Part shown: positions 1-64,000 of the stretch, one piece after another
Numbering within the stretch: position 1 is the stretch's first letter
Layout of the letters: each line of letters begins with the position of its first letter
Assembly (NCBI GenBank): GCA_963732945.1
Contig: CAVTBL010000017.1
Coordinates: 257,944 to 321,943 of the forward strand
DNA: 64,000 nucleotides
Source of the DNA: an uncultured Chloroflexia bacterium
GTDB lineage: Bacteria; Chloroflexota; Dehalococcoidia; DSTF01; WHTK01
Direction of reading: 5' to 3'
Notes under the pieces: generated by a model
Told to the model about the DNA's origin: nothing
Database searches by the model: none
Seen by the model: only the letters and a program-made list of their open reading frames with translations
Position numbers and translations under genes: made by a program

Positions 1-280
1 GTCCCCGGCCCGGTCGCGGTGCTCGACCCTCACGCTGCCGTGAGCGGCCTCGCGATCGTGCCCGGCGCCTCCGGCAGCGACGCCTACGCCGTCGTGGCCG
101 AGTGGGCGAAAGCAAAGCTGCTCAAGGTCGACCTCACGAAGAGCGGCTCCGGCTACACGGCAAGGTCTCGACCTTCGTCACGGGCCTGCAGGCGCCGGTA
201 CCGGTCATCCAGTCCTCGGACGGAAGCTCTACGTCGGCGACTGGAAGAGCGGCACCGTGTACGTGCTGGAGAACGTCTAG
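1..280 (+). CDS. 3' end of a beta-propeller protein (glucose/sorbosone dehydrogenase-like), partial, with two apparent frameshifts
   Basis: Joining frames gives ...DPHAAVSGLAIV...EWAKAKLLKVDL..SGY(T)GKVSTFVTGLQAPVPVIQSSDG(K)LYVGDWKSGTVYVLENV*, with TAG at 278-280. Needs one extra base near 160 and one near 225. Confidence 0.55.
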
Positions 281-291
281 AGTCTCCAGGT

Positions 292-600
292 TCACACGCA
301 GCCGAGCGCAGCCGATAGCACGCGGCATGCCTCATCCATGCGCGCCTCCGACAGAGTAGTAATACGACGACGGAATGCACCGCGGCGCAAGGTGTGCAAG
401 TTGTCGAATGTCGCTACACAGGCCTCAGGCATTCCGTCATTTAGACCGAGCGGCAACTCGCTCGATAGGCCGCGGACCGTCCGCGTGCAGGCAGCGACAA
501 CGACCGCACCGATTCTGTCCGCGACTGGGTCACGCGTTAGAACGAGCACCGGACGGTCTCCGCCCGGCGATGAGGCCCACCAAACCTCACCCCTCACCAC
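292..600 (-). CDS. PemK/MazF family toxin (endoribonuclease)
   Basis: RGEVWW..RPVLVLTRD..VVVAACTRTVRG matches the PemK pattern; overlaps the upstream RHH gene. Confidence 0.9.
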   Translation of the reverse strand: MVRGEVWWASSPGGDRPVLVLTRDPVADRIGAVVVAACTRTVRGLSSELPLGLNDGMPEACVATFDNLHTLRRGAFRRRITTLSEARMDEACRVLSAALGCV

Positions 601-827
601 GCGGGTGTCTCACTCCACGAATCTGGGTCGTCGGCGAGTGCGAGCTCGGAGTCAGTGAGAGGTTGCTTCTCGTACTGCTGGGCGTCGTGTTCCCAGGCAA
701 GGCGGTAGAGGTATAGCTCAATTGCGCGCCGTACGGCCTCGGAGCGGTTAGCGTGCTTTTCCGGTATGAGCGCATCCAGACGATCTATAAGTTCGTCCGG
801 CAGGCGAATAGCCATCTGTGTTGTCAT
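594..827 (-). CDS. Ribbon-helix-helix (CopG-like) antitoxin
   Basis: MAIRLPDELIDRLDAL..NRSEAVRRAI is an RHH signature; acidic C-terminus; directly upstream of the toxin. Confidence 0.88.
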   Translation of the reverse strand: MTTQMAIRLPDELIDRLDALIPEKHANRSEAVRRAIELYLYRLAWEHDAQQYEKQPLTDSELALADDPDSWSETPAW

Positions 828-924
828 GCAGTCAGTATACCAATACGCCCTACAGACTGATCAGCCCAGAGGTTCGACTAATCGTGCTACCGAGGATCAA
901 GAATTAAGCAAGAACTAAGTATGA

Positions 925-954
925 AGGGGCGCACCCCTCGCGAGATGCGCCCCT
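925..954 (-). terminator. Probable intrinsic terminator of the GT39 gene
   Basis: Perfect stem AGGGGCGCA/TGCGCCCCT about 40 bp past the stop, followed on the - strand by a modestly T-rich tail. Confidence 0.55.
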
Positions 955-993
955 GGTTCGGCCCGCTGTGAGCCGAGGTTCAGAACTTCGGGC

Positions 994-3074
994 CTACTGC
1001 ACGAGAGCCCGCAACGCGCTCGCCGTACCGGCGAGGTCGTAGAGCGTGCCGCCCGTCGACTGACCGCCGTACTCGGAGGCGTCTACTGCCTTGCCGACCG
1101 ATGCGACAGCCTGCTGCACGCCGGTGTTACTGCTGCCGCCGGGACCACCGCCGCCGCCGTTACCGCTGACCAGCACGAAGCGCAGCTGCCCCTGCTCGAC
1201 CAGATCTGCGAGCTGGCTGACCGTCATCGCGGGGTCGCTGCCGGAGAAGCCGCCCATTGCGATTACGGGCTCGCCGGTCGCGATGATTGTCGGCGCCGCC
1301 TGCTGCGAGCTTTGCACCGCGACCAGGTACTTCGCACCGCCACGGTTCGTCTCCAGGTAGCCGAGCAGCGACTGGCTCAGCGCGGCGCCGCCGGGGCCGC
1401 CACTTTGCGCACTGCCGTTCGGGCCCTGGAAGCCGCCGTCGCCGGCCGACGGCGCGTCGGCCGGCGTCTGGCCGTCGGGACGCGTGCCCGTCGTCCCGTC
1501 CGGCTGGAACTGCGGCCGGGTGCCATCATTGGCGCCGGGCTGGAAGTTGCCCTGCGGCGGCGTGCCATCGCGTTGCCCCCCGAAGCCGCCGGCCTGCTGT
1601 GCGCCGCTAACATTGGCCGAAGGCAGCGTGCCGTTACCGGCCTGGGCGATGACGGCGTTCGACCAGACGGCGGTCGGCAGCAGCAAGGCCGCGACACCGA
1701 GCGTAAGCGCCGCGACCGTGACCCGCGTCGATGGCACGCGGCGCACAGCGACGACCAGCAGCGTCAGCATCGATATACCGGCGCCGGCCGCAACCACCGG
1801 CACGAGCCAGCTCTTGTAGTCGGGCGAGTAGCCCAGGATCTTCAGCTCGAGCAGCGCCGTCGCGCCGATCGCCACCGGAGCGATCACCGCGAGCCAGCTG
1901 CGCTGCGACAGGCTGTGCCAGAAGCTCGCCACGCCGATCGCCACCATCGCGGCCATGGGCGGCGCGAGGAAGGAGAGGTAGTAGTCGTGGAAGATGCCCC
2001 TGGCGAAGCTGAAGACGAGCCCCGCGGTCAGCAGCCAGCCGCCAAATGCGATGACGCTACCGAGCACGATGTTGCCGCGCAGCTTGCGACCCGAGGTAAG
2101 AATCGCAGCAACACCGCCAATCAGCGCCAGGGGTGTGAACCACATCGCCTGTCCGGCCAGTGCGCCACCGAACAGCCGGAACAGGCCCGGCACGCCGGTC
2201 GCGGGGCCGGCCTCGCCGTTGATCCGGCCGAGGCCGTTGTAGTCGATCAGCAGGTTGAGCATCGAGTTGGTGGTGCTGCCGCCCGCGTAGGGCCGCGACG
2301 CCGCCGGCGTCAGGTCGAACGCGACCACCCACGACGCCGACACCACCGCGAGCACAAGCGTCGCGATCGTCAGGTGCTTGATGCGCTGCGTCAGCGACAG
2401 CGGCGCCGTCGCCAGGTAGGCGAACCAGAGCGCCGGCAGCGCCACGTAAGCGGCAAGGAACTTGGTGTTGAAGGCGATACCCATGAACACGGCCGATGCG
2501 ATCAGCCAGCGCAGGTTGCCCTTCTCCAGGGCTCGCACGATGGCGTAGGCGCTGAGCGTGACGAAGAAGATCAGCCAGGCATCGAGGTTGTTGCTGCGGT
2601 TCACGGCCACCGCGATCGGCGTCAGCGCCAGGACGAGGCCGCCAACTACGCCCGCCGTCTTACCGAACACCCGGCTCACGGCGAGGTAGACCAGCAGCAC
2701 GGAGCCCATACCAGCTATCGCCTCGGGCAGGAGCAGCGTGAAGCCCGAGTAGCCGAAGACCCTGGCGAACGCCGCCTGGATCCACAGCGCCACGGGCGGC
2801 TTATCGACCGTGATGAAGCCGGCTGGGTCGAACGAGTTGTAGAAGAAGTTGTGCCAGCTCTGGGTCATGCTGCGCACGGCGGCGGCGTAATAGTCGTTGC
2901 CGTAGCCGTTCTGCGTCAGGTTCCAGATGTTGAGGTAGCCCGCGGTGAACAGCACCGCCAGCAGCGCGAACGGCTGCCAGCCGAGCCTCGAGACCGCCTG
3001 CTGCAGCCCCGAGACGCCGCTGTCGCTCGTCGGCCACGGGCGCCTGAGAGGAAACGCGTCGCTTGTGATGTCAT
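994..3074 (-). CDS. ArnT/PMT (GT39) family membrane glycosyltransferase, YkcB-like
   Basis: GNDYYAAAVRSM..FFYNSFDPAGFITVDKPP, RSNNLD, Gly-rich insert and C-terminal PVIAMGGFSGSDP. ORF is 994..2955; an ATG with GGAGG RBS at 3074 is one base out of frame. Confidence 0.88.
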
Positions 3075-3323
3075 GGTCGCCTCCAACCTGGACGCACCAT
3101 TCGGCGCGTCTATCTCAGGCTAGGGGTGAAGGCTCAGGGCCGCGTCCGGCGCGAGGCGTGTTCTCGTCATCGGTCCGGAGGCGTAGTGGCGGCAGCGTGG
3201 CCGTCTCTCAGTACAACCGTGGGAGTAGGACAGAGGCAGAGTGCAGAGTACAGAGTGCATAAGCCCGGGCCGTCTTCGCGAGGCCGCTCCGAGTCTCTGC
3301 ACTCTGTAATCTGCCCTCGAACG

Positions 3324-4376
3324 CTAGTCGTAGGTGAGGATGGCGCGTCCGGCGATCTGCCCGCTCTGCAGCGCGTTACAGGCCTCGTTGATCTGGTCGA
3401 GCTTGAAGCGCGACGTGACGAGCTTGTTGAGGTCGAGCTTGCCCTCACGGAACCACTGGATGAACTTCGGGTAGTCCGTCTCCGGCCGGCTGCTGCCACC
3501 GAACGTGCCCTTGTAGGTGCGCGCCAGGAAGATGTCGCGCATGTTCAACGTCGCGGGCACCTGTGGCACGCCGACCAGGATCGCGGTGCCGCCCTCGCGG
3601 ATCGCGACCAGGCCCTGCTTCACGGACGGCAGCACCTGCTCCATCGTCTCCTTGCGGCCGATGGCGTCGAAGGCGTAGTCGGCGCCGCCGTTAGTCAGCT
3701 CCTTGATGCGCTCGACCGGGTTCTCGCGCGAGGCGTTGATCGTCTGCGTGACGCCGAACTCCCGCGCGAATGCCAGCTTCTCGTCCGTTAGGTCGACGGC
3801 GATGATCTCTTTCGCGCCGGCCAGCACACAGCCGACGACGACGCAAAGCCCGACGCCGCCGACGCCGTAGATTGCGACGGTACTGCCCGGCTCGACCTTC
3901 GCGGTGTTGATCGCGGCTCCGACGCCGGTCATGACTGCACAGCCGATGATCGCGGTGACGTCGGTGGCAACGTCATCGGGCATCTTCACGACGTACTGCT
4001 CGTGTGCAACAGTCGTTTCGACCCAGGTAGGCGCCGCCTGCCAGCCCGCCGTCTTGCCCTGGTAGTTCATCGAGCCCTGGGTCGGGACCGGCATGCCCTC
4101 GTAGCCATCGCGCGGTACCCAGGTGACCATGACGTGGTCGCCTTCCTTGACGTGGTTGACGTTCTTGCCCTTCGCGATTACGACACCGGTCGATTCGTGG
4201 CCGAGCAGCAGGGGGCGCACGCTGGCCGGATTGTGCATCTGATGCAGCTGCGAGTGGCAGATGCCGCTGGCGAACTGCTTGACGACGATCTGGCTGTCGT
4301 CCGGCTCAGGCAGCTCGATTTCGTCTACGACCAGGGGCCCGTTGAGCTCGAGTTGAATCGCGGCGCGTGTCTTCAT
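3324..4376 (-). CDS. Zn-dependent alcohol dehydrogenase (MDR family)
   Basis: GICHSQ, LLGHE, IIGCAVMTG and GVGGVG Rossmann motif; the four structural-Zn cysteines are absent. Confidence 0.9.
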   Translation of the reverse strand: MKTRAAIQLELNGPLVVDEIELPEPDDSQIVVKQFASGICHSQLHQMHNPASVRPLLLGHESTGVVIAKGKNVNHVKEGDHVMVTWVPRDGYEGMPVPTQGSMNYQGKTAGWQAAPTWVETTVAHEQYVVKMPDDVATDVTAIIGCAVMTGVGAAINTAKVEPGSTVAIYGVGGVGLCVVVGCVLAGAKEIIAVDLTDEKLAFAREFGVTQTINASRENPVERIKELTNGGADYAFDAIGRKETMEQVLPSVKQGLVAIREGGTAILVGVPQVPATLNMRDIFLARTYKGTFGGSSRPETDYPKFIQWFREGKLDLNKLVTSRFKLDQINEACNALQSGQIAGRAILTYD

Positions 4377-4510
4377 TTCACCCTCCTGCTACTACCCGTC
4401 AAGGCGAGACCATCGAGCCCCAAGTTTAGGTCAGCGCATCGGATCAATCGATGCCTGCCGAGTCGGCCGCTCGCATACCTGCGGCGCGCCGGAAGCGCTA
4501 GCATTTCGAC

Positions 4511-5176
4511 GTGACCGAATCGCGCCTGCGAATCCAGATCAACGACTCGACCGCCGTGACGGCGCGCCGCTTCGTCCCCGACGCCGCAGCCGAGACGGTG
4601 TTCCTCTACGCACCCGGCGCCGGCTCGAACATCGACGACCCGTTCGGCGTCTACCTGTGCAACGAGCTGGCGCGGCAGGGCATCGAGGCGTGGCTGTTTC
4701 AGTTCCCGTACATGGAGGCGAAGAAGCGCGCCCCGGACCGCCCACCGTTCCTCGAAGCTACCTGGAGCGCCGTCATCGCGCAGGCGAGGTCGTCTGCGCC
4801 GCGGCGCCTCGTCGTCGGCGGCAGGTCGATGGGCGGACGCATCGCCTCGCTGGTCGTGGCACAGGGTGCGGCGGTCGATGGCCTCGTGCTGTTCGCCTAC
4901 CCGCTGGTGCCGCCGGGGCGCAGCGGCAGCGCCCGCTCCGAGCACCTGCCGCGCATAACCGTGCCGGCGCTGTTCTGCTCCGGCACGCGCGATAGCTTCG
5001 GCACGCCGGAGCAACTTCGCGAGGCCTCGAATCTGGTTCCGAACGCGGCGCTGCACCTGCTCGAAGGCGCAGATCACGGCTTCGCGGTGCTGAAGTCCTC
5101 GGGCCGTACGCGCGAAAGCGTCTTCGCCGAGGCGACGGCGTCGCGCGCTCGGGTTCATCCGAGGCCTGAGTCCTAG
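4511..5176 (+). CDS. Small alpha/beta hydrolase (Abhydrolase_11/dienelactone hydrolase-like)
   Basis: GGRSMGGR nucleophile elbow, GTRDSF (Asp) and GADHGF (His). Confidence 0.88.
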   Translation: MTESRLRIQINDSTAVTARRFVPDAAAETVFLYAPGAGSNIDDPFGVYLCNELARQGIEAWLFQFPYMEAKKRAPDRPPFLEATWSAVIAQARSSAPRRLVVGGRSMGGRIASLVVAQGAAVDGLVLFAYPLVPPGRSGSARSEHLPRITVPALFCSGTRDSFGTPEQLREASNLVPNAALHLLEGADHGFAVLKSSGRTRESVFAEATASRARVHPRPES

Positions 5177-5583
5177 GGCAAGCTAGCCGGTCCCCGGTAG
5201 GGCGGATTCTCCGCTTCGAGCTGCGCGATGTGCGACTCGATGACGTCCATCGGTGCGAACTTCACGATCAACCCGACAGCCACGATGGCGACCAACACGT
5301 CGTCGAGCTGCCCGAGCACGGGGATGAAGTCGGGCACCAGGTCGATGGGCATCGCGAGATAGAGCACGAGTAGCGGCGGGATCAGACGCACCGCGCGCGG
5401 GATGCGCTCGTCGCGCGTCAACGCCACGACCAGGCGCAGACGCGCCGGCCACGGCAGCTTCTGCACACGCGACGCCAGCGCCTTCGTCCGCGCCGACGCC
5501 TTCTTCACCAGGACGAACCCCGCGATGCCGCACATCAGCGCCGTCACCGCGAAGACGATGAGCAGGACCTGCCACCACTCCAC
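5173..5583 (-). CDS. YkvA/DUF1232 family membrane protein
   Basis: YLAMPIDLVPDFIPVLGQLDD signature. Confidence 0.92.
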   Translation of the reverse strand: MEWWQVLLIVFAVTALMCGIAGFVLVKKASARTKALASRVQKLPWPARLRLVVALTRDERIPRAVRLIPPLLVLYLAMPIDLVPDFIPVLGQLDDVLVAIVAVGLIVKFAPMDVIESHIAQLEAENPPYRGPASLP

Positions 5584-5667
5584 ATCTCCAGCTTAACGCG
5601 GCGTCCCAAGACCGCGGGCGAGCAACAAACCGTCTGGTCGGTACCGGACAGTCTGAGTCGATGACGG

Positions 5668-5739
5668 ACCCTGCAGGTTGAAACCTGCAGCTTCGCGGAC
5701 GGCCCGTGTGATTTAGCTGCAGGATTCATCCTGCAGGTT
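5668..5739. repeat. Inverted doublet of REP-like palindromes
   Basis: CCTGCAGGTTGAAACCTGCAGCT then, about 25 bp later, AGCTGCAGGATTCATCCTGCAGG in opposite orientation. Confidence 0.75.
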
Positions 5740-5815
5740 AGTGTGTCCTCCACTCGCAGCCGTTTGTACGCACCGTATTGTCGCCCGGCGTTATACGCTG
5801 CTAGCGGAGGTTCGG

Positions 5816-6853
5816 GTGTCCGACGCCGACCCGCTCGTTATCTCCGAGGGCCTCAGGCGCCTCGGCTTCGCGCTGGAGCGCAACCCGGCGCGACGCCACC
5901 AGTCGCGAGCCTTTCTGCGCGCCGCCCGCAACCTGGCGCGCCTCGACGCCGCCGAGCTGCAGCGCCATCTGCAGGACGGCACGCTGACCGATCTGCCGGG
6001 CGTCGGCGACTCGATCGCGGGCGCGATCCGGGACCTGGCGCAGGGCATCGAGCCGGCGTACTGGCACAGCGCGTCGCTGGAAGCAGTGCCGGAGCCGTCC
6101 GACGCCGCCGCGGCGGCGCTGCTGCGGGCCCTGCGCGGCGACTGTCACGCGCACTCGAACTGGTCGGACGGCGCTACGGAGATCGAAGAGATGGCCCTGG
6201 CGGCGCGCGACCTCGGTCACGAGTACATGGTGCTGACGGACCACTCGCCCAGCCTGACGATCGCGCACGGGCTCTCCGTAGAGCGCCTCGAGCAACAGCT
6301 CGAGGTTGTCGAGGCGCTGAACCGCGAGCTGGCGCCGTTTCGCATCCTCACCGGCATCGAGTGCGACATCCTGGCCGACGGTTCGCTGGACCAGACGGAC
6401 GAGATGCTCAGCCGCCTCGACGTCGTGGTCGCCAGCGTGCACAGCCTGCTGCGCCAGCCGGCCGACGCGATGACGCCGCGCCTGCTGGCGGCGGTGCGCA
6501 ACCCGCACACCGACATTCTCGGTCATTGCACCGGGCGCATCGTCACCGGTCGCGGGCGGCCGCAATCGCAGTTCGACGCCGAGGCCGTATTCGCCGAGTG
6601 CGCCCGCAACGGCGTCGCGGTCGAGATCAACTCGCGGCCGGAGCGCATGGACCCGCCGGGCGATCTGCTGCTGCTGGCGATGCAGGCCGGCTGCAGCTTC
6701 AGCATCGACAGCGACGCGCACACGCCGGGGCAGCTTGCGTGGCAGTACTTCGGCTGCGAGCACGCCGCGCGCTGCGGTCTCACGCCCGAGCGCGTGATCA
6801 ACACGGCGCCACTGGACGCCTTCCTCCAGGGCATAGCTGCGCGCGGCGGCTAA
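5816..6853 (+). CDS. PHP domain protein with N-terminal PolX-type helix-hairpin-helix domain
   Basis: LPGVGDSIA HhH; GDCHAHSNWSDG, TDHS, SVH, GHCTGR and DSDAH PHP motifs; GGAGG before GTG at 5816. Confidence 0.88.
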   Translation: MSDADPLVISEGLRRLGFALERNPARRHQSRAFLRAARNLARLDAAELQRHLQDGTLTDLPGVGDSIAGAIRDLAQGIEPAYWHSASLEAVPEPSDAAAAALLRALRGDCHAHSNWSDGATEIEEMALAARDLGHEYMVLTDHSPSLTIAHGLSVERLEQQLEVVEALNRELAPFRILTGIECDILADGSLDQTDEMLSRLDVVVASVHSLLRQPADAMTPRLLAAVRNPHTDILGHCTGRIVTGRGRPQSQFDAEAVFAECARNGVAVEINSRPERMDPPGDLLLLAMQAGCSFSIDSDAHTPGQLAWQYFGCEHAARCGLTPERVINTAPLDAFLQGIAARGG

Positions 6854-6888
6854 AGGACCTGCGCGGAGGAAATCGCCGCCGGGCGCCG

Positions 6889-7737
6889 CTAAAGCGTGCC
6901 TGCAGCGCGGGCTGCTGCCACGTCGCCCGGGTAGCCCCAGGTCTCGAAGCCGCCGAGTCCGTGCTCCTCGTTCCAGCGCGGCGCGTTGAGGCTCTCGCCC
7001 GTGACCCCGCCGGCGTCCTGGTCAGCAAAAAATAGGGCCAGCGGCACGGCGGCTTCCGGCCGCAGACGTCGCAGCGGCGACGGAGAGGCGTTCGGAGCTA
7101 CACGCGCTGCCATCTGCTCATCGGACCCCGTCGTGCGGGTGAAGCCCGGCATGAGGACGTTGGCGGCGATGTTGTAATGCTTGAGCTCGTGCGCAAGGAA
7201 GCGTGTCATCTCGATCTGTGCCGCCTTCGACGGCTGATACGGGCCTTCCTGCGTGACGCCGCCCCGCCCTTCAGAACCGAGGACGATGATGCTGCCCCGC
7301 CGCTGAGCCAGCATTGGCTGTACGAACTGCTTGACGACCCGGAAGGACCCGAAGACATTGGTGTCGAACATACGCAGCCAGTCCTGCACGGTAGTGTCGA
7401 TGATCCGGGTCGTGCCCGTGGGCGGGTAAAGGTCCCGCGCACGCATGGCCGCATTGTTGATGATCACGTCGATGGTGCCGAAGCGTGCCATCGCGGCTTT
7501 GTAGACGCGTTCGACCTGCTCATCGCTCGTGATGTCCATGCTCTCGGCCATGGCGTTCGCGTTGCCGGAAAGCTCGGCGAGGAAATCAGCAGCCTCGTCA
7601 CCGGATACGCCCGCAGGTTCCCAGGTACGGGCCGTACCAACAACTCGCGCGCCCTCTTTCAGGAAAGCACGCATGAACTCCCGCCCGATGCCGCGCGAGG
7701 CACCCGTTATCAGCACGACCTTACCCGTGACCGCCAT
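6889..7737 (-). CDS. Short-chain dehydrogenase/reductase
   Basis: TGASRGIG, NNAA and YQPSK (YxxxK). Confidence 0.9.
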   Translation of the reverse strand: MAVTGKVVLITGASRGIGREFMRAFLKEGARVVGTARTWEPAGVSGDEAADFLAELSGNANAMAESMDITSDEQVERVYKAAMARFGTIDVIINNAAMRARDLYPPTGTTRIIDTTVQDWLRMFDTNVFGSFRVVKQFVQPMLAQRRGSIIVLGSEGRGGVTQEGPYQPSKAAQIEMTRFLAHELKHYNIAANVLMPGFTRTTGSDEQMAARVAPNASPSPLRRLRPEAAVPLALFFADQDAGGVTGESLNAPRWNEEHGLGGFETWGYPGDVAAARAAGTL

Positions 7738-7744
7738 CGCGTGA

Positions 7745-8176
7745 TTAGGACAGGCGGACCACGCCCGGCTGGTCCGGCTGCCAGTCCTGGAAAGTCGGGC
7801 CGTCCGGCGCTCGGTACTCACGAAGCGAGATCAGGTAGCCGGAGGGATCCCTGATCTGGGCCTGGTGCCCCCAGAACGTCATCGCCGCCCACGGCTCGCG
7901 AGCCACTTCGACGCTTCGGGCTCGCAGCTCGGTCAGGGTGCGCTCCATATCGTCGACAACGAGGCCGATGCGTAGCTCACTGCGGCCGTCGGTTGAAGGT
8001 GTGGTGGTCGAAGGAGTGAGCTCCAGCAGTATCTGGCCCAGTTCGATATAGGCCGAGAGGCGGCCGTTGGTCGTGTACTTGCGCAGCAGCTTGAAGCCCA
8101 GGTTCTGGGTGTAAAAGGCGATCGACTCGTCGACGTCACGGCAAGGCAGGTAGATATGACTGATGTTCTTGATCAT
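7745..8176 (-). CDS. VOC/glyoxalase family protein
   Basis: ISHIYLPCRDVDESIAFY..LGF, RDPSGYLISL. Confidence 0.88.
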   Translation of the reverse strand: MIKNISHIYLPCRDVDESIAFYTQNLGFKLLRKYTTNGRLSAYIELGQILLELTPSTTTPSTDGRSELRIGLVVDDMERTLTELRARSVEVAREPWAAMTFWGHQAQIRDPSGYLISLREYRAPDGPTFQDWQPDQPGVVRLS

Positions 8177-8264
8177 GCACGTCTCCTCGCCTCTCCTGGC
8201 AGGGTGACTCTGCCACCGTGAGCGCGGTGTGTCCAGTCATCCTCGGCGACCCGGACATGGTCGT

Positions 8265-8342
8265 GCGTAAACACTGTTATCTCCAGAGAACTGATCTCGA
8301 TCGTGCGGGACCTCGTCGGTAAACGGCGCGTAAACATTGTTA
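8265..8342. promoter_or_regulatory. Candidate operator pair upstream of the SipW/TasA operon
   Basis: GCGTAAACA(C/T)TGTTA at 8265-8279 and 8328-8342, plus a further GTAAAC at 8319-8324. Confidence 0.4.
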
Positions 8343-8447
8343 CGAAGTCTTTACGGCCTCGCGGGAATTATTGACACTGACCACTCCGCAGTGTTTAGTC
8401 GAAGCGGACCGCCCCGTTAAACAGAAGAAGACAATTTCCTGATTGCG

Positions 8448-10304
8448 GTGTCGCGACGGCACTGCTGGTGGCGTATTGGCACGAAGCGAGGCAAGAACCT
8501 GAAAGGATCGCTCCTCCGTGCCTTCCTGTTGCTTCTCGCGATCGGGCTGGTTGCCACCTACGGAGTCAGGGGCTCCCTCAACCCGGCACACGTAACGACA
8601 GTTAGTGCCGCCGATCTCCAGATCGTCCTCAGCAGCAACGACACCGATACGCTGCAATTCCAGGTCGCCCTGGGCCAGCCTTGCGCCGATGCCCTGGCGC
8701 CCGGCGATTCCTGCGTCGCCACCGTAAAGGTCGAGAACAAGGGATCGACCGATAGCCCAGTCGGCATGCCGGAAATCACGGTGAGCGGCACGCTCGACAC
8801 CTGTAGCGGTGACGATCCGGCCAATCCGGGCGCGGGCGCCCACAACCTCAGCGTCTCGTTCCGCGACCCTCAGCCGACGGGCATGCTGCTCAAGGCAGGC
8901 GCCAGCGAGACCTTCGACGTCGTGTTTACCCTTAGCTCCGCCATGGGCAACGCCTGCCAGGGCAAGCAAGCGTCCATAGAGGTATTCGTAGCGACAGGAG
9001 CGTTCGCGCAGGGCCCCGGGGCGGCCGGACCATCGGCGACCACTGAGCCCGCGACGCAGGCGCCCGAAGCATCATCGCCGCCCGCCGAAGCCCAGCCCGC
9101 CGAGGAAGCGCCGGCAGCGCAGGCGCCACCGCTGGTTCCTACCTTCACGCCAATCCCAGCGCCGACAGAAACACCGGTACCCGCGACGCCGGCACCGACC
9201 GCATCCGTAACGGTGCAGACTCAGGTCGTTACGCCGACGCCATCGCCTACGCCGACCCAGGAGCTGCTTCCGCCCGCCACCGCTGAGCCGCGCACCTTCC
9301 TCGACAACCAGCCGGGCTTCTCGGAGATCTCGACCAACATTTCGGTCGTCGGAACGAACCTGTTCCTCGCCGTGCTGTCGCTGCTCACGCTGCTGGTCGC
9401 GACCACCGTCTTCAACTCGACGCTCGAAGAGAACGCCAGGGACATCGAAGCCGTAGCCCGCAAGATCACGGACTCACCGCGTGTTGCACCCATGGCAGCG
9501 GCGCTCGGCTGGCTCAGCGAGGAGGAAGCCGGCGGCACCCACGCTCTGCTCAACTGGCTCAAGCCGATCCTCATCGTCTTGATCACGGCCGCGATCTACG
9601 CGGTCATTGACCCGAACTTTGGCTTCAACAACGACACGCTGGTGCTGATCACGGCACTCGTGGCCGGCCTCGCGATGGCCACCTTCCTCTACGAGGGCGG
9701 CCAGGTCCTCTGGTCGACGCGCCGCTACGGGACGCCGGCCGCAATGCGCGTCTATCCGGTCGCCATCCTGATAGCACTTGGGTCCGTGGTGCTGACCCGC
9801 ATTACCAACCTGCACCCCGGCATCATCTTCGGCTTCGTCACCGCGGCCGCGATCTTCCCGCGTGGCGCCATGTCCAAGCGCGAGAAGGGCATGATCATCC
9901 TCGTACCGCTCGTCGGGCTCATGATCGTGAGCTTCGTGGCCTTCGCGCTGATCGATCCGCTGCGACGCCTCAGCCAGGACAACTCCGGTGTGCTCTACGC
10001 GCTACCTGAGACGATCGCAATCGCGTTGTTCGTTGGCGGCGCCGAGAGCGCGCTGCTCATCCTGCTCCCGATTCGCTTCAACGATGGCGAACGCATCTGG
10101 GAGTGGAACAAGCTGCTCTGGGTCATCCTGGCCGTACCAGCGACCTTCGCGTTCTTCCACATCATCATCGCCAACGACGACGGCGTACGCAGCATCACCA
10201 ACAACACCAACGCGATGACGCTGATTATCGTCTGCCTCGTCGTGCTCGTGATCTCATTCGCGACCTGGCTGTTCTTCAAGCTGCGAGATATGGGAGAGGA
10301 CTGA
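8448..10304 (+). CDS. TasA/camelysin-like N-terminal domain, Pro/Thr/Ala linker and polytopic (FGLLP-motif-like) membrane domain
   Basis: Signal-like LLRAFLLLLAIGLVATYG; LAPGDSCVATVKVENKGS; LSSAMGNACQG; long PT linker; multiple hydrophobic segments with LHPGIIFGF and LLPIRFNDGERI. Start uncertain (CTG at 8499 possible). Confidence 0.7.
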   Translation: MSRRHCWWRIGTKRGKNLKGSLLRAFLLLLAIGLVATYGVRGSLNPAHVTTVSAADLQIVLSSNDTDTLQFQVALGQPCADALAPGDSCVATVKVENKGSTDSPVGMPEITVSGTLDTCSGDDPANPGAGAHNLSVSFRDPQPTGMLLKAGASETFDVVFTLSSAMGNACQGKQASIEVFVATGAFAQGPGAAGPSATTEPATQAPEASSPPAEAQPAEEAPAAQAPPLVPTFTPIPAPTETPVPATPAPTASVTVQTQVVTPTPSPTPTQELLPPATAEPRTFLDNQPGFSEISTNISVVGTNLFLAVLSLLTLLVATTVFNSTLEENARDIEAVARKITDSPRVAPMAAALGWLSEEEAGGTHALLNWLKPILIVLITAAIYAVIDPNFGFNNDTLVLITALVAGLAMATFLYEGGQVLWSTRRYGTPAAMRVYPVAILIALGSVVLTRITNLHPGIIFGFVTAAAIFPRGAMSKREKGMIILVPLVGLMIVSFVAFALIDPLRRLSQDNSGVLYALPETIAIALFVGGAESALLILLPIRFNDGERIWEWNKLLWVILAVPATFAFFHIIIANDDGVRSITNNTNAMTLIIVCLVVLVISFATWLFFKLRDMGED

Positions 10305-10494
10305 TGGCTTCAACCCGACGCGATCGATTTCTTCAACGGCGCCGCTGTTGGCGTGCGCTGACATTACCCGAATACGCAATCGACCAGGAGGTACTCAGTG
10401 CCCGAAGACAGGAGTAGTCATTGACCGCGCAGCGCGTGTCACGGCGCGCCATCGGATACGAAAAGGCAACGGATAGCCACCAAGGAGGCAAGCA

Positions 10495-11223
10495 ATGCGA
10501 AGAAGTATTTTGACCAGCGTGGTGCTCATAGGCGCCGTGCTAGCCCTGGTCATCGGGGCCGGCACCTTCGCCGTGTTCTCCGACCAGGAGAGCATCTCGA
10601 CCGACCCCGCCCACAACCTCGTGGCGGGCTCCGTCGGCATCAAGATCAACCAGGGCACCAACGCCACCAACGGCGACACCAACGGCGTCTCGGACCTCGC
10701 TCTGATCGTCGACGGCCCTGACTCTGGCGCCGGTAACGCCTGCACCGTCACGACCCTGAACAGCGCCCCGCTGCCGACGCCGGTGGCTACGGTCACCGCG
10801 CCGACCGACTTCACCTACTGGGCGCCGGGCGACGAGTGCATAACGACGATCACGGTGAACCGCGGCCTGCCGGACAACGGCACCGTCGCGACCTACCTGG
10901 CCGAGGACCTCTACATCGACGGCATCTCGCTCGGTTCTTCCAACGGCACCTGGACCCAGGGCGCCGGCTCCGACTTCTACCTCGACTGCACCGGCGACGC
11001 TAACGGCTGGCGCGTCCGCATCAGCCCGTTCATCGATGACAGCAGTGGTCACGCCGCGTTCATGCCGGCCGCTGCCGCCGACACGGAGCACTTCACGATC
11101 ACGATCGACTTCGACGTCAACGCGCCGAACACGTGCCAGAACGACGGTCCTCACACCCTGGCTCTGACCGTGCGCACGACGCAGGACACGCTCGACCCGC
11201 ACAACACGAGCGACGCGCCCTAG
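10495..11223 (+). CDS. SipW-dependent signal peptide protein, TasA-like fibre subunit
   Basis: MRRSILTSVVLIGAVLALVIGAGTFAVFSD (GTxAxFxD), NLVAGSVGI, WAPGDEC, APNTCQN; strong AAGGAGG RBS. Confidence 0.85.
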   Translation: MRRSILTSVVLIGAVLALVIGAGTFAVFSDQESISTDPAHNLVAGSVGIKINQGTNATNGDTNGVSDLALIVDGPDSGAGNACTVTTLNSAPLPTPVATVTAPTDFTYWAPGDECITTITVNRGLPDNGTVATYLAEDLYIDGISLGSSNGTWTQGAGSDFYLDCTGDANGWRVRISPFIDDSSGHAAFMPAAAADTEHFTITIDFDVNAPNTCQNDGPHTLALTVRTTQDTLDPHNTSDAP

Positions 11224-11347
11224 CGTGCAGGTGGCCGGTTGGTCTGCAGTATGGAAAGGAGGCAGTAAACATGAGGCGATCTGAGTCAGCTCCGATGCAG
11301 CTTGTCGGGCTGTCACCTTGCCTGCCACGATTCGGGCGGACGGCGCC

Positions 11348-12259
11348 ATGACGCCGCGTTCGGACGAGGACGAGGCCGTGTCGCGCTACGAGGACGAGCG
11401 TCGCGGCGACGAGCCGCGTCGCGATGCGTCTCGCTCGAAGACGGGTCGTAGCGTGCCACCCGCGACGCCGTCGGACGCAAAGCGCCCAACCCTCGACGAA
11501 CTGCTCGGCATCTTCGCAGCCGAGCAGGCTCGCGTCGAGGCGGATGCGCACGCCCCGGCGCCAACGTCGCCCCTCGAGGCCGCATCGGTGACCGATCCGA
11601 TCGATGTCGCGGAGCACCATTCCGCGCGGGACGTCTCCCCGTATGAGGACGAACCCGGCGACGACGAAAACGCTACGCAGCCAGACGGCCGGCGATTCGG
11701 CAAGCTCAGCTTGACAATCGCCTCGTGGGCCGGCGTCCTCGTTGCCGCGCTCACATTCCTGGTGCTCGGCGGGCTGATCCTGGTGCCGCGCGCCATGGGC
11801 TGGCAGGGCATGGTCGTGCTCTCGGGCAGCATGGAGCCGGCGCTCAAGACGGGCGGTCTGGCATTCGTGCAGCCGCTCTCACGCGAGCAGATCGACCGCC
11901 TGAAGCCCGGCGACATCATCACCTTCCGCAACAGCGCCATCGCCGGCCTCGTCAGCCACCGCATCGTCCAGGTGAATCAGGGTGACGGCGGGCCGTCCTT
12001 CGTGACCAAGGGCGACGCCAACCCCCAGCCCGACGACGGCCAGGTTGCTGCCGCAAGTGTCGTCGGCAAGGTCCGCTTCTCTGTGCCCTACCTCGGGCGC
12101 CTGGTGGAACGGCTGCACAACCGCAGCACCTATCTGCTCTTCCTCGGTATACCGGCCGGCCTGCTCATTGCCGGCGAGCTGTGGAACATTGCCTCCGAGC
12201 TACAGCGCGCCCGGCGCGAGAAGACCGCGCACACCGACGTCGAAGGAGCGGTGTCTTGA
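11348..12259 (+). CDS. sipW: Signal peptidase I, SipW/Sec11 type (S26B), with long acidic N-terminal extension
   Basis: VLSGSMEP (Ser), GDIITF, VSHRIV (His), TKGDAN..DD, VVGKV..VPYLG. Confidence 0.92.
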   Translation: MTPRSDEDEAVSRYEDERRGDEPRRDASRSKTGRSVPPATPSDAKRPTLDELLGIFAAEQARVEADAHAPAPTSPLEAASVTDPIDVAEHHSARDVSPYEDEPGDDENATQPDGRRFGKLSLTIASWAGVLVAALTFLVLGGLILVPRAMGWQGMVVLSGSMEPALKTGGLAFVQPLSREQIDRLKPGDIITFRNSAIAGLVSHRIVQVNQGDGGPSFVTKGDANPQPDDGQVAAASVVGKVRFSVPYLGRLVERLHNRSTYLLFLGIPAGLLIAGELWNIASELQRARREKTAHTDVEGAVS

Positions 12260-13032
12260 TCAACCGCCGCGTCCTCCTGCTCGCGTTCTTCGTATTGGCC
12301 CTGGCAGCCGTCATTGTGCTGCCGGCCGCCATGCGCGGTACTTACGCGATCCAGACGGACGAGGAGCACGCGGCGGGCAATGTCACAGCCGGCGAATGGA
12401 CCACGCTCGCAGTCAGCGTGGCCTACGCGCCCACGGGTTCAGGCCCGGTCAGCGTCACGCTGAGCTGCACCGGCACCGGCGTCACGATCCTGAGCCTGAA
12501 CCCCCAGACGATCACACCCGGCACACCCGGCTACTTCCGCATCACCCGTAACCCGAGTGTCAACGCCTCATGCTCTGCAGTCGAGGACACGGTCCCGGCC
12601 GGCTACACCGCCGATCAGGCCTGCGAATCGCTATCGCTAAGCACGATTACGGCTAGCTGCACGATCACGAACACCCAGGACACCGGCACGGTCACTATCC
12701 ACGTCGCGGGCGGCCTCGGCACGGCATCGTTCGGCTTCACGACCGACCTGCCGGCGACCTGTACGCCTGATAACGCCGCGAACTTCACGCTCGATAACGA
12801 CGGCACGACGAGCACGTACTCAGACACCGAGACCTGCTCGGGCATCACGACGGGCGTCTACCACGTGACGGAGTCGTCCCTGCCGCCGACCTGGCAGATC
12901 GGCGACATCAGCTGCACGGAGTCCGGCGGCAACAGCGTGGCTAATACGACGCACGACACCACCAGCGTGACGGTTCACCTCGAGAAGGGCGAGACCGTGG
13001 AGTGCACCTTCACGAACGATCAGCCCGCCTAG
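12256..13032 (+). CDS. SipW-dependent secreted protein with Cys-containing prealbumin/SpaA-like beta-sandwich domains
   Basis: GTYAIQTD..GNVTAGEW signal motif; CTITNT, GVYHVTE..W.IGDISC, LEKGETVECTFTN; overlaps the sipW stop and has an AAGGAG RBS. Confidence 0.75.
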   Translation: MINRRVLLLAFFVLALAAVIVLPAAMRGTYAIQTDEEHAAGNVTAGEWTTLAVSVAYAPTGSGPVSVTLSCTGTGVTILSLNPQTITPGTPGYFRITRNPSVNASCSAVEDTVPAGYTADQACESLSLSTITASCTITNTQDTGTVTIHVAGGLGTASFGFTTDLPATCTPDNAANFTLDNDGTTSTYSDTETCSGITTGVYHVTESSLPPTWQIGDISCTESGGNSVANTTHDTTSVTVHLEKGETVECTFTNDQPA

Positions 13033-13123
13033 GGCGCCCGTTACCGACCCGAAATACAGACGTTATCTGCCGTTCATTCCGACGCAACGCCGCCTGCCTA
13101 TAGTCACGTGCGGGAGGTCTGCC

Positions 13124-13372
13124 ATGATTGCAGCCCAGCTCGGCCTCGGCGTCGCGACGATCGTGTTCGTTGCCTCGAATGCGCTCTCGGCGCGTGCGAC
13201 ACGAGACGACGCCGCATCACACACAGGCGACGCGCTGTCGGACGAAAAGGCCGCGGCCATCGCCGAAGCGCAGTCGTTGCTCGACAACGTCCTGCCGCCC
13301 GCAACGCACCGTCAACATCAAGCAGTCATGCTCGAGCACAACGGCCTCGCCGCTCGGCGGCGCCTCGCCTGA
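13124..13372 (+). CDS. Small hypothetical protein with hydrophobic N-terminus
   Basis: GGAGG RBS precedes the ATG; fills the gap between the operon and fusA2. Confidence 0.5.
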   Translation: MIAAQLGLGVATIVFVASNALSARATRDDAASHTGDALSDEKAAAIAEAQSLLDNVLPPATHRQHQAVMLEHNGLAARRRLA

Positions 13373-13478
13373 CGGAAACGACCCTCACAGGGGAACACGG
13401 GGACCACTAATCTCCGTCCTGCGCTGACTCGTGCTCCAGATCGGCACCCGCGCCCGGCGGGAGCCCCGCGCCCAACCG

Positions 13479-15530
13479 CTAGGTTGCGTGCTCCTTGGCT
13501 GCGGCCTCGATGACCTTCTTCGCTACGTGTTCCGGGACCTCTTCGTAGTGGTCGAAGCTGATCTCGAAGGTGGCGCGGCCCTGGGTTAGCGAGCGCAGGT
13601 CCGTGGCGTAGTGCTGCATCTCGGCCAGCGGCGCCTGCGCGTCGATCACCGTCACCTTGTCGTCCGGCGTGATGCCCAGCACGCGCGCGCGCTTGCCGTT
13701 GAGGTCAGAAACGAGGTCACCGGTGTAGCTCTCCGGTGTCCGGACGCGCACGTTGACGATCGGCTCCAGTAGGACGGGCCTCGCCTTGGAAGCGCACGCT
13801 TTGAGGGCCTGCGAGCCGGCGAGCTTGAACGCCATTTCCGACGAGTCGACCGGGTGCTCCTTGCCGTCGATTAGGCTGACGCGGATGTCGACGACCTGAC
13901 TGTGTGCCAGGATGCCCTCGCTCAGGGCCTCGTGCACGCCGTTCTCGACCGCCGGGACGTAGTGGCGCGGCACCGAGCCTCCGACCGTCTTGTTGACGAA
14001 CTCGAAGCCCGAACCGCGCTCCAGCGGCTCGATCTCAATCGTTACTTTGGCGTACTGGCCGTGACCGCCCGTCTGCTTCTTGTGCGTGTACTCGGCGGAC
14101 GAGTGCGCCGTCAGCGTCTCCTTGTAAGGCACGCGCGGCGTCTGATAGGCGATGTCGGCGCCGAACTTACGCCTCATCTTCTCGCAGGCGATTTCGACGT
14201 GCGACTCGCCGAGGCCCGCGAGGATGGTCTCGCCGGTGTCGGGGTCACGGTGCACCTGCAGGATCGGGTCCTCTTCGACGATGCGGGCCAGCGCCGAGCT
14301 CATCTTCTCCGTATCGGCCTTCGACTTGGGGAAGACGGCGACGCTGAACACGGGCTGCGGGAAATGGATCGGCGGCAGCTTCACCGGCGCATCCTTCGAG
14401 GTCAACGTGTCGCTGGTCAGCGTCTCGGCGAGCTTGGCCACCGCGCCGATATCGCCGGCGACCAGCTCGTGCGCCGGCTCCTGGTTCTTGCCGTGGATGA
14501 CATACAGGGTGCCAACGCGTTCGTCGACGCCGTGGTTGGCGTTCCAGACGTGGGAGTCGGCATGCAGTGTGCCGGAGAACACGCGCAGGTAGGTCAGCTT
14601 GCCGACGTAGGGGTCGGCCGTCGTCTTGAACACCTGCGCCGCCAGCGGGCCATTGGGGTCGGCTTTGATTTCGCTGCCGTCCTCCAGCCTGACCGGCTCG
14701 TCGGCGGGCGACGGAAAGAACTCTGCGATCGCGTCGAGGAAGTGCGACACGCCAATCGTCTTGGTCGACGACGCCGCGAACACCGGCACGAGGTCGCCGT
14801 GGTTGATGCCCATCGCCAGGCCCTTGCGCACGTCCTCTGGCGAGAGGTCGGCGGTCTCGAGGTACTTTTCCAGCAGCTCCTCGTCGTTCTCGGCGACGGC
14901 CTCGAGCAGCTGGCTGCGCAGCGATTCGACCTCGGCAGCCATCGCCGCGGGCACCTCGCCCTCGACACCCTTTTCGCCGGTGTATGCCTTCATGTCTATC
15001 AGGTCGATGACGCCCGAGAAGGCGTCCTGCGAGCCGATAGGCAGGTAGACGGGCACGCAACGGCGGCTGAGCGAGTCCTGGATCTGACGCAGCGCAGCGC
15101 CGAAGTCCGCGTTTTCGCGGTCGAGGCGGTTGATGAGGATTGCTTTCGGGACATCGCGCTCGTTCGCCATCTGCCAGGCCAGCTCGGTGCCGACCTGCAC
15201 GCCCGAGGCCGCGCACACAACGATCACCGCCGTGTCCGCCGCCGCGAGGCCGCTGTAGGCGTCGCCGATGAAGTCGGCATAGCCGGGCGCGTCGATCAGG
15301 TTGAGCTTGTCGCCCTTCCACTCGATCGGCAGCAGCGAGGCGTTGATGCTGACCTTGCGCTTGATCTCGTCCGGGTCGAAGTCGGACGACGTGGTGCCGT
15401 CATCGACCCTGCCCAGGCGGTTGATGGCGCCACTAACAAACAAGGCGGCCTCGGCAAAAGACGTCTTGCCGGTGCCGCCATGTCCCAGGAGAACGAGGTT
15501 ACGAATCTTCTCTGTAGGGTAGTCCTTCAT
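13479..15530 (-). CDS. fusA: Elongation factor G paralogue (EF-G2), outside the str operon
   Basis: GHGGTGKT, DAPG, NRLD, HKKQTGGHGQY, DSSEMAFK; 683 aa. Confidence 0.95.
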   Translation of the reverse strand: MKDYPTEKIRNLVLLGHGGTGKTSFAEAALFVSGAINRLGRVDDGTTSSDFDPDEIKRKVSINASLLPIEWKGDKLNLIDAPGYADFIGDAYSGLAAADTAVIVVCAASGVQVGTELAWQMANERDVPKAILINRLDRENADFGAALRQIQDSLSRRCVPVYLPIGSQDAFSGVIDLIDMKAYTGEKGVEGEVPAAMAAEVESLRSQLLEAVAENDEELLEKYLETADLSPEDVRKGLAMGINHGDLVPVFAASSTKTIGVSHFLDAIAEFFPSPADEPVRLEDGSEIKADPNGPLAAQVFKTTADPYVGKLTYLRVFSGTLHADSHVWNANHGVDERVGTLYVIHGKNQEPAHELVAGDIGAVAKLAETLTSDTLTSKDAPVKLPPIHFPQPVFSVAVFPKSKADTEKMSSALARIVEEDPILQVHRDPDTGETILAGLGESHVEIACEKMRRKFGADIAYQTPRVPYKETLTAHSSAEYTHKKQTGGHGQYAKVTIEIEPLERGSGFEFVNKTVGGSVPRHYVPAVENGVHEALSEGILAHSQVVDIRVSLIDGKEHPVDSSEMAFKLAGSQALKACASKARPVLLEPIVNVRVRTPESYTGDLVSDLNGKRARVLGITPDDKVTVIDAQAPLAEMQHYATDLRSLTQGRATFEISFDHYEEVPEHVAKKVIEAAAKEHAT

Positions 15531-15888
15531 GAATCAATCCTCTTTGTCGCAGTACTCGAGGTGTCAATTCGGGGTTAACGCGAATTCTAGACCCAGCCTC
15601 TCAACCCCGGCAACTCATTGGCATGAAGGCGCGCTCTGCCGCCCAACGCCGAACACCTCTCTTCCAGAATGCGACGCGACTCAGTCCTCGACAAGGGAAG
15701 CGCATCTCCGTGGATGCAACGCGGCGATGCGGCAAAACGCCGCGACGCCACCAGACGAAGTCCCCTCTCCCGGACGAGAGGGATAGGGTGAGGGGATAGA
15801 TGACGCCTCGTTGGCTGCGAGCGTCGCATGCGCCCACAAGACGTCGAAGGTTGGTGTTCAGACGTCGTTGCGGCTTTGGTGTTAACAA

Positions 15889-16043
15889 CCCTGCAGGATG
15901 AATCCTGCAGCTACCGCAGACGCAACACCGTCAGACTCGAGACGTGTAGTCCTGCGACGTTGTGAATCCTGCCCTCGGCAACAACCGCACGCCGCGTCGT
16001 CTGACTCCGGCTCCGTAGCCTCTTGCGACAGCACGATCAGAAA
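15889..16043 (-). repeat. ~155-bp composite repeat, full copy
   Basis: TTCTGATCGTGCTGTCGCAAGAGGCT ... GCAGGATTCA ... GCGGTAGCTGCAGGATTCATCCTGCAGGG; colinear with copies at 18565 and 35991. Confidence 0.85.
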
Positions 16044-16089
16044 GACCCGAGCGTGGTCGGCTCGGGTCTTTGGCTACGAGATGTGACGT

Positions 16090-16341
16090 TTAGTCTTGTT
16101 TCGGTAGCGGCTTCAGAGCCAGGGCGCCGTGGGTTGGCGTCAGGTTCTGCTTTTCGGCGCGACGAATCGGGCTCACCTTCGAGTTCGCGTCCTCGGCGAC
16201 CAGCTCCTCGCGCAGTACTGCGACGTCGGCAGGCGCCTGGATGCCCAGCTTGACGCGGTCGCGTTCGACGCCGAGAACCATGATCGTGATGTTGCCCTGG
16301 ATGATGATCGACTGGTCGATCTTACGTGTCAGTATCAGCAT
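16090..16341 (-). CDS. csrA: Carbon storage regulator CsrA
   Basis: MLILTRKIDQSIII..VKLGIQAPADVAVLREEL. Confidence 0.93.
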   Translation of the reverse strand: MLILTRKIDQSIIIQGNITIMVLGVERDRVKLGIQAPADVAVLREELVAEDANSKVSPIRRAEKQNLTPTHGALALKPLPKQD

Positions 16342-16543
16342 GCCTCACCCTTGTTTCCGTCCGATAGGCTGCTTGCCGTAGCGGAGCTTCATCCTGCTCG
16401 CATGTATGTATCGGCAGCTACGGAGAGGCAGAGTAGGGGTTTGGCCATTGGCATGGCGGCGAACTACGCGCAAAGTCTGTTGAATAGCGGTTGCCGGTTG
16501 AAGACCGACCGAGCGTCGCGTCCTTGCCGGACGAGCTTCCGCT

Positions 16544-16885
16544 TCAGGCGAGCAGGTCTGAAATCGAGGCCTTGAGGGAGGCCGGCGTGAACGGCTTCAG
16601 GAGCACCCCGTCCGGCCGCAACTCCTCCGGCGGTTCCAGGCCCGTAAGCATCAGAACCGGAATCGAGCTCGTCTGCTCGCTGGCGCGCAGGCGTCGCAGA
16701 ACCTCGGCGCCGCTCATACCCGGCAGCCCGACATCGAGCAGGATCAGATCGGGGCGCACCTCGTCGATCGACTCCAGGGCCGCGCGACCGTCAACCGCCG
16801 CGTCCACCTCGCACTCGCCGGCCAGGCTTGCGGCCACCAGCGCCCGCACCACGGGCTCGTCGTCTACAACCAGAACACGTTTCAT
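16544..16885 (-). CDS. Single-domain response regulator (CheY-like)
   Basis: VLVVDDE, ILLDVGLPGMSG, LTG, KPF. Confidence 0.92.
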   Translation of the reverse strand: MKRVLVVDDEPVVRALVAASLAGECEVDAAVDGRAALESIDEVRPDLILLDVGLPGMSGAEVLRRLRASEQTSSIPVLMLTGLEPPEELRPDGVLLKPFTPASLKASISDLLA

Positions 16886-16889
16886 TTCG

Positions 16890-16980
16890 AGTTGTCAGTT
16901 CTCGGTCATCAGTTGTCAGTAGTCGGTCACCGTATTCGCACACGTCGAACTGATGACTGACAACCGTGAACTGATCACTT
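16890..16980. repeat. Inverted arrays of degenerate heptamers forming a long hairpin
   Basis: (GTTGTCA/GTTCTCG/GTCATCA)n followed by the complementary AACTGATGACTGACAACCGTGAACTGA. Confidence 0.7.
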
Positions 16981-17232
16981 CTACGCTACGTCGCGGTCCC
17001 AGCCCGGGACCGGGTGCTTGGCGACGATGCTGTGTACTTCTTCGCCGGCGCCGTAGACCAGGCAGTCCTGGTAGGTGCTGTAGATAGCGCGGTCCAGCAG
17101 GCGCAGGCCCAGCGGGTTGAGGTCGTCGCGGTACTCGCGACGTAGCCGGATCAGGCGTTCGAGTCTCCGAATGAAGAGTGCTTTAGTCTGACCCCCAGTC
17201 GGCGACTGAGAGTGCATCTCCCCTGGCTTCAT
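16981..17232 (-). CDS. Hypothetical protein (83 aa)
   Basis: GAGGAG RBS; co-oriented between two response regulators. Confidence 0.7.
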   Translation of the reverse strand: MKPGEMHSQSPTGGQTKALFIRRLERLIRLRREYRDDLNPLGLRLLDRAIYSTYQDCLVYGAGEEVHSIVAKHPVPGWDRDVA

Positions 17233-17295
17233 GCGAGCGGGCTCCTCTATGTAGGAATCGATGCCGGTGCTGCCGGCGTCACGCGTCTTCGAAAA

Positions 17296-18045
17296 CTAGT
17301 CCTCGCCCTCGACGGGCACCGCGTCCAGCGCCACGAGTCCTTTGCGCAGCGCGTAGCGGATGAGGTCGGTGCGGTTGCGAGCGTGCAGCTTGGTCATGAT
17401 GTGGGCGCGGTGCGCTTCCACCGTCTTGACGCTGATGTACAGCTCTTCGGCGATCTTCTGGTTGGAGGCGCCCTCAGCGATGAGCTGCAGCACTTCGCGC
17501 TCGCGCGCCGTCAGCAGGTCGTAGCCGACGCGGCCCGAGTTGCTTTTGAGCTGCCACAGGTAGTCGGTGAGGTCGCCGTCGCCGATGCTCGAGCTGAAGT
17601 ACGGGTTGCCGCGGTGCACGGCCTGAATGCCGAGCAGCAGCTCGTCGAGCTCCGACTTCTTGATTACGTAACCGGAGGCGCCGGCCTTGAGCGCGCCTGC
17701 GACGTGCTCGTCTTCCATGTAGCCGGTGAGCATGAGGACCTTGGTCTTCGGCAGGCGGCGCCGGATCTGGCGCGTCGCCTCGATGCCGTTGAGGCCGGGC
17801 ATCACCGTGTCCATGAGGACGACGTCGGGCAGCAGCTGCTCCGCGAGGTCGACGGCTTCGCGGCCGTTCGAGGCCTCGCCTACGACCTCGAGGCCCTGCT
17901 GGGCTTCGAGCATGTAGCGCAGCGCCTGCCGCAGAACGGCGTGGTCGTCGACTACGAGTACGCGAATGGGAGGGTTGGCCACGCTGCGCGATTGATTTTC
18001 GGCACGTGCGCCTAAGGGCGTCGATGTGGCGGGAATACGGTTCAT
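17296..18045 (-). CDS. NarL/LuxR family response regulator
   Basis: VLVVDDH..VVLMD REC domain; LTAREREVLQLIAEG..TVEAHR HTH; AAGGAG before the ATG at 18045. Confidence 0.95.
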   Translation of the reverse strand: MNRIPATSTPLGARAENQSRSVANPPIRVLVVDDHAVLRQALRYMLEAQQGLEVVGEASNGREAVDLAEQLLPDVVLMDTVMPGLNGIEATRQIRRRLPKTKVLMLTGYMEDEHVAGALKAGASGYVIKKSELDELLLGIQAVHRGNPYFSSSIGDGDLTDYLWQLKSNSGRVGYDLLTAREREVLQLIAEGASNQKIAEELYISVKTVEAHRAHIMTKLHARNRTDLIRYALRKGLVALDAVPVEGED

Positions 18046-18119
18046 GAGGGCTCCTTGCTTAACCGTCGTACTCTCGCGTTCCTGCCGAAACGTCAAGAGA
18101 CCCGCCGGTTTACCTTTTA

Positions 18120-18377
18120 TCACGATCGCGATTCACCCGGCAAGCTCATCTCTGCATCTTGCGGCGAAGTGGCGACGGACGACGGCCGTGCCCCGCCGAC
18201 GGCCGTCGCCACGCCTTGGAGATGTCTCGCTTCAGGTTCAACGCCCGGATCGAGGTCGTCGAGAACCGCCGGGTACACCCGCGTGGCGCCGCACTTGCGA
18301 CAGCTGGCCTGAATCGCGCCGGCGTTCGGCTGACCCAGGACCCAGTGGTGTGCGCAAGTAACCGTTGTTGCTTCCAT
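18120..18377 (-). CDS. Small putative Zn-binding protein (CxHxW...CxxCG)
   Basis: CAHHWVLGQPNAGAIQASCRKCGATRVYP; GGAG before the ATG at 18377. Confidence 0.65.
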   Translation of the reverse strand: MEATTVTCAHHWVLGQPNAGAIQASCRKCGATRVYPAVLDDLDPGVEPEARHLQGVATAVGGARPSSVATSPQDAEMSLPGESRS

Positions 18378-18564
18378 GTCGGTTGTCTCCGCCGTGCTCT
18401 TCATTCGACTGCCGCATCGTAAGCAGCGCCGAACGGCGTCAACATAGGGTGAAACCCCTAACTTCGCGGCGGCCCCGCCCCACAATGCCCGCCCACCACT
18501 GGCAAAGGGCAGACCGGCAAACCAACAAAAGGCCCGAGCCGACGTCGCATCTGCGTGCTGGCCA

Positions 18565-18716
18565 CCCTGCAGGATGATCCCGCAGCTACCGCCGACGCAC
18601 CGCCTTAGACTCGAACCGTCCGGCCCCGCGACGCGATGAACCCTGCCCTCGGAAACAACCGCACCTCGCGGCGTCTGGTTCAGGCCTCGAAGCCTCTTGC
18701 GACAGCGCGATCAGAA
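18565..18716 (-). repeat. ~155-bp composite repeat, full copy, supplying the ABC ATPase stop codon
   Basis: TTC-TGA-TCGCGCTGTCGCAAGAGGCT ... GCGGTAGCTGCGGGATCATCCTGCAGGG. Confidence 0.85.
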
Positions 18717-19550
18717 GACGCGGCCGATCGGCACGATGACCATCTCGATGCCGTCGGGACCGCTCATGATGCGACCCTCGACGCCGAAGACTTCTCGCAG
18801 CGTGTCGGGCGTGAGTACCGACGATGGCGGTCCGTCCTTGTAGATCTCACCGCCTTTCAGCACGACGACCCGGTTCGAGTAGCGTGCCGCCTGGTTGAGG
18901 TCGTGCAGCACCATGACGACCGTGAGGCCGTGCTGGCGGTTGAGGTAACGGATCAGGTCCAGGACCTCGAGCTGATGATTCAGGTCGAGGAAAGTCGTCG
19001 GCTCGTCGAGCAGGAGGACGCGCGGTTGCTGCGCGATCGCCATCGCCAGCCAGACGCGCTGGCGTTCGCCTCCCGAGAGCGTCTGGACCTGGCGCCCGAC
19101 CAGCCCGCCGATGCTGGTCTCGCGAATCGCGGAGTCGACCGCCTCGTCGTCCTCTGGCGTCGGTATGCCGAGGATGCCCTGGTGCGGGCTGCGTCCCATG
19201 CGTACCAGCTCCTCGACCGTGAGGTCGGCCGAGAGCGTCGGGCCCTGCGGCAGCAGCGCCAGACGACGCGCGATCTCTCGCGTCGGCCAGTCGCGCATCG
19301 AGCGGCCGTCCAGGTAGACGACGCCGGAGCGGGGCTTCAGCACTCGCCCGAGCACGCGCAGCAGAGTCGACTTGCCGGAGCCGTTGGGCCCCACCAGCGC
19401 CACGACCTCGCCCTCTGCCACGTCGAGGCTGAGGGCGCGCAGCACCAGCTCTCGCGTCGCCGGATAGCCCGCGTCGAGCGCCTCAGCGCCGAGCTTTCGA
19501 GGTTGCGGTGCTTGCTCTATCGCCATGTCTCGGCTGTTAGCTCCTGGCAT
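18711..19550 (-). CDS. Iron-chelate/cobalamin ABC transporter ATPase (FepC/FecE-like)
   Basis: GPNGSGKS, LSGGERQR, LLLDEPT, LHDLN. Confidence 0.93.
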   Translation of the reverse strand: MPGANSRDMAIEQAPQPRKLGAEALDAGYPATRELVLRALSLDVAEGEVVALVGPNGSGKSTLLRVLGRVLKPRSGVVYLDGRSMRDWPTREIARRLALLPQGPTLSADLTVEELVRMGRSPHQGILGIPTPEDDEAVDSAIRETSIGGLVGRQVQTLSGGERQRVWLAMAIAQQPRVLLLDEPTTFLDLNHQLEVLDLIRYLNRQHGLTVVMVLHDLNQAARYSNRVVVLKGGEIYKDGPPSSVLTPDTLREVFGVEGRIMSGPDGIEMVIVPIGRVF

Positions 19551-19627
19551 TTAGCTTCTGGCCGATGCCTGACCTCGTCCATTCATCTTTGCCGTTTGCC
19601 CGTTTGTCAGTTTCCGCGCGAAGCGCC

Positions 19628-20722
19628 TCAAGCGCGCCGCCGCACGAGCATGATGAACACCGGGCCGCCCATGATCGCCGTCAGAACGCCGACCGGCAGC
19701 TCCTGCGGTGCGAACAGCATGCGCGCCGCCGTGTCCGCCAGCACCAGCAACACCGCTCCGAACAGCGCCGATGTCGGGATTAGCAGACGGTAGTCGTTAC
19801 CCAGCAGCAGGCGCACGAGATGCGGGATGATCAGCCCCACGAAGCCGATCAGCCCTGCGATGCTCACCGCCGCGCTCGCCAGCAAAGCCGCGATGCCGAC
19901 CAGGATGAGCCGCGTGCGCTCGACGTGCTGCCCGAGGCTGGTCGCTACCTCGTCGCCCAGGGTGATGACGTTGAGCTGGCGCGCCATCAGCACCATTGCG
20001 AGGCTGCCGAACACGAAGAACGGCCACAGCAGCAGGAAGTCGTTCCAGTTGCGTCCCAGCAGCCCGCCGATCAGCCAGCGCAACCCGATCTGCGCCGAAA
20101 ACGCCGACGTTACGAGGATCGCCGAGATCACGGCCGTGAGCATCGACGTGACGGCGATCCCCGCCAGCACAAGACGCACCGGCGAGACGCCGCCGCGCCA
20201 CGCCATGAGGTAGGCCACGCCGCCGCCGATCAGGCCGCCGAGGATCGACAGCGGCTGCACGACAGTCGCCGACATCACGGTCGTCCCGAACAGGTGCACG
20301 TGGATATAGGGGTTCGAGAGCTGAGGGAAGAAGACGACGCCCGCTACCGCAACGACGCCGGCGCCGCCCGAGATGCCGAAGATATGCGGGTCGGCCAGCG
20401 GATTGCGCGTCACGCCCTGCAGGATGGCGCCGGACATCGCCAGCATGGCCCCGACCATGGCGCCGATCAGCACGCGCGGCAGACGGATGTCGTTGACGAT
20501 GACGCCGTCGTTGCCCGCGGTCGTGTGGCCGATCAACGCGTCGATAACGGTACCCGGGCTGAGATTGACGGCGCCGACCGCCATGCTAAACACCATGGCC
20601 GCGCACAGCGCGACCACGGCGAGCAGCGGAACGTAGACCTTCCGTCCTAGCGAGAGCCTGGCTCTCCGGACGGGCGGGGCGTCACTTGAATACGTTGGGG
20701 TAGAGGATGCCTGGGAGCTCAT
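19628..20722 (-). CDS. FecCD/BtuC family permease
   Basis: IRLPR, RNPLADP, GLIGFVGLIIPH, ELPVG; start may be slightly downstream. Confidence 0.93.
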   Translation of the reverse strand: MSSQASSTPTYSSDAPPVRRARLSLGRKVYVPLLAVVALCAAMVFSMAVGAVNLSPGTVIDALIGHTTAGNDGVIVNDIRLPRVLIGAMVGAMLAMSGAILQGVTRNPLADPHIFGISGGAGVVAVAGVVFFPQLSNPYIHVHLFGTTVMSATVVQPLSILGGLIGGGVAYLMAWRGGVSPVRLVLAGIAVTSMLTAVISAILVTSAFSAQIGLRWLIGGLLGRNWNDFLLLWPFFVFGSLAMVLMARQLNVITLGDEVATSLGQHVERTRLILVGIAALLASAAVSIAGLIGFVGLIIPHLVRLLLGNDYRLLIPTSALFGAVLLVLADTAARMLFAPQELPVGVLTAIMGGPVFIMLVRRRA

Positions 20723-21731
20723 CGAGGATCTGACTCACCCGCGGCCCGGCCGATTCCAGATAGATGACGCTGTCCACCTCGTGCACGTTGCCGTCCTTCA
20801 CCGCCTTGAGGCTGGACCAACCCGGGGTCTGCGCCAGCAGCTCCGTCGTCTTGGGCGTACCGGGCGGTCCGCCGACGCTGATCCCGATCACGACGTCGGG
20901 GTCGCTCTGGACGATCTTCTCGACGCTGTAATCGGCGAAGCCCGGGAAGCGAAAGTTATCGGGGTCGTTGGCGACCACGTTCTTGCCGCCGAGCAGCTTG
21001 ACCAGGCTACCGAGGTACGAGGTGTCCTTGGCGGCGATGAACTGGCCCGGCCCCGCCGCGACCACGACCAGCACACTCGGGCCGCCGGTCGCCGGGATTT
21101 TTGCCTTGACCGCCGCCAGCTTGTCTTCGAGCTTCTTGGCCTGCGCCTCGCCCTGGTCGGCGTGACCGGTAAGCGCGCCGACCTTGCGCAACCCCGCGGT
21201 CACAGAGTCGAAGGAGTCGACCTTAACGGCGTAGATCGGAATGTTGAGCGACTGCAGATCGGACATCAGGCTCTGGTCGATGATCGCATCGGCGATCAGG
21301 AGGTCCGGCTTCATGGCCGCGATCTTTTCGAAACTCGGCTGGTAGCTGCTGCCGAAGTCCGGCACCGACGTGGCGGCGTCCGGGTAGGTCGCGGAGTTGG
21401 GGCGGCCCACCGGCGTCGCGCCAACCGCGTACATCAGCTCGACAATCGTCGGGCTCAGCGCCACGACGCGCTGCGGGTTCTTCGGCACGGTCACGGAGCG
21501 CCCGAGGTCGTCCTTCGTCAAGTCGATCGACGCCGTGGGAGATGCGGCAGGCGCCGTCGTGGCCGACGCGCCCGTAGCGCCGCTCGATCCGCTGGCCGCG
21601 GCCGCGGTGGTCGGAGCCGGTGCCGGCGTCTTGTCGTTGCTGCTGCCGCCGCAGGCCGCGATTAGCGCCGACAAGAGCAGCACGCAGAGCGTCAGCCCCA
21701 GCAGGCGCCTCACAGATCGACCTCCGCCCAC
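20682..21731 (-). CDS. Iron-chelate/cobalamin ABC substrate-binding lipoprotein
   Basis: Lipobox IAAC, DDLGRSVTVP..PQRVVAL, EKIAAMKPDL, AGPR. Confidence 0.92.
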   Translation of the reverse strand: MGGGRSVRRLLGLTLCVLLLSALIAACGGSSNDKTPAPAPTTAAAASGSSGATGASATTAPAASPTASIDLTKDDLGRSVTVPKNPQRVVALSPTIVELMYAVGATPVGRPNSATYPDAATSVPDFGSSYQPSFEKIAAMKPDLLIADAIIDQSLMSDLQSLNIPIYAVKVDSFDSVTAGLRKVGALTGHADQGEAQAKKLEDKLAAVKAKIPATGGPSVLVVVAAGPGQFIAAKDTSYLGSLVKLLGGKNVVANDPDNFRFPGFADYSVEKIVQSDPDVVIGISVGGPPGTPKTTELLAQTPGWSSLKAVKDGNVHEVDSVIYLESAGPRVSQILDELPGILYPNVFK

Positions 21732-22068
21732 TTCGCCCCAAACCGAACCACGACGTCCATCGATGCTCCCTCGGATATTCTTAGTAAATCTAGGTATTGC
21801 TCTGTAAATTTGTGAGGTTTTAGATTCGCGTATTTAGTTTGCGATTGTAAGGCGTTATGTGCAAGAACTTGTGAATCGCATTACAAACTCGCTGTGCAGG
21901 CAACGTCGAAATGTAGGGACGAAGCTTCAGCTTCCGAAGCGAGAGACGCAGCTCAGCCCTCACCCCCGTCCGTCGGCTCGTCTGAGTCTCCCGTCGGCGA
22001 GGGGGAACGGACGCGCTTGCCAAAATGTGGGACGAAGCTTCAGCTCCGTCGCTCGCGAGTGTGCCTGC

Positions 22069-22413
22069 TCAGTGGCCGCGGGTGCCCAGGGCGAACATCA
22101 GCCCGATGTTCACGACCACCGCGATCGCCAGCGAGGCGCCCAGCACGGGTTCCCCGGCGGCCGCCAGCCCAACCGACGCGGCGGCGAAGATCCACAGCTC
22201 GAGGACCAGTCGCGGCGGGTCCGGCAGGCGGCGCGACGCCTTCGGAGCCACGAAGGCGCCCCACAGCATGATGACCAGGATCGGCGCGCCGAGGCCCAGC
22301 AGCCACGACAGCACGCCGTCAGCGATGCCGAAGCCCCAGTAGCCCGCCGCCGCGACCGCGCACAGCTCCAGTAGGAAACGCAAGACGTCGTTGGCGGCCC
22401 GGACAGCAGACAC
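22069..22413 (-). CDS. YrdB/DUF2568 family membrane protein
   Basis: LRFLLEL..GYWG..LWGAFVAPKA. Confidence 0.88.
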   Translation of the reverse strand: MSAVRAANDVLRFLLELCAVAAAGYWGFGIADGVLSWLLGLGAPILVIMLWGAFVAPKASRRLPDPPRLVLELWIFAAASVGLAAAGEPVLGASLAIAVVVNIGLMFALGTRGH

Positions 22414-22674
22414 GACGCGACTCTAGATTCAACGCGGCGTAGTGGCAACGACGTAGGTCTGCTCGCGACGCAGCAGCAGCACCGTCTTTGCGAGGTCCGG
22501 CGTCGAGCCGGGCCGTGGCTCTCTATACGCTGCGTCTCTATGTTCAACGCCACGTATGGCAACGACGTGCGATTGCTTCGCTCCGCTCGCAAAGACGGTG
22601 GGAGGCGACACGCGGCCATGATCCAACAGGGTTGTCTCGTGCAATAGGGCCGTCGTCTCGGACCGACGCGCCGA

Positions 22675-23490
22675 CTACACGATGGGCGTGTCGTCCCGGT
22701 TGCCCCAGTCGCCGAAGGAGCCGTCGTAGTCGCGAACGTTCTCGAAGCCCAGGAGCCGCAGAGTCAGCGCAGACTGCGCTGCACGAATGCCACCCTGTCA
22801 AACAGTGATTATCTGTTTTTCCGGCGTGATGCCGCAGGCCGCCAGCTGCTCCCTGAGATCGTCGGCAGACTTCCAGCGCTTGAGCTCATCTGTCGTCAGG
22901 TTGTTGGTCCACTCGAGGTGCACGGCGCCGGGCATGTGGCCCTGGCGCTTATTGCCGCGAGAGTTGGTGCCGTTCCACTCTGCGTCGCTGCGCACGTCCC
23001 AGACCACGACGTTGGGGTCGTCCAGGTGCTCCATCACGTACTCGGCGGTGGCGCGCATCGACTCGTCGGCCTGCGGCGTGAAGGGCTGAGCCGCGGCCGG
23101 CCGGGTCACCGCCATCGTCAGCGGCCGGCCTTCAGCGAGCCACTGGTTCCAGCCGCCGTTCAGCACCCGCACGTTGGTGTGGCCGTAGTAGTTGAGGCAC
23201 CACCAGAGGCGTCCCGCCGTCGTGCCGGCCGCATCGTAGGCAACGACGAGCGTGTCGTCGCCGATGCCGAGGTCGGCCATTGCTTTGGCGAACTGCTCCG
23301 GCTGCATGATGAATCGGCGGTCGTCAGGGTTCTTGAAGTAGTGGTCGGACGGGTTGACCGCGCCGGGGATGTGGACGCGCCGGAAGGCGTCCGGCAGGTC
23401 GCAGTCCACGATGCGAAGGTTTGGGTCGTTAAGGTGCTCCTGCAGCCAGTCGCCCTCGACCAGCAGCTCGCCCCGCGGGTAGTCGGCCAT
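22675..23490 (-). CDS. Tandem-rhodanese sulfurtransferase, predicted selenoprotein (Sec231), 271 aa
   Basis: HIPGA and GHMPGA motifs. TGA at 22800-22798 reads through as IITV-U-QGGIRAAQSALTLRLLGFENVRDYDGSFGDWGNRDDTPIV to TAG at 22677-22675. Confidence 0.9.
22759..22800 (-). promoter_or_regulatory. Bacterial SECIS element
   Basis: UGA CAGGGU GGCAUUCGUG CAGCGC AGUCU GCGCUG ACUCUG: lower stem CAGGGU/ACUCUG, upper stem CAGCGC/GCGCUG, apical GU about 24 nt after the UGA. Confidence 0.8.
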
Positions 23491-23565
23491 CTCGTTCCTC
23501 CTGTTCGACTGCGCCCATTCTAGAGGTGGCGCGCAATCGCGACCAGCGGTTCGCCCGAATCGCGG

Positions 23566-24276
23566 CTATTCGCCTCGCAGCGCATCAACTTCAGAGGCCG
23601 TCAGGGCACGCACGGCGCCTTCGGGCAGCGCGCCCAGCGTCAGCGCGCCTTCGCGCACGCGGCGTAGCGCCGTCACTTTGCACTCGACCGCTTCGAACAT
23701 GCGACGCACCTGGCGTCGCCGTCCCTCACGCAGCGTCACGGACATCTGAAACGGCTCGGCGCCCACCAGACGCCGCAGCCGCAGCGGCCGCCGTACCTGC
23801 CCGTCGATCTCGATGCCGGAGCGCAGCGCGTCGAGCTGCGCCTCGGTCGCGGCCTGAGCCAGGCGCAGCCAATACTCCTTGTCGACCTCATGACTGGGGT
23901 GAGTCAGCGCATACGTGAAGTCGCCGTCGTTGGTCAGCAGCAGCAGGCCGGACGTGTCGCGGTCGAGACGCCCCACCGGGTGCAGGCCCGGCGCCCGCAA
24001 CGCAGCCGGCACCAGTTCCATCACGGTTGCGCGGCCGAGCTCGTCGCTCAGCGTCGTAACGTAGCCCGGGGGCTTGTTGAGCAGCAGATAGGCGTGCTCG
24101 CGCTTCGCCTCGCTCAGAGGCGCGCCGTCGAGGCTCAGCACACCGGCCTCGTACTCGGACGAAGGCTCCTGCGTCACGACCCCATCGACGCTCACCCGGC
24201 CCTCCCGAATCGCCGCGAACGCCTTGCGCCGCGAGAGGCCGCTGGCCGTGCTGACGGCACGCAGCAGCGTCGTCAT
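23566..24276 (-). CDS. rRNA pseudouridine synthase (RsuA/RluB family)
   Basis: S4-like SRRKA..GRVSVDG, LNKPPGYV, GRLDRDTSGLLLLTNDG, EGRRRQVRRM. Confidence 0.93.
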   Translation of the reverse strand: MTTLLRAVSTASGLSRRKAFAAIREGRVSVDGVVTQEPSSEYEAGVLSLDGAPLSEAKREHAYLLLNKPPGYVTTLSDELGRATVMELVPAALRAPGLHPVGRLDRDTSGLLLLTNDGDFTYALTHPSHEVDKEYWLRLAQAATEAQLDALRSGIEIDGQVRRPLRLRRLVGAEPFQMSVTLREGRRRQVRRMFEAVECKVTALRRVREGALTLGALPEGAVRALTASEVDALRGE

Positions 24277-24622
24277 ACGCTGCCGAGCCGCATCGGACGG
24301 ATCGCTCGCGCGCCGAGCGATTCGCTTGGGATGCTGAGATGGTTTTCGCCGTTCATGCTGCGCCGCCGCAATCAAAAATCAGGGACAGCCCTCTCCGAGG
24401 CGTCTCCTGCACGCCGATAATCTCATACAAGCCAAAAGCATGGAGGCGCGGGCGGAGACTGCGGCGATAGGGCTCAACGCGAGCACGCCATCTCCGCCGG
24501 CATCAGCAGCCGGTGAGCGCCAGGGGCCAGGACGGGGCCGAGGTGCTCGGTGTAACGTGAATGGACGCGCGGCGATTCCATTAGTGGGGCCGTTGTGTCA
24601 ACTTGAACATCAGAGGTAGTAC

Positions 24623-25234
24623 GTGACCCAGAGCCAGGATGACGCCGTTGCTCGCGCCGCCCGCCTCCTGTCGGGGGCTCTCAGCGAGCTGCAAACCGCC
24701 GCTGCCCGCGAAGCCGCTCCTTCCCGCGAAGAGCTCGCTCAGGGCCGGGCCGAAATCGAGGCCATGCTCGGCCGAATCGAACAGCAGCTGGCCGAGGACA
24801 GCCAGCAGCGCGCCGCGCTCGCGGGCCAGCTCGGCAACCTGGCCGGCTCGCTCGATCGCCTGGTCAGCCATCTCGACGGCCTTTCGGGCCTGATGACCGA
24901 CCTGATCGACCGGCTGGCGCAGCCCGCGGCTCCGCCCCCGTCCGGCGAGCCGATGTTCCAGCCAGGCGGCGAAGGTGTCGCGCTGACGCTGGTCGCAGTG
25001 CCGGGCTTCCAGGCGCTGATGGACATTCAGAAGGCGCTCATGGCCATGGACGAGGTCGCCAACGCCTCGGTCGAGCGCTTCCAGGAGGGCGACTCCCGCA
25101 TCCAGATGCAGCTGCGCGCCGCCTGCACCGCCGGCGAGATCGCCGCCGCCCTGAGCCACGCCACCGGCCACGCCCTCGTCGTCGAAGAGTCGCGCCCCGA
25201 GCTGATGCGCCTGCGCCTCAAAGTGGTGGGGTAG
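24623..25234 (+). CDS. Hypothetical protein (N-terminal coiled coil, small C-terminal alpha/beta domain)
   Basis: GAGG RBS, typical codon usage and heptad-like Leu periodicity. Confidence 0.75.
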   Translation: MTQSQDDAVARAARLLSGALSELQTAAAREAAPSREELAQGRAEIEAMLGRIEQQLAEDSQQRAALAGQLGNLAGSLDRLVSHLDGLSGLMTDLIDRLAQPAAPPPSGEPMFQPGGEGVALTLVAVPGFQALMDIQKALMAMDEVANASVERFQEGDSRIQMQLRAACTAGEIAAALSHATGHALVVEESRPELMRLRLKVVG

Positions 25235-25488
25235 CGACCCCGCCCCACACGCCACCCCGACGGCAACGAGCAAAGGAGCAAACGGGCAAAGAGCCCGAAA
25301 CCGCAGCCCTGCTTGCTAAAGCGAAGCCGTCACTCGATTCCATTACGCTGACGACAGGGACCATCTGGCGAACCACGACGCCGGCTTCTTGCCTGGCCCA
25401 GACCGTTCCTGACGTCAGGGTGACAGCGTTTGTCTCGCGGCGAGCCGTCGGTGAGCTCCCGACGCCCTGAGGACGTTTCGGCGCCAAA

Positions 25489-25509
25489 GCTGCAGGATTC
25501 ATCCTGCAG
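25489..25509 (+). repeat. Solitary REP-like palindrome
   Basis: GCTGCAGGATTCATCCTGCAG; another copy on the opposite strand at about 29728-29750. Confidence 0.75.
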
Positions 25510-25631
25510 AGCCGTCTGCGCCAGCCAGCTCGAGCTCAACATGAGACGTTCAATGCGGCTCACGATGCCACGGCCTTGAGTCCGGGTGGCCGTCAGCTAA
25601 CTGCTAACTGCTAGAAGCTAACTGCTCGAAG

Positions 25632-26867
25632 CTACGTCCGCTGGAAGATCAGCGCCGCGTTGTGCCCGCCGAGACCGATCGAAGTGGACAGCGACGCGTC
25701 GAGGTTCTGCACGCTGCGCGCCGCGTTGGTCACGTAATCGAGGTCGCAGTCCGGGTCGGGCTCGACGTAGTTGATCGTCGGGGGCATGACCTGGTCGTGC
25801 AGAGCCATGACGCTGAAAATCGCCTCGACCGCGCCGGCCGCGCCCATGAGGTGACCGGTCATCGACTTGGTGCTGCTGACGCCCATGCTGTAAGCGTGCT
25901 CGGAGAAGACGCGCTTCAGCGCCAACGTCTCGACGCGGTCGTTCATCGGCGTGCCGGTGCCGTGCGCGTTGACGTAGCCGACGCGTCCCGGCTCGATCTG
26001 CGACTTGCGCAGCGCCATCTCAATCGCCAGCACAGCGCCTCGACCCGTCTCTTCCGACGCCACGACGTCGAAGGCGTCGTTGCTCGAGCCGTAGCCGACG
26101 AGCTCAGCGTAGACGTGGGCGCCGCGCGCCTGGGCGTGCTCCCAGCTCTCGAGTACCATGGCGCCGGCGCCCTCAGAGACCACGAAGCCGTCGCGGCGGC
26201 AATCGAATGGCTTGCAGGCGCTCGCGGGGTCGTCGCCCGGCGAGGCGACGGCGCGCAGAGCGTTGAACGCGGCGTAGAGTACCGGCGTCAGCGGCGCCTC
26301 GGAGCCCCCGGCGATCATCACCTCGGCGTCGCCGCGGCGGATTATCTCCGCGGCCTCACCGACCGCGCCGGCGCCGGTCGCGCAGGCCGAGATCACGGCC
26401 ATGTTCGGTCCCATGGCGCCGGTCAGGATCGCAATGTGGCCCGAGGCGGCGTCCGGCAGGACGTTGCTGAGGAAGAAGGGGCTGATGCGGCGCGGGCCCT
26501 TGGTTGCGAGCGTCTGGTGCGCCTCTTCGAGCAGGCCGTAACCCCCGGAGCCGGCGCCGAAGATTACGCCGGCGCCCGGCCCGAGGCCGCCATCGAGCTC
26601 GAGCTGAGCGTCGTGCACGGCTTCGAGCGCCGCGACGATGGCGAACTGGACGTTGCGGTCCAGGTAGCGCAGCTCTTTCGGTGGCAGGACGGTCTCGGGA
26701 TGGAAGTCGCGCACTTCGCCGGCGATAGCGCTGTCGTACATCGAGGCGTCGAAGAGGGTGATGGGACCGATACCGGAGCGACCGGCGACGACGGCCTGCC
26801 ACGTCGTCGGCAAATTATTGCCGAGCGGCGTCACGGCTCCGAGGCCGGTGACTACGACCCTTGTCAT
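25632..26867 (-). CDS. fabF: Beta-ketoacyl-ACP synthase II
   Basis: VVVTGLG, SACATG (Cys), NAHGTGT, TGHLMGAAG (Cys-His-His triad). Confidence 0.93.
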   Translation of the reverse strand: MTRVVVTGLGAVTPLGNNLPTTWQAVVAGRSGIGPITLFDASMYDSAIAGEVRDFHPETVLPPKELRYLDRNVQFAIVAALEAVHDAQLELDGGLGPGAGVIFGAGSGGYGLLEEAHQTLATKGPRRISPFFLSNVLPDAASGHIAILTGAMGPNMAVISACATGAGAVGEAAEIIRRGDAEVMIAGGSEAPLTPVLYAAFNALRAVASPGDDPASACKPFDCRRDGFVVSEGAGAMVLESWEHAQARGAHVYAELVGYGSSNDAFDVVASEETGRGAVLAIEMALRKSQIEPGRVGYVNAHGTGTPMNDRVETLALKRVFSEHAYSMGVSSTKSMTGHLMGAAGAVEAIFSVMALHDQVMPPTINYVEPDPDCDLDYVTNAARSVQNLDASLSTSIGLGGHNAALIFQRT

Positions 26868-27015
26868 GCTACCGACCCCATTTTTCGAAGGAGGCTCCGC
26901 CTGAGCTTGGCCGAGCCTGCTTGCGAAATATAGCATGCGCGCGCCTCAGAGGCCCGAGCCCGGCCCACTACCGGACTCGCTGGCCCGTTGCCGGCCCGAC
27001 CCTATACTGGCCTGA

Positions 27016-27925
27016 ATGGAACGCGCCTGCATCGTCTATAACCCGGCGGCCCGTAACGCGCCGTCGCTGGTGCCGCTATCCGCAGCCGCCGCGGCGATGC
27101 TCGACCACGGCTGGGAAATCGAGCTGCAGAGCACGCTGCGGGCCGGTCACGCTACTCAGCTGGCCAGGATGGCCGTCGAGCGCGGCGCCAGCGTTGTGTT
27201 CGCCTGCGGCGGCGACGGCACGCTGAACGAGGTCGTCAACGGCCTCGCGGGCACCCCGGTTGCGCTGGCAGTGCTGCGCGGCGGCATGGGAGATGTGTTC
27301 GGCAAAGAAGCCGGCATCCCGAGGGCACCGCAAGAGGCCCTGCGCGTCCTGCTCGACGGCGTGCGTCAACGCTTCGACCTGGGAGTAGCCGGTAATCGCT
27401 ACTTCCTGCTGATGTGCGGCGTTGGCCTGGACGCAAACGTCGTAAGGGCCGTCCCCAGCACGCCAAAGCACTGGCTCGGCTCGACCGCATATGCGATCTG
27501 GTGCGCGCGTGAGCTGCTGCGCTATCGGCCGAAGACGGCTCAGATCTGCATCGACGGCGTCGATCACGAAGGGCCACTCTACTGGCTGCTGCTGGGTAAC
27601 ACGCGCTCCTACGGCGGCATCGCAACGATTACCGCCAAAGCTCGAGTCGACGACGGCCTGCTCGATAGCTATGTTTTCGAGGGCAGCGGCGCGTCCTGGG
27701 TGGCGCGCACGGCACTGCGTCTGGCGATCCGGCGCCAGGACGGCGGCCGAGGGCGTGACCTACCGGCAGGTCCGCGATCTCGAGGTGAAGACGCCCGGCC
27801 TCGCCGTGCAGATCGACGGCGAATACATCGGCGAGACGCCCATGCGCTTCTCGATCGCTCCCTCGATGCTCGAGATGCTGCTACCGCGTGGCAAGGCCGA
27901 GGTGCTGTGGCAGCCAAGCGATTAG
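27016..27925 (+). CDS. Diacylglycerol/lipid kinase (DagK/YegS family), one apparent frameshift near 27745
   Basis: YNPAA, GGDGTLNEVVNG, NTRSYGG, DDGLLD; continues in another frame as GVTYRQ..QIDGE..LEMLLP to TAG at 27925. Confidence 0.88.
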
Positions 27926-27950
27926 CTGTTACTGTACTGTTACTTGCTGT

Positions 27951-28041
27951 GCTGTTGGCTGTTGGCTGTTGGCTGTTGGCTGTTGGCTGTTGGCTGTTGG
28001 CTGTTGGCTGTTGGCTGTTGGCTGTTGGCTGTTGGCTGTTG
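27951..28041. repeat. Perfect heptamer tandem repeat (GCTGTTG)x13
   Basis: 91 bp counted directly. Confidence 0.97.
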
Positions 28042-28069
28042 GGTACGCTACCCCGCCCTGACGGCCGGG

Positions 28070-28198
28070 CCATCCCACGCATCGAAGCTCAAGTTGCGCT
28101 GCGATAACGCTGGGCGGACGAATCCTGGTCCCGTTGTCTGGGCGCTTGGCGCGTGAGTCAGATCACGCCTCGGAGCCGCTTGCGACAGCACGATCAAC
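28070..28198 (-). repeat. Composite repeat, partial copy overlapping the recF 3' end
   Basis: TTGATCGTGCTGTCGCAAGCGGCTCCGAGGCGTGATCTG ... CAGGATTC. Confidence 0.7.
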
Positions 28199-29371
28199 AG
28201 AACCGGAGACGACCGTGTAGGTAGTGCAGTCGGCGAGGAAGGCGGGCGGCAGGTAGGAGCCGCTGGTCGCGGTGAACCAGACCTGGTCGAATCCCGAAAG
28301 GCTCGTCAGCACCGAATCGCGGCGCTTCTCGTCCATCTCCGAGACGATATCGTCCAGCAGCAGCACCGGCGGGTCGTCCGCGGCGGCGCGCAGCAGCTCC
28401 GCCTCGGCAAGACGGATGGCCAGTGCCGCCGTACGGATCTGCGCCCGCGAGCCGAAGGCCGAGGCCGCAACGCCGTTGAGCAGGATCGAAATGTCGTCAC
28501 GATGGGGACCGACCAGCGAAATGCCGGCGCTCATCTCGCGGCGGCGCTGCGAGGCGAGCGCGGCGGCGAACAGGGGCTGCACCGCCTCGACGGTCGGCGC
28601 TTCGGGCAGCAGGCCGCGCCACTCGTCGCCGAGCTGCGGCCGATACGCCAGCGCCAACGACTCCGGCGACGAGGCGCTGAGGGAAGCGTGGGCAGCCGAT
28701 GCCAGCACCGAGAGCCGGCGCAGCGCGTTCTGGCGCCCCGTGATAATCGCGGCGCCTTCGCGGCTGAAGCCTTCGTCCCACAACGACAGCTCGTCCGGCC
28801 CTGCGACGCCCTCGCGGATGCGCCGCAGAGTGGCGTTGCGCTGCTGCATGATGCGGCCGTAGCGCTGCAATGCGGCGTAGTAGGCGCGGTCGAGCTGCGT
28901 CAGCGCGGCGTCGAGAAAGGCGCGGCGGTTGGCCGGCGGTCCCGAGATAATCTCGAGGTCGTCGGCGGTAAACAGCACGGCCCGCAGCTGACCTACGAAA
29001 TCGACGGCGCGCCGCGGGATACCGTTGACGCGATAGCGCTTGCCGCCACGGGCGCGCGCCTGTGCAGCGGGTGAGCTCGCGACCGGCGGCCCGACGACCA
29101 GCGCCTCGAGCTGCAAGGCGCCGTCGCGACGCTCGACGCCGGCCTGCAGGCGCGCGAAGGGCTGCGTCTCGGCCTCGGCGCCCCAGGCGATCATCTCGGC
29201 GTCGTGCCCGGCGCGCACGGAGCGGCCGCTGGCCAGCAGATACAACGCCTCGAGCAGGTTGCTCTTGCCCTGGGCGTTGTCGCCGAGGAACAGCAGGTGC
29301 CCTGGTTCGAGAGCGAGGTCGAGCTGCCGGTAGGTGCGAAAGCTGGTGAGCTGAAAGCGGCGGACGTACAC
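28163..29371 (-). CDS. recF: DNA replication/repair protein RecF
   Basis: GDNAQGKSNLLEA, GPHRDD, GSRAQIR, LLLDDIVSEMD. Confidence 0.95.
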   Translation of the reverse strand: MYVRRFQLTSFRTYRQLDLALEPGHLLFLGDNAQGKSNLLEALYLLASGRSVRAGHDAEMIAWGAEAETQPFARLQAGVERRDGALQLEALVVGPPVASSPAAQARARGGKRYRVNGIPRRAVDFVGQLRAVLFTADDLEIISGPPANRRAFLDAALTQLDRAYYAALQRYGRIMQQRNATLRRIREGVAGPDELSLWDEGFSREGAAIITGRQNALRRLSVLASAAHASLSASSPESLALAYRPQLGDEWRGLLPEAPTVEAVQPLFAAALASQRRREMSAGISLVGPHRDDISILLNGVAASAFGSRAQIRTAALAIRLAEAELLRAAADDPPVLLLDDIVSEMDEKRRDSVLTSLSGFDQVWFTATSGSYLPPAFLADCTTYTVVSGSVDRAVASGSEA

Positions 29372-29391
29372 CCACTCATTCTAATCGCGTC

Positions 29392-29480
29392 TTTTGATCG
29401 AGCTGTCGCAAGAGGCTACGAGGCGTGATCTGGATCTTCCACCGCGCGCCAGGCAATGCGAGCAGGATTCATGCGTCCAG
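29392..29480 (+). repeat. Composite repeat, 5' half copy
   Basis: TTTTGATCGAGCTGTCGCAAGAGGCTACGAGGCGTGATCTG ... GCAGGATTCAT. Confidence 0.75.
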
Positions 29481-29888
29481 CGAGATCGTGGCGGCGACAT
29501 AGCAGGGCTTGCCGCGGTGACCGGCCTCGAACTCATCCTCTTCATCCTGAGGGAATCGAAGGATCAAAGCGCCTCGCCTGCTCATGACGCGCCATTGGCT
29601 GGAGGCACGTGTCGGACGGTCGAAACGTCACATGCAGGAAGGGACAATCTCAACGTTGTGTTGCCAGATGCTTCCTGGCGTCAGCATGACAGCGACGGAG
29701 GCTCAAACCGCCGGTGTATGACACAACCCTGCAGGATGAATCCTGCAGCTTCGCCGCTGAGACGTCCGGTGTACCACGGCCCTCACGCGGGCGGTTCCGT
29801 CCCTAACGTCGAAGGCCGTCCGCCCCCTTCGAGAGCCTGAGGACGAACGGGCCTGTAATCGCACGACAACCAGGCCAGTGCACTCCCT

Positions 29889-29928
29889 CCCGCTTGCCCG
29901 CTTGCCCGCTTGCCCGCTTGCCCGCTTG
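29889..29928. repeat. Octamer tandem repeat (CCCGCTTG)x5
   Basis: Counted directly; degenerate TTTGCC-type units follow. Confidence 0.9.
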
Positions 29929-30029
29929 CCGGCGAAAGCGTCGATCTCTTTGCCTGCTTGCTTGTTTGCCCTTTGTCGTTTGGCCCTCTGCCTTCCCGTC
30001 CCCACACGTTTCCGTGTAAACTGCCCTGC

Positions 30030-30359
30030 ATGGCCAAGCGCCGCCCGTCCTGGGACGCCCAGCGCGTCAAAGCCCTGAGGCGCCATCTGCAGATGACGCA
30101 GGATGAGCTGGCGCGCGAGATGGGCACGCGGCAGCAAACGATCTCGGAATGGGAAACCGGGATGTACCGGCCGCGCGGCATCTCGGAGCGGCTGCTGGGC
30201 ATGGTCGCCGAGCGCGCCGGCTTCGCGTACAACACCTCGGAGAGCGCACGAGATGACGCAGCGCGGGAAGAGGATGGAACGCGCCTGGCACCACCGGGAG
30301 AACAGCGGTCGGCCTTCGGCCCGGATAGACCCCTGGGAAAGGGACCCCATGAGCCATAA
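30030..30359 (+). CDS. XRE/HTH_3 family DNA-binding protein
   Basis: VKALRRHLQMTQDELAREMGTRQQTISEWETG. Confidence 0.9.
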   Translation: MAKRRPSWDAQRVKALRRHLQMTQDELAREMGTRQQTISEWETGMYRPRGISERLLGMVAERAGFAYNTSESARDDAAREEDGTRLAPPGEQRSAFGPDRPLGKGPHEP

Positions 30360-30433
30360 GTATCGATCCGGACCGCGACCGCAAGCTCGACTGGTTCTCT
30401 GGCTCATGACTGCAGGCTTCTAGGGGCGGCTGC

Positions 30434-31741
30434 ATGATGCTCGCTCCGTTCTACCGCCGAGGCGCTTTCAGCTACCTGCGTATCGCCGAACCGCCGCCTG
30501 AGCCTCTGAACGAATCTGAGCTGGCCTGGATTTGGGCCGGCCAGCGCTTCCCTCCCGAGGCGCTGCGGGCCGTCGACGGCCGCGATCTACGCGTGCTCAA
30601 CCCGGGGCGTCGCGGCGGCAGCGCCGGTCCGGACTTTCGCGACGCCGTGTTCCTGCTGGGCGGCGAGCAGCGGCTCGGCGACGTCGAGCTGCACGTGCGC
30701 GCCAGCGCGTTTCGCGGCCACGGCCACGACTCGGACCCGGCCTACGATTCGGTAGCTCTGCACGTAGTGTTTCGGGCGGACGCGGGCGACGCAACGCTGC
30801 TGAGCAACGGCGGCCATGCACCGGTGGCCGCTTTTGCGCCCTGGCTGGAGGGGCGTACCCAGGAGCTGGAGCGCTGGCTCACCGCGAACCCGCTGTGGCG
30901 CGAGCCCTGCGTCGACGCCCGCCCTCGTCTCGGCGACGAGGCCCTGAGCGAGGAGCTACGTGCCGCAGGCCGACGCCGCTTCGAGGCTAAGACCGAGGCG
31001 ATGCGTCTCGCCATCGCCGAACACGGCCCCGATCAGGCCCTCTGGCTCTGTCTTTTTGATCGGCTCTCGCGTTCCATGGCGTCGCGTTTAACGGTTGATA
31101 TGGCCCGTGATCTTGTCAAGGCGGCGTCGGTTGGGAGCGCTGACCAGAAGGCATGCGCCTCCATTCAGAAACCTGGCACGCCGGCGCTGGAGACGGCGCT
31201 GCTGTATGTCGCCGGACTTGTTGCTGATCCGCCGGCCGGCCTCGGGAGCCTGCCGGCGCCGATCTCGCCGCCGCTGCCGGTTGCGGGACGGCCCGCCAAT
31301 CACCCACGACGACGCCTGGCCGGACTGGCGCGTTTGTTCGTGCGGGCGAGAGGCCATCTCGGCGATTACGCCGCGGCCAGCGTGGCAGACGCCGCGAACC
31401 CGAAAGCGCTGGTGGCAGCGTGGCAGGTCGCCGATCCTGGCGGCGGTCCGGCTCTGATCGGCCCGGCACGTGCCCGCGAGCTGGCGCTCAACCTGGCGTT
31501 GCCCTACGCGGCGCTATCAGCCTCGCTGGGCGACAAGGCATCGGGCCTGCTCGAGGCGCTGCCCGCCGCGCCCGCTTACGGCAAGACGGCCTTCCTGGAG
31601 AACACGCTGCGCCGCCCGGACGGCAAACGCGGTATTGCCGGCACTCTGGAGCAGCAGGGCTTGCTCGACTACCTGGGGCGCTGGTGCAGCCAGGGCGGTT
31701 GCGGCCGCTGCCCGCTCAGCCCGGGCACGGAGACCGGCTAG
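30434..31741 (+). CDS. DUF2851 family protein
   Basis: E..LAWIW, PG..GPDFRDA, GDVELH, HGHDSDPAYDSVALHVV, PANHPRRRL, QQGLL and C-terminal C..GGCGRCP. Confidence 0.85.
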   Translation: MMLAPFYRRGAFSYLRIAEPPPEPLNESELAWIWAGQRFPPEALRAVDGRDLRVLNPGRRGGSAGPDFRDAVFLLGGEQRLGDVELHVRASAFRGHGHDSDPAYDSVALHVVFRADAGDATLLSNGGHAPVAAFAPWLEGRTQELERWLTANPLWREPCVDARPRLGDEALSEELRAAGRRRFEAKTEAMRLAIAEHGPDQALWLCLFDRLSRSMASRLTVDMARDLVKAASVGSADQKACASIQKPGTPALETALLYVAGLVADPPAGLGSLPAPISPPLPVAGRPANHPRRRLAGLARLFVRARGHLGDYAAASVADAANPKALVAAWQVADPGGGPALIGPARARELALNLALPYAALSASLGDKASGLLEALPAAPAYGKTAFLENTLRRPDGKRGIAGTLEQQGLLDYLGRWCSQGGCGRCPLSPGTETG

Positions 31742-31759
31742 CTCGGACCGCGGGGCACT

Positions 31760-31910
31760 CCATGCGGACGACAGCGTGGATGTCGGCCACCTGCGCCACC
31801 AGCGCCGGCGTCACCTCGTGCAGGTTCACGCCTCGCGGTCAGGTCACGCAGCAAGGATTTCCCTTGCAGCCCGGGACGACTTCGGCCGCAGATGAACTCC
31901 TTCGTGGGAC
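31760..31910 (-). pseudogene. Possible decayed DUF1059-like gene
   Basis: Fragments in different frames: KEFICG / EVVPGC / EILAA / LHEVTPALVAQV; no intact start. Confidence 0.4.
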
Positions 31911-32044
31911 GCCTCCACTCTGTTTTGCCACTCGTATCGCCACCCTGTCTAAATCGACGCTTCGGCGGATACGAATCTCCAGATTTAGACGAAATTCGTT
32001 GCAAGACTGCGCCATTAGCGATTCGGTGACGAATCTTCTAAGGC

Positions 32045-33178
32045 ATGACCGCTGAACCATTGCCGACGATCGGCTCGCTGGCCTGGCAGCGCGCCCTCGA
32101 GCGCGCCCTCAAGGCGGGCCCGGAGCTGCACTTCCAGCCGATCGTCGACCTGCGGCGCGGCGTAGTCGTAGGGTACGAAACCCTGGCGCGCTTCGCCGGC
32201 CCGCCCTACGCCTCGCCCGACAAGTGGTTCGCGGCGGCTCAGGAGCACGGGCTGGCCCTCAACCTCGAAGAGCAGGTCTGGCGCCAGGCGATCGCGACGC
32301 TGATTCTGCTACCGCAAAACGCGTTTCTTTCGCTCAACGCCTCGCCTGACTTCCTCAGCTCGCCGGCCTGCGCGGCGCTGGTCGAATCCGCGCCTTCGCT
32401 CAGCCGCCTCGTAATCGAGGTCACCGAGCACGACGCAATTGCCGATTACGAGCGGTTCGGCTGGCACCTGCAGCGCTATCGCGCGGCCGGAGCGCAGCTG
32501 GCCGTCGACGATGCCGGCGCGGGTTACGCCAGCATGAGCCACATCCTGGCGCTGCGACCCCAGTTCGTGAAGCTGGATGCAACCTTCGTGCAGGGCTGCG
32601 ACCGCGACCCCGCCAAGGCGGCGCTGATCGACATGGTGGGGCGCTTTGCCGGCCACCTCGATGCCTGGCTGCTGGCGGAGGGCATCGAGCGTCGCGAAGA
32701 GCTGGATACGTTGTTACGCCTCAAAGTACCCCTCGGCCAGGGCTACCTGCTGGCGCGGCCGGAGCCGGACTGGCCCGAGCTGCCGCCGGAGGTGCGCCGC
32801 AGGATGCGCGTGCGCGCTCTCGATCTCGAGGGGCTGGCGGTGCGAGCACTGATCGCGCCGGCTCAATCCATTCCGGCCGGCACCCACGAGCCTGTCACCG
32901 AGGACGGAATCGTGGTGACGGTCGATCAGTACGGACGCCCCCTGGAGCTGATCCACTGGCGCGACGGTTCCCGCCGCGTCTTCTCGCCGATGCGCATCAA
33001 GGGCGAGAGCCACGCCGAGCCCCTGCTGCGCCGCGCTCTAATCCGTCCCGAGGCCGAGCGCTTCGAGCCGCTGGTCTGCATCGACGACGAAGGCGTCTAC
33101 ACCGGCATCCTGCGCATCGAGTCGCTGATCGACTTCCTCCTTTCTGATCGTGCTGTCGCAAGAGATACCGAGGCCTGA
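32045..33178 (+). CDS. EAL-domain c-di-GMP phosphodiesterase with C-terminal extension
   Basis: FQPIVDL, YETLAR, SLNAS, IEVTE, AVDDAGAGY, VKLD, AEGIE, GQGY. Confidence 0.92.
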   Translation: MTAEPLPTIGSLAWQRALERALKAGPELHFQPIVDLRRGVVVGYETLARFAGPPYASPDKWFAAAQEHGLALNLEEQVWRQAIATLILLPQNAFLSLNASPDFLSSPACAALVESAPSLSRLVIEVTEHDAIADYERFGWHLQRYRAAGAQLAVDDAGAGYASMSHILALRPQFVKLDATFVQGCDRDPAKAALIDMVGRFAGHLDAWLLAEGIERREELDTLLRLKVPLGQGYLLARPEPDWPELPPEVRRRMRVRALDLEGLAVRALIAPAQSIPAGTHEPVTEDGIVVTVDQYGRPLELIHWRDGSRRVFSPMRIKGESHAEPLLRRALIRPEAERFEPLVCIDDEGVYTGILRIESLIDFLLSDRAVARDTEA

Positions 33179-33459
33179 TCTGGGTCACACGCCGTGCGGC
33201 TGTCGAGCGAGAGCAGGATTCAGCCGCCCAGCGAGACGGCTCCGGCGGTCCAAGAGTTCTGCCATCAGCGTCTTTGCGAGGCCGGCAGGCCGTGGCAATC
33301 TCGCGGCCAACACAGACGGGTCGGTCTCGGCAAACGACGAGCCGTAGCGACGAGCTACCGAGATTGCTTCGTCGCAGCTGCTCCTCGCAAGGACGGTCGG
33401 CGCTCCTTTAGCGGAGGACACGTTTGCGGTAGCTGCGGGATTCATCCTGCAGGCTTGTT
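33141..33459 (+). repeat. Composite repeat interrupted by an inverted pair of a second palindrome family
   Basis: TTCTGATCGTGCTGTCGCAAGA start; GTCTTTGCGAG..GCAATCTC (~33270-33302) and its inverse (~33360-33394); terminal GTAGCTGCGGGATTCATCCTGCAG. Confidence 0.75.
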
Positions 33460-33639
33460 CTGTCCACCGATGGCACCGTAGCCCTGCAGTCCCTCGCCTC
33501 GCATGGAGAGGGACGCGCGGCAGCGAGGGAGAGGTGACGCCCTCGACCCGGTTTGGGACGCCGCGTTTACACGCCGGCTCGTCGTCTGCGCTAACCTGTA
33601 TGGGAGCGCTGCGCCGCCCAGGCCGCCGCGGCCTCCGTT

Positions 33640-35982
33640 ATGAGAGACAACAAGGGCGCCAACCGGCGCCCCACCAGCAGAGCCAACCCGACGCCCCGCA
33701 CGAGCGCCTCGGCACAGCGCAGGACGCCTGCAGCGTCTGGCACGGGCAGCGGCGGATCCGGTCGCGGCAAAGCGCCTGCGCCCCGCAAGCGACGCTTCGA
33801 CAAGCGATGGCTGGTCTTTGTCCCGACTCTCGCGATCGTCTGGCTTGCCTACAGGTACGCCAAGATCGCCGTCACGCTGCCGGCGCCGACCAGCATTATC
33901 CAGGGCGCCCAGGGCCTCGAGATCGTCGACCGCAACGGCAACCTGATCCAGGACTTCGGCGGTGCACCGGGGTCGGGACAGATCGTGCCACTGGACCAGA
34001 TCTCGCCCTCGCTAATCGACGCCACGGTGGCCACCGAGGACGCGAGCTTCTGGGACAACCCCGGTGTCAGCCCCAAAGGCCTGGCCCGTGCCGTGTACGA
34101 CAACCTTGCGTTCTGGAAGTACGGCACCCTGTTCAAGGGCCCTGGCGGCAGCTCGATTACGCAGCAGCTGGCCAAGAACCTCTACATCAAGCCAGACGAG
34201 CGCAGCCAGCGCAGCCTGACGCGCAAGCTGGACGAGACGCTGATCGCCTTCGAGCTGACGCGGCGCTACAGCAAGCAAGATATCCTCTCCTGGTACCTGA
34301 GCACGGTCTATTACGGCAACGGCGCCAACGGCATCGAGGCGGCGTCCTACCGCTACTTCAACAAGGCGCCGGCCGACCTGACCCTGGCAGAGGCATCGCT
34401 GCTCGTGGCTCTGCCGCGCTCGCCCAGCTACTACGACCCGATCGCCAACATGGACAACGCCCGCGCCGGTCAGAGAGATGTGCTGTCGCTCATGGTCAAG
34501 CACGGCTACATCGATCAGGCGACCATGGACGCCACGGTAGCCCAGCCGATCGCGCTGAATGAGGGCAAGACTCCGGCCGCGCAGGCCAGCACGGCGTCAC
34601 CGGCGCCGCACTTCGCCGAATACGTGCGCGAGCTGCTACCGGCGCTGATCGGCAAGGACAAGATGCAGGGCAACAACTTGGTCGTAACCACCAGCCTGGA
34701 CCTCGATCTGCAGGCCAAGGCTCAGGACGCCGTCAGCTCCGAGATCAAGCAGCTCGATGGCAAGGGCGTGACCAACGGCGCCCTGGTCGCGATGGACCCG
34801 GCGACCGGCGAGATCCTGGCCATGGTCGGCAGCCCCGACTTCAACGACGACTCGATCAGCGGCCAGGTCAACAACGCCACAGCTTTGAACCAGCCCGGCT
34901 CCACCATGAAGCCGATAACCTACCTCACGACCTTCGTCGACGAGGGCTGGACGCCATCGACGCCGATCAAGGACGAGCCGATCCCCTGGAACGACGGCGT
35001 CCTCGGCAACGCCGACGGTTGGTATCGCGGCAACATCACGGTACGCGAGGCGCTGGCCAGCTCGCTCAACGTGCCGGCCGTCAAGGCACTGCAGTCGGTC
35101 GGCCTGCCTGCTGTCATGGCGATGGCGAAGAAGCTCGGCATCAGCACGATCGACGAGAGCAGGGACTACGGCTCCGCTTTCACGCTGGGCGCCGCCGACG
35201 TCAGCCTGCTCGACATGACCTACGTCTACACCAGCTTCGCCAACGACGGCGTTCAAAACGGCATGAACAGCGTGCTCGGCCTGCCGGCCGGCTCGCGCCA
35301 GCTCGACCCGATCGCGGTGCTCAAGGTCCAGACCGCGGACGGCAAAGTCCTGTGGGAAGCCGACCACCACAGTATTCGCGTCGCGCCCGCAAAAGAGACG
35401 TTCTACCTGACCCAGATCCTCTCGGACGACTCGGCGCGCCAGTCGATGTTCGGGCTCAACAGCCCGCTGAACCTGCCCCGACCCGCCGCGGTGAAGAGCG
35501 GCTCCTCCGACGAGACACGCGACGCCTGGACGATCGGCTACACGCCCCAGATCGTGGCGGGCGTCTGGGTCGGCAACGCCAACAACGCGCCCATCCCCAA
35601 CGGCACCAGCACTTATACAGCGGCGCCGATCTGGCACACCTTCATGATGTCGGCGCTTGACGGGCAGCCGGCGCTGGCCTTCACGGCGCCGCAGGACACG
35701 CAAAGCGCGGGCCTCAAGGTGACGCCAACGACGCCACCCAGGCAGCCAGGCGCGACGCCGACCCCGAAGTCGACTCAGGCCACGGAGAACGCCGGCCTCA
35801 AAGCAACGCCCACCACGACGACCGAGAACGCCGGTCTCAAGGCGACGGCCACCCAGCCGCCGCCAACACCGACACGCCCCTTTCGGGCCCCCACGCCGAT
35901 CATTACACCGACGCCGATAACCCAGAGCGGCGGCCTCAAGGACCCTACTCCGACGCTCGTCCCTCGCTCCGGACCTTTCTGA
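33640..35982 (+). CDS. Class A penicillin-binding protein (transglycosylase/transpeptidase)
   Basis: ATEDASF, GSSITQQLAKN, RKLDE, PGSTMKP (SxxK), SLN, KSG; Pro/Thr-rich tail. Confidence 0.95.
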   Translation: MRDNKGANRRPTSRANPTPRTSASAQRRTPAASGTGSGGSGRGKAPAPRKRRFDKRWLVFVPTLAIVWLAYRYAKIAVTLPAPTSIIQGAQGLEIVDRNGNLIQDFGGAPGSGQIVPLDQISPSLIDATVATEDASFWDNPGVSPKGLARAVYDNLAFWKYGTLFKGPGGSSITQQLAKNLYIKPDERSQRSLTRKLDETLIAFELTRRYSKQDILSWYLSTVYYGNGANGIEAASYRYFNKAPADLTLAEASLLVALPRSPSYYDPIANMDNARAGQRDVLSLMVKHGYIDQATMDATVAQPIALNEGKTPAAQASTASPAPHFAEYVRELLPALIGKDKMQGNNLVVTTSLDLDLQAKAQDAVSSEIKQLDGKGVTNGALVAMDPATGEILAMVGSPDFNDDSISGQVNNATALNQPGSTMKPITYLTTFVDEGWTPSTPIKDEPIPWNDGVLGNADGWYRGNITVREALASSLNVPAVKALQSVGLPAVMAMAKKLGISTIDESRDYGSAFTLGAADVSLLDMTYVYTSFANDGVQNGMNSVLGLPAGSRQLDPIAVLKVQTADGKVLWEADHHSIRVAPAKETFYLTQILSDDSARQSMFGLNSPLNLPRPAAVKSGSSDETRDAWTIGYTPQIVAGVWVGNANNAPIPNGTSTYTAAPIWHTFMMSALDGQPALAFTAPQDTQSAGLKVTPTTPPRQPGATPTPKSTQATENAGLKATPTTTTENAGLKATATQPPPTPTRPFRAPTPIITPTPITQSGGLKDPTPTLVPRSGPF

Positions 35983-35990
35983 TCGCGTTT

Positions 35991-36148
35991 TTTTGATCGC
36001 GCTGTCGCAAGAGGCTTCGAGCGCTGATCTGAGACTCGGACCGTGCAGTTGTTTTGCACAGCAGGATTCATCGCATTGAGGGCCTACGGGGCTACTGATG
36101 AAACGACGGTGCGTCGGCGGTAGCTGCAGGATTCATCCTGCAGAGTTG
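35991..36148 (+). repeat. ~155-bp composite repeat, full copy
   Basis: TTTGATCGCGCTGTCGCAAGAGGCTTCGAG ... GCAGGATTCATCGC ... GGTGCGTCGGCGGTAGCTGCAGGATTCATCCTGCAG. Confidence 0.85.
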
Positions 36149-36295
36149 TCTACCCCGAGATCTCTTACGTCTAACTCTCAGCGCCCTCGTCGCCTTGTTA
36201 GCGCATGCTGCAGGCAGCAGGATTGACTGGCGCCCTCGGGCTCTTTGTTTGTTGCCGGTTTGCTTGTTTGCCTTCGAGCGCGTTGCCGCGAGCCC

Positions 36296-37276
36296 TCAGC
36301 TCGCTATGGGCCACGAGGCGCGCACGTCGAGATCGAGGCCGGCGCGGCCCGCCTCGGCGCAGAAGTGCGCGGCGCCGGCGATCATGGCGCCGTTGTCGGT
36401 GCAGAGCACGGGCGGCGGCGCCCAGACCGGCACCGGCGAGCGCTCTCTGAGCACGGCGCGCAGGGGACCGTTGGCGGCGACGCCGCCCGAGAGCAGGATG
36501 CAGGACGCCCCCGCCTCTTCGGCGACACGCACGGCCTTGCGCGTCAGCACGTCGACCACCGCGGTCTGGAACCCGGCCGCGATGTCCGCCACCGGGGCGT
36601 TGCTCTCCGCCGCGACACGCGACACTGCGGTCTTGAGGCCGCTGAAGCTGAAGTCGTTGCTCTCGCCCAGCCAGGCACGCGGCAGCCGCGGCGGCTTCGG
36701 GCCGGCCTCGCGGGCGCTGCGCTCAATCGCCGGGCCGCCGGGGAAGCCGAGGCCCAGCACGCGTGCCGCCTTGTCGAACGCCTCGCCGGCGGCATCGTCG
36801 CGTGTACGTCCCAGCAGCCTGTAGCGCCCATGCGCCTCCGCCAGCACGAGCTCGCTGTGGCCGCCCGAGACGATGAGCACCACGGCCGGCAACTCCGGCA
36901 CGGTCTCGACGTTGAGCCAGTTGGCGTACATGTGGCCCTCGAGGTGGTTGACGCCGATCAGCGGCTTCGACCAGGCATAGGCCAGCGCCTTGGCGGTATT
37001 CAGCCCCACGAGCAGCGATCCGGCCAGGCCGGGGCCTGCAGTAACCGCGACAGCGTCGAGGTCCGAGGGCTTGCACTTCGCCTCGGCCAGCGCGGCTTTG
37101 ACGACCGGCAGCATCGCCTCGATGTGGTGACGCGACGCCACTTCCGGCACGACGCCGCCGTAGCGCGCGTGAATCGCCGCCTGCGACGCCACAACATTGG
37201 TCAGCATGCGCCGCCCATCGGCCACGATGCCGACAGCAGTCTCGTCACAAGACGTTTCGATACCCAAGACCAGCAT
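36296..37276 (-). CDS. tsaD: tRNA N6-adenosine threonylcarbamoyltransferase TsaD
   Basis: LGIETSCDET, GGVVPEVASRHH, HLEGH, SGGH, DDAAGEAFDK, CTDNGAMIA. Confidence 0.97.
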   Translation of the reverse strand: MLVLGIETSCDETAVGIVADGRRMLTNVVASQAAIHARYGGVVPEVASRHHIEAMLPVVKAALAEAKCKPSDLDAVAVTAGPGLAGSLLVGLNTAKALAYAWSKPLIGVNHLEGHMYANWLNVETVPELPAVVLIVSGGHSELVLAEAHGRYRLLGRTRDDAAGEAFDKAARVLGLGFPGGPAIERSAREAGPKPPRLPRAWLGESNDFSFSGLKTAVSRVAAESNAPVADIAAGFQTAVVDVLTRKAVRVAEEAGASCILLSGGVAANGPLRAVLRERSPVPVWAPPPVLCTDNGAMIAGAAHFCAEAGRAGLDLDVRASWPIAS

Positions 37277-37327
37277 GCCTTCATTGTCCGGGCACGGGGC
37301 GTGATCGAGCAAACGGTGGGCGAGGGC

Positions 37328-37534
37328 GCCCTCACCCTCAATCCCTCTCCCGTGCGCGGCGAGGGAAGCTCGGCCCTAGAGCCGCACTACACGAAATTAC
37401 GCGACCGCGAAGAACGCAGCGCCGCACCCTCTCCCTTAATCCCTCTCCGTCCCGAGGGCGAGGGAAATCGGACCAAACGCCTGGCATTTAGCCGGTTAAC
37501 AGATCCGCTCATCCTGAGGCTCTCGAAGGATGAG
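37328..37534. repeat. Cluster of palindromic intergenic repeats (CCCTCACCC..CCCTCTCC..GAGGG and CATCCTGAG..TCGAAGGA types)
   Basis: Related copies near 15760-15797, 21957-22008, 29544-29563, 33489-33515, 40725-40770, 42763-42790 and 49892-49915. Confidence 0.7.
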
Positions 37535-37587
37535 TGGCACACAGCGTTAGAGACCTATCGCGCCGCCGCAGACCTCACGCGCCGGTT

Positions 37588-39552
37588 CTAGCCGTGAAAC
37601 GCGTCCCACTTCGCCGCCGCAACGTCGAGGCAGCGCGCCACGTCTTCTTCCAGCAGGTAGCGTTCGGCGACCAGCGATTGCGCTGCTCCACGCACGCGCT
37701 CGAGGTAGGCCTGCTTCGACTCGTAGCGCTCGTCGATGGCACGTCGCGGATCGCCTGACGCCTCGCGGGCCGCCCTCGTCGCGGGCAGCGGCAGCGTGGC
37801 GCCGAACAGGGGCGAGCCGCTGGTCATGAGGCCGCCCTGGCCCATCGAGGCGTGGCGTACGTTCCAGCCCGTGTACGTCGCGAGCGGCGCCGTGACATCC
37901 GGCAGACGGATGCCCGCGACGTCGTTGCAGTCCTCGTCCATGGCCGAGACCAGCACCGGATACGTACCGTTCTCCTGCGGCGGGTAGGTTGGGTGGCCGT
38001 CCTCGGCGCCGGGGCCGAAATCAAGGCGGCGGCGCTGCGGCAGATGCGCCGGCCATGCCGAGCCCGGGATGCCCGCGTACTGCGCCTCCAGCGACTCGCG
38101 CGTGACGGCGGAGGCGGTGTCGATGCGCGGCACCCGGTTGGCGGGCGGCTCGACGCCGTCGCGCACCCAGAGGTCGAGTGCGCTGAGCAGGGCTCTCATC
38201 GCGGGGCGGTAGTCGAGCGTGTTCATCGGCTGCTGCGCCTGGAAGCCGTCGATCGTGCGGTCGCTCAGCGGCAGAGCGCCGGGCGCGTGCTGCGAGCCCG
38301 CGATGTAATAGATGCGCGCCTCGTCCGGCGGCTCGAGGTCACGAGTGCCGTCGACGGTCGTGTGGCTCAGAGATGCGCCGCTCCACCAGTACTCCATGCC
38401 GGAGTTGACCTGGATGATCTTCGGTACGCAGCCGTTGGCGCGCGTGCGGTCCAGCAGGCCTCGGTTCTGCTCGATCACCGGCTCCGGCGTCGCCTCGAAG
38501 GCGAAGGGGTAGGTGTTGCCGGGCGCGCGCAGGATGTTGGTGCTCGGCTGGCCGAAGCGCAGGTTGAACTCGCCGCGCCGCGAGCTGCCGATGTGCGGCA
38601 GCATGCCCTCGAACACCTGACGCCCCGTCTCGTCGCGGTTGAGCCCCAGGTGGAGCAGCTCGCGCAGCCAGCGGCCGTTCATGCTCTGACCCCAGGCGTA
38701 GGCGTAGTCGATGGCGCCCGCCAGCGGGTTGCCCTGCGCCTCGCTGCCGTACTTGAAGAACGATGCGCCGTCGCGATACGCGAGGAACCCGAGCCCGACG
38801 ACCGGCGCCCCGACCGCCGTGTAGCTCAGCTCGTAGACGTAGCCGGGCTGGAAGCCGCCGTCGAGCCAGACGTGCTCGGCGTCCGGCTGCGGCGCGCCGT
38901 CGACCAGCTTCGCGAAACGCCACCGGTCGCGCGGCATGACGCTCGGGGGCGCGTCCTGGTACTCGCGCACCGTCAGGGTTGCGTCTGGATCGCTAATGTC
39001 GGCGGTGGCGTAGGGCTTGTGCCCGGCGTCTGAGAGCAGTTGCTGCGCGGTCTCCTTGTTCGGCCACCACTGCACGAAGTTCGGTCCGGTGAGGCGCTGC
39101 CCGTTCTCCAGCGCCTCGGGGAACCAAGCGCGCATGCGTTCCGGCGACTCCGGCGGGTCCCACTGGATCGCGACGCTAAGCACGCTGTAGCCCTGACGCA
39201 TCAAGTAGCCGTTGCCGGCGTCGACGTCTGGCGAACCGTCGGCGCGACGCACGGCGCTGTTGAACATCGAGAGCGCCGTCATGTTGCCGCGGTTCGGTGA
39301 ATCGACCAGCAGGCGCCCGTGGGCCGGCGGCGATACCGGCTTCAGCAAGTGGAACTCGGCGCTGTACTCGACCAGGCCCTGCGCGTTGGACGGCGCGAGG
39401 TCGAGGTCGCAGATCACGCGGTGGTCGGGCTGCTTCGGGTCGGCCGTGAAGTGCAGCACGCCCGCCAGGTACTCATAGGCGCCGGACCCGCCGAACGGGC
39501 TGCCGCCGGCGAGCGACCCCCGCGTCTTGATCTCAATCCTCGTCACCGGCAT
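37588..39552 (-). CDS. Alpha/beta hydrolase domain protein (Abhydrolase_10-like)
   Basis: FGGSGAYE, DSPNRG, GQSMNGRWLR, EYW..ASL, GSQH, AGIRLP, ATYTGWN. Confidence 0.8.
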   Translation of the reverse strand: MPVTRIEIKTRGSLAGGSPFGGSGAYEYLAGVLHFTADPKQPDHRVICDLDLAPSNAQGLVEYSAEFHLLKPVSPPAHGRLLVDSPNRGNMTALSMFNSAVRRADGSPDVDAGNGYLMRQGYSVLSVAIQWDPPESPERMRAWFPEALENGQRLTGPNFVQWWPNKETAQQLLSDAGHKPYATADISDPDATLTVREYQDAPPSVMPRDRWRFAKLVDGAPQPDAEHVWLDGGFQPGYVYELSYTAVGAPVVGLGFLAYRDGASFFKYGSEAQGNPLAGAIDYAYAWGQSMNGRWLRELLHLGLNRDETGRQVFEGMLPHIGSSRRGEFNLRFGQPSTNILRAPGNTYPFAFEATPEPVIEQNRGLLDRTRANGCVPKIIQVNSGMEYWWSGASLSHTTVDGTRDLEPPDEARIYYIAGSQHAPGALPLSDRTIDGFQAQQPMNTLDYRPAMRALLSALDLWVRDGVEPPANRVPRIDTASAVTRESLEAQYAGIPGSAWPAHLPQRRRLDFGPGAEDGHPTYPPQENGTYPVLVSAMDEDCNDVAGIRLPDVTAPLATYTGWNVRHASMGQGGLMTSGSPLFGATLPLPATRAAREASGDPRRAIDERYESKQAYLERVRGAAQSLVAERYLLEEDVARCLDVAAAKWDAFHG

Positions 39553-39746
39553 CGTGCGCCTCCATCTCTCGTCACGTCTTCGCTTCGGAACGCAGTCTCG
39601 GCGCGGCAGCAGGCGCTGTCAACGCGGGTTCGAGGGGCCAGGTGCAGCAGGTTTGCAAGGTCCTGAGCCCGAAAGTCTACGGGGATGCCGCACTGCGTGG
39701 TTCAGCATGAGTGGGAGTATTCAAAAAACTCGCACAGGAGAAGCCA

Positions 39747-40031
39747 ATGCTGCAAGTTTCCGACCCGGCCCTCGATCTTCTCAAGGACGCCCTGATTTCC
39801 GAACGTACTCAGGACGGCGATGTTTTCAAGCTCAACCTGCGCGACGACACGTTCGTACTCAACATGGAGCAGCCCGCGGACAACGACGTGCGTTACGACC
39901 TCGACGGCATGACTGTGCTGGCCGCGTCGCCGGAGATCGCCGGCTCGCTGCTAGGCGAGACGACAATCGACCTCGAAACGACTCAGGAAGGTCCGCGCCT
40001 GGTCATTCTCGCCGACCAGCCCGAGCAGTAG
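39747..40031 (+). CDS. Cysteine-less HesB/IscA-like small protein
   Basis: AGGAG RBS; MLQVSDPA..PADNDVRYDLDG..L..TTID pattern; contains no Cys. Confidence 0.6.
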   Translation: MLQVSDPALDLLKDALISERTQDGDVFKLNLRDDTFVLNMEQPADNDVRYDLDGMTVLAASPEIAGSLLGETTIDLETTQEGPRLVILADQPEQ

Positions 40032-40069
40032 CCAGGATGACGCCCGCGCGCTGCTAAGGCGGTCCCCGG

Positions 40070-40627
40070 CTAAGTAGCCTGGACCGGCAGAACGTCCCCG
40101 TCTGCGGCGGCGGGCACCTCGAAGGCGTTGACGACCCCCGCGAGCATGCCGTAGTAGCCGACCACCGTCGTCATCTCGATCAGCCACTGCTGGCCGTAGC
40201 GCTTGAGCAGCGCATCGAACACCGGCTGCTCGACGCGATTCTTCTGGACGAGCTGGCGGACGTAGGTCACGATCTCGGCCTCGTGCGGCTGCAGCGTCTC
40301 GACGCCGCGACGCTCCTTGACCACGGCGATCGCCTCTTCGCGCAGCCCGGCACGCCGTCCGGCCGCGACCTGGGCGGCCCAGACGTAGAGGCAGTCCTTC
40401 TCGCGCGCGCCGGTGATGATCGCCAGCTCTTTCTCGGGCGACTGCACGACCGAGTGGTAGCGGAAGTAGTTGCCCAGCTCCAGGGCCGGCTCGTCCGCCT
40501 CCGGGCTGTGCAGCAGGATGCTATGCGGTCCGCGCAGCCCGCCGAACACCTCGAGCACCGCATCGACGACGTGCTGATGCTCCGGCGCCACCTGAGACTT
40601 GTCGGAAATCGGTTCGATTCGCGGCAC
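40070..40627 (-). CDS. Carboxymuconolactone decarboxylase/AhpD-like protein
   Basis: GGAGGG RBS; GP..LLHSPE, KELAII..ARE..YVWAA, VGYYGML. Confidence 0.85.
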   Translation of the reverse strand: MPRIEPISDKSQVAPEHQHVVDAVLEVFGGLRGPHSILLHSPEADEPALELGNYFRYHSVVQSPEKELAIITGAREKDCLYVWAAQVAAGRRAGLREEAIAVVKERRGVETLQPHEAEIVTYVRQLVQKNRVEQPVFDALLKRYGQQWLIEMTTVVGYYGMLAGVVNAFEVPAAADGDVLPVQAT

Positions 40628-40924
40628 TGACGACCCTCCCGCAGTGAATATGTGCGCCGCAACTCTACGCGCGACGACGCGGGGGTGGCAATCGCTACCT
40701 TTCAGCGTCGAGACTGACTGCGAACCTCTCCCTCGCAGCCGCGCGTCCCTCTCCTTGCGAGGCGAGGGACTGTGGACGCTCGGCACCACTACGCGAACGG
40801 GCATCGCGAAACCAGGTCACAGCCGTCGTTGCGAGGAGCCGGGGCGACGAAGCAATCCCGGTGCCTCCTCACTACGGCTCGCTTTTCACCAAGGCGGGCC
40901 GTCGGCGTTTGCCAGGAGCTTGCC

Positions 40925-41073
40925 GTGGTCTACCGCCAAAAACGCCGACATGCGGAGCGTCCTGATGGACAGAATCGGTCGGCCTGGACGGATGAATCCT
41001 GTCCTGCGATACAAGCGCACGCCCTCGAGGCCAAGATCAGCCCGCCGAAGCCTCTCGCGAGCGCGATCAGGAA
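40925..41073 (-). repeat. Composite repeat, diverged copy, supplying the MarR stop codon
   Basis: TCC-TGA-TCGCGCTCGCGAGAGGCTTCG ... CAGGATTCATC ... GGCGGTAG. Confidence 0.7.
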
Positions 41074-41675
41074 AGAAGGCCGGTGAGATGGACGCGTAGC
41101 TTGAACAGCAGCTGCTTGAGCTCGACCTTCTCGTTCTGCGAGAGGGCCTCCACCGACGTGTCCATGAACTGCACCATCGCCGGTACCATCTGGTCGCACT
41201 TCGCCACGCCGGACTCTGTAAGACGCGCGTAGGTGATGCGGCGGTTCTCGCGGTTGATCACGCGCTCGACCAGCCCGTCGCGCTCGAGAGCGTCCAGGAG
41301 CTGCGTAACGTTGGGCGGCGACGTGCCCATCTCGCGCGCTACCTGGTTCTGCGGCAGTTTCTTCTCGGGCGAGAAGTAGAGAGCGCGCAGCAACGAGTAG
41401 CGTGCCGGGTTGATGTCGAAGTTCAGCGTAAGGAAACGCGTTACCGCCTGCTGCATGAGCAGACCCGTGTTCACAACGAAGATGTGCGACCCGATGCTGT
41501 CGACGTCTGCTTCGCCGTACGCGGCGTGATAGCGCTCGATGCGCCGCAGCACCGCGTCCGGGCCGGGGCTCTCCTGCGGCTCGTCCTTGGACGTCCGGCG
41601 CCCGGTGCGACTCTGCGTCGCGACGGGCTTTGCGTCCTTGTCATCCTGCGACGTCTTTTTGCCAGCAATAGCCAT
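41067..41675 (-). CDS. MarR family transcriptional regulator
   Basis: ARYSLLRAL, NVTQLLDALERDGLVER..NRR..LTESG. Confidence 0.9.
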   Translation of the reverse strand: MAIAGKKTSQDDKDAKPVATQSRTGRRTSKDEPQESPGPDAVLRRIERYHAAYGEADVDSIGSHIFVVNTGLLMQQAVTRFLTLNFDINPARYSLLRALYFSPEKKLPQNQVAREMGTSPPNVTQLLDALERDGLVERVINRENRRITYARLTESGVAKCDQMVPAMVQFMDTSVEALSQNEKVELKQLLFKLRVHLTGLLS

Positions 41676-41766
41676 CGATCTTGCTCCAACGGCCCGCGGT
41701 TTTACGAAGGCCAGTTATCAGTATAGGCCTTTAACACCTTACGTCCGTCCTTTGCGAGCCGTTGTT

Positions 41767-42606
41767 TCAGCTATTTGTGCGCCATGTCACGAGAATCATG
41801 CGCGCATCGCCGCTCGACCTGAGGCGGAAGCCGCCCGCGACCTGCTCGAACAGGTCCTCGAAGCGTGCGTCGATCCTGGCGCCGGCCACGGCCTTTTCGG
41901 CCTCACCGCCGCTGGCGCCGGCTGTGACAGCGCGCACGGCTTCTTCTTGCGTGGCGTAAACGCCGCCGAGCGACGAGGCGCGCGCCTCGTTGAGCACACG
42001 CACGTCCGGGACGATGCCCATCTCCCAGAGCACCGGCAGCAGCTGACGATAGCCCGGCACGAGCGCGAGCGGCCGGTCGTGCTGCAGCTCGTAAAGGCCG
42101 GCGCTCTGGTTGGGCGGTGGCGTCACGGACATGGCGACGATCACGCGCTCGCGGCTGGCGTCGATGAGCTTCTGGAGGAAGGGCACGATGTCGCGCACGA
42201 AGTAGGTAACGTTGACGACCAGCGAGACGTCGCCGCTGAGGCCGGCCGCGTCCTCCCAGCTGGCGCCGATCCAGCGCGCGTTGTCGATGCCGGCCCGCCT
42301 GGCCTCGGCCTCGAAGGCCTCGCCCATGCCCTTCGCCGGCTCGATGTTGATAACTTCGCGGCAATGCAGCGCAATCGGCAGGCCGAAGCGGCCGGCGCCG
42401 CCACCGACGTCGAGCACGACGTCATCGGGCCGGATGTATTCGAGGATAACTTTGAGGTTGGCGTCGGGCTCGCGGCGCGGGTCGGCGACGAAGCGCCCGG
42501 CGGCGCGGGTCCAGCGCTCGGGGCCGCTGTCGCCGCCGATACGCGCCCGTTGCACCTCGATGGCGTCGACCATGGCCGCGTAAGCTCGAGCAGGCTCCTC
42601 GTTCAT
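41767..42606 (-). CDS. Class I SAM-dependent methyltransferase
   Basis: VLDVGGGAGR, NIEP..M. Confidence 0.88.
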   Translation of the reverse strand: MNEEPARAYAAMVDAIEVQRARIGGDSGPERWTRAAGRFVADPRREPDANLKVILEYIRPDDVVLDVGGGAGRFGLPIALHCREVINIEPAKGMGEAFEAEARRAGIDNARWIGASWEDAAGLSGDVSLVVNVTYFVRDIVPFLQKLIDASRERVIVAMSVTPPPNQSAGLYELQHDRPLALVPGYRQLLPVLWEMGIVPDVRVLNEARASSLGGVYATQEEAVRAVTAGASGGEAEKAVAGARIDARFEDLFEQVAGGFRLRSSGDARMILVTWRTNS

Positions 42607-43069
42607 CGCTCTTTCCTTTTCTGATCGTGCTGTCGCAAGAGACTCAACAAAGGTGCGACAGAACACGTGCTGCCGTCTAGATAGTGCGACCATGCGTTTC
42701 TATGCGCGCAGCGATCCCTTACACGTCTCACAGGGTGTCTTGCCCGCGGCTCTGCCACGACCGCCTCGCTCCGGGGACAGGGTAAGGGGTGAATAACGCT
42801 GCCAACCATCACGACGTCACCTGCGCCCATCCAGCAGGTCTCCCGTCCTCGCCTCGCTCACCCTCGCTCGCGAATAGCCGTCAGGGGCTTCACGTATCCC
42901 GCTAGGCAGGTGTGGGAGAAACGAGATTTCATATTTCTAAATAAGTCTCCGACTCTGATCAAATCTTCACAATCCTTTGCAAAGACCTGTTGATCGAACG
43001 CGAAGGCGAATCTAAAATCTCTCTATTCTCTGGTTTCGCTGAGAGATTTCTGTACCATTTGGAGGGAAG

Positions 43070-44173
43070 ATGCTGGAGGCAGTTCCCGGTCTCGACGACC
43101 TGCGTGTCTACGCCTGGGATATTGCTTCATTTTCACCGGCCAGCCTCCTCGCCCTCGAAGCCGAAATTGCGTCGCTCCTCGGTTGGAGCGATGTTTTCCC
43201 CATCGTCACCTGTCAGCGTTACGAGGTCGTGTGCCTCGACGAGCCACCATGTCTCTCGGCGCCGCGCACCTACCGAGGCATGGAGGCCGTGCGCCATATC
43301 GCGCGCCTTGCCTCCGGCATCGAGTCGCTGGTGCTCGGCGAGCCCGAGATCCTCGGCCAAGTACGCAGCGCCTTCACGTCGGCGCCATCGCAGGTGCGGC
43401 ACCTGGTCGCGCCCGCGATCAGCGCCTCGCGCGCCCTGCGACGCGAGGTCGACTTCGCGCGACACGCCGGTCACAGCCTCGACCTTGCACTCGACCATGC
43501 AGGTCTCGAACCGAAGGGCACGCTGCTTACCCTGGGCGGCGGACCCATGGGCCGTCGCATCGCCGATCGCGCCGCGCAGCTCGGTTTCGACGTAACACTG
43601 GTCGCGCGCCGGCCGCCTCCGCTGCCGCCGGGCGTGGACTACCAGCCGTTTAGCATGCTGGCCGAGCTCGAGGCTGCGGACGTTGTGGTTGCCTGCCTCG
43701 GCGCCTCCGCACCGCAGCTCGGCGCCGGTGACCTGCCGCCGGTGCGCCGTCTTGCAGTCGACCTCGGTACGCCGCGCAATCTCAAACACGGCATCGAGGC
43801 GCCGATTGTGACGCTCTCGGACCTTGTCGAAGCCCATCGCAAAGCGCCGCTCGACGCCGAGCAGCGAGTCGAGCTGAGCGACCGCCTCGACGATATGCTC
43901 TCGACCCGTCTGGCGATGGCGCGCTCCGGCTCGCCGCTGGGCTCGCTACGCAGCGAGGTCGAGCGTATCCGCATGCGCGAGCTGACGCGTTCGCTGCGGT
44001 TGCACCCGGAGCTGCCTGCCGAGACCCTCGACACGATCACGCGCTCCCTGGTCAACCAGATCTTCCATCGCCCCAGCCAGCGCCTGCGTCAGAGCGAAGA
44101 CGAGGAGCTGGCCGCCGCGTTTGCCGCCCTGTTCCAACCCCACAGCCAGGAGGAGCCGCATGACAACCTCTAG
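43070..44173 (+). CDS. hemA: Glutamyl-tRNA reductase (divergent N-terminus)
   Basis: TCQRYE (catalytic Cys), ASGIESLVLGEPEILGQVR, GGGPMG, DLGTPRN, SLVNQIFHRP. Confidence 0.88.
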   Translation: MLEAVPGLDDLRVYAWDIASFSPASLLALEAEIASLLGWSDVFPIVTCQRYEVVCLDEPPCLSAPRTYRGMEAVRHIARLASGIESLVLGEPEILGQVRSAFTSAPSQVRHLVAPAISASRALRREVDFARHAGHSLDLALDHAGLEPKGTLLTLGGGPMGRRIADRAAQLGFDVTLVARRPPPLPPGVDYQPFSMLAELEAADVVVACLGASAPQLGAGDLPPVRRLAVDLGTPRNLKHGIEAPIVTLSDLVEAHRKAPLDAEQRVELSDRLDDMLSTRLAMARSGSPLGSLRSEVERIRMRELTRSLRLHPELPAETLDTITRSLVNQIFHRPSQRLRQSEDEELAAAFAALFQPHSQEEPHDNL

Positions 44174-45296
44174 CCCTCCCATCGACCTCGCCGATCCCGT
44201 CAACGCCGCCATACTCGCCGTCTCGGAGGACCGCCTTGCGGGCTTCCGAGACGACCCGTTCGCGGACATCGCGGCGCAGTCCGGCATCGACCTCGACACG
44301 GTAATCGAGCGCGTACGGGCGATGCTCGAAGCGCGCACGATTCGCCGCGTGCGGCAGACGGTGCAGGCCACGAAGCTCGCGGCCGGCGCGCTGGTCGCCT
44401 GGCGCGTCGATGCTTCGAAGCTGGACGCAGCCTTCGAGTACATGGTCCACGACGACCCGTTCTCCGGCCACGTAGTGCTGCGATCCACCGATGCCAGCGC
44501 CGCCGGCCACGACTACCGCCTGTGGACGACCATCAAGGTGCCGCAGGGCTTCTCGCTGGCGAAGCACTGCGAGTATCTGCGAAGGTGGGTCGGCGCCGAA
44601 GCGTTCCATGCCATGCCGGCGAAGCGTCTGTTCGTGCTCGGCGTCGGGCACCTGCGGCGCCGCACGATCGAGCCCGGTGCGCGGTCCGACGCGGCAGCCG
44701 AAACGATCACGACCGACGTGGTGACGCTGACCCCGCGCCAGTGGGCCGTGCTCGCAGCCGTGAAGCGGGAGCTCGAACCGGATGAGATCATGCGCGACGT
44801 CTGGTCGGCGCGCGCTGCCGAAGCCAGTCTCGACCTCGCTGACTTCGTGGCGGAGGCGCGCAGTCTGGAGGCGCTCGGCCTCATGGGACGCTTCTCGACC
44901 TTCCTCGAGCATGTGAAGCCTCTGAGCAGCGGCGAGCTGGTGACGCGCTACAACGCGCTGTTCCACTGGTCCGTACCCGTCGGGCGCGAGATCGAGGCGG
45001 GACGCGAGATCGGGCGCCACCTCATCCTTACGCACGCCTACTGGCGCGAAGGCGGGCCGGCGTTCGGCAACGTCAACGTCATGGCCGTGGCGCACGGCCT
45101 CGACAAGCAGCTACTGCTCGACCACAAGCGCGCCATCGACGAGCACCTCGCCGCCATCGACATGCCGGTGTCCTACACCAACGTGTTCTGGGGCGGCCGC
45201 AGCGAAATCAAACCGTCAGAGGTCATGCCGGACGCCTACGTGGCCTGGTGCCGCAGCGCCGGCATCGACCCGGAGACGATGAGGGAGCAAGCCTGA
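44160..45296 (+). CDS. Fused siroheme decarboxylase AhbA/AhbB (NirDL-type, Lrp/AsnC-like)
   Basis: Two HTH plus AsnC-like repeats; [20 protein letters not shown] and [21 protein letters not shown]; AGGAG RBS overlapping the hemA end. Confidence 0.78.
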
Positions 45297-46303
45297 TGCA
45301 ATACAGAACGATTCGCGGTACCGGCATCGAGGTCTCGACTGTCGGCTTCGGCGTCTGGACCGTCGGCACGACCTGGTGGGGCGTCAGGGAGCGCGACGAC
45401 GGCATCGCCCTGCTGCGACGCGCCTTCGACCGCGGCATCACGTTCTACGACACCGCCGACACATACGACAGCGGCAACGCCGAGACGATCCTCCATGAAG
45501 CCCTCGGCGACCGCCGCGACCAGATCGTCATCGCCACCAAGTTTGGCTACGACATCTACAACAACCCGGAGTCGCCGAACCAGCGCGAGCGTCCGCACGA
45601 CTGGTCGCCGGCCTACATGCGCAAGGCGCTGGAGAACTCGCTGCGGCGTCTTGGCACCGATCACATCGACTTGTATCAGCTGCACAACCCGCGCATCGAC
45701 GCGATCGAGAACGACGAGCTCTGGCACGAGCTGGAGCGCGCTCGGAGCGAGGGCCTGATCCGGGCCGTCGGCGTGGCGCTCGGTCCGGCCATCGACAACC
45801 GCCAGATCGATGAGGCCGTCGCGGCGATCCGTCTGCGCGGCGCGACGCCCCAGATCATTTACAACCTGCTCGAGCAGCAGCTCGGGCGCGGCGTCTTCGC
45901 GGTCGCGGACGCGGAGGACGCATCGGTGCTGGTGCGCGTGCCGCACTCTTCCGGCCTGCTCGACGGCAGCGTGCGCAGCGAGACCGAGTTCGCGCCCGGC
46001 GACCACCGCAACTGGCGCGTGACCAGCAATGAGAAGCGCCGCGCCTGGCTCGAAGACGGCCTGCGCAAGGTCGAACGCCTCGACCCCCTGATCAGCGACC
46101 GTAGCATCGGCCGGCTCGCGATCCAGTTCATCCTGCACCACGACTGCATCGCCTCGATCCTGCCGAACATCTACGACACCGAGGGCCTCGACGACTTCAC
46201 AGCCTTCGACTCGGCGCCGCCGCTGACCCACGCCGAGTACGATGAGATCCAGGCGCTGTACGAGCGCAACTTCGACCTCGAGCCCGCCGGGACGGGAGGC
46301 TAA
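45296..46303 (+). CDS. Aldo/keto reductase
   Basis: [30 protein letters not shown]; TGATG coupling with the upstream gene. Confidence 0.93.
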
Positions 46304-46306
46304 CCA

Positions 46307-47099
46307 ATGAGCGAGCACCAGGAATCGGCGCCGGCAGCAGCGCAGCGGGCCGCCGCGCCGCATGGTCGACCTCGACCCCAGCGGTCAGGTCGGCGGCCGC
46401 GAGCCGGACCAGGCGACGCGTCAGTTCCTCGGCTACGTGTTCTACAAGCTCGACCCGGCGTTCAAGCGCCTGCCCCCGGAGCAGCGCCGCGAGGCCGGCG
46501 AGGAGTTCGTCGAGCTGTGCCGGCGCTGGTCGGAGCGCAACGACTTCATCCTGCGCACCTACTCGCTGGTGGGCCTGCGCGCCGACTGCGATTTCATGCT
46601 GTGGCGCATCGCCAACGACGTCTGCCTGTTTCAGGAGATGCAGGCCGAGATCAACGCCACCTGCCTCGGCGCCTACCTCAACACCGCCTACAGCTTCCTG
46701 GCGCTGCAGAAGCGCTCGCAGTACGTCAACCGCATCGAGGGTTCCGGTCACGGTCTCGAGATGCTGCCGGGACAGGGCAGCTACCTTTTCGTCTACCCGT
46801 TCGTGAAAACGCGGGCCTGGTACGCGCTGACGCCGCACGCGCGCCAGGGCATGATGGACGAGCACATCAACGCCTCAATGCCGTTCAAGGGCGTGCGGAT
46901 CAACACGAGCTACAGCTACGGCATCGACGACCAGGAGTTCGTCGTCTCGTTCGACTCCGACTACCCGCAGGAGTTCGTCGACCTCGTCGGACGACTGCGC
47001 CACACCGAGGCCAGCCTCTACACCCTGCGCGACACGCCGATGTTTACCTGCGCCAGGACGGAGCCGCCGCAGATCATGCGCCAGCTCGCGGTTCTGTAG
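46307..47099 (+). CDS. Chlorite dismutase family protein, probable coproheme decarboxylase ChdC/HemQ
   Basis: GLRADCDFMLW, YPFVKTRAWY, MMDEH, SYGIDDQEFVV, RDTPMF. ORF is 46362..47099; the RBS-preceded ATG at 46307 is out of frame. Confidence 0.8.
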
Positions 47100-47213
47100 C
47101 TCAGGTCTCAAAGCAACCGGATTAACCCACACAGCGTTGCGGCGTGAATCCTGGTCGCGTTCGTGCGATGCTGCTGCCGAACTAATGAGTGCAGCAGAAG
47201 CGGAGGCGATGAC

Positions 47214-48077
47214 ATGACGACGCGCAAGTTCAGGTTCGGGATCAGCGGACGCGGCGAGACCATGGCGCAGTGGCAGGACTTCGCGCGCAAGGCCGAAGAC
47301 CTCGGCTACTCGTCGCTCGACCTGCCGGACCATTTCGGGCGCCTGTTCTCGCCCATTCCTGCGCTGGCGGCTGCGGGCCAGGTCACCAAAACGATTCGCT
47401 TCGCGACGACGATGCTGTGCAACGACTTCCGTCATCCCATGATGCTGGCCAAGGAAGCAGCAACGCTCGACGTGCTGACCGACGGGCGCTTCGAGCTCGG
47501 ACTCGGCACCGGCTCGCGTCCGGCCGACAACGAGGAGGCCGGCATGCCGATCGATGCGCCCGGCGTGAAGGTAGAGCGCATCGCCGAGACGGTGCAGGTG
47601 CTGAAGCAGTACTTCGGCGACGCCGAGCGGGTCGATTTCGCCGGCAAGCACTACCAGATCAAGGGCCTCGAAGCGTACCCGAAGCCGGTGCAGACGCCGA
47701 TGCCGATCATGATCGGGGCGCGCGGCAACCGCATGCTGCGCCTGGCTGCGCGCGAGGCGAACATCATCGGCGTCATGGCGGGCGGCGAAGGCCCCGGCAG
47801 CAGCCTCGGCGAAAAGATGGCAGTGATCCGCGAGGCCGCGGGTGACCGCTACGACAGCATTGAGTTCACGCAGCTCGTGTTCAACGTGCAGATCGACGGG
47901 CAGCCGGCGTCCGGACCGGCTGCTCAGCCGCGCGGCGACGGTCTGGTCGGGAGCCGCGATCGGGTAATCGAGCAGCTCGAGAAGCTGCGCGAGGAGTACG
48001 ACGTGTCGTACGTCATGGTCATCGGGCCGGTGATCGACGTGTTCGCGCCGGTTGTCGCGAAGCTTTCGGGGACGTAA
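47214..48077 (+). CDS. LLM-class (probably F420-dependent) oxidoreductase
   Basis: ARKAEDLGY..PDH, NDFRHP..LAKEAATLD..GRFELGLG, PKPVQ. Confidence 0.9.
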   Translation: MTTRKFRFGISGRGETMAQWQDFARKAEDLGYSSLDLPDHFGRLFSPIPALAAAGQVTKTIRFATTMLCNDFRHPMMLAKEAATLDVLTDGRFELGLGTGSRPADNEEAGMPIDAPGVKVERIAETVQVLKQYFGDAERVDFAGKHYQIKGLEAYPKPVQTPMPIMIGARGNRMLRLAAREANIIGVMAGGEGPGSSLGEKMAVIREAAGDRYDSIEFTQLVFNVQIDGQPASGPAAQPRGDGLVGSRDRVIEQLEKLREEYDVSYVMVIGPVIDVFAPVVAKLSGT

Positions 48078-48086
48078 ACCAGCGCC

Positions 48087-48353
48087 ATGAAGATGACGAA
48101 CGACACCTACTGCGTCGTCTTCCAGGGCAAGCGCACAACGGAGCGCTATTACCGCGACAAGGACGGCTGGCTAAAGATCAGCTCTCGCGGACGTGTTTTC
48201 CGCATGACGGCGGAGCAGGTGCTGAACCACCTGCTGCCGGCCCTGGCGTTCGGAGACACCAAAGGCATCGAAGTCGACGTAGAGCACTACGAATCGCCGT
48301 ACTGGCAGAAGCTCACCCACGGCGATGCAGCGGCGCAGGCCGTCGAGGCCTGA
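48087..48353 (+). CDS. Hypothetical protein (88 aa)
   Basis: Starts 9 bp after the LLM stop; typical codon usage. Confidence 0.7.
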   Translation: MKMTNDTYCVVFQGKRTTERYYRDKDGWLKISSRGRVFRMTAEQVLNHLLPALAFGDTKGIEVDVEHYESPYWQKLTHGDAAAQAVEA

Positions 48354-48374
48354 TCGCAAGATTCGAGGCTCTGG

Positions 48375-49737
48375 CTAGACGCCGACGCCTGTGACCGGCG
48401 CGCCGTATTCAACTTTGGGCCAGCGTGCCGCTTCGGTCGCCTGCAGCCAGTTGGCGGAACGCGGCAGGATGACGGAGCCGGAACGAGTGCGGTAGACCTC
48501 CGGGTTGTCGACGCCGGGCGGTGTCGTGCCGTGGTCACGCAGGGCCTTGGCGACGTTAATGGCGCGCCGGCGCGTGCGGATGATCATGGCGTCGGAGGTG
48601 CCAAGGTGCTCGTGCGAGCGCTCGTACACGGCGCCCATGCTCTCGGTGACGGCCTGGTCCTGCTGGAAGATGCCGTTGATGCCGGTGTAGTTGACGCCGG
48701 AGCGCTGAGCCTCGCGGTCGATCTGGTAGTCGTTGCTCGCGTTCTGGGTCAGGCGCCAGCGTCCGAGCCAGCCCGTCGTGAAGGGCTCGTACTGCTGACC
48801 CGGGCCCTGCGTGCCGTTGGAGCCGGCGCCGCCGGGTCGGCCGCTGGCGGCGTTGCGCTCCGAGCCCGCCTGCCCGCCGCGCCCGACGTTGCGAGTGCGT
48901 GGCATCGAGATGTTCCAGAACATGACATGCTCGTCGTCGACGGGCACCCAGGCGCGTACGTGCACCGCGATGCCGAGCGTGCCGGTCGGGATCATCGTGT
49001 AGAAGGGGAAGAGGAAGTTGGCGATACGCCAGTAGTAGGTGTCGGCTTCGGCCGGGCGGTAGGCGCCGTAAGAGGTGCCGAACTCGGTCTCGAGCACGTC
49101 GTACTTCGGGGCGCGGTCCCTGACGCCGTAGTAGTCGAAGCTGCCCGGGACCGCCTCTTCCGGCTTGACGGAGCCGAGGTGGAGGAAGCTGAGGTGGCTG
49201 GTGTCGATGTCGCCTTCGAGGGCCTGCATCCAGTTGCAGTCGCGCAGGATCTTGCTCGCCGCGACCTCGCCGCCGGCCAGCATGTTGACCTCGAGGCGCG
49301 GCAGCTCCGGCGGGGCCTCGCGCGACCCCATGTAGGTCCAGACGATGCCGTTGCGCTCGACGCAGGCGTAGGCGCGGACCCGCACCTTGCCGCGGAAGTT
49401 GCTCTCGGCGGGCTCAGACGGCATGTCGACGCAGGCGCCGGTCGGTGTCGAACTTCCAGCCGTGATAGACGCAGCGCAGCCCTTCCTCCTCGTTGCGTCC
49501 GAAGAACAGCGAGGCGCCGCGGTGCGGACAGGCGTCGGCCACGACGCCGACCTTGCCCGACGTGGCACGAAACGCGATCAGGTTCTCGCCGAGCAGACGC
49601 AGGCGCAGCGGCTCGCTGTCGGGGCCGGGCAGCTCGCTGGACATGAGCGCCGGCAGCCAGTACTGGCGCATGACGTCGCCCATCGGCGTGCCGGGTCCGA
49701 CTCGACAGAGAATCTCGTTGTCGGTGTTGCTGAGCAT
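48375..49737 (-). CDS. Rieske non-heme iron oxygenase alpha subunit (phthalate 4,5-dioxygenase-like), one apparent frameshift near 49445
   Basis: CPHRGASL..CVYHGWKFD joins TGACVDMPSEP in another frame; EGDIDTSHLSFLH; QDQAVTESMG. Confidence 0.9.
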
Positions 49738-50003
49738 GAGATCACCTCGGGCGTGCTAGAAGATTCGCGGCGCGAATCGTGTCGAAGTAAGACGCATCAT
49801 AGCCCGATCGCGGTGCGATGTTAAGGGCTTAAGAGACATTTCGCCAACCTCTCCCCGGGTTCGAGGAGGTTGTTCCGTTGTCCGAATCTCGCCCCTCTCC
49901 CTGCGGGGCGAGGGGCGCAGCTGCGCGGTACGACTCTGCAGACGTATGTCGGCCGGCCTCGCCCATCGCTCCAAACGTCTGTCAGTGCACCGCGCAGGAC
50001 GCC

Positions 50004-51371
50004 CTACGCTAATAGCCAGACCGTTTTGATGTTGACGAACTCGCGGATGCCGAAGTCGGAGAGCTCACGGCCGTAGCCGCTGCGCTTGACGCCGCCGAAG
50101 GGCAGACGCGGGTCCGAGGCCACCATGCCGTTGATGAACACCGAGCCCGACTCGATGCGGCGAGCGAGGTGCTTGGCGCGGTCGATGTCGCGGCTCCAGA
50201 GGCTGGCGCCGAGGCCGAAACGAGAGTCGTTCGCGGTTTCGACCGCCTCATCGGCGTTCGAGACGCGGATCAGCGCCGCGGCGGGGCCAAAGGTCTCTTC
50301 GCTGAACACCGGCATGCCGGGCCTAACGCCGGCGATCAGGGTCGGCGCGTAGAAGTAGCCCTTGCGGTCGAGGCGTTTGCCGCCGGTGACGATGCGCGCG
50401 CCCTGCCTGACCGACGCCTCGACCTGCTCTGCCAGCGTATCGACGAGGTCGTTCTTGGCCAGCGGGCCGATACGCACCGAGCCGTCCGACGGGTCGCCGA
50501 CGCTGAGCTCCTCGATGCCGTTGCGGAAGCGCGCCTCGAACTCGTCGGCCACGGAGTCGACGACGATGAAGCGCTTGGCGGCGATGCAGCTCTGGCCGGC
50601 GTTCTGGAAGCGAGCATCGATCGCGACGCGGGCCGCGGCTTCGACGTCGGCGTCCTCCAGCACGATGTAGGGGTCGGAGCCGCCGAGCTCGAGCACCGTC
50701 TTCTTGAGGGCGCGGCCGCTGGCCTCGGCGACGCGTGAGCCTGCCTCCTCGCTACCCGTCAGCGTCACGGCCGCGATGCGCGCGTCCTCGACCAGCGCTA
50801 TTGCCTTGGCGCCGGGCACGAGCAGCGCCTGGAACGCCCCGTCCGGGAAACCTGCCTGCTTGAACACGTTCTCGATGGCGAAGGCGCACTGCGGCACGTT
50901 GGAGGCGTGCTTGAGGACGCCGACGTTGCCGGCCATGAGCGACGGCGCCGCAAAGCGGAACACCTGCCAGAGCGGGAAGTTCCACGGCATAATCGCGAGC
51001 ACCGGGCCGAGAGGGTCGAAGGCAACGTAGCTCTCGGTCGCGGCGCTCTGCTTCGGGATGTCGGCGAGGAAGGCCTCGGCGTTGTCGGCGAAGTAGTCGC
51101 AGCACCAGGCGCACTTCTCGACCTCGCCCTTCGACTGCGCCAGCGGCTTACCCATCTCGGTCGTTATCAGGCCGGCGAGGCGATCGACGTCACGTCGCAG
51201 CTCACGCGCGGCCGCGTGCATCAGCTCGGCGCGATGGGCGAATGAGGTCTCGCGCCAGGAACGAAACGTCTTCGTGCTCAGGTCGAGGGCGGCGTCGATC
51301 TGCGACGCGTTGTGCTCCTCGAAGCTCGCCATGACCTCTTCGGTCGCCGGGTTAATCGATTCGATTGCCAT
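50004..51371 (-). CDS. NAD(P)-dependent succinate-semialdehyde dehydrogenase family ALDH
   Basis: IMPWNFP, LELGGSD, NAGQSCIA, EETFGP, PFGGVKRSG. Confidence 0.92.
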   Translation of the reverse strand: MAIESINPATEEVMASFEEHNASQIDAALDLSTKTFRSWRETSFAHRAELMHAAARELRRDVDRLAGLITTEMGKPLAQSKGEVEKCAWCCDYFADNAEAFLADIPKQSAATESYVAFDPLGPVLAIMPWNFPLWQVFRFAAPSLMAGNVGVLKHASNVPQCAFAIENVFKQAGFPDGAFQALLVPGAKAIALVEDARIAAVTLTGSEEAGSRVAEASGRALKKTVLELGGSDPYIVLEDADVEAAARVAIDARFQNAGQSCIAAKRFIVVDSVADEFEARFRNGIEELSVGDPSDGSVRIGPLAKNDLVDTLAEQVEASVRQGARIVTGGKRLDRKGYFYAPTLIAGVRPGMPVFSEETFGPAAALIRVSNADEAVETANDSRFGLGASLWSRDIDRAKHLARRIESGSVFINGMVASDPRLPFGGVKRSGYGRELSDFGIREFVNIKTVWLLA

Positions 51372-51573
51372 GCTGCGTTACCCCCTTCCGTCTCTAGCTC
51401 AAGGGTACGGCTCAGGGAATGCGGCCGCGCACTCGGTGCGCTGCAAATCGCGTTTCAGTTCTCGGCCGCTAGGCTGGCGCCGTAGCGTCCTACCGACGCA
51501 GGAGACTCCGGTCGGACGGTCACCTCGAAGGCCGTCTGGAAGCTTCTCGCGTGGTCTGCCCACATACTAATGG

Positions 51574-52755
51574 CTAGGACCAGAGCACCTTCGAGGCCAT
51601 CTCGGCGCCGCGCGCGAGGGCTCGCAGCTTGGCCCAGGCGATGTCCGGATAGCAGCGGTTGCCTACACCGCAGTCGACGCCGGCGACGACGTTCTCGCGG
51701 CCCATGATGCGGGCGTAGCGGACGATGCGGTCCGCGACCAGCTCCGGCGGCTCGACGGTCGAGGTCTTGTGTGCGATGACGCCGGGGATGAACACCTTGC
51801 CGTCCGGCAGCTTCGTCGTCTCCCAGACCTGCCAATCGAGCTCGTGCTGCACATCGGCCGCCTCAATCGAGTAGGCCGCGGCCTTGACCTGCAACATTAT
51901 GTCGACTGTGTGGACGAGCGGCAGGTCGGTTACGTGAGGCGTGTGCCAGCTGCCCCAGCAGGTGTGGAAGCGCACTCGCTCCTCCGGGATGCCCTCGAGC
52001 GCCCAGTTTGTTGCCTCGATGCGCAGGGCGACGCGCTTGCGGTACTCCTCGACGGTCGGCTCCGGGCTGAGCATGGCCCAGGTGTCGACCAGGCCGGGGT
52101 CGTCGATCTGGAGGATGAACCCCGCGTCGGCGACCGCTTTGAAGTCGCCCTTCGCGACCTTCGCCAGCGCGTAAACGTACTCCTCGTCCGTCTTGTAGTA
52201 GTCGTTGAACACGAAGTGGTCGAGCCAGCCGGGGCCAAGCACAGGGAAGAAGTGGTCCTCGACGCGCCCGCCCGCCGCGGCGATGCCCGCCTTGACGAGC
52301 TCGATCTCGCGCTGGATGGCGCCGGAGCTGACCTCCTCGACCGGCCCGACGACGGCGTAGCGCGTGCTCGCGGGAGGGTTGACGACGCCCGGGCGCGGCG
52401 TGTTGCCGACGCGGTCGAAGACCTCGTAGAACCCCCGGAACTCGGGCGAAGTGCGCTCGCGTAGCTGGAACGTGAGGGACGGCGGCTGGCCGGGCTGCAA
52501 CGGCAGTTCTTTGATGCCGGTGACGCGGCTGTCGTAGAAGCGCTGGTCGCGTCCCTTCCAGAACTCGCCGTCGCTGAGGACGTCGATGCCTATGTCGCGC
52601 TGCTTCTTGATCATCTCGACGATGCCGGACGTAGCCTCCTTGCGGAAGGCGGTCTCGTCGCCGCTGTTGCGCGCCGCCTGCACGGCAGCCTGGTTCGTTG
52701 GGTTCGGGAGCCTGCCGGGGTGCGTGGTGATGATCCGGTCCGTACTGCGCTGCAT
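51574..52755 (-). CDS. Cobalamin-independent methionine synthase II-like (single-barrel MetE family) protein
   Basis: LSDGEF, LQIDDP, HTCWG (HxC), DCG, AWAKL. Confidence 0.88.
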   Translation of the reverse strand: MQRSTDRIITTHPGRLPNPTNQAAVQAARNSGDETAFRKEATSGIVEMIKKQRDIGIDVLSDGEFWKGRDQRFYDSRVTGIKELPLQPGQPPSLTFQLRERTSPEFRGFYEVFDRVGNTPRPGVVNPPASTRYAVVGPVEEVSSGAIQREIELVKAGIAAAGGRVEDHFFPVLGPGWLDHFVFNDYYKTDEEYVYALAKVAKGDFKAVADAGFILQIDDPGLVDTWAMLSPEPTVEEYRKRVALRIEATNWALEGIPEERVRFHTCWGSWHTPHVTDLPLVHTVDIMLQVKAAAYSIEAADVQHELDWQVWETTKLPDGKVFIPGVIAHKTSTVEPPELVADRIVRYARIMGRENVVAGVDCGVGNRCYPDIAWAKLRALARGAEMASKVLWS

Positions 52756-52957
52756 GGTCGATTGCCCTTTCCATTGGCATGGCGGCGGACTGCACGATTA
52801 CCTGTCGAAAGTCGCGCGTCGAACGTAACCGTCCGACAGCCGCCAACAGAGCGTTCTGCTTGATGCTCTGTGCCATCGATATTCGCATCGAGTGGCGCCA
52901 GCAAGCTAGACCCGGGGACGGGTCGTGTCAACGGTTCGGGCGCCCTGGGACGAAACG

Positions 52958-53731
52958 TCAGGTCAGCAGACGGCCGCCATCGACGACGAACACGGCGCCG
53001 GTGCAGTAGGCGCTGAGCGGCGTCGCCAGCACGAGCGCCATCGTGGCGATGTCGTCCGGCTCGCCCCAGCGGGCCAGCGGCACGCGCTTGACGAACTCCT
53101 GCGTCACTTCGTCGGGCACGTTGCCCTGGCCGCCGGTCGCGCCCTCGGTGAGGATGCCACCGGGGGCGATCATGTTGACGCGGATGCCCAGCGGTGCGAC
53201 CTCCCAGGCGAAGTTGCGCGTGAACATGAGCACGCCGCCCTTGGACGCGTCGTAAGCAGCGAGGCCGACGCTCGACGGATGCAGCGAGTCGATGGAGCCG
53301 ATGTTGACGATGATGCCGCCGCCGCCGCGGGCCTTCGCCGCGTTGGCGAACTCGCGGCTGAGCAGGAAGAGGCCGCGCAGGTTGATCCCCTGTACGCGGT
53401 CCCATTCGGCCGCGGTCATCTCGAGCGCCGGCTTGAACGGGTAGATACCGGCGTTGTTGACCAGGACGTCGACGCTGCCGCGCAACTCGGTCGCGCGACG
53501 CATGAGCTGCTGCACGTCGGCCTCGGACGACATGTCGGTGCGCACGAAGTCGCCGCCGAGCTCGCCCGCGACCTTCGTCCCGACCGCTTCGTCGACGTCG
53601 GCGACGATGACGTGGGCACCGGCCTCGGCGAAGCGAATCGCGATGCCGTGGCCGATGCCCTTGGCGCCGCCGGTCACAATCGCGGTCTTGCCGTCGAGCT
53701 TGAGGATGTCGCTGAGGGGTACGTTTGCCAC
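52958..53731 (-). CDS. Short-chain dehydrogenase/reductase
   Basis: TGGAKGIG, NNAG, YDASK. Confidence 0.93.
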   Translation of the reverse strand: MANVPLSDILKLDGKTAIVTGGAKGIGHGIAIRFAEAGAHVIVADVDEAVGTKVAGELGGDFVRTDMSSEADVQQLMRRATELRGSVDVLVNNAGIYPFKPALEMTAAEWDRVQGINLRGLFLLSREFANAAKARGGGGIIVNIGSIDSLHPSSVGLAAYDASKGGVLMFTRNFAWEVAPLGIRVNMIAPGGILTEGATGGQGNVPDEVTQEFVKRVPLARWGEPDDIATMALVLATPLSAYCTGAVFVVDGGRLLT

Positions 53732-53949
53732 CTGAAAGCCTCCGTCACGGGCCGGCGCGACTCCAGCACCGCCACCGTGGCGGGCGAGTCGCGTCGCCTG
53801 TTTTCATTGTCGGGACGCCAAACGAGGGCACCAAGGGCCGTCCGGAGCGCTCGCCGAGCGCCGAACGGCCCGTAAGCAGCATCCTAGGGAGCGGCGCAAA
53901 GTGCTACGATCGCGGCCCGCAGAGCGATAGCACATCAGGAGGCGTCAGC

Positions 53950-55001
53950 ATGCAGCGACCATCTCACGTCTACGTAGGCGCCGCGCGCGCCGGTTCGCGG
54001 TTCCAGGGCGGCATCTTCCGCCGAGGCGTCGAAGGGGGCGAGTGGCAGCAGCTGACGCAGGGCCTGCCGGACGAGACGCAGGTGCAGGCGATAACGCCGC
54101 ATCCCACAGAGCCCGGCGTGCTGTACATCGGCACGCACACCGGCGTTTACCGCAGCGACGACGCCGGCGATAGCTGGCGCCATCTGCCGCTGCCGGACGC
54201 CAACGTGCAGGTCTGGGCCGATCGCGTTCGACCCGAGCAACGCCAACGTGGTCTACGCCGGCACGCAGCCTACGGGCATGTTCCGCAGCGAGGACGCGGG
54301 CGAGACCTGGCAGCGTCTGCCTGTGCCGCAGCAGCCGGCGCGCGTAACGATGGACTTCCCGACGCGGGTGATGCGCATCGCCGTCGATCCCGGCGGACTC
54401 GGAGGCGATCTACGCGACGCTGGAGGTCGGCGGCGTGATCCGCAGCCTCGACGGCGGCCAGACCTGGGACGACTGCAGCAGCGACCTGATCGACCTCGCG
54501 AGCCTGCCGCACCTCAAGAGCCGTATCGGCAGCGACACCGAGATCGAGGGCATGATGGACGGCCACGCGCTGTGCGTCAGCGCCGCGAGCCCCGGCGCGG
54601 TGTACCTGGCGGTGCGCATGGGGCTGTTCCGCAGCACAGACCGCGCCGGCCACTGGCAGGACATGGAGGTCGGGCGCTTCTCACCCCTGACCTACGCCCG
54701 CGACGTGCGCGTTTCGCCGCAGGACCCCAGCGTGCTCTACGCCTGCCTCAGCCCGGCGGCGCGCAGCCAGGACGGCTCGCTGTATCGCAGCGACGACCTC
54801 GGCAAGACGTGGTCGCGCTTCGACCGCGGCATCAAGGCGGAGGCGACGATGATGGCGGTGTCGCTGAGCCGCGAGGACGCGGACGTGGTGCACTGCGTCA
54901 GCCGCAGCGGCCAGGTGTTCACGACCGTGGACGGCGGCAAGACCTGGAGCGAAGACCGCCTGCCCGACAACGTCAGAGACATCTACGCCGTCGCCAACTA
55001 G
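53950..55001 (+). CDS. BNR/Asp-box beta-propeller protein, two apparent frameshifts (~54218, ~54400)
   Basis: Repeated S.D.G.[ST]W Asp-boxes spread over three consecutive frames; AGGAGG RBS. Confidence 0.8.
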
Positions 55002-55098
55002 CCCACTCGCGTGGGGGCGTCCTGCGCACGAGCATGATCAGCCGCCGGCAAGTCGAGGTGACCGGCCGACGGCTGCACGTCGAATCTCGAGTGGTGGT

Positions 55099-56034
55099 TT
55101 AGCTCAGTCTCGGCAGGACTAGCCTGGCGACGCGCTCCTGCTGCTGCGGCGTGTCGAAGGTGAGGCGCAGGTAGTTGGCGCCACCGGCCTCGATCTCCTT
55201 GACGCGCGCCAGGCAGTCGTCCGGTGTACCGACGATCTCGCGCGCGATGAACGCGTCGAGGTCGGGCGACGCGCCGCCGACGCCGACCGGGTTGCTCTCG
55301 AACGACGCCTTGGCCTCGCCGACGGCGGTGTCGCGGTCCGCGGCGACGAACATCCTGATCTGGCGCACGATGGTCATCGGGCGCTTCGGCCAGTCGGGCT
55401 GAGCCAGCACGTTGGCGAGACGGTCCTCGCTGCCGCGCGTGAGCATGACCCAGCCGTCGGCCAGGTCCTTGACCAGCTGCACCGTGGCGTCGGACTCGCC
55501 ACCGACCCAGATCGGCGGGTACGGCTTCTGATACGGCGCCGGCGCAAAGGCGAGGTCGTGGGTCTGAACGTACGTACCGTCGAAGCTCACGGTCTCGGGC
55601 GCCGGGTGGGTCCACAGCTCCTTGAGCAGCATGACGACCTCACGGTTGTGGGCGACGCGGCCGTCGTGGTCCTCGACGATCGGGATGTTGTAGGCCTTGT
55701 GCTCGCCGGGCGCTGAGCCGGAGCCGAGGGTGCAGATCACGCGGCCCTTCGTGACCTGATCGAGGGTCGAGAGCACCTTGGCGAGCATCGCCGGGTAGCG
55801 GAAGTTGACGTTGAGCATGCTCCAGGCCAGACGCACCCGCGAAGTGCGCGCACCGAGCGCGATCATCAGGGTCAGCGAGTCGAGCGGCTGGTCGGGGCGG
55901 GCAGCCTCGCCGTGGGCCATGATGTGGTCGCCGAGCCAGATCGAGTCGTAGCCCTGCTCATCGGCGAGCCTCGCCTCTTCGAAAACGGCATCGACGCCCT
56001 GCTCCGGGTGCAGCAGCAATCCAACCTTGACCAC
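55099..56034 (-). CDS. LLM-class flavin-dependent oxidoreductase
   Basis: GYDSIWLGDH, RYPAMLAK..LD, PYQKPYPPIWVGG, ADGW. Confidence 0.9.
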   Translation of the reverse strand: MVKVGLLLHPEQGVDAVFEEARLADEQGYDSIWLGDHIMAHGEAARPDQPLDSLTLMIALGARTSRVRLAWSMLNVNFRYPAMLAKVLSTLDQVTKGRVICTLGSGSAPGEHKAYNIPIVEDHDGRVAHNREVVMLLKELWTHPAPETVSFDGTYVQTHDLAFAPAPYQKPYPPIWVGGESDATVQLVKDLADGWVMLTRGSEDRLANVLAQPDWPKRPMTIVRQIRMFVAADRDTAVGEAKASFESNPVGVGGASPDLDAFIAREIVGTPDDCLARVKEIEAGGANYLRLTFDTPQQQERVARLVLPRLS

Positions 56035-56096
56035 GTTACGCCTCCCAGTAATTCAGATTCGTCCCGAGTCTACAACTTCGCCGCCGGCTACAACTG

Positions 56097-57089
56097 CTAC
56101 GTATCGAGCGTCTCCGGCGCGAACAGCTGCTCGTAGGTCATGCGCTCCTTCGTCAGGCCCTGCTCCAGGTTGAAGTCGAGGAACCAGTCGATCGTGTTGC
56201 GGTTCGCCTTGATGCCCATCGGGTACATGTCGCCCATCTCGGCGAGCTGGTCGCGCATCGTCTCGCGCTGGTGCAGCAGCATCGAGTTACCGGTGGCGTC
56301 GCCGAGCATGTCGTCGATCGCCATGTCCTTCGAGCGCTCGAAGGCGTCGTAGATGCTGCGCGCGAGGCCGGGGTTGGCGCGCGCCAGCTTGCCGCCCATG
56401 ACGATGATGTGGGTCGGCGTCAGCACCTGGTGCTCGAGCCAGAGGCGCTTCGTGAGCTGCATGTAGTCCGGAAAGAGGCGTTTGACGTTGGCGTCCGACT
56501 CCAGCGCCGCCCACGATTTCGAGTCCGTGATGTCGCCGGTCGAGCCGTCGACCTCGCCGTCCATGAGGCGCTGCACCGGGCTCTTCGCGGGGCCGGAGGC
56601 GTACTCGATCTGGGCATCGATGCCGCGATAGATCGGGAAGCGTCCGGGCGCGGCCGAGAGCCAGCGCAGCTTCGTGATGTCGACGCCGTAGAAGCGACTC
56701 AGCAGCCCGCGGCTGTAGGTCGAGATCGAGCTGGCGTAGCCGACCGTCGCGATCGTCTTGCCCTCGAGGTCCTTCGGCGTTTCGATGCCGCGGTCGGCGC
56801 GCACCCAGAGAAAGTTGTAGACGGGCTTGCGCTTGTTGAACACCGGCAGGCAGACCATGTCCCAGCCGGCCTCGATCGCCGGCAGCACGTCGCCAACGTT
56901 GGTGTCGAGCAGGCCGAAGTCGCCGTTCTGGAACTTCGGGTTGTCGAAGTAGCCGGCGCGCTCAGTGGCGCCGGAGGGCTTCAGCGTCACGCCCTCGATC
57001 TGCACGCGACCCTGGAGCAGCGGCAGCATGAGGTCGTAGCGGTGGTTGGGCAGCGCCGCCTGCGCATCGATGGTTAGCTCAAGCGCCAT
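56097..57089 (-). CDS. 4,5-dihydroxyphthalate decarboxylase-like protein (periplasmic-binding fold, no signal peptide)
   Basis: PLLQGRVQIEG, LPVF, GIETPKDLEGK, RGLL..YGVD, RLFPDY, PMGIKANR, EQLFAP. Confidence 0.7.
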   Translation of the reverse strand: MALELTIDAQAALPNHRYDLMLPLLQGRVQIEGVTLKPSGATERAGYFDNPKFQNGDFGLLDTNVGDVLPAIEAGWDMVCLPVFNKRKPVYNFLWVRADRGIETPKDLEGKTIATVGYASSISTYSRGLLSRFYGVDITKLRWLSAAPGRFPIYRGIDAQIEYASGPAKSPVQRLMDGEVDGSTGDITDSKSWAALESDANVKRLFPDYMQLTKRLWLEHQVLTPTHIIVMGGKLARANPGLARSIYDAFERSKDMAIDDMLGDATGNSMLLHQRETMRDQLAEMGDMYPMGIKANRNTIDWFLDFNLEQGLTKERMTYEQLFAPETLDT

Positions 57090-57144
57090 GACTTCCTCCT
57101 CGGGTACTGAGTTCAGAGTGCAGAGTGCAAAACACCTCGGCCTG

Positions 57145-58059
57145 CTAGTGGCTTATCACTTCCGCAAGGGCTTCGAGCTGCTCTTCGTAGCGCGTGATCG
57201 GGTTGAGCAGCAGGTGCGTCGCGCCGAGGGCGTGCATCTCCTCGATGTACTCGCGCGCCTGCCCTGGAGTGCCGTAAAAGCCGTTCGTCTCGAGCATCGC
57301 CGGGTTGTGATAGACGTCGGTGAACCAGCGCAGCGCCTCGGTTTTTGCCTTCAAGGCGTCCTCGTGCACCGACATGAAGACCCGCTTCGAGATCGGGAAT
57401 GTATCGGGGTCGCGTCCCGCCCTCGCGAGCGCCTCGTGGAGCATCGGTACGGCCTCGGCCATGATCGCCTTGCCGGCGCCGCCTGCGGCCATCCAGCCGT
57501 CGGCGACCCTCGCGGCGCGACGAATCGCGTCCGGGTGCGAGCCGCCGAGCCAGATCGGCGGGTGCGGCTGCTGCACCGGACGAATCGCCATACCGTGCTC
57601 GACGTCGAAGAAGCGTCCGTGGAAGCTGGGATGCGGCTGCGTCCACAGCGCCTTGATTATCTCGATGCCCTCGACGAAGCGGCTGACGCGGTGCTCGACC
57701 GGCACACCAAACGCCTCGTAGTGCGTGGGCCTACCGAGGCCGACGCCGAGGATGGCGCGGCCGCCGCTGACGTAGTCGAGCGTCGCCCACTGGTGCGCAA
57801 CCTGCACCGGGCTGTGCTGCGGCAGCACGACGACGGAGGCGCCGAGCCGGATGCGCGTCGTGAGCGCCGCGGCGTAGGTGAGCACCACGGTCGCGTCGAG
57901 CGAGAACGAGTCGTCCAGGGTGTTTTCGGTGACCCAGAGGTCGTCGAAGCCGAGGGCATCGGCGCGCTGAGCCACCTTGCGCACGCTGGCCATGTCGATC
58001 GGCTCCCACGACCGGCACGGCAGCACGTAACCGAAGCGCATCTCCTGGCTCAGCGTCAT
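57145..58059 (-). CDS. LLM-class flavin-dependent oxidoreductase
   Basis: GFDDLWV, ATLDYVSGGR, PVQQPHPPIWLGG, ADGW. Confidence 0.9.
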   Translation of the reverse strand: MTLSQEMRFGYVLPCRSWEPIDMASVRKVAQRADALGFDDLWVTENTLDDSFSLDATVVLTYAAALTTRIRLGASVVVLPQHSPVQVAHQWATLDYVSGGRAILGVGLGRPTHYEAFGVPVEHRVSRFVEGIEIIKALWTQPHPSFHGRFFDVEHGMAIRPVQQPHPPIWLGGSHPDAIRRAARVADGWMAAGGAGKAIMAEAVPMLHEALARAGRDPDTFPISKRVFMSVHEDALKAKTEALRWFTDVYHNPAMLETNGFYGTPGQAREYIEEMHALGATHLLLNPITRYEEQLEALAEVISH

Positions 58060-58239
58060 CGTCTTCTCCCTGGCTCTACGGACTCCTGTTTGACCAGACG
58101 CAGTCTAGATCAGCGACGAGGACAAAGACTCGGCGAATGACCGAAAACGAACCCGTAGTGAAGGCCATGCAGACTAAGCGAGCGCGACCGCACACTGCGA
58201 TCTCTAGTTCAAAAGCCGTAGTCTCTGGCGCCAGCCCGA

Positions 58240-59631
58240 TCAAAAAGAATAGGAGTGGGCGCGCTCGGAGCGCACGAGGCCAATCGATACCGCCATCAGC
58301 GCCGCCGTGAGCAGCAGCGTCAACAGCACCGCGTACTCGAAGCCCTGGAGCGATACGTTCGCCTTGTTGGCCACGAGGCTGCCGCCGATCACCAGCACGC
58401 CGAACAGGTTGCCGAGGTAGCGCATCATCGAGTTGAGGCCGGCCGCGGCGCCGCTCTTCTCCTCGCCCAGCGTTTCGAGCGCCAGGGACGAGGCCGCCGG
58501 CACGCCCATACCGATGCCGCAGCCGAGCAGCACGAGCGCCAGCCCGAACCAGACGATCGATGCGTCCCAGTGGGCTGCCAGGAAGACGCCGATGAGGCCC
58601 GCGAGCTGCAGAGTCGCGCCGCTGATCATGGGGCGCGTGCGGCCGATGCGGTCCGACATGCGCCCGCTGGCCGGCGACAGGAACACGACGATCAGCGACA
58701 TGACGCCGATCAGCGCGCCGGCCGCCTGCAGCGAGTAGCCCTCGACGTCGACGAACAGGGCCGGGATGCCGAGCAACACGACGTAGATCACTGCGTTGCT
58801 GACGAAGCCGTAGGACGCGGCGACCAGGAAACGCGGCGACTGCAGCGGCGTCGGATCGATCAGCGGGTGGGAGTCGCCGCTCTCGCTCATGTAGAACAGC
58901 ACGATCGCTGCAGCCAGCGGTACGAGACCGACGATGGCGTAGACGATCGAGAGGTTGGTCGCGAGGCCCTCGACCAGCAGCGACGCCGCCAGCACGACGG
59001 ACACGAGCAGAGCCACGGTCTGCCATGACAGGCTCTCGAGGTCGTCGCGGGCCGGCACCGATTCGCGAAAGCGTAACGACAGCAGCAGGCTGATCGCCGC
59101 CACCGGAATCGTGCTGACGAAGATCCAGCGCCACGAGGCGGCGGCGAGGATCGCGGGCGCCACTGCCGGACCGATGGCCGCCGACAGCGCGATCAGAGCA
59201 CCGGTGATGCCGAGGTAGGCGCCGAGCTTCTTGGGCGGCGCGCCGTTGCGGATCAACGCCATGCCGTTAGGGATGACCAGCGCCGCCGCGCAGGCCTGCC
59301 CGACGCGCGCCAGCAGCAGCAGCTCGAAGCCTGAGACCAGCGCCGCCGCGGCCGACGCCGCCATGAATAGCACGAGACCGAGCCGGAAGCTGGCAGCATG
59401 CCCGACGCGATCGCCGATGCGGCCGCAGACCGGCTGCGCGATCGCCATGATCGCGAGGTAGACGCCGATCAGCCAGGCGACGGACGAGTAGGAGAGGGAG
59501 AGGTCGGAGCGAATATCCGGCAGCGCCAGCGCGATCATGGTGGCGTTGAGGGGGACGAGGACGATACCGAGGCTGGTGATCAGGAGCATTCGAGCAGCCC
59601 CGCCGGCTTCGATGCTTCTACCACCCATCAT
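58240..59631 (-). CDS. MFS transporter (DHA2/EmrB-like)
   Basis: NATMIALALP, GRIGDRVG, GRMSDRIG; many hydrophobic segments. Confidence 0.9.
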   Translation of the reverse strand: MMGGRSIEAGGAARMLLITSLGIVLVPLNATMIALALPDIRSDLSLSYSSVAWLIGVYLAIMAIAQPVCGRIGDRVGHAASFRLGLVLFMAASAAAALVSGFELLLLARVGQACAAALVIPNGMALIRNGAPPKKLGAYLGITGALIALSAAIGPAVAPAILAAASWRWIFVSTIPVAAISLLLSLRFRESVPARDDLESLSWQTVALLVSVVLAASLLVEGLATNLSIVYAIVGLVPLAAAIVLFYMSESGDSHPLIDPTPLQSPRFLVAASYGFVSNAVIYVVLLGIPALFVDVEGYSLQAAGALIGVMSLIVVFLSPASGRMSDRIGRTRPMISGATLQLAGLIGVFLAAHWDASIVWFGLALVLLGCGIGMGVPAASSLALETLGEEKSGAAAGLNSMMRYLGNLFGVLVIGGSLVANKANVSLQGFEYAVLLTLLLTAALMAVSIGLVRSERAHSYSF

Positions 59632-59951
59632 GCGCCCACGCCTCCAGGATTAGTGTCAGATGTGCCCGTAATTCGGTTCCGGAATAGAGCTGCGGGGTAG
59701 CTACTCGTCTATTCTGGGGCCTTTCTATGTTAGCCCCTGACGCCTATTCGTCACAGTCGCCGCAGAATCGCTTCCCGCGTGCAGGATAAAGGAAGCGTTA
59801 CAGAATCACGGTTTCGCCGCTTATTGCTGGTCGAGACACGATCGCTCAGGCGAATGCGATTACCGCTTTCGTTCCGTAGCCGGACTATCAGCCGGTTAAC
59901 AACGGCTCATTACCAATCGAGTTTCGAGCGCCTTCGAGCCGTAACGAAGCG

Positions 59952-60758
59952 CTAGGCGGTGCGGCGATACATCCACACGGCGAGCGGCGCGCACACGGCG
60001 ACGATGAGGAACGACCAGCCCAGCGACTGCAGCAGGTTCGACTGCACGGGGCCGCCGAGCATGAGGGCGCGCACGGCAGACGCGGTGACCGAGACGGGCT
60101 GATGGTTGGCGAAGGGCTGCAACCAGCCCGGCATCGAAGCGACCGGCACGAAGGCCGACGACGCGAACACCAGCGGCGCCATGATCGGGAACGCGGCCGC
60201 CTGCGCACTCTCCGGCTCGCGAACCGCGAGACCAATCGTCACGAACACCCAGGACAGCACGTAGCAGAACAGCACGACCAGGGCGAGTCCCGCAATGACA
60301 TCGACAACGTTGGTGTGCACCCGGAAGCCAACGATGTAGCCGACCAGCAGCATGAGCAGGACGACGAAGGTGCTGCGCACGAGGTCGGCGGTGGTCCGGC
60401 CGGCGAGCACCGCAGCGCGCGACATCGGCAGCGATCGGAAGCGCTCGAGCAGGCCGCTCTGCACGTCGGTCGCGATGCCGACGGCGGAAGCGATGGCGCC
60501 GAAGGTCACGGTCTGCACGAAAACGCCGGGCATCAGGTAGTCGACGTAGGAGCCGTTGGGCACCTTGATGGCGCCACCGAACACGTAACGGAACATCAGC
60601 ACGAAGATCACGGGCTGGATGAACGTGAACACTAGTAGCTGAGGCACGCGACGGATCGCGATCAGGTTGCGCTGCGTCATGGCCAGCGTGTCAAGGACAC
60701 CCTTGATCAGCGCCGGCTTCTCGTGAAAAACGGCATCGGCCGCGAATTGGTTGCTCAA
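59952..60758 (-). CDS. ABC-2 type permease (DrrB-like)
   Basis: RVPQLLVF..QP, GLLERFRSLP, SSAFVP..MPGWLQ; TTG start overlaps the ATPase stop. Confidence 0.92.
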   Translation of the reverse strand: MSNQFAADAVFHEKPALIKGVLDTLAMTQRNLIAIRRVPQLLVFTFIQPVIFVLMFRYVFGGAIKVPNGSYVDYLMPGVFVQTVTFGAIASAVGIATDVQSGLLERFRSLPMSRAAVLAGRTTADLVRSTFVVLLMLLVGYIVGFRVHTNVVDVIAGLALVVLFCYVLSWVFVTIGLAVREPESAQAAAFPIMAPLVFASSAFVPVASMPGWLQPFANHQPVSVTASAVRALMLGGPVQSNLLQSLGWSFLIVAVCAPLAVWMYRRTA

Positions 60759-61741
60759 GCTGCACCCCCTGCGTGTCGAGCCGGGGCCGCGGCTTGGGGC
60801 GCATCGGCTTCGGCGTGATGGCCCGTAAGGGCGAGGAAGACGTCGTCCATGCTGGGCTCGCGCACCGTGAGGCTGGTCGGCAGCAACGAGTCGCGCTCGA
60901 GGGCGCGCAGCACGTCGAACAGGGCGCGCGGGTCGCCGCTGGAGGCGATACGCACGAGCAGGCCGTCGCGCTCGACGCGCTTGCCGAACGGTTCGAGCAG
61001 CCCCGTGACCCTGCTCGCCGCCGCTTCGTCGGCCACGCCAATCTCGATCACCGTGGCGCCGAGCTGCGCCTTGAGCGCCGCGGGCTCGTCGTTGGCCACG
61101 ACGCCGCCCTTGTCCACGACGGCGATGCGGTTGGCGAGACGGTCCGCCTCTTCGAGATACTGCGTGGTCAGCAGGACGGTAGAGCCCTCGGCCACGAGCT
61201 CGTTGATCAGGTCCCACAGCTCGGTGCGACTCTGGATGTCGAGGCCCGTGGTCGGCTCGTCCAGGAAGAGGACGGGAGGCCGGGCAACCAGCGCCGCCGC
61301 GATGTCGAGCCGGCGCCGCATGCCGCCGGAGTAGGTGCGCACCGGTCGCCTGCCCGCGTCGACGAGGTCGAAGCGTTCGAGCAGCTCGGCGGCGCGCCGG
61401 CCGACGTCGCGCCAGGGCAACTGCCCCAGCTTGCCGACCAGCTTCAGGTTCTCTTCGCCGGTGAGGTTGGGGTCTACAGCAGCTGCCTGCCCCGCGAGGC
61501 CGATGCAGGATCGCACGGCGCCGGGCTCGCGGACGACGTCGTGGCCCATGACCGTGGCGCTGCCGCCGTCCGGGCGCAGGATCGTTGCGAGGATGCGGAT
61601 AATCGTGGTCTTACCGGCGCCGTTCGGTCCCAGGAGGCCGAACACGGTGCCGGACTTCACCTGGAAATCGACGCCGTTCAGTGCGGTGACGCTGCCGTAG
61701 TGCTTGGCGAGACCTTCGACGACGATTGCGTTTTCGGGCAT
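60755..61741 (-). CDS. ABC exporter ATPase (DrrA-like)
   Basis: GPNGAGKT, YSGGMRRR, LDEPTTGLD, TTQYLEEAD. Confidence 0.93.
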   Translation of the reverse strand: MPENAIVVEGLAKHYGSVTALNGVDFQVKSGTVFGLLGPNGAGKTTIIRILATILRPDGGSATVMGHDVVREPGAVRSCIGLAGQAAAVDPNLTGEENLKLVGKLGQLPWRDVGRRAAELLERFDLVDAGRRPVRTYSGGMRRRLDIAAALVARPPVLFLDEPTTGLDIQSRTELWDLINELVAEGSTVLLTTQYLEEADRLANRIAVVDKGGVVANDEPAALKAQLGATVIEIGVADEAAASRVTGLLEPFGKRVERDGLLVRIASSGDPRALFDVLRALERDSLLPTSLTVREPSMDDVFLALTGHHAEADAPQAAAPARHAGGAA

Positions 61742-61806
61742 AGGGACCTCTCGGACGTTTCGAGCGGTGCGTCGACCGCGTGCTGTACGGATCGAGTGTC
61801 TGCTGG

Positions 61807-61828
61807 ATACTTCAGGCATGTCAAGTAT
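61807..61828. promoter_or_regulatory. Candidate MarR operator
   Basis: ATACTTCA-N6-TCAAGTAT (one mismatch) in the AT-rich divergent promoter; weaker second site at 61841-61862. Confidence 0.5.
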
Positions 61829-61888
61829 TCATAAGCCTGTATTGTTAAAGCTATTGAAATAATTTGAGGCCGGGGCTAGGATTCATGC

Positions 61889-62374
61889 GTGAACCAGGAC
61901 AAGCAGTCGTTGGCGGCCGAAGTCTGGCGTCGCTTCTTTGGCTTCTTTATGAGCACGCGGCATCAGCGAGACTCCACCCTCGAGCGGCTCAGCCTCACGC
62001 CCAACGACGCACGCGCCTTCTACAGCCTCAGCGAGACGCAGGGCCGCACGATGCGATCGCTGGCCGAAGAGTGGGGCTGCGACGCCTCGAACGCCACCTG
62101 GATCGTCGACCGCCTCGAGAAACGGGGCTACGCGGAGCGTCAGACGCCGAAGGACCGGCGCGTCAAGCTCGTCGTCCTGACACCGCTCGGCGCCGAGACA
62201 CGGGCGAATCTGCTGCAGAGCTTCACGGAGCCGCCACCACAGCTCCTCAACCTCAGCGCCGCGCAGCTCAAGGCGCTATCGAAGGCGCTCCAGCCCTTGA
62301 ATGACGGCGCCTACGGACCCTTCGAGGACCGTCCCACGCGACCCGCAGGCGCACGGGGAGAGTCTCCGGAATAA
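61889..62374 (+). CDS. MarR family transcriptional regulator
   Basis: CDASNATWIVDRLEKRG..DRRVK..LTPLG; divergent from the exporter. Confidence 0.92.
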   Translation: MNQDKQSLAAEVWRRFFGFFMSTRHQRDSTLERLSLTPNDARAFYSLSETQGRTMRSLAEEWGCDASNATWIVDRLEKRGYAERQTPKDRRVKLVVLTPLGAETRANLLQSFTEPPPQLLNLSAAQLKALSKALQPLNDGAYGPFEDRPTRPAGARGESPE

Positions 62375-62390
62375 CGGCAGCGAGCGCCGA

Positions 62391-63434
62391 TCAGGCTGCG
62401 AGCGCCGTCAGCCCCTTCGTCCGGCAGACCCGGTTACGACCGGCTTGCTTCGCCTCGTACAGAGCGGAGTCCGCGGCCGCGAACACGGTCCGGTAGACGA
62501 ACGGCTCGTCGCCACACGACGCGGCAACGCCCAGGCTCATGGTCACGTCGTGGCCGCCGTGCGGTACCGACGCAATCGCGAGGCGTACGTCCTCGGCACG
62601 CGCGGCAGCCTGCTCCACGTCGGCGCCAGGCAGCAGGATCAAGAACTCTTCGCCGCCGGTGCGATAGATCAGGTCGTAGGCCCGCATCGCCTTTCGCAGC
62701 TCGTAGGCCACGTCCTTAAGGACGATGTCGCCCGCGGCGTGACCGAAGGTGTCGTTGATCCGCTTGAAGTGGTCGAGGTCCGCGGTGATGACGCCGACTG
62801 GTTGGCGAGTCAGGAGAGCCTGCTGCTCCAGCTCAGCAACTCGTGTCGCGAGAGCGGCGCGATTGAGCAGGCCGGTGAGTGGATCGATAACTGCCGCAGT
62901 GCGGTAGTGCACCTCGGAACGCATCAGCACGGTCTGGAACATCGATACGCACAGGAGCAGCGTGATCGGCGCAATGACGAGCGGCGGATTATCGACCACG
63001 GCTCCGGCGTCGACGCCGAACGCGACGGACAGAAGCAGCACTACCGCGATCGCCGTGCCCGCCACGATACCGCGCTCCGAGAAGCGGGCTCCTACGGTTA
63101 GCAGAGGTATCGCGAACCAGGACATCGTGGGTATGGTCGGCCCGCCGCTGAGCGCGACGCTCAGGGCCATGATCACTTCCGAGGCAATCCAGGCGGCGAC
63201 AAGGGCGTTCTCAGGCCGCCTCAAGCTGTCGTAGTTGGTCTCGGCCAGGCGGAAGAGCACGGCGCTCACAAGTACCGGCGCCAACGTCCACCATCCCAGC
63301 CACGGCCCGCAGGCTATGAGCGCGATTGAGATCAGGACGAACACCGCGGTCCTTACCGGGCGAAGTCTTCGGTCCAGCTCGAGCATGCGAGCACGGTCCA
63401 CGCCGCCACCAAACAGCCATGAGCTGTCTCTCAT
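62391..63434 (-). CDS. Membrane-bound diguanylate cyclase (GGDEF)
   Basis: DPLTGLLNR, DLDHFKRINDTFGHAAGD, RTGGEEF, ALYEAK..GRN. Confidence 0.94.
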   Translation of the reverse strand: MRDSSWLFGGGVDRARMLELDRRLRPVRTAVFVLISIALIACGPWLGWWTLAPVLVSAVLFRLAETNYDSLRRPENALVAAWIASEVIMALSVALSGGPTIPTMSWFAIPLLTVGARFSERGIVAGTAIAVVLLLSVAFGVDAGAVVDNPPLVIAPITLLLCVSMFQTVLMRSEVHYRTAAVIDPLTGLLNRAALATRVAELEQQALLTRQPVGVITADLDHFKRINDTFGHAAGDIVLKDVAYELRKAMRAYDLIYRTGGEEFLILLPGADVEQAAARAEDVRLAIASVPHGGHDVTMSLGVAASCGDEPFVYRTVFAAADSALYEAKQAGRNRVCRTKGLTALAA

Positions 63435-63537
63435 AACTTCAAGGTCGACGGCCTGGCAACGGCCAGAAAGGGACGAAAGGCACCTATCGGCTAAATAGTC
63501 GACGAGCACGATGTTTCGGCCGAAGCCGCGCGTCGCG

Positions 63538-64000
63538 TCAGCCCAACTGAGACGAGACCTCGCCCTTGACGGACGCGGCGCCGACCGTCTCGGTAGCGGC
63601 GTTCATGCCGGCGATACGACCCTGGACGACGCAGCGGGCGAGGCCGTGCTGGCTGAAGCCGCCCGCGGACTCGCCGCCACAGTAGAGGCCCGGTATCACC
63701 TCGCCCGAGAGGTCGACGACCTGGCACTGCGCGTTGATCCGCAGACCGACGCGCGTGTCGTGCACCACCGGAGTCGACCAGGCGGCGTAGAACGGCGGCA
63801 CCTCGATCCTGTACCTGGGCGACGGCTTCTCGAAATCGGGGTCGGCGCCGCCGTCGACGAAGCTGTTGTAGCGGCGCACCGTCTCGGCCAACACCTCGGG
63901 CGGCATCGGCTCGCGCACGTACTGGTTGTCGAGCTTCGCCGCCAGCTCCTCGATCGTGTCGGCGCTGTAGAAGAAGCCCTGCTCGCGGTCGACATGTGGC
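63538..64000 (-). CDS. C-terminus of an FAD_binding_2 flavoprotein (fumarate reductase/3-ketosteroid dehydrogenase-like), partial
   Basis: ADTIEELA, TVRRYN, PPFYAA, GLRIN, VIPGLYCGGE, GRIAG. Confidence 0.85.
   Translation of the reverse strand, partial: PHVDREQGFFYSADTIEELAAKLDNQYVREPMPPEVLAETVRRYNSFVDGGADPDFEKPSPRYRIEVPPFYAAWSTPVVHDTRVGLRINAQCQVVDLSGEVIPGLYCGGESAGGFSQHGLARCVVQGRIAGMNAATETVGAASVKGEVSSQLG

Follow-up and report, generated by a model that had tools for sequence, protein, structure and literature searches.

Four co-oriented genes of a soil Chloroflexota bacterium are most likely the builders of a TasA-type surface fibre. The genes, read as open reading frames on the + strand, span positions 8448-13032 of the window, i.e. 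of the whole 64,000-nucleotide stretch of DNA analysed (Table 1). The form judged moderately probable for this fibre is a SipW-processed donor-strand filament of the TasA superfamily, made of a major subunit, a membrane-anchored base and a SpaA tip; its polymerisation is something that we infer. Loci with a subunit, a tip, an anchor and a dedicated peptidase have already been described for Tafi, AbpX and TasA in the accounts available, and the new part is an exchange of anchors, a cola_mem domain standing here in place of the sortase signal of close relatives. The operon signals are tight, in that genes 3 and 4 overlap as TTGA and ribosome-binding sites (RBSs) lie ahead of genes 2 and 4, and they count for the fibre-operon reading. 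An earlier note on this DNA, partly supported overall, had named the same four co-oriented genes, and its parts list (major subunit, membrane-anchored TasA-like protein, SipW peptidase, SpaA minor protein) is backed by homology and comparative genomics; it had also rightly placed the layout outside that of Bacillus tapA-sipW-tasA, the gene order being different. Its term 'sortase-independent' is apt for this locus, which has neither a sortase gene nor an LPXTG signal, but not for the module of congeners, which is sortase-linked; the genome's four sortase matches above cut-off are all on other contigs.

Table 1. Positions in the window of the genes, domains and signals of the proposed fibre locus.
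Feature	Position	Strand	Remarks
Gene 1, proposed fibre base/anchor	8448..10304	+	618 aa; ORF reading
TasA-like beta domain of gene 1	8598..8999	+	about residues 51-184; conserved APGDSC...N.G and N.CQG motifs
Pro/Ala/Thr-rich linker of gene 1	9003..9311	+	about residues 186-288
NF041501 'cola_mem' (FGLLP motif-containing membrane protein) domain of gene 1	9312..10268	+	about 8 TM segments
RBS of gene 2	10482..10488	+	AAGGAGG, 6 nt before ATG 10495; direct reading
Gene 2, proposed major subunit	10495..11223	+	242 aa; SipW-cognate signal and TasA-superfamily domain, 4 Cys
Short ORF upstream of gene 3	11271..11351	+	26 codons, strong RBS; stop overlaps ATG 11348 as ATGA
Gene 3, SipW/archaeal-type (S26B) signal peptidase I	11318..12259	+	start TTG 11318 or ATG 11348
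RBS of gene 4	12243..12248	+	AAGGAG, 7 nt before TTG 12256; direct reading
Gene 4, proposed tip/nucleator	12256..13032	+	258 aa from TTG 12256
SpaA_4 prealbumin domain, second beta domain of gene 4	12703-13020	+	Pfam

The signal of gene 2 (residues 1-26) is recognised by the SipW-cognate model TIGR04088 (25.2 bits; cut-off 19) and contains the motif GAGTFAVFSD, with cleavage predicted after GTFA; both this signal and the strong RBS had been pointed out before. The label 'TasA-like' is supported at family level; on gene 2 taken by itself, Peptidase_M73 (PF12389) reaches 13.3 bits, under its cut-off of 22.5, and covers only residues 11-51, the signal region, while the mature protein alone matches no Pfam family. 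A profile of the gene-2 family (A1, 14 sequences) aligns over 164 columns with P0033, a full-length Pfam Peptidase_M73 (TasA/camelysin) member, at a probability of 96.6% and an E value of 6.7e-10, a score owed partly to the shared signal peptide; P0033 in turn matches positions 18-192 of the 196 of the Pfam model (E 1.3e-10). At E<=0.01, PF12389 is matched by 16 of 31 members of the family, and when gene 2 was compared with the Atlas without its signal (residues 27-242), 22 of 30 matches fell in clusters carrying PF12389 (scores 0.92-0.93), its share being 17-46% of cluster members in the three Atlas rows shown. Profile comparison ties the gene-2 family, together with the N-terminal domain of gene 1, to PF12389. 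In the AF2 model of gene 2 (mean pLDDT 69.6), residues 110-240 form a confidently modelled beta core and the N-terminal stretch 26-96 is unpacked and of low confidence, and these features count for a donor-strand fibre. Foldseek returned no match to the model at E<=0.001, and VIA-align gave Z values of at most 5.6; those for AbpA (5.0, 134 aligned residues), Tafi (4.7, 136) and the TasA fibre (4.3, 140) were tied with unrelated beta sandwiches, and TasA-type folds were not separated. Automatic names would make gene 2 the precursor of a ribosomally synthesised peptide, or else a metalloprotease of camelysin type, its homologues being called 'predicted ribosomally synthesized peptide with SipW-like signal peptide' and the Pfam family Peptidase_M73. 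This is scarcely credible, as the protein minus its signal is modelled as a folded beta domain of 216 residues, the cluster has no modification enzymes, and the peptidase label of Peptidase_M73 is described in PMC11580942 as a likely misidentification.

In gene 1, an N-terminal signal/TM segment, unlike the SipW-cognate type, is followed by a TasA-like domain, a linker rich in Pro, Ala and Thr (26, 20 and 17 of 105 residues) and a polytopic membrane domain; by hydropathy, there is one hydrophobic segment near the N-terminus and about 8 towards the C-terminus. Conservation from residue 1 in P0017 (73% identity) supports GTG 8448 as the start. The description of gene 1 as a TasA-like membrane fusion holds at profile level. 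The gene-2 family and the family of the gene-1 N-domain align by hhalign over 127 columns (probability 97.9%, E 5.5e-13), A1 matches the TasA-like stretch of gene 1 (E 8.9e-10), and on these profiles the two are paralogues. The N-domain profile, A2, reaches P0033 at a probability of 78% (E 1.8e-5), and Pfam finds no family either in residues 1-201 or in the N-domain alone. Residues 289-607 match NF041501 of NCBIfam with 172.1 bits (cut-off 150; E 1.4e-50), and in paralogues and relatives, too, cola_mem comes after a comparable linker.

A more active part is also conceivable for the cola_mem domain: for instance as an assembly platform, an attachment enzyme or a primer akin to a chaperone, it would be a membrane machine doing the work of the sortase of sister loci. 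The domain is conserved far beyond the ectodomains, with 57-64% identity between paralogues (64% with the domain of G011, 57% with that of the C11 paralogue) and 148 invariant positions in 340 columns, including FNST.EEN, LYEGGQ, HPG..FGF, GGAES and FNDGE; within one genus it stands where the LPXTG-plus-sortase solution sits; Actinomycetota, to which its nearest, unnamed Atlas clusters mostly belong, have related proteins of 301-378 aa, a size close to that of the domain by itself; and a Gram-positive donor-strand pilus, that of E. faecalis, is described as driven by a membrane-bound chaperone (bioRxiv 10.64898/2026.10.17.759780). Against such a machine, which seems improbable, no enzyme or transporter family of Pfam or NCBIfam is matched, the sole Atlas lead (Peptidase_M50, 0.76) is below trust level, and neither SipW nor a TasA-like gene lies near 23 of 26 cola_mem loci, and passenger domains are diverse, a pattern that fits a generic anchor. 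Cola_mem is not specific to TasA-like/SipW loci: SipW lies within 8 kb at only 3 of the 26, and the two other cola_mem fusions of the host genome have different ectodomains and no SipW-type peptidase within 9 kb.

Gene 3, proposed earlier as a SipW-type peptidase, is recognised as such by TIGR02228 (88.7 bits; cut-off 51.85) and by Pfam Peptidase_S26 (25.1; cut-off 22.9). Its N-terminus is extended by about 140 aa, an acidic, cytoplasmic stretch that precedes a TM segment (138-156), the catalytic domain (144-271; nt 11747-12130) and, C-terminally, a second TM segment (273-291), and that is shared with the G011 homologue, the two proteins being 46% identical over residues 42-303. All 9 aligned homologues keep the Ser, His and Asp boxes unchanged (G170-S171-M172, P174, H214-R215, G232-D233, N235, D239). 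Translation of this gene may be coupled to the 26-codon ORF, of which no counterpart was seen in relatives, whose anchored-paralogue gene abuts SipW.

The start of gene 4 is most likely TTG 12256, which overlaps the SipW stop; GTG 12181 is probably too early, the AAGGAG and the TTGA overlap favouring the TTG. The product has an N-terminal signal, a TasA-like N-terminal segment (GTYAIQTDEE...TAGEW) and two Cys-rich beta domains, and the SpaA domain claimed for it is confirmed by SpaA_4 (37.9 bits; cut-off 27.3). The SipW-type signal also claimed is not recognised by TIGR04088, which fails on all six tip-protein signals (gene 4 and the tips of five relatives), and the resemblance (GTYAIQTDEE) comes from reading and from a weak targeted A1 alignment of residues 4-56 (8.6 bits). 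Its counterparts in relatives combine 2-6 SpaA_4 repeats with Ca-binding repeats of RTX type. A SpaA_4 prealbumin domain might make gene 4 the pilin of a sortase-polymerised SpaA-type pilus, and sortases do exist elsewhere in the genome and beside the module in G008 and G012. Such a pilus is very improbable, since the locus has no sortase, genes 2 and 4 carry neither an LPXTG signal nor a C-terminal TM segment and have a single Lys each (that of gene 2 non-conserved, in a protein with conserved Cys), and the sorting signal of relatives is borne by the TasA-like paralogue and not by the SpaA protein.

Congeneric genomes carry a subunit, an anchored paralogue, SipW and a SpaA/RTX protein, in that order, in G008 (L043), G016 (L042) and G011 (L041), with partial versions in G012 (L046) and G001 (L044); in the class sample, TasA-like genes directly adjoin SipW at L084, L085, L086 and L087. 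The linkage for which a synteny survey had been proposed is recurrent, but its conservation is limited, as is that of the TasA-like family, which has few and scattered members: it counts 16 representatives among 1.84 billion proteins and occurs in 4 of 41 related genomes by single-protein query and in 4 of 301 class genomes by profile A2. At L041, L042, L043, L046 and L087, the C-terminus of the free-standing paralogue consists of (L/F)PxTG (PATG in L087) followed by a TM segment and a basic tail, the output for L085 having only the TM segment and basic tail, and a class-F-like sortase lies 3' of the tip gene at L043 and L046. TasA-like/cola_mem fusions similar to gene 1 stand beside SipW at two other loci (L060, L062). 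Where some loci use an (L/F)PxTG sortase signal as the anchor, others use cola_mem. Within the searches made, no characterised equivalent exists in this lineage, as had been supposed, though Chloroflexota TasA or AbpX homologues, and loci of subunit, tip, anchor and signal peptidase I, are in print (PMC9245690; bioRxiv 10.64898/2026.01.04.697558; PMC12337348).

A SipW-type peptidase might also mature beta-sandwich surface proteins that form no long fibre (monomers or small oligomers of the envelope or matrix, or adhesins), gene 1 being one more cola_mem-anchored surface protein of the genome. The genome's three cola_mem fusions have unrelated ectodomains, those of relatives carry others (e.g. 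DUF7507 repeats in L041), SipW-type peptidases occur in multiple copies and across the order (34 of 41 genomes), and fibre-forming folds are not singled out by fold searches. This is nevertheless rather unlikely: the subunit family is profile-linked to PF12389, whose studied members TasA, CalY and BsaA form fibres (as described in PMC9674648 and PMC11580942), and free and anchored paralogues are kept together beside a dedicated peptidase and a tip-like protein whose N-terminal segment matches, which is the layout of known donor-strand fibres and argues against non-filamentous display.

In the favoured donor-strand fibre, the products of genes 1, 2 and 4 would be exported by Sec, to judge from their N-terminal signal-like hydrophobic segments, and the S26B peptidase would cut the gene-2 signal after GTFA (A26) and probably also remove that of gene 4. 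Cleavage would bare an N-terminal segment equivalent, by analogy, to the donor strand of TasA (residues 28-38 in PMC9674648), by which gene-2 subunits would polymerise head to tail through donor-strand complementation. Gene 4, with its TasA-like N-terminal segment and SpaA prealbumin domains instead of a jelly roll, would give the first strand in the manner of TapA and end as a distal adhesive tip. The last free strand would be taken up by the TasA-like domain of gene 1, which may tether the fibre to the cell by its linker of ~100 residues and polytopic NF041501 domain.

Among known systems, the Elr WxL pilus of E. faecalis (bioRxiv 10.64898/2026.10.17.759780) is described as the donor-strand pilus of a monoderm that has a tip adhesin, a sortase-anchored terminating base and a membrane protein in the operon, and comes close to the hybrid design of the sister loci; its WxL subunit family is unrelated and reported to be confined to Bacillota, and it uses a chaperone (DUF916/DUF3324), none being identified here. 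The sipW-bsaA-bsaB-bsaC operon of C. perfringens (PMC11580942) likewise has four genes, among them sipW, two for TasA-like paralogues and one for a further secreted protein that bears an adhesion-type domain. As portrayed there, however, it has no membrane-anchored paralogue, BsaA subunits are locked by an N-K-E isopeptide triad where gene 2 has one Lys, which is not conserved, and conserved Cys, and secretion of BsaC needs the type IV pilin PilA3 and that of BsaA type IV pilus proteins. With tapA-sipW-tasA of B. subtilis (PMC9674648) the locus shares a SipW-type peptidase dedicated to it and a subunit that has a SipW-cognate signal and is linked to PF12389, and TapA, like gene 4, has a donor-strand-like N-terminus on a different beta-sandwich body, although gene 4 has SpaA-type domains. 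It differs from that operon in its gene order and its extra membrane-anchored TasA-like paralogue; gene 2 differs from TasA in being below the Pfam cut-off and Cys-rich, and gene 3 from Bacillus SipW in its extension and in scoring 90.7 bits with the equivalog model NF046067 (cut-off 190). Bacterial AbpX-like loci (bioRxiv 10.64898/2026.01.04.697558), for which Chloroflexota homologues are mentioned, also combine TasA-superfamily and minor subunits, tips and a signal peptidase I with envelope anchors (LPXTG, SLH) and sortases, and their assembly is described as calcium-dependent. Such loci correspond to the sister loci in G008 and G012; their signal peptidase I has ten TM helices and gene 3 two, and the available part of that account makes no mention of a polytopic NF041501 anchor. 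[quoted passage not shown] In both, a jelly-roll-like domain is joined to a membrane segment, and in both four roles are gathered at one locus: major pilin (TafE/TafA), tip (TafC), membrane anchor (TafF) and dedicated signal peptidase (TafD).

The stretch from 8448 to 13032 contains four open reading frames (ORFs), all on the plus strand, in the order anchor fusion, subunit, sipW and SpaA protein, and this is a genuine, well-supported cluster. The earlier note had reported four co-oriented genes here, and this description holds with corrections. The placement of the cluster outside the tapA-sipW-tasA layout of Bacillus is likewise borne out: the gene order differs, and Pfam and NCBIfam reported no TapA-named family for any of the four proteins. 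Rfam returned no RNA family over 7800-13600; promoter-like sites numbered zero and terminator-like sites two (2.7 expected), and the spacer at 10300-10500 folds no better than its shuffles (z 0.22). The sequencing runs listed were 10 DNA runs from soil, wetland and rice paddy metagenomes, none with half of the words, and no RNA run.

Coordinates and main features of the four genes and of the ORFs on either side.
Feature	Position	Strand	Description
Left neighbour	ends 8176	opposite strand to cluster	VOC/glyoxalase-like ORF; unrelated gene
Gene 1	8448-10304	+	618 aa; TasA-like N-domain, Pro/Ala/Thr linker, cola_mem domain
Gene 2	10495-11223	+	242 aa; AAGGAGG 6 nt before start
Gene 3	to 12259	+	SipW-type signal peptidase I; two hydrophobic segments
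Gene 4	preferred start TTG 12256	+	258 aa; AAGGAG 7 nt upstream; TTGA overlap with SipW stop
Right neighbour	from 13479	opposite strand to cluster	EF-G-like ORF; unrelated gene

Gene 2 carries the strong ribosome binding site (RBS) and the SipW-type signal that had been ascribed to it, the latter matching the SipW-cognate signal peptide model TIGR04088 at 25.2 bits (cut-off 19). The identification of gene 3 as a SipW-type peptidase (S26B) is upheld by matches to TIGR02228 (SipW/archaeal-type signal peptidase I; 88.7 bits, cut-off 51.85) and to Pfam Peptidase_S26 (25.1, cut-off 22.9), and its boxes S171 (in GSMxP), H214-R215 and G232-D233-x-N235 are invariant in 9/9 aligned homologues; these Ser, His and Asp boxes presumably hold the catalytic residues. 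Against the Bacillus SipW equivalog NF046067 gene 3 scores 90.7 bits, below the cut-off of 190, which by its sequence makes it a relative and no orthologue under NCBI's rule. Its N-terminal extension (11318-11746, plus strand) is acidic, about 140 residues long and probably cytoplasmic, and is common only to the homologue in the related genome G011 (46% identity over residues 42-303). At 11271-11351 on the plus strand lies an ORF of 26 codons that has a strong RBS (GGAAAGGAGG), and its TGA overlaps the ATG at 11348 as ATGA; this small ORF may be a translational-coupling leader for the SipW gene, with ATG 11348 as candidate SipW start, and a counterpart was not seen in the relatives.

A single hydrophobic segment lies near the N-terminus of gene 1 (residues 22-40), and about eight more lie in its C-terminal domain, which matches almost the entire NF041501 model (cola_mem, the FGLLP motif-containing membrane protein domain; residues 289-607, model positions 3-312 of 312, 172.1 bits, cut-off 150). 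The 105-residue linker in between contains 26 Pro, 20 Ala and 17 Thr. Gene 4 had been described as a second SipW-signal protein with SpaA/prealbumin-like domains; the domain is present (SpaA_4, 37.9 bits, cut-off 27.3, model positions 7-106 of 107), but the signal is not recognized, as a TIGR04088 scan of genes 1 and 4 gave no match. A sortase-assembled pilus of SpaA type was considered and rejected: there is no sortase in the cluster, and genes 2 and 4 have neither LPXTG nor a C-terminal hydrophobic segment. Sortase independence, as first proposed, thus holds for this locus; the sortase matches of the genome are on contigs C3, C4 and C6.

The kinship of gene 2 and of the gene-1 N-domain with TasA emerges from profiles. 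Pfam Peptidase_M73 (PF12389) reaches 13.3 bits on gene 2, below 22.5 and confined to residues 11-51 in the signal region, and Pfam assigns no family to the mature part of gene 2 or to the gene-1 N-domain taken alone. The gene-2 family is small, with 16 representatives at E<=0.001 among 1.84 billion proteins, two of which (P0009 and P0015) appeared spurious and were left out of the alignments; a profile search with the family found 25 clusters. Its alignment (A1, 14 sequences) shows a conserved signal, MRRSILTS..IGAVLALV.GAGTFAVF[ST]D, and two conserved boxes, APGD.C and a C-terminal N.CQG...T.ATQ..PH, both of which recur in the alignment of the gene-1 N-domain family (A2, six sequences). The two families align with each other over 127 mature-domain columns (hhalign, 97.9%, E 5.5e-13), and in genome searches each profile also recovers the other's protein. 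The bridge to TasA is P0033, a homologue that matches Peptidase_M73 over model positions 18-192 of 196 (41.9 bits) and aligns with A1 over 164 columns (probability 96.6%, E 6.7e-10) and with A2 at 78% (E 1.8e-5). In the enlarged gene-2 alignment (A3), 16/31 members match PF12389 at E<=0.01, and of the Atlas neighbours of gene-2 residues 27-242, the signal removed, 22/30 are clusters carrying PF12389 (scores 0.92-0.93; 17-46% of members in the three rows shown). At the level of sequence profiles, both domains are members of the TasA superfamily; the TasA-like subunit and fusion of the earlier note are retained on that footing, though not by the Pfam cut-off. Readings of gene 2 as a RiPP or as a metalloprotease were rejected. 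Both TasA-like domains (10495-11223 and 8598-8999) have conserved cysteines, C83, C115, C165 and C214 in gene 2 and C79, C89, C119 and C170 in gene 1; these fall within the APGD.C and N.CQG boxes and suggest that the domains could be disulfide-stabilised subunits. No conserved-Cys feature is described for TasA or BsaA in the accessible parts of two papers on them (PMC9674648; PMC11580942).

Structure prediction was less informative. The AF2 model of gene 2 built on A3 has a mean pLDDT of 69.6, its beta core (110-240) being confident and its N-terminal part (26-96) of low confidence; from the single sequence the pLDDT was 40.3. Foldseek with the better model found no match at E<=0.001, and its top rows were chaperone-usher pilins at a non-significant E of about 0.01-0.1. 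With VIA-align, Z was at most 5.6; the longest aligned stretches were with AbpA (7ueg; Z 5.0, rmsd 4.8, 134 aligned), Tafi (9p0a; Z 4.7, rmsd 4.7, 136 aligned) and the TasA fibre (8aur; Z 4.3, rmsd 5.8, 140 aligned), all tied with unrelated beta sandwiches and no better in Z than these. Searching PDB sequences with genes 1, 2 and 4 gave nothing relevant, and the A1 profile matched there in its signal region only, to an archaeal flagellin (E 0.13).

Formation of a fibre by the cluster is a proposal, by analogy with TasA, and is unproven. The donor strand of TasA, residues 28-38, is reported to follow the SipW site immediately, and the first strand is reported to come from TapA, through an N-terminus that resembles that of TasA (both from the accessible part of PMC9674648). 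On this model, the best supported one, gene 3 would cleave gene 2 just C-terminal to GTFA, and the freed N-terminus of gene 2 would fill out the sheet of the following subunit, so that gene 2 might polymerise by N-terminal donor-strand exchange. Gene 4, whose N-terminal segment bears a weak likeness to that of gene 2, could donate a strand but, because it has no jelly roll, could not accept one, and would therefore be the distal tip or a nucleator. The A1 profile meets gene 4 weakly, at residues 4-56 with 8.6 bits; among the tip proteins, the best-scoring A1 stretch has an i-E<1e-3 at Z=1 in 4/6, also a weak signal, and is N-terminal in the three whose alignments were seen. The gene-1 domain would accept the last strand, tethered by its linker and membrane domain, and its own signal may stay uncleaved. 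The polarity of the fibre could also be reversed. All of these steps beyond the family assignments are inferred. The main rival explanation is that the gene products are surface proteins that do not polymerise; a complex prediction with three mature copies of gene 2 (27-242, A3) gave a score of 0.00 (mark 0.42), which speaks neither for nor against polymerisation.

Comparison with other genomes of the lineage, Chloroflexota, covered 41 related genomes, a 301-genome class sample and 26 cola_mem loci; the related contigs are titled as uncultured Chloroflexia or Dehalococcoidia MAGs. The module is rare and patchy, because, with the source genome counted each time, the gene-2 protein has matches in 4/41 related genomes, the A1 profile in 9/41, the A2 profile in 8/41, and A2 in four genomes of the 301-genome sample. 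The SipW protein matches in 34/41, own genome included. Where the module occurs, the order subunit, anchored paralogue, SipW, SpaA protein is found in G008 (L043), G016 (L042) and G011 (L041), with stops and starts that often overlap. Conservation of the gene order, which the earlier note had made a matter for a synteny survey, is thus seen in these three loci, but the module is rare, and its flanking genes in the window (PHP, SDR, VOC and EF-G-like) are not common to the modules of relatives, so that its position is not syntenic. In G012 (L046) no subunit gene was detected, the A1 match lying only inside the anchored paralogue, and G001 (L044) keeps a paralogue fragment, SipW and the SpaA protein. 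Further TasA-like genes directly adjoin SipW in L084, L085, L086 and L087.

The anchored paralogues of the relatives are free-standing proteins of 270-330 aa whose C-terminus consists of (L/F)P.TG followed by a hydrophobic stretch and a basic tail, by its sequence features a sortase sorting signal. The paralogue in L087 ends in PATG, a transmembrane (TM) segment and a basic tail; for the L085 protein the output shows a TM segment and basic tail only. In G008 and G012 a sortase gene directly follows the tip gene, its best match being class F at 120 bits, below the cut-off of 166. The tip proteins of relatives have one to six SpaA_4 repeats, followed in L043 and L046 by RTX-type calcium-binding repeats; by eye only, the L042 tip and an adjoining ORF in L044 have similar Gly/Asp-rich C-terminal repeats. 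The G008 module is closely preceded, on the other strand, by an ORF that by eye resembles a CheY-like receiver domain (L043, 6034-6444, minus strand) and may be a regulator. Outside the window, at 360692-361408 (minus strand) of the same contig, a second SipW-type peptidase (TIGR02228, 58.2 bits) lies among small secreted-looking ORFs and may mark a second SipW-dependent locus.

The window departs from this arrangement in the position of the anchor: the anchored-paralogue domain, instead of lying between subunit and SipW, is N-terminal in a cola_mem protein encoded upstream of the subunit. The A2 profile recovers genes 1 and 2 only in the genome, and no remnant of an anchored-paralogue gene was found in the interval that separates gene 2 from the SipW catalytic domain. 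G011 combines both elements, as its LPXTG-type module adjoins a divergently transcribed cola_mem gene, and is possibly an intermediate of an anchor swap. The product of that gene (L041, 9704-12304, plus strand, contig C8) has 866 aa, with four DUF7507 repeats fused to cola_mem. Its cola_mem domain is 64% identical to that of gene 1, and the membrane domain of the window fusion may plausibly have come from this protein. P0017 (324 aa, on a contig of 58,634 bases; 73% identity) is the sequence closest to the gene-1 N-domain; after the linker it continues in another frame of the gene-1 DNA (61% identity, nt 696-977). This indicates that P0017 is probably a fusion as in gene 1, read through a linker frameshift that would be either in the assembly or in a pseudogene of the fusion. 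Two further loci have fusions of TasA-like and cola_mem domains beside SipW: L060 (G011, contig C28), in the order SipW, SpaA protein, fusion, and L062 (a Dehalococcoidia MAG), in the order subunit, SipW, fusion. Against NF041501 the fusions score 174.5 and 176.8 bits, and their N-domains match A2 with probabilities of 68% (E 4.8e-5) and 88% (E 2.8e-6), respectively. The SipW ORF of L062 (5129-6247, plus strand; 372 aa) extends into another signal-like segment and a C-terminal region rich in beta structure, and is either a SipW/tip fusion or the result of a missed stop. The related-locus search of genome contigs used alignment A4, and with gene 1 it found no relative.

Association with SipW is not general for cola_mem, since only 3/26 cola_mem loci have SipW within 8 kb. 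The source genome encodes further cola_mem fusions of 684 aa (contig C11, 12646-14700, plus strand) and 989 aa (contig C6, 67901-70870, minus strand), which have other ectodomains and Pro/Thr-rich linkers and no SipW-type peptidase within 9 kb, and Actinomycetota have proteins of 301-378 aa, close in length to an isolated cola_mem domain. From its sequence contexts cola_mem looks like a general membrane module of surface proteins. A bolder rival reading makes it an active machine; the domain is strongly conserved, three paralogues sharing 148 invariant positions in 340 columns, and an enzyme-family search on cola_mem gave no match. Taken furthest, and rather improbably, a donor-strand TasA-type fibre would have swapped its attachment within one soil Chloroflexota genus between two unrelated means, a sorting signal with its own class-F-like sortase and fusion of the terminal subunit to the polytopic NF041501 domain, cola_mem perhaps being a membrane-embedded assembly or retention machine that replaces the sortase. 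If this were true, the NF041501 family, which is still uncharacterised and is common in both Actinomycetota and Chloroflexota, would constitute a new class of attachment module for monoderm surface proteins.

Donor-strand fibres of the TasA superfamily are an emerging cross-domain means of building the biofilm matrix, and their attachment to the cell is what is least understood about them. The window and its sister loci offer a natural experiment, in which one and the same set of subunit, peptidase and tip appears with LPXTG and sortase or with a fusion to a conserved multi-pass membrane domain. The anchored TasA-like paralogue has a testable role as fibre base, the uncharacterised family NF041501 gains a first functional context, and uncultured soil Chloroflexota, with a cell-surface biology almost unknown, a candidate surface appendage. 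TasA homologues have been noted in Chloroflexota (PMC9245690, accessible part). The accessible parts of the literature characterise no such system in Chloroflexota and do not mention FGLLP or cola_mem proteins, and the supplements of the cited papers may list Chloroflexota loci; within the same scope, an NF041501-fused anchor subunit, or its alternation with LPXTG and sortase within one genus, was not found in print. The cluster does not define a new category, its overall architecture being already described in archaea and Bacillota. In the portions accessible, the WxL pilus pairs donor-strand exchange with sortase anchoring (bioRxiv 10.64898/2026.10.17.759780), the haloarchaeal Tafi loci combine a TasA-superfamily major subunit, a tip, a jelly-roll-like anchor and a dedicated signal peptidase (PMC12337348), and AbpX-like systems have that combination too, including LPXTG or SLH anchors, sortases and homologues in Chloroflexota (bioRxiv 10.64898/2026.01.04.697558).

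Follow-up and report, generated by a model that had tools for sequence, protein, structure and literature searches.

A TasA-like head domain on a Pro/Thr/Ala stalk and a nine-helix FGLLP membrane domain: candidate cell anchor of a SipW-dependent fibre

The locus analysed here lies in a 64,000-nucleotide stretch of Chloroflexota DNA (the window) and raises the question of what purpose is served by a protein that carries a TasA-like domain at one end and a polytopic membrane domain at the other, in the neighbourhood of a SipW signal peptidase gene. The preliminary description of the open reading frame had proposed a fibre base or anchor, with a stalk projecting a TasA module through the envelope; its observations were confirmed in the present analysis, and its interpretation was partly supported. 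The reading frame is a real gene, and the N-terminus of its 618-aa product is kept in the relative P0020, which is 77% identical. Judged from the sequence and by analogy with known systems, the protein would be the basal, cell-attached minor subunit of a SipW-dependent fibre of TasA-superfamily subunits, a reading to which we assign a probability of roughly 60%. The features of the gene and its neighbours are as follows.

8448..10304, + strand: anchor ORF with GTG start, 618 aa, comprising signal, TasA-like head, Pro/Thr/Ala stalk and FGLLP membrane domain
8448..8570, + strand: signal or signal-anchor, residues 1-41, from hydropathy and alignment with stand-alone relatives
8571..9002, + strand: compact TasA/camelysin-superfamily beta-sandwich head, residues ~42-185, from hhalign and an AF2 model
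9003..9311, + strand: Pro/Ala/Thr-rich stalk, residues ~186-288, from composition
9312..10301, + strand: membrane domain of the FGLLP type (NF041501), about nine TM helices, from profile match and hydropathy
10495..11223, + strand: TasA-like 242-aa protein with the SipW-type signal AGTFAVFSD, candidate shaft subunit and distant head paralogue
11318..12259, + strand: SipW-type (archaeal/ER-type) signal peptidase I, TIGR02228 88.7 bits (cut-off 51.85)
12181..13032, + strand: 283-aa frame with a SpaA_4 prealbumin-like C-terminal domain, PF24514 37.9 bits, candidate tip or adhesin

The head is a beta-sandwich of about 145 aa, roughly half the size of TasA, with four Cys residues at positions 79, 89, 119 and 170; the AF2 model was all-beta with a pLDDT of 77.5. 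The motifs VSAADLQI, LAPGDS..VKVENKGS and GNACQG, on which the TasA assignment had been built, were all found in the head, and local hhalign placed the head motifs against aGTLDL, maPGD, ltN.Gs and aGNe.QG of PF12389-positive proteins. Comparison of 22 head-family sequences, from which six PF12389 matchers had been excluded, with 22 PF12389-positive proteins gave a probability of 97.5% (E 7e-12, 156 columns, query residues 17-184), marking the head as a true compact domain of the TasA/camelysin superfamily; with all 28 head-family sequences, the value was 98.3%. PF12389 (Peptidase_M73, gathering score 22.5 bits) itself matched neither the 618-aa protein (E<=1) nor the head alone (E<=0.1), no TasA or SipW-signal model of Pfam or NCBIfam matched the protein, and searching PDB sequences with the head and the head-family profile returned nothing relevant. 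Within the head family, PF12389 matched six of 28 members at E<=0.1, three of them above the cut-off (P0041, 31.6 bits; P0045, 30.6 bits; P0046, 23.8 bits), and two genomic places were matched by both the head-domain profile and PF12389.

Several features point to an extracytoplasmic head, as had been supposed: the signal with its six K/R residues, the four ectodomain Cys residues, the positive-inside pattern and the presence of LPXTG signals in relatives. Lys/Arg-rich loops of the membrane domain sit on the side that places the head outside. A Pro/Thr/Ala stalk of about 100 aa had also been described, and composition bears it out; the segment comprises 106 aa (residues 185-290) with 26 P, 21 A and 17 T, P/T/A/S/E/Q making up 80%. 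The same type of linker occurs in relatives and paralogues of the protein.

The anchor ORF stands first in the module, followed by the genes for the TasA-like 242-aa protein, the SipW peptidase and the SpaA-like protein with a SipW signal, and sipW lies 1 kb downstream of the anchor ORF in the same direction. The 242-aa protein was matched by TIGR04088 (25.2 bits, cut-off 19) and by the A1 profile (E 7.3e-4), and its family aligned with the PF12389 set at 98.3% and with the head-domain family at 98.1% in hhalign. BLASTP of the head against this neighbour recovered the APGD..C motif only (E 0.002), so that profiles were needed to see the relation. The 242-aa protein is nearly without relatives (two matches). 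The SipW peptidase, which bears a charged N-terminal extension of ~140 aa, was additionally matched by NF046067 (90.7 bits, under its cut-off of 190) and PF10502 (25.1 bits). The true start of the 283-aa frame is probably later than the annotated frame start; its product has the SipW-like signal RGTYAIQTDEE and resembles the TasA family in the signal and first segment only (hhalign 31%, 36 columns). PF12389 reached threshold on no protein of the operon.

The module recurs in three related loci, composed as follows.

L007: TasA-like 217 aa, SipW, SpaA-like 366 aa, head-FGLLP 631 aa
L008: TasA-like 238 aa, SipW, head-FGLLP 637 aa
L006: TasA-like 174 aa, head with LPVTG signal 330 aa, SipW, SpaA-like 548 aa

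Counterparts of the 283-aa protein are present in L006 and L007; the 242-aa protein, when aligned with the candidate shaft subunits of L007 and L008, differs strongly from them. Few genomes have the cluster: within the class, the head-domain profile matched seven of 301, and at the DNA level, the cluster was present in only one of 12 genomes of the same genus. A scan of 7600-13600 for promoters and terminators was uninformative, with no promoter-like sites and three terminator-like sites against 3.2 expected, and no tRNA adjoining the cluster was found.

According to the mechanism that we propose, the 618-aa protein would be exported by Sec, and the SipW peptidase of the operon would cut its signal, leaving the head outside the cell with a free N-terminal strand. 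The stalk of ~100 residues, evident from the architecture, would span the wall and, with the topology predicted above, tether the head to the nine-helix FGLLP domain. Donor-strand exchange between the head and the 242-aa shaft protein would then fix the fibre to the cell, as suggested by analogy with TasA/TapA and TafF, and the SpaA-like protein may serve as tip or adhesin, by analogy with TasA/TapA and the TafF model of the archaeal tafi fibre. The protein is a small relative of TasA, the biofilm-fibre protein of Bacillus, with its head held by a flexible stalk and a nine-helix membrane domain, and most likely it serves to fasten a surface fibre to its cell. It is unlikely that the protein is instead a displayed surface protein, either an adhesin or a cell-bound camelysin-like module, that has no part in a fibre and whose signal is merely processed by SipW; the head would then be one more of the many ectodomains that FGLLP or LPXTG anchors display on stalks. 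FGLLP paralogues do carry unrelated heads at sites where no SipW is nearby; against this, the head stands beside a TasA-like paralogue, SipW and a SpaA-like protein across four loci (the window, L006, L007 and L008), and its homology to a fibre-forming family runs through the entire domain, taking in the first strand that follows the signal.

Relatives of the head differ in how they are held at the cell. Among 27 such proteins, 11 end in an LPxTG-like motif, a TM segment and a basic tail, and nine are stand-alone proteins with a classic SipW signal; the remainder comprises one frameshifted FGLLP fusion, two proteins with other tails and four fragments. In the tree of 27 rows, FGLLP-fused heads occurred in two places and formed one group in none of 200 bootstrap trees, the membrane-domain label requiring two changes on the head tree. 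Anchor types have thus been swapped among relatives of the head, which is as expected for a cell-attachment subunit. The 618-aa protein has no LPXTG sorting signal, its C-terminus being the FGLLP domain, and we propose that this domain here stands in for the LPXTG signal of the relatives. Lack of a sortase as the reason for the replacement was ruled out, as the genome holds four sortase matches over the cut-off.

The membrane domain, previously recognised as multi-helical and FGLLP-like, proved to be a member of NF041501 ('FGLLP motif-containing membrane protein'), a family that carries a name only. The model matched residues 289-607 over its positions 3-312 of 312 with 172.1 bits (cut-off 150; 174.2 bits in the whole-genome scan), assigning the C-terminal ~320 residues to the family. 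In the hydropathy scan, a single hydrophobic segment (24-41) lay at the N-terminus, and about nine were seen in the C-terminal part (300-612). Conserved motifs of the domain are FN[SA]TL[EK][ED]N, LDPxFG, PGxxFGxV, [LM][LI]PxxFx[DP]G, W..W and FxFFH; the best candidate for the name-giving motif is at residues 537-541, reading LILLP here and FGLMP in P0017, and P541 is kept in 62 of 63 sequences.

The genome holds three FGLLP paralogues with different ectodomains, their heads, on Pro/Thr linkers, being FN3-like, beta-helix/DUF11 or TasA-like. Across Chloroflexota, Actinomycetota and Dormibacterota, NF041501 carries many different surface domains, and the ectodomains found on it include FN3-like, DUF11/beta-helix, RCC1 and Big_3_5 types as well as many that are unassigned. 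At 28 of 37 FGLLP loci elsewhere, an N-terminal hydrophobic segment is followed by 120 to 1,140 residues and then the membrane domain; the other nine have little or no ectodomain. An association of these proteins with sipW was not borne out, as the peptidase was found within the fetched flanks at three of the 37 loci, and with 34 loci lacking it, the FGLLP domain alone says nothing about fibres. Of the function that the preliminary description had hoped to suggest for the membrane domain, the tethering role therefore stands and the fibre-specific role falls: varied ectodomains and the rarity of SipW suggest generic tethering and not fibre nucleation. The FGLLP domain appears to be a general-purpose, modular C-terminal anchor that serves many surface domains unrelated to one another. 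Among papers with 'FGLLP' in their full text, no title or abstract opening deals with this family; that the domain carries varied ectodomains and is exchanged with LPXTG comes from this analysis.

Alternatively, the membrane domain may be the active part of the protein, a site-2-protease-like module derived from M50 that senses, releases or processes a partner attached to the ectodomain, most likely as a pseudo-enzyme with the TasA-like head as sensor or substrate-docking arm. A Peptidase_M50 cluster does appear in the Atlas list (rank 21, score 0.78), and in hhalign three motifs aligned in order with 12 small M50 proteins, namely YEGGQ..RRYGtP with HExxH..RRyGiPV, GIIFGFV with TLFVFGGV, and LLPirFNDGe with NmxPGFPLDGG. 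The score of 19.7 was reached by none of 60 block-shuffled and three of 60 column-shuffled controls, and the domain also exists with little or no ectodomain (the nine loci above and Atlas clusters of 301-378 aa). However, the hhalign probability to M50 was just 0.9% (E 0.059), Foldseek of the membrane-domain model remained matchless (best E 0.07, TM < 0.22), and PF02163 (Peptidase_M50) matched none of 21 members even at E<=10. The zinc ligands are missing: Y and Q of YEGGQ occupy the positions of the two His residues of HExxH, and where NxxPxxxxDG has its Asp, 39 of 63 sequences have D and 21 have P. These results make an active role of this kind quite improbable and leave the link to the site-2 protease fold weak and unproven. 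Of other families, PF14093 (DUF4271) weakly matched 10 of 21 A2 profile members (best E 6.4e-4), and the A2 family profile, run against PDB sequences, gave only low-complexity matches to the Pro/Thr linker columns. As a tentative idea, to which we lean less than to its opposite, FGLLP might be an ancient, zinc-less offshoot of the S2P fold that now serves as a plug-in alternative to LPXTG, a polytopic foot, in Chloroflexota and neighbouring monoderm phyla; by way of a Pro/Thr stalk, such a foot would keep surface proteins, including the TasA-like fibre base, directly in the membrane, perhaps with a substrate groove that still grips or releases a partner helix.

The proposed basal subunit would have its signal cleaved. 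Its n-region is basic (six K/R among the first 16 residues), and the hydrophobic core was located at residues 24-41. The signal aligns with those of the head family, yet at its end the SipW-type motif GTFAxFSD has degenerated to ATYGVRGS, and stand-alone relatives keep GTFAxFTD; as ATYGVRGS differs from the canonical motif, cleavage is uncertain. TIGR04088 (SipW-type signal) matched five of 28 head-family members and not the 618-aa protein. That the segment stays uncleaved, pinning the head at both ends and making it a strand acceptor only (a terminator or cap) or a non-polymerising membrane protein, would agree with this missing match and with the G.NGSLNP or ATYGVRGS that the anchored subfamily has where GTFAxF[ST]D stands in others, but it is very improbable, since the small residues at -1/-3 (V-R-G|S; A-N-G|S in relatives) would still suit a type I site and double pinning would apply to the LPXTG-anchored relatives too, which is unusual among sortase substrates.

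A basal fibre subunit of this design has a close parallel in TafF of the Haloarcula hispanica tafi, which combines a pilin-like head with three C-terminal TM helices and is a proposed fibre terminator and anchor; from AlphaFold models, it was suggested to accept the donor strand of the shaft, fixing the fibre in the membrane (PMC11821415; PMC12337348). As far as the available part of these accounts goes, in both proteins a pilin-like ectodomain, some 140 aa long and N-terminal, precedes C-terminal TM helices, and the TafF locus likewise codes for the shaft subunits, for a tip protein and for a signal peptidase of its own. The 618-aa protein thus presents a shaft-like N-terminal ectodomain and C-terminal helices within a putative fibre locus that has a signal peptidase, a likeness of design. 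TafF differs in being archaeal, in having three C-terminal TM helices instead of the nine of the FGLLP domain, and in its Tat-exported shaft subunits; that part of the text describes no Pro/Thr stalk, and the role of TafF is itself a model and not experiment.

In Bacillus subtilis, the tapA-sipW-tasA operon gives rise to TasA fibres by donor-strand exchange (PMC9674648; PMC10151520; PMC9245690). Going by the accessible sections, the two systems share a dedicated SipW peptidase, TasA-superfamily subunits and an accessory protein, presumed to initiate or anchor the fibre, whose signal is of the same type and whose body differs. TapA, as portrayed there, is no membrane protein and is without a TasA-type body, whereas here a single polypeptide unites a TasA-type head with a polytopic membrane domain. 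In AbpX-like loci, minor subunits carry LPXTG and SLH anchors (bioRxiv 10.64898/2026.01.04.697558). The accessible portion of that report likewise has a dedicated signal peptidase with an envelope-anchored minor subunit predicted to co-assemble by strand complementation, and the LPxTG-type signal of 11 of the 27 head relatives is of just this kind; the window protein differs in its polytopic FGLLP anchor, none such being described in that portion for AbpX-like loci.

TasA-like fibres are now turning up across bacteria and archaea, and ideas of how they are held at the cell come mostly from models (TapA, AbpB, TafF). The present locus and its relatives offer a natural experiment, in which one anchor-type TasA head is joined to an LPXTG signal or a nine-helix domain in closely related genomes. 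If the S2P likeness were true, an intramembrane protease fold would have been reused as a structural anchor. For NF041501, the analysis provides a first functional handle.

The 618-residue window protein was found to consist of a TasA-like head, a stalk and a polytopic membrane domain. A Pfam scan returned no significant match anywhere along its length, and the PF12389 (TasA/camelysin) model did not match it. Residues 289-607 were assigned to NCBIfam NF041501, "FGLLP motif-containing membrane protein" (172.1 bits, cut-off 150). Hydropathy scanning revealed about nine hydrophobic segments between residues 300 and 612 and an N-terminal segment at 24-41 with six Lys/Arg ahead of it. The stalk, residues 185-290, is of low complexity (26 Pro, 21 Ala and 17 Thr per 106). 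Both the stalk of about 100 residues and the FGLLP-like multi-helix domain of the preliminary description were recovered, and the Lys/Arg-rich loops 418-429 and 471-477 fit an orientation with residues 42-290 extracellular, as opposed to a cytoplasmic head. The ectodomain contains four cysteines (79, 89, 119 and 170).

Genes of the window module
8448-10304, + strand: window protein, 618 residues
10495-11223, + strand, downstream in the same direction: 242-aa protein with classic SipW-type signal (TIGR04088, 25.2 bits, cut-off 19)
11318-12259, + strand, downstream in the same direction: SipW-type signal peptidase (TIGR02228, 88.7 bits, cut-off 51.85)
12181-13032, + strand: 283-aa frame with SipW-like signal and SpaA_4 prealbumin-like domain (37.9 bits)

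The TasA likeness of the head was not recovered by fold search. A phmmer search of 1.84 billion representatives yielded 27 head relatives at E ≤ 0.001, and three stand-alone ones passed the PF12389 threshold themselves. Two genome places in the class were matched by both the head-family profile and PF12389, one of them spanning model positions 3-194 of 196. For local hhalign, the head family minus its six PF12389-matching members was aligned to 22 PF12389-positive proteins, drawn from the loci of a PF12389 scan of 301 class genomes, giving 97.5% (E 7e-12) over 156 columns and residues 17-184; the TasA-type motifs quoted earlier for the head aligned with the motifs of these proteins. The family of the 242-aa neighbour reached 98.3% with the same target and 98.1% with the head family. 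By profile comparison, we conclude that the head and the 242-aa neighbour are homologous to the TasA family.

In the 283-aa frame, TasA-family likeness covers the signal and ends ~15 residues into the mature protein; judged from sequence, it is a TapA-like arrangement of a putative donor segment and a different body. The frame shares its first 79 bases with the end of sipW, and its real start probably lies further downstream. The SipW peptidase carries an Asp/Glu/Arg/Ala/Pro-rich N-terminal extension of ~140 residues before its first membrane helix (11318-11740). A second SipW/archaeal-type signal peptidase I (TIGR02228, 59.2 bits) lies ~39 kb past the window end on the same contig (G000:C17:361043-361381).

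Scanning one genome per species, 37 loci encoding the membrane domain were found in Chloroflexota (Chloroflexia, Dehalococcoidia, Limnocylindria, Anaerolineae), Actinomycetota and Dormibacterota, according to record titles. Their flanks of up to 8 kb (some contigs being shorter) were searched by phmmer and catalytic-motif scan, revealing SipW at three.

Loci with SipW and the FGLLP paralogues of the own genome
L006: TasA-like 174 aa, LPVTG-type head protein 330 aa, SipW 332 aa, SpaA-like 548 aa
L007: TasA-like 217 aa, SipW, SpaA-like 366 aa, head-FGLLP 631 aa
L008: TasA-like 238 aa, SipW, head-FGLLP 637 aa
L004:7647-9701, contig C11: paralogue, 684 aa; FN3-like head, ~200-residue Pro/Thr linker
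L005:8902-11871, contig C6: paralogue, 989 aa; beta-helix, two DUF11

The gene content of L006, L007 and L008 shows that four functional parts travel together, with order and anchor varying; the module is conserved. The 330-aa protein of L006 runs from head through Pro/Thr linker, LPVTG and transmembrane segment to a basic tail, and a divergent DUF11/DUF7507-FGLLP gene (866 aa) adjoins that module. The long SipW extension has a similar counterpart in L006 and is absent from the SipW of L007 (198 aa) and L008. In the Dehalococcoidia locus L008 (5129-6247), the SipW frame extends without a stop codon to cover a further SipW-type signal (HVSAQFTDSDS) plus a small domain, placing peptidase and substrate-like protein in one open frame of 372 aa.

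A fibre-specific function of the membrane domain did not hold up: in the survey of fused ectodomains and sipW neighbours, heads of various other kinds were found, and 34 of the 37 flanks were devoid of SipW. Neither of the other two NF041501 genes of the own genome, which has three, had SipW in its scanned flanks; both paralogues have Pro/Thr-rich linkers, with a Gly-Pro/collagen-like linker in the 989-aa one. Database FGLLP relatives bear DUF11/DUF7507 repeats, RCC1 repeats, Big_3_5 or unassigned domains, and 33 of 38 scanned FGLLP frames (L042 left out) were without any Pfam family. At 28 loci, the frame has 120-1,140 residues between an N-terminal hydrophobic segment and the membrane domain; at the other nine, the extension is short or missing, or a contig end cuts the frame. 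The nearest Atlas clusters are hypothetical proteins of 301-378 aa, mostly from Actinomycetota. The FGLLP domain is, hence, used generically. Many FGLLP proteins from Limnocylindria, Chloroflexia and Anaerolineae (L029, L038, L032, L031, L026, L034, L040, L036, L039 and others) share, behind the signal, an N-terminal part of near-equal length (246-262 residues) that matches no Pfam family and may be a conserved, unnamed ectodomain.

Foldseek found no match for the AF2 model of the membrane domain (pLDDT 78.7, pTM 0.75). A Peptidase_M50 cluster was among its Atlas neighbours (score 0.78), and 63 FGLLP domains, compared by local hhalign with 12 small M50 proteins of related genomes, matched these in three hallmark stretches in order, at a probability of only 0.9% (E 0.059). 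The score of this alignment was reached in 0/60 block-shuffled and 3/60 column-shuffled controls. The M50 zinc ligands are absent from FGLLP domains, and PF02163 matched none of the members scanned. A relation to the Peptidase_M50 fold is a tentative lead, not a finding, and is less likely than not.

The head relatives differ in their anchors: eleven of the 27 end in an LPxTG-type sorting signal, nine stand alone (163-173 aa, canonical GTFAxFTD signal), two have other tails (RTX repeats; unknown domain), four are fragments, and P0020, 77% identical to the window protein, is an FGLLP fusion read with a frameshift. A maximum-likelihood tree was built of 27 head domains, with fragments P0030, P0031, P0032, P0037 and P0043 removed beforehand and four FGLLP-fused heads from database relatives and L008 added. 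FGLLP-fused heads occupy two places: a clade of four (support 99/99) and the pair of window protein and P0020 (100/100), nested among the LPXTG-bearing P0021-P0023 by forks of 91-92% bootstrap, not "starred". FGLLP formed a single group in 0/200 bootstrap trees. The other fused group aligned with the window's head family at 97.8% (hhalign) with only ~23% pairwise identity. Anchors are interchangeable among head relatives; sortase loss did not force the swap, since the own genome has four sortase genes above cut-off.

The head family occurs in 7 of 301 class genomes, including the own, and PF12389 in 25 of the same genomes. DNA comparison revealed the flanking EF-G-like gene in 12/12 same-genus genomes and cluster pieces in only one (G312, L006-like arrangement), which makes the cluster an accessory, variable trait. 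Short palindromic repeats flank the region (window 5660-5740 and 15880-15910; CCTGCAGG-(A/T)TGAA(A/T)-CCTGCAG), match dozens of places in own and same-genus genomes at 75-100% identity and look like REP-type dispersed elements.

The window protein would be exported by Sec and cleaved by SipW near residue 42, leaving the head outside the cell on a wall-spanning stalk; donor-strand exchange would join it to the 242-aa shaft, with the SpaA-like protein as tip. In the tafi model of PMC11821415, assembly ends when membrane subunit TafF accepts a strand of the shaft; for Bacillus, PMC9245690 and PMC11821415 cite TapA as donor of the first strand. By analogy, the anchor may either start or end assembly.

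Titles and abstract openings from a full-text search for "FGLLP" held nothing on the NF041501 family, and among the matches listed for SipW with Chloroflex* none described such a protein; the supplement of the preprint bioRxiv 10.64898/2026.01.04.697558 may list such architectures. Minor subunits of TasA-like fibres with an anchor in membrane or wall were proposed earlier: TafF (PMC11821415, PMC12337348) and the LPXTG and SLH proteins of AbpX-like loci (that preprint). New here are the polytopic FGLLP domain in the role of anchor, the fact that head relatives have LPXTG in its place, and the picture of NF041501 as a module that carries varied surface domains.

Follow-up and report, generated by a model that had tools for sequence, protein, structure and literature searches.

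A rhodanese gene with a predicted catalytic selenocysteine in an uncultured Dehalococcoidia bacterium

The minus strand of the window, by which we mean the whole 64,000-nucleotide stretch of DNA that was analysed, carries a gene that we judge, with a probability of about 0.9, to be a genuine selenoprotein gene encoding a two-domain rhodanese-type sulfurtransferase of 271 residues with selenocysteine (Sec) as its catalytic nucleophile. The presence of selenium in the polypeptide is a prediction made from DNA. The earlier proposal of a Sec-containing transferase at this locus is supported by the alternation of TGA and Cys codons among relatives, by a hairpin confined to the TGA forms and by selection on the codons that follow the TGA.

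The reading frame and its likeness to solved rhodaneses

The rhodanese reading frame opens with an ATG at 23490-23488 and halts after 230 codons at a TGA (23490..22798, minus strand). The original prediction had described a frame stopped by the TGA at 22800-22798, and its coordinates and sequence were as described. Past this codon, 40 further codons are open in the same frame up to a TAG at 22677-22675, and they read U-QGGIRAAQSAL...YDGSFGDWGNRDDTPIV. The predicted continuation as U-QGGIRA and then YDGSFGDW was therefore confirmed. When the TGA is read as U, the product is a 271-residue rhodanese with U at position 231 and both domains complete. The residues flanking U231 are ...PEKQIITV-U-QGGIRAAQSALTLRLLGFENVRDYDGSFGDWGNRDDTPIV, and the C-terminal peptides of the 271-aa product are ...DYDGSFGDWGNR. 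Comparison with Pfam identified two rhodanese stretches in this product (PF00581, E 5.6e-41, 139.6 bits). The positions of all features are collected in Table 1.

Table 1. Positions of the features of the putative selenoprotein gene, in window coordinates
Feature	Position	Strand	Remark
Shine-Dalgarno-like GGAGGA	23496..23501	(-)	5 nt upstream of the ATG; read from sequence
Codons 1-230, sulfurtransferase	22801..23490	(-)	N-terminal rhodanese domain plus the greater part of the C-terminal domain; the portion reported by gene callers as a 230-aa protein
C-terminal catalytic rhodanese domain, residues 148-263	22702..23049	(-)	best PF00581 stretch; spans the TGA
TGA, predicted selenocysteine U231	22798..22800	(-)	first residue of the active-site loop U-QGGIR
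Codons 232-271	22678..22797	(-)	remainder of the catalytic loop, next helix and C-terminal YDGSFGDWG motif
Extended imperfect helix around the apical hairpin	22750..22797	(-)	centroid structure; extent uncertain, z -0.39
Apical SECIS-like hairpin CAGCGCA-GUC-UGCGCUG	22765..22781	(-)	within the codons for A-A-Q-S-A-L
Predicted true stop codon TAG	22675..22677	(-)	read from sequence

Residues 4-270 of the predicted protein aligned with 1UAR from Thermus thermophilus (E 3e-47) and residues 3-270 with 1E0C, RhdA of Azotobacter vinelandii (E 6.6e-42). The two-domain architecture is common to the window gene and the solved Cys rhodaneses, which also include Mycobacterium SseA (3HZU) and E. coli SseA (1URH), and the alignments run from end to end with E values from 3e-47 to 1.4e-31. 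U231 lies over the first Cys of the active-site loop, which reads CRIAERS in 1UAR and CQTHHRS in 1E0C, and which we take to begin with the catalytic Cys (Cys230 of A. vinelandii RhdA). In both alignments, the TGA thus occupies the position that the original prediction had assigned to the catalytic Cys. The position of the catalytic residue in a six-residue loop and the C-terminal motif that follows are shared with the solved enzymes, whereas the loops themselves differ: Sec and QGGIR in the window protein, Cys and RIAER in 1UAR, and Cys and QTHHR in 1E0C.

With the SseA equivalog model NF008557 the window protein reached 133.6 bits where 250 are required, and it is therefore not an SseA orthologue. 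The MST active-site loop is CG[ST]GVT, a motif that U-QGGIR does not fit. By the motifs generally associated with the two types, U-x-x-G-x-R is closer to a thiosulfate-sulfurtransferase loop than to a mercaptopyruvate one. We also considered NF041203, a (seleno)protein model of the LYCAU type ('form 3'), which has a rhodanese domain with Sec in common with the window gene. However, NF041203 describes a single domain with a CxU motif, in contrast to the two domains and UxxG found here, and its match was limited to residues 138-181 and reached 45 bits against a cut-off of 115. On score, partial match and motif, membership was rejected.

Codon alternation, tail selection and a hairpin among relatives

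In a search of 41 related genomes, stop codons were treated as readable, and we retained the HSPs that spanned more than 200 residues of the query, counting each gene once. This gave 45 genes; short fragments (L023, L037 and L070) and duplicates (L068-L071) were left out of this set. Many homologues in these genomes contain exactly one internal TGA. In the U231 column, 24 of the 45 homologues have TGA and 21 have TGC or TGT. The same column was read in 101 aligned hits from 80 further public loci, where it holds TGA in 62 and a Cys codon in 39. The alternation between Cys and TGA that had been put forward as a check on the prediction was accordingly found in both sets. By their titles, the 80 loci are mostly Dehalococcoidia/Chloroflexota MAGs, with Acidobacteriota and others more distant.

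The TGA forms make up four paralogue classes with identities of 35-75%. These are the orthologues (class 1, 64-75% identity, TVUQGGIRAAQSAL), a tandem paralogue (class 2, ~55%), a class at ~40% identity with CYUQGGGRSAVA (class 3) and a class at ~35% with TYUGGGARAGLAAL (class 4). Genomes of the genus carry as many as four Sec rhodanese paralogues, some of them in tandem, and rhodaneses are the most duplicated selenoproteins of this Dehalococcoidia genus. In a quick maximum-likelihood tree of 43 rows, from which two rows shorter than 250 aa were left out, five Sec/Cys changes were needed, and at least four of them were forced by well-supported branches. The sister of the window's Sec form in this tree is the Cys (TGT) form of a congener.

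We compared substitution rates on the two sides of the TGA among Sec-form orthologues. In six pairwise comparisons, omega was 0.07-0.25 for the 40 post-TGA codons versus 0.27-0.54 upstream. At the level of the coding sequence, these values indicate that the post-TGA codons are under purifying selection and that the tail is translated. Contigs from two independent DNA runs of soil metagenome span the TGA with 0 differences, and the possibility that a TGC or TGT had been misread as TGA, raised with the original prediction, therefore found no support in them; one of the two runs may be the source sample. A contig that is 92% alike and comes from a metatranscriptomic library, an origin that is no proof of transcription, covers the TGA and the tail. 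Its TGA is unchanged, and its four differences in the tail all fall at third codon positions.

The hairpin that had been proposed directly 3' of the UGA is present, with an apical stem CAGCGCA/UGCGCUG and the loop GUC at 22781-22765, and the distance from the U of the UGA to the G of the GUC is 26 nt. Folding energy gave no signal for the 71-nt region in this 65% G+C DNA (z = -0.39; 65 of 200 shuffles folded as well). Because the region folds no better than its shuffles, folding energy was dropped as evidence and comparative data were used instead. Consistent with this decision, the energies of the +9..+51 region were alike in Sec forms (-14.1 kcal/mol) and Cys forms (-13.3 kcal/mol). No Rfam family matched the window at the gathering score, nor positions 22600-22900 at E <= 10.

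Among the relatives, we looked for a hairpin of at least 4 bp whose loop contains GUC at a distance of 20-26 nt from the UGA. It was present in every one of the 24 TGA forms and in no Cys form (0 of 21), by a criterion that was set post hoc, once the TGA forms had been inspected. The 24 sequences are related and represent about four independent hairpin classes, not 24. The stems of the classes are CAGCGCA/UGCGCUG, CGGC-GGUC-GCCG, GGCGAGG-GUC-CCUCGCC and GCGG-GUC-UCGC. The inner four pairs are canonical in all 24 TGA forms, and positions 1-2 show 3-4 pair types across the classes. As judged from these alignments, the hairpin is conserved, co-varying and confined to UGA forms. Because the hairpin bases double as helix codons, the Sec orthologues have AAQSAL where the Cys orthologues have AAQAAF, ASQAAM and similar sequences.

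The likeness to the E. coli fdhF element, also part of the original prediction, was borne out by the K-12 sequence, in which the TGA is followed by 15 nt and GCAGGTCTGC, compared with 20 nt and GCAGTCTGC in the window gene. In both genes the hairpin lies in coding sequence just after the UGA, and the apical GCAG-GUC-UGC is near-identical; the distance from the U of the UGA to the GUC is 22 nt in fdhF and 26 nt here. Unlike fdhF, the window gene has a perfect 7-bp upper stem and a 3-nt loop with no bulged U, and SelB binding is assumed by analogy. Other Dehalococcoidia clades have a different hairpin, CCGUGC-GGC-GCACGG, 11 nt 3' of the UGA. This hairpin is used in many of the 80 public loci.

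Selenocysteine decoding in the genus and rival readings of the TGA

We scanned the assembly for other genes with an in-frame TGA. A first scan that combined TGA, the GUC hairpin and a GC3 filter returned 8 hits, mostly spurious frames, of which the window gene alone was convincing. A second scan with a codon-position filter for TGA within coding sequence returned 30 candidates, and five of these, the window gene and four others, have the TGA at Sec-type motifs (UxxC/UxxG-type). By eye, the others looked like shadow frames or like neighbouring genes that happen to share a frame. Comparison with Pfam and NCBIfam, run for the four listed candidates alone, identified one member of the UGSC family (NF041046, 155.9 bits, cut-off 125), two UGSC-domain fusions (PF24696, 79 and 76 bits) and one PrdB/GrdB-like gene with LVPV-U-PLCTR (TIGR04483, E 1.5e-29; PF07355). 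A hairpin follows the TGA in each of the four. An organism with five intact TGA-containing selenoprotein genes almost certainly decodes Sec.

The assembly that contains the window has 17 contigs and 3.17 Mb and is 83.2% complete. Searches of it for Sec machinery found no selA (HMM search; best 25.7 bits), no selB (best 182.5 bits, to the GTPase part alone, cut-off 242) and no selD (best 51.6 bits, cut-off 125). The best selB match, an open frame of 399 aa, was taken as EF-Tu by its length. No tRNA-Sec was found in the assembly by a covariance model, whose best hits were tRNA-Ser, Leu, Gly and Arg. ARAGORN found no tRNA with a UCA anticodon, and tblastn with the SelA, SelB and SelD of a congener, run to E 10, gave no trace of pseudogenes. 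One 98-nt 'tRNA-Ser(act)' whose acceptor stem has 8 bp (G000:C10) was considered as a tRNA-Sec or allo-tRNA; it lies within long ORFs, has no Rfam match at E <= 1 and was rejected as an ARAGORN false positive. This absence of Sec machinery is the main point against the Sec reading. The assembly is also without tRNAs for Asn, Cys, Gln and Trp. We assume that the Sec machinery would lie in the ~17% of the genome that is missing from the assembly.

Among 17 congeners, selA is present in 15 and selD in 15, and selD itself has one in-frame TGA in 12 of the 15 that bear it. Both selB and tRNA-Sec were present in all five congeners tested. At least one TGA rhodanese occurs in 13 of the 15 sel-bearing congeners. 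In the two congeners without selA and selD, which are 93% (G008) and 74% complete, the rhodaneses are all Cys forms, and UGSC and PrdB-like queries gave no match. In G002, G004, G005, G007, G011 and G016 a single contig carries selD and selA at a spacing of ~3 to 10 kb, and the four sel genes lie together within ~5 kb in G004 and ~40 kb in G014; the loss of one stretch from an assembly could therefore account for all four. A PrdB-like selenoprotein gene adjoins selD in three congeners. Its homologue in the window's assembly lies mid-contig among different neighbours, with selD not adjacent, so the sel cluster was not simply cut off there, and this arrangement slightly favours a real loss of sel genes. 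For a synteny test, stretches of G014 (120 kb), G005 (60 kb), G002 and G004 (40 kb each) were compared with the assembly by blastn, and the gene order proved too scrambled to tell a deletion from missing sequence.

These results bear on the reading that the gene is a relic, in which the Sec machinery was recently lost and the TGA terminates translation, so that the product would be an inactive 230-residue fragment from which the catalytic loop is missing. We consider this quite unlikely. It is in line with the failure to find selA, selB, selC or selD, even as fragments, in the assembly and with the mid-contig position of the gene that elsewhere neighbours selD, and loss of sel genes does occur in the genus, as in the 93%-complete G008. 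However, the four tRNA specificities absent from the same 83.2%-complete assembly mean that essential genes are missing too, and with selA and selD close together in most congeners examined, a single gap could take the sel genes all at once. The five selenoprotein genes are separate and intact, each with its hairpin, whereas the two sel-less congeners show Cys forms or no match for such genes. The purifying selection on the tail also argues against a relic, although omega is blind to very recent loss. That a suppressor or reassigned tRNA inserts Cys, Trp or Gly at the UGA is very unlikely. The missing tRNA-Sec would suit it, and Cys is workable at this site, being found in 21 of the 45 homologues, but the search of the assembly likewise gave no UCA-anticodon tRNA, and many well-supported genes of the window end at an ordinary TGA stop (for example at 20682, 19628 and 18711). 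Moreover, the in-frame TGAs across the genome sit at known Sec positions of selenoprotein families, and the congeners have a full Sec system.

A similarly slim chance attaches to the 230-residue product being the intended one, or to termination competing with Sec insertion and the short form serving a separate function. Bacteria are known to insert Sec inefficiently, and databases hold many 230-aa calls, yet these are gene-caller output rather than protein evidence. A protein of this length would end ahead of the catalytic loop and lose all of it, together with the final 40 residues of the domain, and the tail that it would discard is conserved under purifying selection. For a sequencing or assembly error, in which TGC or TGT was misread as TGA, we found no supporting point, and its likelihood is negligible: the TGA stands in the same column of 24 relatives and of 62 hits in other public loci, and the contigs of two runs agree without a difference.

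Known family, proposed chemistry and annotation

Sec rhodaneses had been predicted before, as the original prediction stated. In the passages available from these sources, a Sargasso Sea study lists 'Rhodanese-related sulfurtransferase, COG2897' as a new selenoprotein family and shows its SECIS (Zhang, Fomenko & Gladyshev 2005, PMC1088965), and a study of Olavius symbionts counts 'Sulfurtransferase COG2897' among the known families that have Cys homologues (Zhang & Gladyshev 2007, PMC1976440). The corresponding part of a 2026 review (PMC13188914) distinguishes five rhodanese selenoprotein forms and credits form 4, '(rhodanese-related sulfurtransferase) UxxG', to its reference 59, which is probably the Sargasso Sea study, given that adjacent rows of the table refer to that metagenome. 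A 2022 review, in the portion available, sets the COG0607 single-domain forms apart (PMC9312934). The U-Q-G-G of the window protein agrees with the UxxG Sec motif of form 4, and by motif, domain type and description in these passages the gene fits the COG2897 sulfurtransferase selenoprotein family, form 4. As far as the passages describe it, this family resembles the window gene in its UxxG Sec motif, in having relatives with Cys and in a stem-loop whose small apical loop contains G. The family was described there from marine and symbiont metagenomes, whereas the window gene comes from a soil-type Dehalococcoidia lineage. The available passages of the COG2897 papers mention no Sec paralogues within a genome, in contrast to the up to four per genome in the genus of the window.

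During translation, the UGA at 22800-22798 would be read as Sec. By analogy with E. coli fdhF, a SelB-type elongation factor with Sec-tRNA(Sec) would bind the apical GUC hairpin and deliver its charge to the ribosome. In the folded enzyme, U231 heads the loop U-Q-G-G-I-R, and its selenolate would accept sulfane sulfur from, for example, thiosulfate. Rhodaneses ordinarily work by double displacement, and most likely the resulting Se-S(-) enzyme intermediate would likewise hand its sulfur to a thiophilic acceptor. Compared with Cys, Sec would offer a lower pKa and a better leaving group. The donor, the acceptor and the cellular role are inferred. None of the four neighbouring genes was informative on the substrate; they encode a pseudouridine synthase, a DUF2568 protein, an iron/B12-type ABC transporter and a beta-ketoacyl synthase, and some of them are syntenic in congeners.

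We also entertained the idea that the Sec rhodanese paralogues, each of which has its own SECIS, are more than upgrades of Cys enzymes and form a dedicated chalcogen relay, with Se-S or Se-Se intermediates carried on the active-site selenolate. This is doubtful. If it were true, the relay might mobilise selenium for SelD or move sulfur between paralogues, and it would represent rhodanese chemistry that has never been examined.

The original prediction held that annotation pipelines would call such a gene truncated, and the databases agree. Among the best 120 database homologues, 47 fall below 240 aa in length, and in 44 of them the sequence stops at ...[IV][IV]T[VL], directly before the Sec column. 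The remaining 73 are full length with C-Q-[GA]-G. For the window gene, the corrected annotation would replace a 230-residue fragment without an active site by a 271-residue selenoenzyme, and by the same count (47 of the best 120) a large share of the family's database entries would carry the same error. An uncultured genus of soil Dehalococcoidia would thereby be added to the users of selenocysteine, with at least five genes in this genome. To a selenoprotein specialist, the gene is expected rather than surprising, in a family predicted since 2005.

Within the library covered, a literature search by name phrases found no biochemical study of a Sec-containing rhodanese or sulfurtransferase, and this kind of enzyme seems to have been predicted long ago and never studied at the bench. 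The closely related Sec and Cys forms described here therefore offer a ready-made system for asking what selenium contributes to sulfur transfer.

Additional Sec rhodaneses and a second hairpin type

Four congeners (loci L019, L020, L022 and L027) harbor a tandem Sec-rhodanese paralogue of ~55% identity immediately 3' of the orthologue of the window rhodanese, with a hairpin nearly identical to that of the orthologue. One congener (G015) carries four genes for Sec rhodaneses. A tandem copy is absent from the window. Among public loci titled Dehalococcoidia, Chloroflexota or SAR202 MAGs (L113-L151), the TGA lies at the same catalytic column as in the window rhodanese. Their hairpin, CCGUGC-GGC-GCACGG, begins 11 nt past the UGA, encodes the residues I-R-A-A-H-G and is unlike the window type. 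Two Sec-rhodanese paralogues within 2 kb are frequent among these loci.

Selenoprotein and sel genes beyond the window

The assembly that contains the window has a PrdB/GrdB-like gene, L096, with an in-frame TGA at C4:89683, in LVPV-U-PLCTR, and a hairpin downstream of it. A homologue of this gene adjoins selD in three congeners, but the gene itself has no selD neighbour in the window's own assembly. Three UGSC-family genes have the Sec-type motifs U-GSC, U-GTC and U-STC. In two of the three, the UGSC part is the N-terminal domain of a ~600-aa protein, and the ~400-residue C-terminal part of both proteins had no match in Pfam or NCBIfam.

A single in-frame TGA was present within selD in 12 of the 15 selD-bearing congeners (for example, L058-L062), indicating that the selenophosphate synthetase of the genus is usually itself a predicted selenoprotein; selD in the remaining three has no internal stop. 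In congener G005 (C3:611827-612917), the selA match is split into two segments, covering model positions 1-230 and 272-366, so the gene may carry a frameshift or be interrupted in the G005 assembly.

A tRNA candidate and the rhodanese neighbourhood

ARAGORN called a tRNA-Ser(ACU) whose acceptor stem has 8 bp and whose variable arm is long. This call is most likely a false positive, because it is enclosed by long ORFs and had no Rfam match at E <= 1.

Features in the window and elsewhere in its assembly (G000)
Feature	Location	Strand	Basis
Iron-siderophore/B12-type ABC transporter	window 18711-21731	minus	Peripla_BP_2, FecCD, ABC_tran
PrdB/GrdB-like gene (L096), outside window	G000:C4:88901-90580	minus	TIGR04483 E 1.5e-29; PF07355 46 bits
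UGSC-family gene (L097), outside window	G000:C4:27956-28504		in-frame TGA
UGSC-family gene (L098), outside window	G000:C10:36455-38329		in-frame TGA
UGSC-family gene (L099), outside window	G000:C10:209267-210985		in-frame TGA
tRNA-Ser(ACU) call, 98 nt	L181 490-587 = G000:C10:76789-76886	minus	ARAGORN

In the window, the rhodanese and DUF2568 genes are followed downstream by the ABC transporter, and synteny of its binding-protein gene with the rhodanese is kept in several congeners.
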